20,000 nucleotides of DNA from assembly GCA_035559535.1 (NCBI GenBank), contig DATMBG010000037.1, positions 112,475 to 132,474 on the forward strand, given 5' to 3'. The notes beneath the pieces are model-generated. The model saw nothing but the letters and a program-made list of their open reading frames with translations. It ran no database searches and was not told where the DNA came from. The position numbers were made by a program, and so were the translations under genes. Source of the stretch: Candidatus Limnocylindrales bacterium. GTDB lineage: Bacteria; Moduliflexota; Moduliflexia; Moduliflexales; JAUQPW01. Positions 1-20,000 of this stretch are shown in pieces (positions within the stretch are counted from its first letter, which is position 1; every line of letters starts with the position of its first letter).

Positions 1-36
1 ATCATGGGGGGCTGGATAGTTACAATTTATTCATCC

Positions 37-774
37 ATGCGAGTTGATGGACGACAACCCAATAAACTAAGGCCTGTTAAGATTACCCGAAATTATATCA
101 AATATGCCGAGGGATCGGTATTGATAGAAGTCGGAGATACCAAAGTTATCTGTACGGCCAGTATTGAAGATAAAGTACCTCCGTTTCTGAAGAATACGGG
201 GGAAGGATGGATTACGGCAGAGTATGCCATGTTACCCAGGTCTTCAGATACACGCATTCCCCGGGATATTACCAAGGGAAAAATAGGTGGGAGAACCCAT
301 GAAATTCAGCGTCTTATCGGAAGGTCGTTAAGGGCGGTGGTGGATCTAACAAAATTAGGAGAACGTACTATCTGGCTGGACTGTGATGTAATCCAGGCCG
401 ATGGGGGTACCCGGACTGCTTCTATTACAGGTTGTTGCATTGCGTTGTTTGATGCCTTTACCACCCTGCGAAAGGCCGGAAAGTTAGATTCTCTACCTTT
501 ACTGGATTTTGTTGCTGCAACCAGTGTGGGTATCGTAAACGGCAAGGTCTTGTTAGATCTAAACTACGCCGAGGACTCGAAAGCTGAAGTGGATATGAAC
601 ATTGTGATGACAGGAAGCGGAAAGTTTGTGGAAATTCAGGGAACTGCAGAAAAGACTCCTTTCACCCCCGAGCAGATGAACGAGATGATTGCTCTGGGGA
701 CTCAAGGGGTGAAGGAGCTGATTCAAATCCAACGAAGCATCATTGGTCAAGGTTTGTTGGGTTCTTCCCTGTAA
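37..774 (+). CDS. rph: Ribonuclease PH (tRNA nucleotidyltransferase)
   Basis: Motifs [66 protein letters not shown] at 37 ([14 protein letters not shown]) matches the usual family N-terminus better than the ORF-track start at 4. Confidence 0.96.
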
Positions 775-841
775 CCGATGAAGGTTACCTGCCGATTTGG
801 TGTCAGAATCCAACAAGAAAATAACCTGGCATGGGATTACC

Positions 842-930
842 ATTTATTCTAAAACGACCTGCACCGGCTCTTCCCCCCATAGGGGGCTCGTTGGACGTGG
901 AACAGAGCTGTGATTTATTCTAAAACGACC
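842..930. repeat. 18-bp direct repeat duplicating the 3' end of the biotin carrier gene, flanking a 53-bp imperfect palindrome
   Basis: ATTTATTCTAAAACGACC at 842-859 and 913-930; the second copy contains the last codons and TAA stop of the 915..1424 gene. Confidence 0.85.
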
Positions 931-1424
931 AGCGGTTCACCGGAATTCACGGCCATACCTTCGGAGACCTTGATTTCTTTCACAATGCCACGGGTCGAAG
1001 CACGAAGTTCATTCTCCATTTTCATGGCTTCCACCACCACCACCCCCTGACCTGCTTCCACCGGGTCCCCGACCTTCACCAGGAGCTTGATAACCTTTCC
1101 CGACATGGGGGCAGAAATAATCTGCTGGCCCGGTAAGGTGGAGGCCCTGGAGATTCTGAGTCGTTTACCGGCTTCATCCAAAATCTGAATGGAATACGTT
1201 TTTCCTTTCAGGTCCACCAGGTAGCTCCCCTCTGCTTTATAGACAAAGGCCTGGTAAGAACGACCCTGAATAATCAAAGAATAAAGCAGCGGGTCCAGTT
1301 GCCGGTAATCTACCACATATTCTTTATCCCCTATCTGAACTGTCCCAGTGGAACCGGCTGAATATTGGGCTTCTTTAATTTCCAGGGTATAAATCCGGTT
1401 GTTTACCAGAAGTTCCAGGGTCAT
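915..1424 (-). CDS. Biotin carboxyl carrier protein (BT-like linker domain plus biotinyl domain) of an acyl-CoA carboxylase
   Basis: C-terminal biotinyl domain APMSGKVIKLLV...VVVVEAMKMENEL with the AMKM biotinylation motif; 3 bp downstream of the biotin carboxylase gene. Confidence 0.93.
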   Translation of the reverse strand: MTLELLVNNRIYTLEIKEAQYSAGSTGTVQIGDKEYVVDYRQLDPLLYSLIIQGRSYQAFVYKAEGSYLVDLKGKTYSIQILDEAGKRLRISRASTLPGQQIISAPMSGKVIKLLVKVGDPVEAGQGVVVVEAMKMENELRASTRGIVKEIKVSEGMAVNSGEPLVVLE

Positions 1425-1427
1425 CCT

Positions 1428-2957
1428 CTAAAATCCCCGTCTTAACGCCTGTTGTCGACCTATCCATTTCCAGGGGTTCAAGATATTCCGATCGGTTGAA
1501 GGAGTAAGTGGGGAAGAGTCTTTTCGGTTTTTATAGGCCAAAAAAGCAGCTATTAGCGCGACATCCCGAAGTTCATCGGCATCCGTTTCCTCCTGGAGGG
1601 GATACCCGGCTGAGCCATCCAGAAATTGAGAGTCGATAAAATGGGTATGAAAATTTCCGGCGATAAAGTGGGGATTCTTCATCACCTTTTTGTGGAAAGG
1701 GATCGTAGTTTTAATTCCTAGAACCTTAAATTCATCCAGGGCCCGGGACATTCTTTGAAGGACTTCCTGGCGGTCACGTCCCCAAACGATTAACTTGGCG
1801 ATCATGGAGTCGTAATATACGGAGATCTCATCTCCCTGGAAGGTTCCACTATCAACCCGGATCCAGGGTCCAAGGGGAGGTTGTAAAACTAGAATTTTAC
1901 CGGGGGAAGGCATAAAGTGATTTTCCGGGTCTTCAGCGTAAATCCGACACTCCATGGCAGCCCCGTTTAACCGGATTTCCTCCTGGGAGTAGGAGAGTCT
2001 TTCCCCGGCGGCTATTCTAAGCTGCTCCTTGACCAGATCGATTCCCGTCACCATTTCGGTTACCGGATGCTCGACCTGCAATCGGGTATTCATCTCCAGG
2101 AAATAAAAATTCTTGTTCTTATCTACTAAAAATTCAAGGGTTCCGGCGTTGTAATACCCTGCGGCCAGGGCTGCTTTTACTGCTGTTTTGCCCATCCTTT
2201 GACGCAGGTCTGGATCTACAATGACCGAGGGGGATTCTTCGATAAGCTTTTGATGTCGACGCTGGATAGAACATTCCCTTTCTCCCAGATAAACCATTTT
2301 CCCGTACTTATCCCCCAGAACCTGAATTTCTATGTGTCGGGGCTCTTCGATATATTTTTCCAGATACACAGAGGGATCCCCAAAGGCAGATCGGGCTTCG
2401 GAGCGAGCACTTCTCAGGGCACTCTCCATATCCCGGGAGTTCCGGACAATACGCATACCTTTTCCGCCGCCCCCCGCAGCCGCCTTGATAACAACAGGAA
2501 ATCCTATCTCTTCGGCCAGGCGCATGGCCATACGGTCGTCTTCAATTACATCTTCTGTCCCCGGAACTACCGGAACCCCCTCCTGAAGAGCTATCTTCCT
2601 GGCCGCCGTTTTATTTCCCATCGCCTGGATAGCCTGACTGGATGGACCGATAAAAACCACTCCTTCTTCCTCACATCTTCGAGCAAAGGTTGCGTTCTCG
2701 GATAAGAATCCATATCCCGGATGAATTGCTTCGACTTTGGTCGCTCGTGCAATCTCCAGAATTTTTTCTATATTGAGGTAGCTCTGAATCGCCGGAGGCG
2801 GACCGACGCAATAGGCTTCGTCGGCATATCGTACGTGAAGGGCCTTACGATCTGCTTCGGAATAAATGGCGACTGTTGTAATCTCCAGATCCCTGCAGGC
2901 CCTGATAATCCTCAGAGCAATTTCCCCACGGTTGGCAATAAGAATTTTTTTGAACAT
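1428..2957 (-). CDS. accC: Biotin carboxylase subunit of an acetyl/propionyl/methylcrotonyl-CoA carboxylase
   Basis: KILIANRGEIA, IHPGYGFLSEN, KAAAGGGGKGMR, ERECSIQRRHQK, FLEMNTRLQVEHPVTE, YYDSMIAKLIV. A C-terminal extension (ALIAAFLAY...NPWKWIGR) resembles split PccA/MccA-type alpha subunits, so the substrate is uncertain. Confidence 0.93.
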   Translation of the reverse strand: MFKKILIANRGEIALRIIRACRDLEITTVAIYSEADRKALHVRYADEAYCVGPPPAIQSYLNIEKILEIARATKVEAIHPGYGFLSENATFARRCEEEGVVFIGPSSQAIQAMGNKTAARKIALQEGVPVVPGTEDVIEDDRMAMRLAEEIGFPVVIKAAAGGGGKGMRIVRNSRDMESALRSARSEARSAFGDPSVYLEKYIEEPRHIEIQVLGDKYGKMVYLGERECSIQRRHQKLIEESPSVIVDPDLRQRMGKTAVKAALAAGYYNAGTLEFLVDKNKNFYFLEMNTRLQVEHPVTEMVTGIDLVKEQLRIAAGERLSYSQEEIRLNGAAMECRIYAEDPENHFMPSPGKILVLQPPLGPWIRVDSGTFQGDEISVYYDSMIAKLIVWGRDRQEVLQRMSRALDEFKVLGIKTTIPFHKKVMKNPHFIAGNFHTHFIDSQFLDGSAGYPLQEETDADELRDVALIAAFLAYKNRKDSSPLTPSTDRNILNPWKWIGRQQALRRGF

Positions 2958-3104
2958 GACCGGTAACCCTCTACTTTACAACCAGGATATGATACTTCCT
3001 AAGCTTAGACCCATTCCGGGGCAATAGCCTTTAATAACGGTGCAGTTGTCATCAAAGTACTATACGCTTTGGAAAGCTTCAAGTAAATTTTTTCTATAAA
3101 GATA

Positions 3105-3379
3105 ATCCAGAAAGTGGGAAAGAGGCCCCCCAGGCCTTGGTAAACTAACACGCCCTTCCTGTCGAGGGATTCAGAATTCAGAATTTTCTTCAAGCTTCCT
3201 GGCCGTGTCCTGTTAGACAGGTTGCCCTGCCGGGGCTGACCTTTTCCCTTCAGTCAGGGTTTCCCAGGTCTTATCGGCCTTAACCGTCGTTTTGTGGGTT
3301 CCTTCCCATCTAACAAAGTGTTTTCTTCAATGAAGCCTATACGGTTGCTTTTCCACCTCCTTCCCGGTAAGCACCGTAT
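3105..3379 (-). ncRNA. Candidate structured, GGA-rich small RNA or long 5' leader (sigma54-type promoter)
   Basis: No credible ORF. 5' hairpin ATACGGT-GCTT...AAGC-A-ACCGTAT (3379-3339); long-range stem TGTTAGATGGG/CCTGTCTAACA (3315-3305 with 3221-3211); about 9-10 GGA motifs; 3' hairpin AGGCC-TGGG-GGCCT followed by a pyrimidine tract. 3' boundary approximate. Confidence 0.45.
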
Positions 3380-3389
3380 CTTTTTACAG

Positions 3390-3405
3390 AGCAAATTTTA
3401 TGCTA
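3390..3405 (-). promoter_or_regulatory. Putative sigma54 (-24/-12) promoter
   Basis: Minus strand TAGCATAAAATTTGCT vs consensus TGGCAC-N5-TTGC(A/T): exact spacing and TTGCT -12 box, but AG instead of GG at -25/-24. Predicted +1 = 3379. Confidence 0.5.
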
Positions 3406-3444
3406 TATTCCCAAAGGGAGACTTTATTTGTAAAAGGGATCTTT

Positions 3445-3457
3445 TTTCAATAACTTA
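3445..3457 (+). promoter_or_regulatory. Putative IHF binding site
   Basis: TTTCAATAACTTA vs WATCAANNNNTTR (one mismatch) in an AT-rich tract between the palindromic sites and the -24/-12 element. Confidence 0.4.
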
Positions 3458-3487
3458 TAAAAAATTATTTTAGGGAAGCCTTCTTTC

Positions 3488-3579
3488 TGTCTTGCTAAAG
3501 GAGACAATAAAAGAGCTATAGAGACCTACAAGTTATTTTTTATTAAATAATTGTTTGATGTCTCAGTTTCTAAGACATC
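3488..3579. promoter_or_regulatory. Two TGTCT-N9-AGACA palindromes (candidate enhancer-binding-protein UAS)
   Basis: TGTCT-TGCTAAAGG-AGACA (3488-3506) and GATGTCT-CAGTTTCTA-AGACATC (3557-3579): identical half-sites and spacing, about 110-200 bp upstream of the predicted +1. Confidence 0.6.
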
Positions 3580-3607
3580 TTTCTCCCTGAGAGAGATCTT
3601 TATTTTC

Positions 3608-3636
3608 TTGACAATTCAGACCGGGAATATTAGTTT
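3608..3636 (+). promoter_or_regulatory. Putative sigma70-type promoter for the thrC-like/sulfur-carrier operon
   Basis: TTGACA (3608-3613), 17 bp, TAGTTT (3631-3636). Confidence 0.55.
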
Positions 3637-3642
3637 TCACAT

Positions 3643-3669
3643 AAATCCTTATCCAGAATAGATAGATTT
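3643..3669. promoter_or_regulatory. Imperfect palindrome at the predicted start site; candidate repressor operator (possibly Rrf2/CymR type)
   Basis: AAATCCTTATC-CAGAATA-GATAGATTT; AT-rich dyad immediately downstream of the -10 box, upstream of probable sulfur-amino-acid genes. Confidence 0.3.
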
Positions 3670-3812
3670 TCCCAAGAAACTTATGGAAATGACAGAATTC
3701 TTTAACCCTACAGGATGACCGAAGGGAACTTACCGATATAAGCGTTTCTGGGATGATCCTCCTTTTAAACCGTGGAAAGCGGTAGAGGTGTCTGTATTGC
3801 TTAATTTTATAA

Positions 3813-3873
3813 ATTGTTCAGTGTCCGTTGCAAGGAACAGCAGACAACGGACAAAGGACAATGGATAGCGGAC
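3813..3873. repeat. Heptamer-repeat palindrome (GGACAAn units)
   Basis: ATTGTTC-AG-TGTCCGTTG (3813-3830) pairs with CAACGGACA-AA-GGACAAT (3845-3862); 7-nt periodic units AGACAAC/GGACAAA/GGACAAT/GGATAGC. Confidence 0.7.
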
Positions 3874-3875
3874 CG

Positions 3876-5135
3876 ATGAGTTACGTACGTGGATTAAAGT
3901 GTCGGGAATGTGGGCGAGAATATCCTAAGGAACCCTTACATGTCTGCGAGTTTTGTTTCGGACCATTGGAAGTTGTTTATAATTATGAAGAGATCAAACG
4001 GAATATCAGTAAGGAGAAAATTGCCGAGCGGCAGAAGAACATGTGGCGGTATAAGGAGCTCCTCCCTTTAGAAAAAGACAGCGGAATCGGTATCGATATC
4101 GGATTTACGCCGTTAATTCGTGCCCATAACCTGGCTCAGGCTCTGGGAGTTTCTGAACTTTATCTTAAAAATGATGCGGCCAATTATCCGACCCTCTCCT
4201 TCAAAGATCGGGTTGTATCGGTAGCCTTGTCCAAGGCCAAAGAGTTCGGCTTTGATACCGTTGCCTGTGCATCTACCGGAAATCTGGCGAATTCAGTGGC
4301 AGCCATTGCAGCAGCCAGTAGCCTTCGTAGCTTTGTTTTTATCCCCTATGACCTGGAGCAGGGAAAAGTTCTTGGAACCATGATCTACGGGACCAATTTA
4401 GTAGGCATCAGGGGAAGCTACGATGAAGTCAACCGCCTGTGTAGCGAGATTGCCGGTAAATACGGTTGGGCCTTCGTCAACATCAACCTGCGCCCTTACT
4501 ATGCTGAAGGTTCTAAAACCTTTGGCTACGAAATTGCCGAACAACTGGGGTGGAAGGTTCCCAAACATATCGTGGTTCCCATGGCAGGTGGATCTCTCAT
4601 TACCAAGGTCTGGAAAGCCTTTAAGGAGCTGGAAAAGCTGGGTTTTGTTTCCGAGGTGGATACTAAAGTTTATGGCGCCCAGGCGACGGGGTGTGCACCT
4701 ATTGTGACTGCCGTTAAGAAGAAAAGCGAGCTGATTACCCCTGTTAAACCGTCTACCATTGCCAAATCCCTGGCTATCGGTAATCCCGCCGATGGCTTTT
4801 ATGCCATGGGAGTAATCCGAGAAAGTGGCGGCTGGGCCGAGGATGTATCCGATGAAGAAATCATCCAGGCCATGAAACTTTTAGCTGAAACCGAAGGAAT
4901 TTTCACAGAAACTGCCGGTGGCGTCACATTGGGGGTGACCAAGAAACTCCTGGACCAGGGAGTCATTCCCCGAGATGAATCCATTGTGGTCTCCATTACA
5001 GGAAATGGTCTAAAAACCCAGGAGGTGGTCATAGATCGTGTGGGTAAACCCATCGTCATTGAAGCTAAGCTCTCCCAATTTGATGCCCTTTATAAAGAAA
5101 AAGGGGGCAGAAAATCCATTAACCACGAAGAATAA
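3876..5135 (+). CDS. thrC: Threonine synthase-like fold-type II PLP enzyme (possibly a sulfur-carrier-dependent O-phosphohomoserine sulfhydrylase)
   Basis: N-terminal CRECG...CEFCFGPL zinc ribbon, PTLSFKDR (PLP lysine), CASTGNLANS, AKSLAIGNPADG, EGIFTETAGG, ITGNGLK. Start placed at ATG 3876 because the 3828-3875 extension is translated repeat. Family is secure; the reaction is not. Confidence 0.85.
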   Translation: MSYVRGLKCRECGREYPKEPLHVCEFCFGPLEVVYNYEEIKRNISKEKIAERQKNMWRYKELLPLEKDSGIGIDIGFTPLIRAHNLAQALGVSELYLKNDAANYPTLSFKDRVVSVALSKAKEFGFDTVACASTGNLANSVAAIAAASSLRSFVFIPYDLEQGKVLGTMIYGTNLVGIRGSYDEVNRLCSEIAGKYGWAFVNINLRPYYAEGSKTFGYEIAEQLGWKVPKHIVVPMAGGSLITKVWKAFKELEKLGFVSEVDTKVYGAQATGCAPIVTAVKKKSELITPVKPSTIAKSLAIGNPADGFYAMGVIRESGGWAEDVSDEEIIQAMKLLAETEGIFTETAGGVTLGVTKKLLDQGVIPRDESIVVSITGNGLKTQEVVIDRVGKPIVIEAKLSQFDALYKEKGGRKSINHEE

Positions 5136-5137
5136 AA

Positions 5138-5201
5138 GATAGAAGATCAAAGGTCGAGGATAAAGCCTGTAGGAACTATCTTCCCTGCTTGATCTTCTAT
5201 C
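5138..5201. repeat. Intergenic heptamer-type palindrome
   Basis: GATAGAAGATCAA (5138-5150) is a perfect 13-bp inverted repeat of TTGATCTTCTATC (5189-5201), with further imperfect inner pairing. Confidence 0.8.
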
Positions 5202-5212
5202 CTCAAAGAGTT

Positions 5213-5728
5213 ATGAGCGTGATTGTCAGAATTCCAACGCCTTTAAGGAAATTAGCCGGGGGAAACGCCGAAGTTGAAGTTCAAGGAAGCACCATTTCTG
5301 AAGTTATCGACAATCTGGAAAAGTCCTATCCAGGGCTCAAGGAGCGGATCTGCGATGAAAAAGGAGCCATACGTAGGTTTGTAAATATCTACGTTCGGGA
5401 GGAAGATATTCGGTTCCTTAAAAATATGGAAACCGAGGTAAAAGACGGAGATGTGGTCTCGATTGTACCGGCCATTGCCGGAGGTGCTATAGAAAAAAGA
5501 CGGGTTTATTTAACTTTTCCTAAGGAGTTGGTTAAAGAGCCGTTGATTTATCGGGTAGGACATAAATTTGAAGTGGTTACCAACATCCGTCAGGCCAGCG
5601 TTTCCGATGAAATCGGACTTGTAGCTCTGGAGCTGGAAGGTGAACGAGAGGAAATTAAGAAAGCCATTGCCTACTTCCAGGAACAGGGGGTGAAGGTAGA
5701 ACCTATCGAGATGGATGTAATCGAGTAA
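5213..5728 (+). CDS. Ubiquitin-like sulfur carrier (MoaD/ThiS/CysO type) fused to a C-terminal NIL domain
   Basis: Residues 1-91: VRIPTPLRKL...RRFVNIYVREEDIRFL...VSIVPAIAGG (beta-grasp sulfur carrier). Residues 92-171: RVYLTFPKELVKEPLIY...FEVVTNIRQASV...GLVALELEG (NIL domain). No stop after GG (5480-5485). Confidence 0.88.
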   Translation: MSVIVRIPTPLRKLAGGNAEVEVQGSTISEVIDNLEKSYPGLKERICDEKGAIRRFVNIYVREEDIRFLKNMETEVKDGDVVSIVPAIAGGAIEKRRVYLTFPKELVKEPLIYRVGHKFEVVTNIRQASVSDEIGLVALELEGEREEIKKAIAYFQEQGVKVEPIEMDVIE

Positions 5729-5748
5729 TTTTTAACCAACCATTCCCT

Positions 5749-5815
5749 GAATTTCACGAATTTTATCCTCCCAATTCGTGAAATTCTCTCCTTCTCCCCT
5801 TCTCCCCTTCTCCTT
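5749..5815. repeat. Perfect 14-bp inverted repeat followed by (TTCTCCCC)n units; may also act as terminator or 3' stabiliser
   Basis: GAATTTCACGAATT (5749-5762), 10-nt loop, AATTCGTGAAATTC (5773-5786), then TTCTCTCC TTCTCCCC TTCTCCCC TTCTCCTT. Confidence 0.75.
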
Positions 5816-5839
5816 ACCTCGAAGATAAATTTTTTCTGC

Positions 5840-5868
5840 TTGACATTCCTATCTTGTCTGTTTATGAA
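5840..5868 (+). promoter_or_regulatory. Putative sigma70-type promoter for the ABC operon
   Basis: TTGACA (5840-5845), 17 bp, TATGAA (5863-5868). Confidence 0.45.
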
Positions 5869-6110
5869 AGAGTTATATCCCTTCACCACGAAAATAGGAC
5901 CTGATCAGACAGGATGATCCTGACCTTACCTCCCATTTCCCTCTCCTGAAACCTCCAAAGAGGGAGCGTGAGGGGAGAGAGGATAGGCCCTCTGGGATTG
6001 TCCTTACAGGTGATGGGGCATTTCAATGGGAAAGGGTATTCATCGTTCTTCATTAACTTTTCTACTTACTTCCTCACCCCATTTAAGTATAACTTTAAAG
6101 GAGGAAAGGC

Positions 6111-7091
6111 ATGAGACGAGTTATTTTAAGTTTGCTTTGTGGGCTTTTAGTAAGTTCTGTGATAAGTGATGGTTTGGCGGCAGAGAAAAAATTAAAATTT
6201 GCCTTTGTAGCCGGAGTAGCAGACCCCTTTTACTTCACCATGGAAAAAGGAATCCGAAAAAAGGCTCAGGAATTAGGGGTTGATCTGGTTGTTTCAGAGT
6301 ATCCAAAAGCCTGGGGACCGGAAGTGCAGGTTCCTATCCTGGAAGCGGTTGCGGCCCGTGGAGATATCGATTTGATTATGACCGCTCCGACCTCCACCGA
6401 GGCGTTGATTCCGGTCCTTAAAAAAATCCACGATCAGGGGATCGAGATCATTACCGTGGATACCTTCATCGGAGATGGGGATTATACCAAGGAAAGTAAT
6501 TATAGCTTCCCTCTGGCTTATATTGGAACAGACAATAAATTGGGCGGCATCCAGGTTGCCGAACGGCTGGCCAAAATGATCGGTGAAAAGGGGAAGGTCT
6601 ATATTAATACCACAAATCCCGACGTCTCCAGTGTAAGGGATCGGGTCGAAGGGTTTAAGGAAGGGATCAAAAAATATCCCAACATTGAGCTGGTAGGAAT
6701 AGATTACAATCTAGATAGTCAGGAAAAGGCCCAGGCTCAAACTTTAGCCAAGCTTCAGGCTAATCCAGATATTGTAGGGATCTTCGGAACTAATCTGTTC
6801 AGCGCCCAGGGGGTTTATCAGGCTGTGGTCAATGCAGGCCTGACAGGTACCGTAAAGATCGCTTCCTGGGATGCTACCCAGGATTTGATCAATGCTCTCA
6901 AAAAAGGTCAGGTGGATCTGGTACTGGCACAACTCCCGGCTGAAATAGGTAGCCTGGCAGTGGAATGGGGTTATAAGTATTTTAAGGATAAGACTCCGAT
7001 TCCTAATAAAAGGGTCGTCCCCGGTTTCCAGTTCTTTACCAAAGAAAACGTGAATGACCCTGAGATGCAGCAGTATATCTATTCCAAATAG
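6111..7091 (+). CDS. Sugar ABC transporter substrate-binding protein (RbsB-like, CUT2)
   Basis: Signal peptide MRRVILSLLCGLLVSS...LAA; DPFYFTMEKG, YIGTDNKLGG, DRVEGFKEG, KIASWDA, LAQLPAEIG; strong SD AAAGGAGG. Confidence 0.92.
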   Translation: MRRVILSLLCGLLVSSVISDGLAAEKKLKFAFVAGVADPFYFTMEKGIRKKAQELGVDLVVSEYPKAWGPEVQVPILEAVAARGDIDLIMTAPTSTEALIPVLKKIHDQGIEIITVDTFIGDGDYTKESNYSFPLAYIGTDNKLGGIQVAERLAKMIGEKGKVYINTTNPDVSSVRDRVEGFKEGIKKYPNIELVGIDYNLDSQEKAQAQTLAKLQANPDIVGIFGTNLFSAQGVYQAVVNAGLTGTVKIASWDATQDLINALKKGQVDLVLAQLPAEIGSLAVEWGYKYFKDKTPIPNKRVVPGFQFFTKENVNDPEMQQYIYSK

Positions 7092-7096
7092 GGGAT

Positions 7097-7182
7097 AATG
7101 GGCAGTGGATCATAAGTCTTAAAAAGGGAAGGTCCTGAGGGGTCTATTGGTCCCTTCTCCCCCTGTGGATCCACCGCCCATT
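7097..7182 (+). other. Long intercistronic stem-loop between binding-protein and permease genes
   Basis: AATGGGCAGTGGATC (7097-7111) / GATCCACCGCCCATT (7168-7182), 14 of 15 complementary, plus inner purine/pyrimidine pairing. Confidence 0.7.
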
Positions 7183-7207
7183 GTCTACTACCCCCGGTAC
7201 AATCACC

Positions 7208-8272
7208 ATGAAATCCGGCCTGAGAAGATTCCTGATCCGAGTGGGTCGGAACTGGGCCTTGTTCTTTCTCATTTTGATGCTAACTTACTTTAGCATCTTT
7301 GGGCTTGGGTTCTTCAGCCTTAAAAACTATCAAAACATTCTCGTTGCCTCTACGACCACCCTTATGCTGGCAGCCGGGGAAACCTTCGTTATCATTACCG
7401 GAGGAATTGATCTCTCTGTAGGTTACGTCATGGGAGCCGCAACGGTTATCGCTGCCCTTGTCATGAGAGATCTTTACAATTCCGGGGTTTCAGAATCCTT
7501 GAGTATCCTCCTGGGATGCCTGGCCGGGCTTTTTTCGGGGATAATTCCGGGATTTATCAACGGATTTCTCATCGCCAGGTTAAAAGTCCCCCCTTTTATT
7601 GCAACTCTGGGTATGTTTGGCGTAGCCCATGGGGCCGGGCTTATCCTGTCTGGTGGTTTTCCGGTTGTTAACCTGCCTCCTTCCCTGGGTTTTATTGGAA
7701 ACGGTTATATTTTCTATTATCTGCCGGAAAAAGGGTTCTCTTTTCTTCAACGTCCGGAGATGGAAAGAACCGAAGTCCGAAATCTCGTTGGAATTATTCC
7801 TATCCCTGCCGTTATAGCAGCCATTGTCTTGATTATTTTTGGTTTTATATTGGCCCAGACCCGATTTGGTCAGCATACCTATGCCATTGGGGGAAATGTA
7901 GACGCGGCTCTAAGGGCCGGTATTCCGGTTTCCCGACACCTGATGATTATCTATATTATCTCGTCCATGTTTGCAGCACTGGGAGGGGTTCTGTACGTGC
8001 TTCGCTTTACTACCGGAAGTTCCCTGGCCGGAGAAGCCAGGATGCTGGATTCTATCGCAGCGGTTGTTATAGGAGGTGCCAGTCTGTTCGGAGGTACCGG
8101 TAATCTCAAGGGAACGGTGATTGGAACCTTGATCATCGCCACTTTAGAAACCGGATTGGTTATTTTGGGCGTTCAACCCTTTTATCAATTCTTTGCCGTG
8201 GGTATCATTATTATTATCGCCGTCCTCATCGATCAGTTCTTTCCCGAAATGATCTATGAAGATGAATCCTGA
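7208..8272 (+). CDS. Sugar ABC transporter permease (RbsC-like)
   Basis: GETFVIITGGIDLSVG, VPPFIATLG, TRFGQHTYAIGGN.DAALRAGI, LDSIAAVVIGGASLFGG.G; multiple TM segments. Start is either ATG 7208 or TTG 7181 (the latter lies in the stem). Confidence 0.93.
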   Translation: MKSGLRRFLIRVGRNWALFFLILMLTYFSIFGLGFFSLKNYQNILVASTTTLMLAAGETFVIITGGIDLSVGYVMGAATVIAALVMRDLYNSGVSESLSILLGCLAGLFSGIIPGFINGFLIARLKVPPFIATLGMFGVAHGAGLILSGGFPVVNLPPSLGFIGNGYIFYYLPEKGFSFLQRPEMERTEVRNLVGIIPIPAVIAAIVLIIFGFILAQTRFGQHTYAIGGNVDAALRAGIPVSRHLMIIYIISSMFAALGGVLYVLRFTTGSSLAGEARMLDSIAAVVIGGASLFGGTGNLKGTVIGTLIIATLETGLVILGVQPFYQFFAVGIIIIIAVLIDQFFPEMIYEDES

Positions 8273-8312
8273 CCCCTTAGAAACAGAAGGTCAGAATTCT
8301 AAAATCGGCGTA

Positions 8313-8420
8313 ATGAAGAAAGTAGGGGAGTATGGGGGTAAGGGAGTATGGGGGTATGGAGGGGTGGGTGTGTAAGAGAATTTACCCCCATACTCCCCTA
8401 CTCCCACACCTCCTCTTCAT
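8313..8420. repeat. Octamer-repeat palindrome (GGGAGTAT family)
   Basis: Perfect 21-bp inverted repeat AGTAGGGGAGTATGGGGGTAA (8321-8341) / TTACCCCCATACTCCCCTACT (8382-8402); 8-nt periodic units; outer ATGAAGA/TCTTCAT. Confidence 0.85.
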
Positions 8421-8515
8421 GGATGAGGATTTAAAAACTGCAAAAGTATCATTAAAACCGAAACTTTTAACTGAACAGGACGTCTTAAAAATAAGAATAG
8501 AGAGGAGATAAAAAT

Positions 8516-9271
8516 TTGGAATCGTCTACGCCTATTTTAGAAGTTATCAATTTAACCAAACGATTCGGTGGATTGGTGGCCGTAGATCGGGTCCATATGC
8601 AGGTCTTTCCAGGTGAAGTGGTGGGATTGCTGGGAGATAACGGAGCCGGTAAGTCCACTCTTATTAAAATGATCTCTGGAGTTTATCAGCCCGATGAAGG
8701 ACAAATTCTCTTCCAGGGAAAGGAACTCAAACTCTCAAACCCCATGGAGGCCTTGAAACTGGGTATTGAAACCATCTATCAAGATCTGGCTCTGGCAGAG
8801 AATCTAAATGTCTACGCTAATATTTTTTTGGGGCGAGAGAAAGTCAAAAAAGTTTTGGGTTTTATTAACGTATTGGATAGAAATTATATGTTAGAGGAAT
8901 CCAGACGAGTCTTAAAGCGGTTAGATATCGAGATTCCTTCGCTACGGAACAAAATTCAGAAGCTTTCCGGTGGTCAACGACAGGCCGTTGCGATCTCCCG
9001 GTCGATTTATTGGAATGCAAAATTTTTAATCATGGATGAACCTACGGCTGCCCTGGGAGTTGCCGAACAACAGAAGGTTCTGGCCCTTGTTCGAACCCTA
9101 AAGGCTCAAGGAGTTCCGGTGATTATTATCAGTCATCAACTCCACGATGTCTTTTCCGTAGCAGATCGGTTAATTGTGATGCGTAGGGGAAGGAAAGTGG
9201 GCGAGCGCTTAACCCGGGAAACGACACCCGATGAAATCGTTGGGCTCATTGTCGGTTCAATCCGGGAATAA
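8516..9271 (+). CDS. Sugar ABC transporter ATP-binding protein (single nucleotide-binding domain)
   Basis: Walker A GDNGAGKST, IYQDLAL, LSGGQRQ signature, IMDEPTAAL, IISH; TTG start preceded by GAGGAG. Confidence 0.95.
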   Translation: MESSTPILEVINLTKRFGGLVAVDRVHMQVFPGEVVGLLGDNGAGKSTLIKMISGVYQPDEGQILFQGKELKLSNPMEALKLGIETIYQDLALAENLNVYANIFLGREKVKKVLGFINVLDRNYMLEESRRVLKRLDIEIPSLRNKIQKLSGGQRQAVAISRSIYWNAKFLIMDEPTAALGVAEQQKVLALVRTLKAQGVPVIIISHQLHDVFSVADRLIVMRRGRKVGERLTRETTPDEIVGLIVGSIRE

Positions 9272-9294
9272 CAAGATAAAAAGGAGGCCGTACC

Positions 9295-9693
9295 ATGGCT
9301 AGTTATAAAAATAAAGGGTTATGGATTTATCTGGGAATTATCTTTTTAGTCGGTCCTGTTTTTCTTGCCGGCTGCCACGATGAGGATAATGGGCCTACAA
9401 GTGTCGTTGTATTAGATACTACCCAGCAATTGGCCCCGGGGGGTTGCGCTTCTCCCCTCTTTAATGGAGAGGCCGGGGTTCCTGTAAAGGTTGAGGCTAC
9501 GGGACCTTCCAATGAAAATCCAGACTTAACCATATTCGATCCTAATAATAATCAAGTTGCTACGGCGACCAATTCAACCCTTGGATCGGAAACTCTGGGC
9601 TTTACACCCAGTATCACGGGGGGTTATACTGTCAGAGTCTGTGATGCGAATAATGTCGGCGGTGCAATCCGGATTGTGGTAACCCAGAGGTAA
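9295..9693 (+). CDS. Lipoprotein with a small beta-rich (PPC-like) domain
   Basis: SD AAGGAGG; basic N-terminus, hydrophobic stretch and lipobox LAGC; NPDLTIFDPNNNQVAT...SETLGFT...GGYTVRV resembles pre-peptidase C-terminal domains. Confidence 0.75.
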   Translation: MASYKNKGLWIYLGIIFLVGPVFLAGCHDEDNGPTSVVVLDTTQQLAPGGCASPLFNGEAGVPVKVEATGPSNENPDLTIFDPNNNQVATATNSTLGSETLGFTPSITGGYTVRVCDANNVGGAIRIVVTQR

Positions 9694-9976
9694 TCCTTTG
9701 CCCATCTTTATTCTGTTCAACTCTTACCATTCCTTATGGGGGCGCCTGAAATATGCCCCTGCCTCCTTTATTTCTATCCCTTTTAAAATCCCTAAAGGAC
9801 TCATTTTTACCCCTTGAAGGGTCTTCCTTAACCTCTTTCTTCGCTTCTTCTGCCTCCTGGACTTGAAATAATCCTACCAAAGGATAAACCCAAGAAAACT
9901 TGTAGAATTCGGATCTACCGGCTTGTCCTTGTCTTTGGTTACTTTATTGGAATTTGGGCTTATTAAAATCTTATTT

Positions 9977-9991
9977 TGGCATAAAAAATGA
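9977..9991 (+). promoter_or_regulatory. Possible sigma54-type promoter of the PRC-barrel cluster
   Basis: TGGCATAAAAAATGA: good -24 box, GA instead of GC at -12; IHF-like TATTAAAATCTTA at 9961-9973; dyad GTAGA-N7-TCTAC at 9902-9918. Confidence 0.3.
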
Positions 9992-10035
9992 ATAATTAAG
10001 AAAATAATAACTAAAAAATAAAAAAGGAGGAAAGT

Positions 10036-10224
10036 ATGGCTGAGATACATATTCAGAGAAAACGATCCGGTGGTTGGCTTTGGTTTCTGCTGATCCTGGT
10101 ACTCATGGTTCTGGCTATTATCTTTTTTTCATGGCGTCGTACTCCAGCTCAAGGAATAAATACCCTATTTACCGGCCAATCCACTTCAGTAATTACAATC
10201 TATCCGGTCATTATACCTCATTGA
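10036..10224 (+). CDS. Small single-pass membrane protein
   Basis: Strong SD AAAGGAGG; MAEIHIQRKR followed by a WLWFLLILVLMVLAIIFF TM helix. Confidence 0.75.
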   Translation: MAEIHIQRKRSGGWLWFLLILVLMVLAIIFFSWRRTPAQGINTLFTGQSTSVITIYPVIIPH

Positions 10225-10279
10225 ATAGGCTCTTTAGGGTAGCCTGAAGGAGGATTTCAGCAAACAGGAGGTAAGAACT

Positions 10280-11101
10280 ATGGCTTTAGCTGAATTATCA
10301 AAATTGGATGATTTTGAGGTAGCCGATGAAAGCGTCGATATTCGAGGATTTCCGGTTTATAATAAAATGGGAGATTATCTCGGCGATATTGACGAGCTTC
10401 TGGTGGATCCAGTCGCCATGAAGGTTCGGTATGTCATCATCGATGCGGGGACCTGGTTGGAAAGTAAAAAGTTCATCGTACCTGTAGGAATGATTGAGAT
10501 TGATGATGCTTCTAACCGGGTGTATCTGGGTACGCTGACCCGGGAAACCATTCATCGACTACCCGTTTATGATGAGTCCCGATGGACGGATCCCGACTAT
10601 GAACGGGAGTTATTGGGTATTTACTACCCAAACAGAGCAGGAAGTTTTGACCAATTTACTTACGAAACCGATGAAGCGTTCCGGTATCCCAGGCGGTTTG
10701 AAACCCACGAAACGCCTTTTCGACGAAGGGATATCTATCGCCCAGGTGAATCCACATGGGGTTGGTTAGACACCTGTAGGATAAATAATCATCAGTGGGA
10801 TCTTAAAGGGTATGAAGTTTATGGAAAAAATAACGAGTATCTGGGAGTTGTAACCCGTTATTGTGGCTATAAGGATACCCAACAAACAGAGTATCTGGTT
10901 GTAGATACCGGTGGATGGCTCATCAGCGAAAAATTTCTGGTTCCGGTTAACCGGATTCGGATTGATCCCACAGCAAGAAAAATTTACATCGATAACCTGA
11001 CCCGGGCTCAGGTAGAAACTTTACCCAGGTATGATGAAAGTAGGCTCTTCACGCCAGAGTATGAAAACGAATGGCGTAAAGCCTATCAGTATATCGTATA
11101 G
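10280..11101 (+). CDS. Tandem PRC-barrel domain protein
   Basis: Two homologous halves: DIRGFPVYNKMGDYLGDIDELLVD...RYVIIDAGTWLESKKFIVPVG...LPVYDES and DLKGYEVYGKNNEYLGVV...EYLVVDTGGWLISEKFLVPVN...LPRYDES; SD AGGAGG. Confidence 0.88.
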   Translation: MALAELSKLDDFEVADESVDIRGFPVYNKMGDYLGDIDELLVDPVAMKVRYVIIDAGTWLESKKFIVPVGMIEIDDASNRVYLGTLTRETIHRLPVYDESRWTDPDYERELLGIYYPNRAGSFDQFTYETDEAFRYPRRFETHETPFRRRDIYRPGESTWGWLDTCRINNHQWDLKGYEVYGKNNEYLGVVTRYCGYKDTQQTEYLVVDTGGWLISEKFLVPVNRIRIDPTARKIYIDNLTRAQVETLPRYDESRLFTPEYENEWRKAYQYIV

Positions 11102-11118
11102 AACCAGGAGGTAGAAAG

Positions 11119-11373
11119 ATGGCCGAGAAAACTCGAAAAGATCAAACTCAGGAAGATAAACAAAAAACCCAAAAGGACTCCCAGGCACCTAATCCTATTC
11201 AAGTCCAAAAATATCTAAGCGGAATTGACTACCCTACCGATAAGCAGGGTTTACTGGAAGCGGCAAGAAGAAATGGAGCCGATGAAAAGGTCTTGAATAT
11301 TCTCAATGAACTTCCAGAGAAAAGCTACGCCAGCCCCAAGGAGGTATCCCACGAGATAGGACAGGTCGAGTAA
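11119..11373 (+). CDS. DUF2795 family protein
   Basis: NPIQVQKYLSGIDYPTDKQGLLEAARRNGADEKVLNILNELPEKSYASPKEVSHEIG pattern; SD AGGAGG. Confidence 0.85.
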   Translation: MAEKTRKDQTQEDKQKTQKDSQAPNPIQVQKYLSGIDYPTDKQGLLEAARRNGADEKVLNILNELPEKSYASPKEVSHEIGQVE

Positions 11374-11473
11374 ATCCCAGGTTGAATCTATCAGGTTTCA
11401 GGTAGTAGAAAAAATACAGATCGGTATCCAACTTAATTTTAAATAAACCCTCCCCGGTAAGGAGTAGCTGCTT

Positions 11474-11620
11474 ATGTTGTGGACGATTCTGTTGATTCTT
11501 TTGGTGCTTTGGGCTCTTGGTTTTGGCTTTAGTATAGGAGGTAATCTCATTCACTTGTTATTGATTGTTGGGCTTGTTGTGCTGATTGCCCAGTTGATAC
11601 GGGGACGGAGAGGAGTCTGA
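11474..11620 (+). CDS. lmo0937/DUF5670-like small membrane protein (48 aa, not in ORF track)
   Basis: Manual translation MLWTILLILLVLWALGFGFSIGGNLIHLLLIVGLVVLIAQLIRGRRGV*; SD AAGGAG 9 nt upstream; GG.LIHLLL motif. Confidence 0.88.
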   Translation: MLWTILLILLVLWALGFGFSIGGNLIHLLLIVGLVVLIAQLIRGRRGV

Positions 11621-11765
11621 GACCCTTCAGAGAACTATCCAGACCAGTCTGACCGGTTTTCAGAAGCTCTGGTGGGGTGACCTGCTAAGAAATATCTTGC
11701 CAATAGGAAGTTTTTGGAGCAAGAAGTATCTTAAAAAGATTTTAGTCGGCTGTTTATAAAAGTAG

Positions 11766-12022
11766 CCTGTCCTTCCGTAGGGGGCCCGTTCTGTTTCTGA
11801 CTTGAGGTTGTACCGGTTGCATCCCGTTCGTCCTGGGCAGGTGAAAGGGTTCAGGACGAACGGGAAAGGATTTCCTTCGCTGAACTTTTAAAACAGAAAG
11901 GATAGGAGAGGTTCCTTCAGTAGGGGGAACAGACGAGGAAGGGGCCTAAAACCCATTTGTCGATGGAGCAGTTCTGAAGGAGTACTTCGGGTCTGAGCAA
12001 CTCCGTAAGGTTTTTTGCTTTT
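11766..12022. ncRNA. Candidate structured non-coding RNA between convergent genes
   Basis: Perfect 14-bp stem TCCCGTTCGTCCTG/CAGGACGAACGGGA (11822-11835/11852-11865); concentric stems 11789-11796/11891-11898 and 11766-11773/11899-11906; repeated TCCTTC(C/A)GTAGGGGG; T-rich tract at about 12011-12023. Confidence 0.35.
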
Positions 12023-12056
12023 TCTCCCTTTGTATTTCCCTGGCTTTAAAACTTCA

Positions 12057-12575
12057 CTAAAACACGGCTACCCGGGTGGCCTGGGGTCCTTCTCTACCCT
12101 CTTCAAGATCAAACTCTACCGGAATCCCCACTTCAAGGTTTTCAAAAGAGACGCCTCGAACAGAATTTTTATGGAAATAAACTTCTGTTCCTTCCTCTGT
12201 AAGAATAAAGCCATATCCTTTATCCTTAAAAATTTGGCTGATGGATCCTCTAGGTTGAGTAGACGGCGGCTTGATGGCATGAATCTGTTTTTCCTTGATA
12301 TAGTCTTTAAGTTCCCTTTCGATGGTATCGAAGGCCTTAAAGAGTGCGTTCTCTAGCGTATCATCGGTCTTGTTCGCGACCAGGGTATTACCCGGAACCA
12401 GCAGCACAATACGTACACAATCATTCCCCTTCTGATGGTGGGGATCTTTTTCTAGCGTAATGCGGATATGAATGAGATCGATATCGTATTTAGTAAGTTT
12501 GGAGAGTCTTTCTTCAATTAAAGCCCTTCGTGCCGGGGTTACCTCATCATGGAGTCCTTCAATCTGAATGTTCAT
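12057..12575 (-). CDS. HPF/RaiA (S30AE) ribosome-associated domain fused to a cold-shock domain
   Basis: N-terminal MNIQIEG...HIRITLEKDPHHQKGN...LENALFKAFDTIERELK; C-terminal KGYGFILTEEGTEVYFHKNSV...EEGREGPQATRV (RNP1/RNP2). ATG 12575 follows AAGGAGG. Confidence 0.88.
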   Translation of the reverse strand: MNIQIEGLHDEVTPARRALIEERLSKLTKYDIDLIHIRITLEKDPHHQKGNDCVRIVLLVPGNTLVANKTDDTLENALFKAFDTIERELKDYIKEKQIHAIKPPSTQPRGSISQIFKDKGYGFILTEEGTEVYFHKNSVRGVSFENLEVGIPVEFDLEEGREGPQATRVAVF

Positions 12576-12758
12576 ATCAAGCCTCCTTCCCAAAGAAGTG
12601 GATGCAAAAAGACGTTCCGATTTTAATTTAATACAAATCCTGCATAGTTTGTTCCAACTAAATAGGTTTTGAGAGTTTTTCTGTTTAAATTTCTCGCGTA
12701 GAATCCTGCCTTCAGAAGGATAAGCGACGAAAAGAGAGCTACCTGAAGGATATGCCGG

Positions 12759-14459
12759 TTATTCCAAATTTTCTGCCTGCAAATAATCAAAATCACAGCC
12801 TTCGTCGGCCTGGAGAACGTGTTCCAGGTACATCTTCACATAACCCCGTTTATAGGGGGATAGGGGCGGTTTCCAGGCGGCCAGACGACGTTGGATTTCT
12901 TCATCGGGTACCAGTAAGTTAAGTTTTCGATTGGGAACATCCAGTTCAATGAGATCTCCGGTTTGTACAATGGCTAAGGGACCTCCTGCGGCAGACTCGG
13001 GGGTTACGTGGAGCACAATGGTTCCATAGCTGGTTCCGCTCATACGAGCATCGCTAATTCGGACCATATCCTCGATTCCTCGCTTTAACAATTTAGCCGG
13101 AACCGGTAATCTTCCCCACTCCGGCATACCCGGTGCTCCTTTGGGTCCTGCATTTCTTAAAACCAGTACGGTATTTTCATCTACCTCCAGATCAGGATCA
13201 TCAATCCGTTCATACATTTCTTTATTACTTTCAAAAACAAGGGCACGTCCTCGATGCTGAAGTAATCTGGGTGATGCGGCAGTTTGTTTAATCACTGCCC
13301 CCCTGGGGGCCAGGTTTCCATAGAGGATAGCCGTTCCTCCCTCTTTATAGAGGGGTTCTTTCATCGTTCGAATGACATCGGGGTTATAGCATTGGGCATT
13401 CCGGATATTTTCTCCCAGGGTTTTACCGGTACAGGTCAGGGTATCCAGGTGCAGGAGGGGAGAAATTTCTTTCATGACGGCCTGAACTCCGCCCGCATAG
13501 AAGAAATCTTCCATCAGATATTTCCCGGAGGGGCGTACATTGGTGATAAACGGGGTAGTTCGGGAGAATTCATCAAAGAGAGACAGAGGGAGACGAATGC
13601 CCAGTCGTCCGGCAATGGCCGTGAGGTGAATGATGGCATTGGTAGAACCGCCCAAAGCCATCAGAACCCGAATGGCATTTTCGAAGGCTTTACGGGTCAT
13701 AATTTGCGAGGGCTTCAGATCTTCGTAAACCATTTCGACGATTCGGCGTCCGCTGGCTTCAGCTGTGGCATAGCGGCGGGAATCGGGGGCCGGAATGTTT
13801 GCCGTCCCCGGTAAGGTCATTCCAAGAACTTCGGCGAGACTGGTCATCGTCGAAGCGGTCCCCATAACTGTACAATGACCGGCGCTACGCGAAATGCTAC
13901 CTTCAATCTCGGCCCATTCTTCATCGGTGAGTTTTCCGGCTCGTTTCTTATCCCAGTGTCGTCGCACATCGGTTCCGGAGCCCAGTTCTTGTTGTCCCCA
14001 CATCCCTCGCAACATAGGTCCTCCGGTTACCATAATAGTTGGGATATTGGCGCTGGCGGCACCCATTAACTGGGCTGGAACCGTTTTATCACACCCTCCC
14101 AACAAAACTACTCCATCGATGGGACTGGCCGTAATCATTTCTTCTACATCCATGGCCATCAAATTACGGTAAAGCATGGTCGTTGGTTTCATGAAGGGTT
14201 CCCCTAAAGAAATCGTCGGAAACTCCAGGGGGAAGCCGCCGGCCTGCCATACCCCTCGTTTAACCGCTTCGGCAACGAATTTTAGATGCAGGTTGCAATT
14301 GTTCAACTCACTGGCGGAGTTACAAATTCCAATGATGGGTTTATTTTGAAAAACCTGTTCATGAAAGCCTTCTGCCCGCAGCCAGGCACGATGAAAAAGA
14401 CCCGCCTCATCGGAGGGTCCAAACCATTCTCGACTCCTTAATTGCTTCGATGGACGCAT
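12759..14459 (-). CDS. IlvD/Edd-family dehydratase, L-arabinonate/sugar-acid dehydratase-like
   Basis: NNCNLHL, LGGCDKTVPAQLMGAASAN, GHCTVMGTASTM, GGSTNAIIHL, GPKGAPGMPEWG, ISDARMSGTSYG; SD AAGGAGG. KPTTMLYRNL and MPEWG patterns fit the sugar-acid subgroup better than canonical IlvD. Confidence 0.9.
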   Translation of the reverse strand: MRPSKQLRSREWFGPSDEAGLFHRAWLRAEGFHEQVFQNKPIIGICNSASELNNCNLHLKFVAEAVKRGVWQAGGFPLEFPTISLGEPFMKPTTMLYRNLMAMDVEEMITASPIDGVVLLGGCDKTVPAQLMGAASANIPTIMVTGGPMLRGMWGQQELGSGTDVRRHWDKKRAGKLTDEEWAEIEGSISRSAGHCTVMGTASTMTSLAEVLGMTLPGTANIPAPDSRRYATAEASGRRIVEMVYEDLKPSQIMTRKAFENAIRVLMALGGSTNAIIHLTAIAGRLGIRLPLSLFDEFSRTTPFITNVRPSGKYLMEDFFYAGGVQAVMKEISPLLHLDTLTCTGKTLGENIRNAQCYNPDVIRTMKEPLYKEGGTAILYGNLAPRGAVIKQTAASPRLLQHRGRALVFESNKEMYERIDDPDLEVDENTVLVLRNAGPKGAPGMPEWGRLPVPAKLLKRGIEDMVRISDARMSGTSYGTIVLHVTPESAAGGPLAIVQTGDLIELDVPNRKLNLLVPDEEIQRRLAAWKPPLSPYKRGYVKMYLEHVLQADEGCDFDYLQAENLE

Positions 14460-14607
14460 AGATCCTCCTTCTCACAAGATAGAGGGTTATTTCTATTCTT
14501 TGAAAGATAAGTGGGAAAGCTAAAAATGGTAAACAAAGATTAGTAAAACATGGGGATCTGTTAGATATTGAGCACCCTCAGCCGGGAACCCAGTTTTTAA
14601 ATCAAGG

Positions 14608-14638
14608 GGCTTCCAAGATTTCTGGACTCCTGGAAGCC
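14608..14638 (-). terminator. Possible hairpin terminator downstream of atpC
   Basis: GGCTTCCA (14608-14615) / TGGAAGCC (14631-14638); only a weak U-tract on the minus strand. Confidence 0.3.
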
Positions 14639-14769
14639 TTCCTAGGAATCCTAGGCAGGCAGGTATAGGTTACTTTTGGGATCCTGAGTACCGGGTACCC
14701 CTTCCCATAGCTGCCATTTTAGGGTTTATAACTTCTTATTGCCAGTTCAATGGGATGGGTCAGGCAGGT

Positions 14770-15180
14770 TTAGGTTTTTTTAACCTTCTTGGCTACCTCC
14801 AACCGTACTTCTGCCTGCCGCATTTCGGCCAAGGCGGTTTCCAGGTCATAATCGGTCTTCCGTAGATTCTCTTCGGCCCTTGCCCGGGCCATTTGAGCCC
14901 GGTTGACATCGATTTCGTCGGCAGTTTCGGCAGTATCCACCAGAATGGTTACTTTGTCCGGTCCCACTTCTGCAAATCCAGGACCTACAGCTAAGAAATA
15001 ATCCACATTCCCCTTTCGGTACCACAATTCCCCAAATCGAAGTGTGGTCAGGAAAGGAGTATGCCCCGGAAGCACGCCAAATTCTCCTTCAGATCCAGGC
15101 GCTGTCATTTCATTAACCTGTTCACTGACCACAACCCTTTGCGGGGTCACCACATCTAATTGAAAGGTTTCCTCGGCCAT
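14770..15180 (-). CDS. atpC: F1Fo ATP synthase epsilon subunit
   Basis: LDVVTP, PGSEGEFGVLPGHTPFLT, GFAEV, EIDVNRA; last gene of the atp operon. Confidence 0.96.
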   Translation of the reverse strand: MAEETFQLDVVTPQRVVVSEQVNEMTAPGSEGEFGVLPGHTPFLTTLRFGELWYRKGNVDYFLAVGPGFAEVGPDKVTILVDTAETADEIDVNRAQMARARAEENLRKTDYDLETALAEMRQAEVRLEVAKKVKKT

Positions 15181-15183
15181 AGA

Positions 15184-15242
15184 TAAGGACTGGAGACAGG
15201 AGGCAAGAGAGCCATCTTACAAGCCTTCAGGCTCCGGTCTTA
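15184..15242. repeat. Heptamer-type imperfect palindrome at the atpD/atpC junction
   Basis: TAAGGACTGGAG (15184-15195) / CTCCGGTCTTA (15232-15242); periodic CTGGAGA CAGGAGG CAAGAGA units. Confidence 0.6.
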
Positions 15243-15253
15243 AACTTCCTGGT

Positions 15254-16756
<1,503 letters not shown>

Positions 16757-16773
16757 TCACTCATCACTTTTTC

Positions 16774-17640
16774 TTAGGTTTTTAAAGCCTCTGCGCCATT
16801 GACAACCTCAATGATCTCTTTGGTAATGGCAGCCTGTCGGGCCCGGTTATAGGTTAAAGTTAGTTTTGCAATAACTTCTGAGGCGTTTTTGGTTGCAGCA
16901 TCCATGGCCGTCATCCGGGATGCGTGTTCGCTTGCATTAGACTCCAAAAGGTAACGGTAAATTTGAGTTATAATATGTTTGGGAACTAATTTTTCCAGAA
17001 CTTCTTTGACTCCTGGTTCATAAATATAATCGGGTTGATAAATCTCAGACGGTACTTCTTCTTGGGGCTTTACGGGCAGCAATTGCTGTAGACTCACCTG
17101 TTGCCTCATCACAGATTTAAATTCAGTATAAACAACATAGACCCCATCGACTTCTTCTTTCAAATAACGATCAACTAAGTCTGTTCCAATAAGAATGGCC
17201 TGCTCATAACTTAGCTTCCTAAAAATATCTATATACTCTTTCCGAATGTTGGAGTATCTTCGCCTTAAAAAATCTCTTCCCTTCCGTCCTACGACGTTTA
17301 GCGTTAGTGAGACCTCATCTCCCCGTTCTCGAATAAATTCCATGGCTTTTCTGAGAACATTTCCATTAAATGCTCCGGCAAGCCCTTTGTCGGCCGTAAT
17401 AATGAGGAGTTCCACTTTCTTTTCTTCTCTGGGCGTTAGAAGGGGATTTAAGCCGGGTTTTGCCCTCCTGGCCACTCTGCTAAGAACTTCTGCCATCTTC
17501 TGGGCGTAGGGGCGAGCTTCTTCTATTTGGATCTGAGCCCGTCGCAGCTTCGCTGCAGATACCATCTTCATGGCTTTCGTGATCTGTTGGGTATTTTTAA
17601 CACTACGAATTCTGCGTCGAATATGTCTAAGACTCGGCAT
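16774..17640 (-). CDS. atpG: F1Fo ATP synthase gamma subunit
   Basis: IRSVKNTQQITKAMKMVSAAKL, TADKGLAGAFN, ASEHASRMTAMDAATKNA, YNRARQAAITKEIIEVVNGA. Confidence 0.98.
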   Translation of the reverse strand: MPSLRHIRRRIRSVKNTQQITKAMKMVSAAKLRRAQIQIEEARPYAQKMAEVLSRVARRAKPGLNPLLTPREEKKVELLIITADKGLAGAFNGNVLRKAMEFIRERGDEVSLTLNVVGRKGRDFLRRRYSNIRKEYIDIFRKLSYEQAILIGTDLVDRYLKEEVDGVYVVYTEFKSVMRQQVSLQQLLPVKPQEEVPSEIYQPDYIYEPGVKEVLEKLVPKHIITQIYRYLLESNASEHASRMTAMDAATKNASEVIAKLTLTYNRARQAAITKEIIEVVNGAEALKT

Positions 17641-17646
17641 TCTTTA

Positions 17647-17725
17647 AAGAAGTATGGAAGTAAAAGGGGATAAGCGTATGGAAAGATAAGGGAGCTTTCC
17701 ACACTTCCATACTTCCGTACTTCTT
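17647..17725. repeat. Octamer-repeat palindrome (GGAAGTAT family) at the atpA/atpG junction
   Basis: AAGAAGTATGGAAGTA (17647-17662) / TACTTCCGTACTTCTT (17710-17725), 15 of 16 complementary. Confidence 0.8.
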
Positions 17726-19240
<1,515 letters not shown>

Positions 19241-19249
19241 CTAATAAAA

Positions 19250-19360
19250 TGTGGAAGTAGGAAATATAGGAGTGTGGAAGTATGGGAGTATGGGAGTAAA
19301 TTCTCCCACACTCCCACACTTCTATACCCCCATACCTCCCTACTTCCACACTCCCATACC
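19250..19360. repeat. Octamer-repeat palindrome (GG(G/A)AGT(A/G)T family) at the atpH/atpA junction
   Basis: About six G-rich 8-mers (GGAAGTAG, GGAGTGT, GGAAGTAT, GGGAGTAT...) then about seven C-rich inverse units; outer perfect 12-bp pair TGTGGAAGTAGG (19250-19261) / CCTACTTCCACA (19339-19350). Confidence 0.85.
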
Positions 19361-19363
19361 TCT

Positions 19364-19906
19364 TTATCCTTTTACCAACCTCTCCCGTACACGATCCAAT
19401 TGGGTACGGATGCTTCCATCAAATACAAGACTTCCAATCCTGGTTACAATCCCCCCCAGGAGTTCGGGATTTACCGAGGTTCTCAGGATAATCTCTTTAC
19501 CTGTAACCTGACTTAACTTTTCCCGTAACCGGATTTTGGTTTCTTCGGATAAAGGAATTGCACTTTGAACTTCAGCCGTAGCCCGATTGAGAATCTCATC
19601 CCAGAGTACCCGGTATTGCTCTATAATATCTGAAAGATTCTGCAAACGTCCTTTCCGAAGCAATAGATTTAAGAAATTAACAGTCAGAGGAGATAACCGA
19701 ATTCTTTCTGATACCTCTTCTAAAACCAGGCCCTTCTGGACAGGTGCAATGGAAGGATTAAAAAAAATATACTTTAAGGTTTCTTCACTTTCTAAAAGGT
19801 TGGAAAGTCGGGAAAGCTCTTCCCAGACTTCCTCAAGCTTACCCTGGTTTTTCGCCAGATCTACCAGGGCTTTTGCATAACGTTTAGAAACTTTAGTCGT
19901 TCTCAA
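19364..19906 (-). CDS. atpH: F1Fo ATP synthase delta subunit
   Basis: SKRYAKAL, NFLNLLLRKGRL, VNPELLGGIVTRIGSLVFDGSIRTQL; TTG start overlaps the atpF stop. Confidence 0.96.
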   Translation of the reverse strand: MRTTKVSKRYAKALVDLAKNQGKLEEVWEELSRLSNLLESEETLKYIFFNPSIAPVQKGLVLEEVSERIRLSPLTVNFLNLLLRKGRLQNLSDIIEQYRVLWDEILNRATAEVQSAIPLSEETKIRLREKLSQVTGKEIILRTSVNPELLGGIVTRIGSLVFDGSIRTQLDRVRERLVKG

Positions 19907-20000
19907 TTCAGATTCTCCATCCTTGCAATATACTCTTCGACCAATTTCTTTTGGTCAGACTCTGTCAGACTGGCACGTAGTTTTTTCTCAGCGATTTCCA
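19903..20000 (-). CDS. atpF: F1Fo ATP synthase b subunit, 3' end (truncated by window)
   Basis: Manual translation ...EIAEKKLRASLTESDQKKLVEEYIARMENLN*; TGA at 19905-19903 overlaps the atpH TTG; position and sequence fit the b-subunit C-terminus. Confidence 0.85.
   Translation of the reverse strand, partial: EIAEKKLRASLTESDQKKLVEEYIARMENLN

Follow-up and report, generated by a model that had tools for sequence, protein, structure and literature searches.

A ThrC-like enzyme and a NIL-capped sulfur carrier that fit the MetM/MetO route to homocysteine

Gene content of the locus

The window, by which we mean the whole 20,000-nucleotide stretch of DNA analyzed here, contains two neighboring forward-strand genes, one for a ThrC-like enzyme and one for a ubiquitin-like sulfur carrier that continues in frame into a NIL domain. 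Their features, with the evidence for each in brackets, are as follows.

3876..5135, + strand: ThrC-family PLP enzyme, 419 aa, candidate MetM-like homocysteine synthase (PALP, TIGR00260, PRK08197, tree)
3900..3956, + strand: N-terminal four-Cys ribbon of the enzyme, C9, C12, C24 and C27 (Pfam NinF-type ribbon)
5138..5201, + strand: strong RNA hairpin in the 77-nt spacer between both genes, no U-tract behind it (folding)
5213..5728, + strand: carrier-NIL fusion gene, 171 aa plus stop (sequence, Pfam, relatives, AF2 model)
5213..5485, + strand: CysO/MetO-type ubiquitin-like sulfur-carrier domain, residues 1-91, ending PAIAGG (phmmer, VIA)
5480..5485, + strand: Gly90-Gly91 codons, the carrier's would-be C-terminus and putative cleavage site (alignments)
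5486..5503, + strand: short linker AIEKRR (alignment; pLDDT drop)
5498..5701, + strand: NIL domain of the MetN C2 type, Pfam residues 96-163 (Pfam, phmmer, VIA)
5582..5584, + strand: Asn124 codon, aligned with MetN Asn295 (alignment via 3dhw_C)

The fusion gene is one open frame from the ATG at 5213 to the TAA at 5726-5728, as both the ORF list and the sequence show. Its carrier half ends IVPAIAGG; the glycine codons GGA GGT (G90 G91, 5480-5485) run stop-free into GCT ATA GAA AAA AGA CGG, and since 80 residues come after GG in frame, the gene product has no free C-terminal Gly-Gly. The carrier's GG is thus internal and would be usable only after cleavage. Pfam places ThiS at residues 5-91 (6e-16, 59.2 bits, full profile 1-76 of 76) and NIL (PF09383) at residues 96-163 (2.1e-16, 60 bits against a cut-off of 24), while in NCBIfam the product exceeds the cut-offs of the SAMP1-type model (60.6 bits, cut-off 60) and of MoaD_arch (53.5 bits, cut-off 49.5), and residues 99-163 correspond to MetN positions 270-338. 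With phmmer, the carrier half aligns end to end with the CysO chains 4n6e_B (2.9e-24) and 3dwg_C (4e-22), and its fold agrees closely with the latter (VIA Z 18.1, rmsd 1.0 over 89 residues, 48% identity). The NIL half matches the MetN C2 domain 3dhx at 5.4e-4 in phmmer and 3tuz_H in VIA (Z 12.4, rmsd 1.9 over 74 residues, 30% identity). The first-pass annotation's description of a complete MoaD/CysO-type carrier reading without a stop into NIL is therefore borne out by ORF, Pfam, NCBIfam and fold.

The AF2 model of the fusion (mean pLDDT 90.4, pTM 0.53) has two well-folded domains whose mutual position is not fixed, with pLDDT dipping to about 80-85 in the linker. Among relatives, the linker comprises 2-9 variable residues followed by a K/R-rich stretch before YLTFP. 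Asn124 of the NIL half aligns with MetN Asn295 (3dhw_C residue 271 corresponds to query residue 9) and is kept in at least 90% of the best 120 fusions. In MetN, the N295A substitution in the C2 domain abolishes L-methionine binding, according to the available part of PMC6233128.

The fusion is no assembly artefact. A 4353-nt contig of an independent run (X2) covers 3802-5798 with 77 substitutions (listed in part), and its sole indel relative to the window is one A inserted behind 5726. Relatives at 89% and 85% identity are likewise 171 aa long, and in a further locus, L111, a NIL domain 99% identical to the window's is fused too. A stop after GG, which had been considered as a sign of misassembly, is absent from the X2 contig and the fused relatives alike. 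Conservation of GG among fused homologues, another point on which the proposal could have failed, also holds: the search retrieved 3908 similar database proteins at E<=1e-3, of which the best 120 all combine ThiS with NIL and all keep GG at the junction (120/120), and GG is invariant in the 19/19 fusions of a smaller alignment. There are three exceptions among divergent fusion representatives (P0162, P0229 and P0180), whose carrier-like domain is without GG, so that somewhere the fusion must serve a purpose other than that of a carrier. In the solved Thermus 'MoaD related protein' 1v8c, a chain of 168 aa, GG is internal, at residues 86-87. RNA contigs (X12) cover 3949-4205 and 4894-5104 of the ThrC-like gene of a relative at about 96%, leaving the fusion gene uncovered, and are at most a weak hint of transcription.

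The spacer hairpin (5138-5201) folds at dG -29.8 kcal/mol (z -4.12), with 0/200 shuffles folding as well, and its 13-nt arms occur only once in the 5.6-Mb genome. A promoter and terminator scan gave nothing exceeding shuffles. No Rfam family, the SAM riboswitch included, reaches the gathering score in the window, and a scan of 2900-3950 up to E 5 returned chance-level matches only, none of them a SAM riboswitch; L111 is without one as well. In related loci, an upstream SAM riboswitch (RF00162) on the strand of the operon is present in 5/12, 12/12 and 9/13 cases (26/37 in total), directly before the ThrC-like gene in the five loci compared by position. Ten of the 12 loci with five riboswitches are fused and two (L036 and L084) nearly fused; the riboswitch bearers are L031, L033, L034 and L035, which are fused, and L084.

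A carrier-linked paralogue of threonine synthase

The enzyme matches PALP at 2e-71 (Pfam) and passes both TIGR00260 (295 bits, cut-off 167) and PRK08197 (316.5 bits, cut-off 303) in NCBIfam, and its nearest solved chains are threonine synthases (2zsj, 2e-58). With the cysteate synthase model TIGR03844 it scores 61.5 bits, below the cut-off of 324.9. Taken alone, the matches to threonine synthases would favor an ordinary member of that family whose adjacency to a carrier is incidental. We give this reading a next to negligible probability, given that a better thrC stands beside homoserine dehydrogenase elsewhere in the genome, that the window's enzyme belongs to a separate clade with 28 fixed differences in the shared region, that the carrier is adjacent in 54/80 loci and that 26/37 related loci bear SAM riboswitches. 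Three thrC-like genes in the genome exceed the TIGR00260 cut-off, and the best of them (345 bits) lies on contig C15 directly behind homoserine dehydrogenase, so that the genome does possess a second, canonical thrC. A tree places 57 carrier-linked enzymes, including the window's, apart from canonical ThrC (SH-aLRT 99), the other side being formed by the genome's hom-linked thrC and six co-located second thrC genes.

Within the shared region of the alignment, 28 positions differ invariably between the carrier-linked clade and canonical ThrC, for example FKDRVV versus FKDRGM and TGNL versus TGNT. The N-terminal ribbon (NinF-type, residues 8-32, 8e-08 in Pfam) is a further trait: all 56 relatives of the enzyme have C24, at least 90% of them keep C9 and C12, and the canonical ThrC rows of the alignment are without the four-Cys ribbon. 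In 54/80 loci the gene immediately before the carrier is the ThrC-like one; counting loci with room upstream, the figure is 51/69. Evidently, the threonine synthase models fail to separate the two clades. The first-pass annotation had proposed that the 'thrC' is a sulfhydrylase and not a threonine synthase; its standing as a separate paralogue holds, with a canonical thrC by hom and a clade at SH-aLRT 99, and the sulfhydrylase activity itself stays a prediction. Sequence comparison thus supports the view that threonine synthase proper is encoded elsewhere in the genome and that the window's 'thrC' is a paralogue tied to the carrier.

The NIL domain and the processing machinery in relatives

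NIL is fused to the carrier in some lineages, and in most it is encoded by a separate gene behind a GG-ended carrier, as a protein of about 80 aa right after it. In 28 + 38 related loci (66/158), the coding frame stops behind GG. Seen from the NIL side, a carrier lies at most 300 nt upstream in 54/78 NIL-centered loci and 22/78 NIL genes sit in unrelated contexts; NIL stands alone, in a protein no longer than 135 aa, in 118 of its best 150 representatives. The fused and split states have changed at least five times on the enzyme tree. Fusions of NIL to JAB occur as well, in 32 Poribacteria clusters and, among the best 150 NIL representatives, in two. A natural JAB-NIL fusion was modelled with pTM 0.62 and linker pLDDT below 50, and in this model and that of the carrier-NIL fusion (pTM 0.53) NIL has no fixed contact to JAB or carrier, respectively. 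No other NIL domain was found in the window's genome. Stop-codon readthrough in the split forms was considered and rejected, since all three stop codons (TAG, TGA and TAA) are used and the NIL genes start with an ATG of their own.

Within the literature searched, no work joins 'NIL domain' with a sulfur carrier, and the GapMind 2026 supplements contain no text on MetO, NIL or Dissulfurispira. The NIL protein goes unmentioned in the available portions of two MetM/MetO accounts (PMC13759103, PMC12172450), and as far as these portions reach, NIL appears to be a conserved component absent from the published pathway. The unrelated DUF39 route to homocysteine likewise involves a NIL domain, in its NIL/ferredoxin protein, according to the accessible part of PMC5764234.

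As the first-pass annotation stated, the window contains no MoeB/ThiF E1, rhodanese or JAB: none was found among its 16 other ORFs of at least 90 aa. Nor is there a JAB near the fusion in the window's genome or in L111. Both a JAB/Mec protease and an E1 are nevertheless encoded in the genome, on another contig (C42). The genome's single JAB (82 bits, intact E...HxHx7Sx2D motif) adjoins a rhodanese+ThiF E1, whose gene has an in-frame TGA, in an operon ordered CysM-JAB-rhodanese/ThiF E1-carrier. The C42 carrier has a capped end too (GGKS) and is 56% identical to the window's carrier; it could serve the enzyme instead of the fused carrier.

G009 and G010, two other genomes that have the fusion, yielded no CysO-like carrier besides it: G009 has two ThiS matches, one of them weak, and G010 has three, of which the two others are a 68-aa ORF and a match within a 227-aa frame. 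The fused gene is likewise the only carrier found in the seven clusters L031-L037, together with the ThrC-like enzyme, JAB and E1 (and with CysM in six; L034 is without it). Because GG is invariant in 120/120 close fusions and the fused protein is the sole CysO-like carrier found in G009 and G010 and the sole carrier found in the L031-L037 clusters, GG must matter.

A strong small JAB is present in 5/5 genomes with fused forms (E 3e-16 to 6e-24). No strong JAB was found in the 5/5 GG-stop genomes of Verrucomicrobiota searched, which represent few lineages and are MAGs, and none of the 38 GG-stop operons of Verrucomicrobiota, which do keep NIL, has JAB in the locus. Across loci, a blocked C-terminus goes with JAB in the locus (37/69 versus 5/65, Fisher p 6.5e-9 with kinship ignored). 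The link is gone in seven independent pairs, with 0.8 changing the same way, 0.6 the opposite way and 5.5 showing no difference (median p 1; the test is underpowered). Having failed this control, the JAB association was dropped as evidence.

A candidate module for homocysteine synthesis

Most likely, the gene pair makes homocysteine via the sulfur carrier, and the carrier must probably be cut free from NIL before it can work. Together, the two genes would constitute a MetM/MetO-like module in which homocysteine arises by way of a protein thiocarboxylate. From family and context we infer that the ThrC-like enzyme uses O-phosphohomoserine, on which the carrier's thiocarboxylated C-terminal glycine makes the attack. 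The carrier would be made as a pro-protein with its GG blocked by the 80-residue NIL domain; adenylation and sulfuration would have to await a cut behind G91, most likely by the genome's single Mec-type JAB metalloprotease on C42. Each half that a cut after GG would set free has a known stand-alone counterpart, which for NIL is the small protein encoded behind the carrier in most other lineages. NIL may then bind methionine, or a closely related compound (homocysteine, for example), and feed back on the carrier/MetM step. This methionine feedback is a best guess and the weakest step of the proposal; it would carry more weight here than elsewhere because this locus, unlike most related operons, has no SAM riboswitch. 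Since MetX/MetY, the classical route, is encoded in the genome too, the carrier route would be a second one to homocysteine. The explanation as a whole, a MetM/MetO-kind module with a NIL-capped pro-carrier cut after G91 and feedback by NIL, is the one we favor, with moderate confidence.

In Wolinella succinogenes, the HcyS-HcyD-HcyF-MetY system reportedly makes homocysteine from a protein thiocarboxylate, with a capped carrier trimmed by JAB; it is said to use a MetY-type enzyme and O-acetylhomoserine, and its cap to be short and not a domain. The closer counterpart is the O-phosphohomoserine route of MetM/MetO, Mec and MoeZ in Streptomyces albulus (Hasebe et al. 2024, Appl Environ Microbiol 90:e01247-24, as related in the available parts of GapMind 2026, PMC13759103, and of PMC12172450). 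GapMind 2026 gives the S. albulus proteins as UniProt A0A059WBP2 (MetM) and A0A059W7F4 (MetO). As there, a ThrC homologue usually misnamed threonine synthase stands beside a GG sulfur carrier (77 nt apart here), E1 and JAB/Mec are in the genome, the carrier would need maturation by Mec, and relatives are riboswitch-controlled, in line with the SAM-riboswitch control of S. albulus metM reported in the accessible text of PMC12172450. Unlike in MetM/MetO, the window's carrier is fused to NIL, E1 and JAB are remote, and there is no riboswitch, which is a regulatory and not a defining trait. The gene pair fits the MetM/MetO homocysteine route, a likeness drawn from family and gene context.

The CysM-CysO-Mec+-MoeZ cysteine pathway of Mycobacterium tuberculosis (PDB 3dwg, 3dwm) shares the carrier type (48% identity to CysO, Z 18.1), and the genome's own C42 operon is of the same type; the window's partner enzyme is ThrC-type and not CysM, however, and its carrier is capped by a whole domain. 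Cleavage after G91, which we infer by analogy, has a precedent in Deinococcus radiodurans, where the JAMM protease DR0402 cuts a natural MoaD-MoaE fusion (DR2607) and leaves a C-terminal glycine; HvJAMM1 likewise cuts linear fusions including SAMP1 fusions (both from the part of PMC8832034 available). In the window too, a natural in-frame fusion lies behind a MoaD-family GG, and the genome encodes a JAMM/MPN+ enzyme; the passenger here is a small ligand-binding-type NIL domain and not a partner enzyme, and the cut remains a prediction. The 'ubiquitin-fusion-style pro-protein' of the first-pass annotation thus gains from the invariant GG and from both halves being known in free form, although the kind is not new, judging from the MoaD-MoaE case in that same excerpt. 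NIL itself shares the fold of the MetN C2 domain (PDB 3dhw, 3dhx, 3tuz, 6cvl; Z 10-12, about 29% identity) with the N295-equivalent Asn conserved, and unlike that domain it is not attached to an ABC ATPase.

Three other readings of the fusion compete with cleavage followed by feedback. The fusion might never be cut, its carrier-like domain being a docking module that brings NIL to MetM and E1 while the C42 carrier acts as the real donor. Such an arrangement would suit the free paralogue (56% identical, with a GGKS end) beside JAB and E1, the lack of a JAB near the fusion in the window's genome and L111, the GG-less forms P0162, P0229 and P0180, and the internal GG at 86-87 of the 168-aa Thermus chain 1v8c. 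Mere docking, however, has no need of a GG that is invariant in 120/120 close fusions; moreover, G009 and G010 showed no CysO-type carrier apart from the fused one, the full clusters L031-L037 have a fused carrier only, and split relatives end exactly at GG. We consider uncut docking improbable. A somewhat more probable but still unlikely option is that NIL is no feedback sensor and instead recognizes or handles the homocysteine moiety, as a carrier-homocysteine adduct or free homocysteine, aiding its release or hand-over. Fusion of NIL to JAB (32 Poribacteria clusters and 2 of the best 150 representatives) and its presence in the NIL/ferredoxin protein of the DUF39 homocysteine route (as described in the accessible portion of PMC5764234) speak for this role, but Verrucomicrobiota GG-stop operons keep NIL with JAB in 0/38 loci and no strong JAB in 5/5 genomes, and the JAB-NIL model (pTM 0.62) has a floppy linker and no fixed interface, a result compatible with contact or its absence.

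The first-pass annotation had further suggested that methionine bound to NIL gates cleavage. In that form, methionine on the NIL of the uncut fusion would block the protease and carrier maturation would be the regulated step, which would agree with a lineage that has lost the SAM riboswitch (window and L111) and with the conserved Met-binding Asn. As a general role for NIL, gating fails, since in most relatives NIL is free and the GG end next to it already open (66/158 loci being GG-stop). Nor would it be ancestral, as most relatives combine free NIL with a free or briefly capped GG, and the riboswitch is still present in 5/12 fused or nearly fused loci. We regard gating as highly unlikely.

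A bolder reading would make NIL an undescribed regulatory subunit of sulfur amino-acid synthesis by protein thiocarboxylates, which senses methionine or homocysteine and acts on the carrier cycle, and would make its fusion to the carrier in lineages that have lost the riboswitch a way of turning JAB-dependent carrier maturation into a metabolite-gated, ubiquitin-precursor-like control point; this reading we offer as speculation with little probability behind it. In public annotation, the genes of the clade are called 'threonine synthase' and 'molybdopterin synthase sulfur carrier', so that methionine synthesis would be misread in many uncultured phyla, with Thermodesulfobacteriota, Nitrospirota, Verrucomicrobiota, Planctomycetota, Poribacteria and others affected. 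The fused form would be a natural test case for the maturation of bacterial ubiquitin-like carriers and may offer a post-translational feedback on a sulfur-carrier pathway.

A sulfur carrier continued in frame by a NIL domain

The first-pass annotation described a single frame encoding a sulfur carrier and a NIL domain behind a ThrC-like gene, in a window free of E1, rhodanese and JAB (Mec-type metalloprotease) genes, and it proved right on every point checked. The features concerned are as follows.

3876-5135 (+): ThrC-family PLP enzyme of 419 aa with an N-terminal four-Cys ribbon; the gene before the fusion
5213-5728 (+): carrier-NIL fusion gene, a single frame from ATG at 5213 to TAA at 5726-5728
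5480-5485 (+): codons GGA GGT of G90 and G91, read from the sequence and followed without a stop by AIEKRRVYLTFP...

In Pfam, the 171-aa fusion carries a full-length ThiS/MoaD domain at residues 5-91 (6e-16) and a NIL domain at residues 96-163 (2.1e-16); in NCBIfam, it lies slightly above the cut-offs of the SAMP1-type and archaeal-MoaD-type models, and residues 99-163 match the C-terminal part of MetN. The enzyme scores above the NCBI threonine synthase model thresholds. No E1, rhodanese or JAB was found among the other 16 window ORFs of at least 90 aa, which comprise RNase PH, accB/accC, a sugar ABC system, ilvD, ATP synthase genes and others. One of the window's proteins (12057-12593, -; 178 aa) combines an S30AE ribosome hibernation factor domain (1.7e-14) with a cold-shock domain at its C-terminus (6.3e-13). 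The divergent intergenic region between accC and the ThrC-like gene (2958-3875) is unusually long at ~900 nt; it matched nothing in Rfam, and neither a promoter nor a terminator in it was convincing. Between the ThrC-like and fusion genes, a hairpin with 13-bp arms (5138-5201, +; dG -29.8, z -4.12), lacking a U-tract and found nowhere else in the genome, may act in mRNA processing or stability.

An AlphaFold2 model of the fusion, built with 120 sequences, contains two confident domains (mean pLDDT 90.4), and the pTM of only 0.53 leaves carrier and NIL without a fixed mutual arrangement. Foldseek was also run on the domains. By superposition, the carrier domain matches M. tuberculosis CysO (Z 18.1, rmsd 1.0 over 89 residues, 48% identity) and the NIL domain the MetN C2 domain (Z 12.4, rmsd 1.9 over 74 residues, 30% identity).

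The fusion is genuine and common. Of 3973 candidate proteins between 94 and 300 aa, 3908 matched it at E<=1e-3, and the best 120 of these all contain both ThiS and NIL. The GG at the junction, whose conservation the first-pass annotation had made a test of its reading, is upheld in 120/120 of these best matches, nearly always as PAIAGG; G90 and G91 are invariant columns among the aligned fusions, and the linker after them varies from 2 to 9 residues and ends in K/R. The fused form recurs in relatives 85-89% identical and in a near relative, L111, whose NIL is 99% identical. Moreover, an independent metagenome contig covers the whole stretch at ~96% identity, its sole indel lying at the stop codon (substitutions were listed in part). 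A stop after GG hidden by assembly error is contradicted by this contig and by the fused best relatives.

NIL as a recurrent third partner

Fused and split arrangements both occur, as a first survey of 80 loci queried with the fusion revealed.

Carrier C-terminus in the first survey (80 loci)
Fused to NIL: 11 loci
Exact GG end: 28 loci
GG plus 1-5 residues: 36 loci
GG plus 7-12 residues: 5 loci

NIL was present in 60 of these loci, and the ThrC-like gene lay directly upstream of the carrier in 54. Because the query itself contained NIL and biased the sample towards NIL-bearing loci, the survey was redone from the NIL side, using a NIL-only alignment, on 78 new loci: a carrier lay <=300 nt upstream of NIL in 54/78, and carriers were classed as fused (4), capped by a few residues after GG (14) or ending exactly at GG (GG-stop; 38). 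Within 6 kb of NIL, the remaining 22 loci showed neither a carrier nor a ThrC-like gene, and the two inspected had unrelated neighbour genes. NIL's constant neighbour is the carrier. In split forms, the carrier stop is TAG, TGA or TAA alike, and NIL starts at its own ATG or at a TTG overlapping the carrier stop; this excludes stop-codon readthrough and makes the split forms ordinary gene pairs.

The NIL half matched 881 clusters at E<=1e-3 among 1.84 billion representatives. The best 150 of these include 118 stand-alone proteins of <=135 aa, 11 NIL-NIL tandems of 142-185 aa (P0123, P0125, P0144 and eight more), 11 carrier-NIL and two JAB-NIL fusions. Judged from sequence, NIL in one phylum, the Poribacteria, is joined to the protease instead of the carrier, the 237-aa JAB-NIL protein being conserved in 32 clusters (P0196, P0272-P0302). 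At loci L079 and L081, JAB and NIL are adjoining single genes, preceded by a carrier that is capped with 7 residues. The enzyme tree requires at least five changes between fused and split forms, so NIL and the carrier have fused or separated repeatedly. The window's genome holds no other NIL domain and no DUF39 route.

The ThrC-like enzyme and proposed release of the carrier

Three genes of this genome (5.6 Mb, 58 contigs, 95.8% complete) exceed the TIGR00260 cut-off. The best-scoring is a canonical thrC directly behind the homoserine dehydrogenase gene; the third (contig C58, L010:1318-3168, +; 616 aa) joins a PLP domain to a LeuA allosteric/dimerisation domain (PF08502, 5e-32) and forms a long branch in the enzyme tree. 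In that tree (66 sequences, quick LG+G4, midpoint root, two long rows flagged), a branch of SH-aLRT 99 divides 57 carrier-linked enzymes, the window's included, from the thrC next to hom and from six thrC genes that are the second of their kind in the same operons in Nitrospirota. The two groups differ invariably at 40 alignment positions: 12 belong to the N-terminal ribbon, a part missing from canonical ThrC, and 28 to the shared region, e.g. FKDRVV versus FKDRGM immediately after the PLP lysine and TGNL versus TGNT. By these sequence criteria, the window enzyme is not the genome's threonine synthase, in line with the first-pass suspicion. Six loci of Nitrospirota and unclassified origin (L058, L060, L061, L062, L065, L069) have the order MetM-like enzyme, carrier, NIL, canonical thrC, which places two competitors for O-phosphohomoserine in one transcript.

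Since GG is invariant and split relatives stop precisely there, we infer that the carrier would be freed by a cut behind G91. Seven clusters (L031-L037) that combine the ThrC-like enzyme, JAB and E1 (with CysM in six, L034 lacking it) gave no carrier other than the fused gene, and whole-genome searches of two genomes yielded no CysO-like carrier besides the fused protein. All five searched genomes with fused forms have a strong small JAB. The window's genome has such a protease elsewhere: a single JAB, its JAMM motif intact, in a CysM-JAB-rhodanese/ThiF-carrier operon on contig C42. In the accessible part of PMC8832034, natural MoaD-MoaE fusions are cut by a JAMM protease that leaves a C-terminal Gly; the principle of a linear carrier fusion so freed is therefore known, and here the passenger is NIL.

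Alternatively, the free C42 paralogue (L007:8173-8442, -), 56% identical to the fused carrier, could serve the ThrC-like enzyme. Its end, AGGKS, places two residues after GG, so it needs trimming too. Three divergent fusions (P0162, P0229, P0180) without GG, with junctions such as ...LPGP... or ...AITKQ..., also favour this alternative and are possibly non-carrier derivatives. As for cleavage, raw counts of JAB in the locus, with two repeat-contig loci dropped (L116 = L031, L176 = L047), are 10/14 for fused, 23/50 for capped, 4/5 for long-capped and 5/65 for GG-stop carriers (blocked versus GG-stop, Fisher p 6.5e-9, relatedness ignored). This link is lost once relatedness is controlled: over seven independent pairs, JAB agreed with it in 0.8 and opposed it in 0.6 (median p 1). 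Of the five GG-stop genomes that have no strong JAB, all MAGs of few lineages, two gave weak matches (27-30 bits), one gave sub-threshold matches only and two gave none.

The rhodanese+ThiF E1 beside this JAB (L007:8589-9770, -) contains an in-frame TGA in APT*DEAGVLG, beyond which the frame runs on into the rest of the ThiF domain. ThiF/MoaB-type E1s, MoeB among them, carry a conserved Cys at this position. SelA is encoded in the genome (3e-162), and the C42 protein probably contains selenocysteine as an E1; downstream of its UGA, the predicted hairpin (-24.5 kcal/mol, z -0.45) is no better than shuffles.

Link to methionine and the possible role of NIL

Counted at the Rfam gathering score, upstream and on the operon's strand, a SAM riboswitch precedes 26/37 loci: 5/12 fused or nearly fused, where it lies directly before the ThrC-like gene, 12/12 GG-stop and 9/13 further loci. 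In this third set, as seen in L112-L121 (Deltaproteobacteria MAGs), it precedes NIL by ~3.3 kb; the ThrC-like gene and the carrier would not fill this distance, and one more gene may belong to the controlled unit. None was found in the window at gathering score, in 2900-3950 up to E 5, or at L111. According to secondary sources, MetM/MetO of Streptomyces albulus pairs a ThrC homologue with a carrier next to it, controlled by a SAM riboswitch; GapMind 2026 (PMC13759103), as far as accessible, names MetO, Mec, MoeZ and MetM, the last often misannotated as threonine synthase, and accessible text of PMC12172450 mentions the riboswitch and metO. The core of ThrC-like enzyme, GG carrier, E1 and JAB is, by these descriptions, a MetM/MetO kind of pathway. 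MetX beside a MetY-type enzyme on contig C51 makes the window module a second, not the only, route to homocysteine.

By phmmer alignment, fusion residue Asn124 corresponds to MetN Asn295, so NIL keeps the methionine-binding Asn; at least 90% of 120 fusions share N124. N295A abolishes L-methionine binding by the MetN C2 domain (PMC6233128, accessible part). Tentatively, and with somewhat less than even confidence, NIL is predicted to be a sensor, which would bind methionine or homocysteine and exert feedback at the carrier/MetM step. The existence of JAB-NIL fusions points rather to NIL acting at adduct hydrolysis, but GG-stop operons with NIL and without JAB argue against this as the general role. 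The first-pass proposal that methionine on NIL gates cleavage behind GG may hold in fused lineages that lack the riboswitch, this genome's among them, and cannot be the general role; models of the fusion and the JAB-NIL protein show flexible linkers only.

Literature searches on 'NIL domain' returned nothing on carriers, and none combined 'NIL domain' with 'sulfur carrier'. Relative to accessible sources, the NIL partner and its fusion behind GG are new: the secondary sources on MetM/MetO, as far as accessible, mention no NIL protein. The window locus shares with that system the ThrC homologue beside a carrier and differs in being a carrier-NIL fusion without a riboswitch, its processing genes lying remote in the genome.
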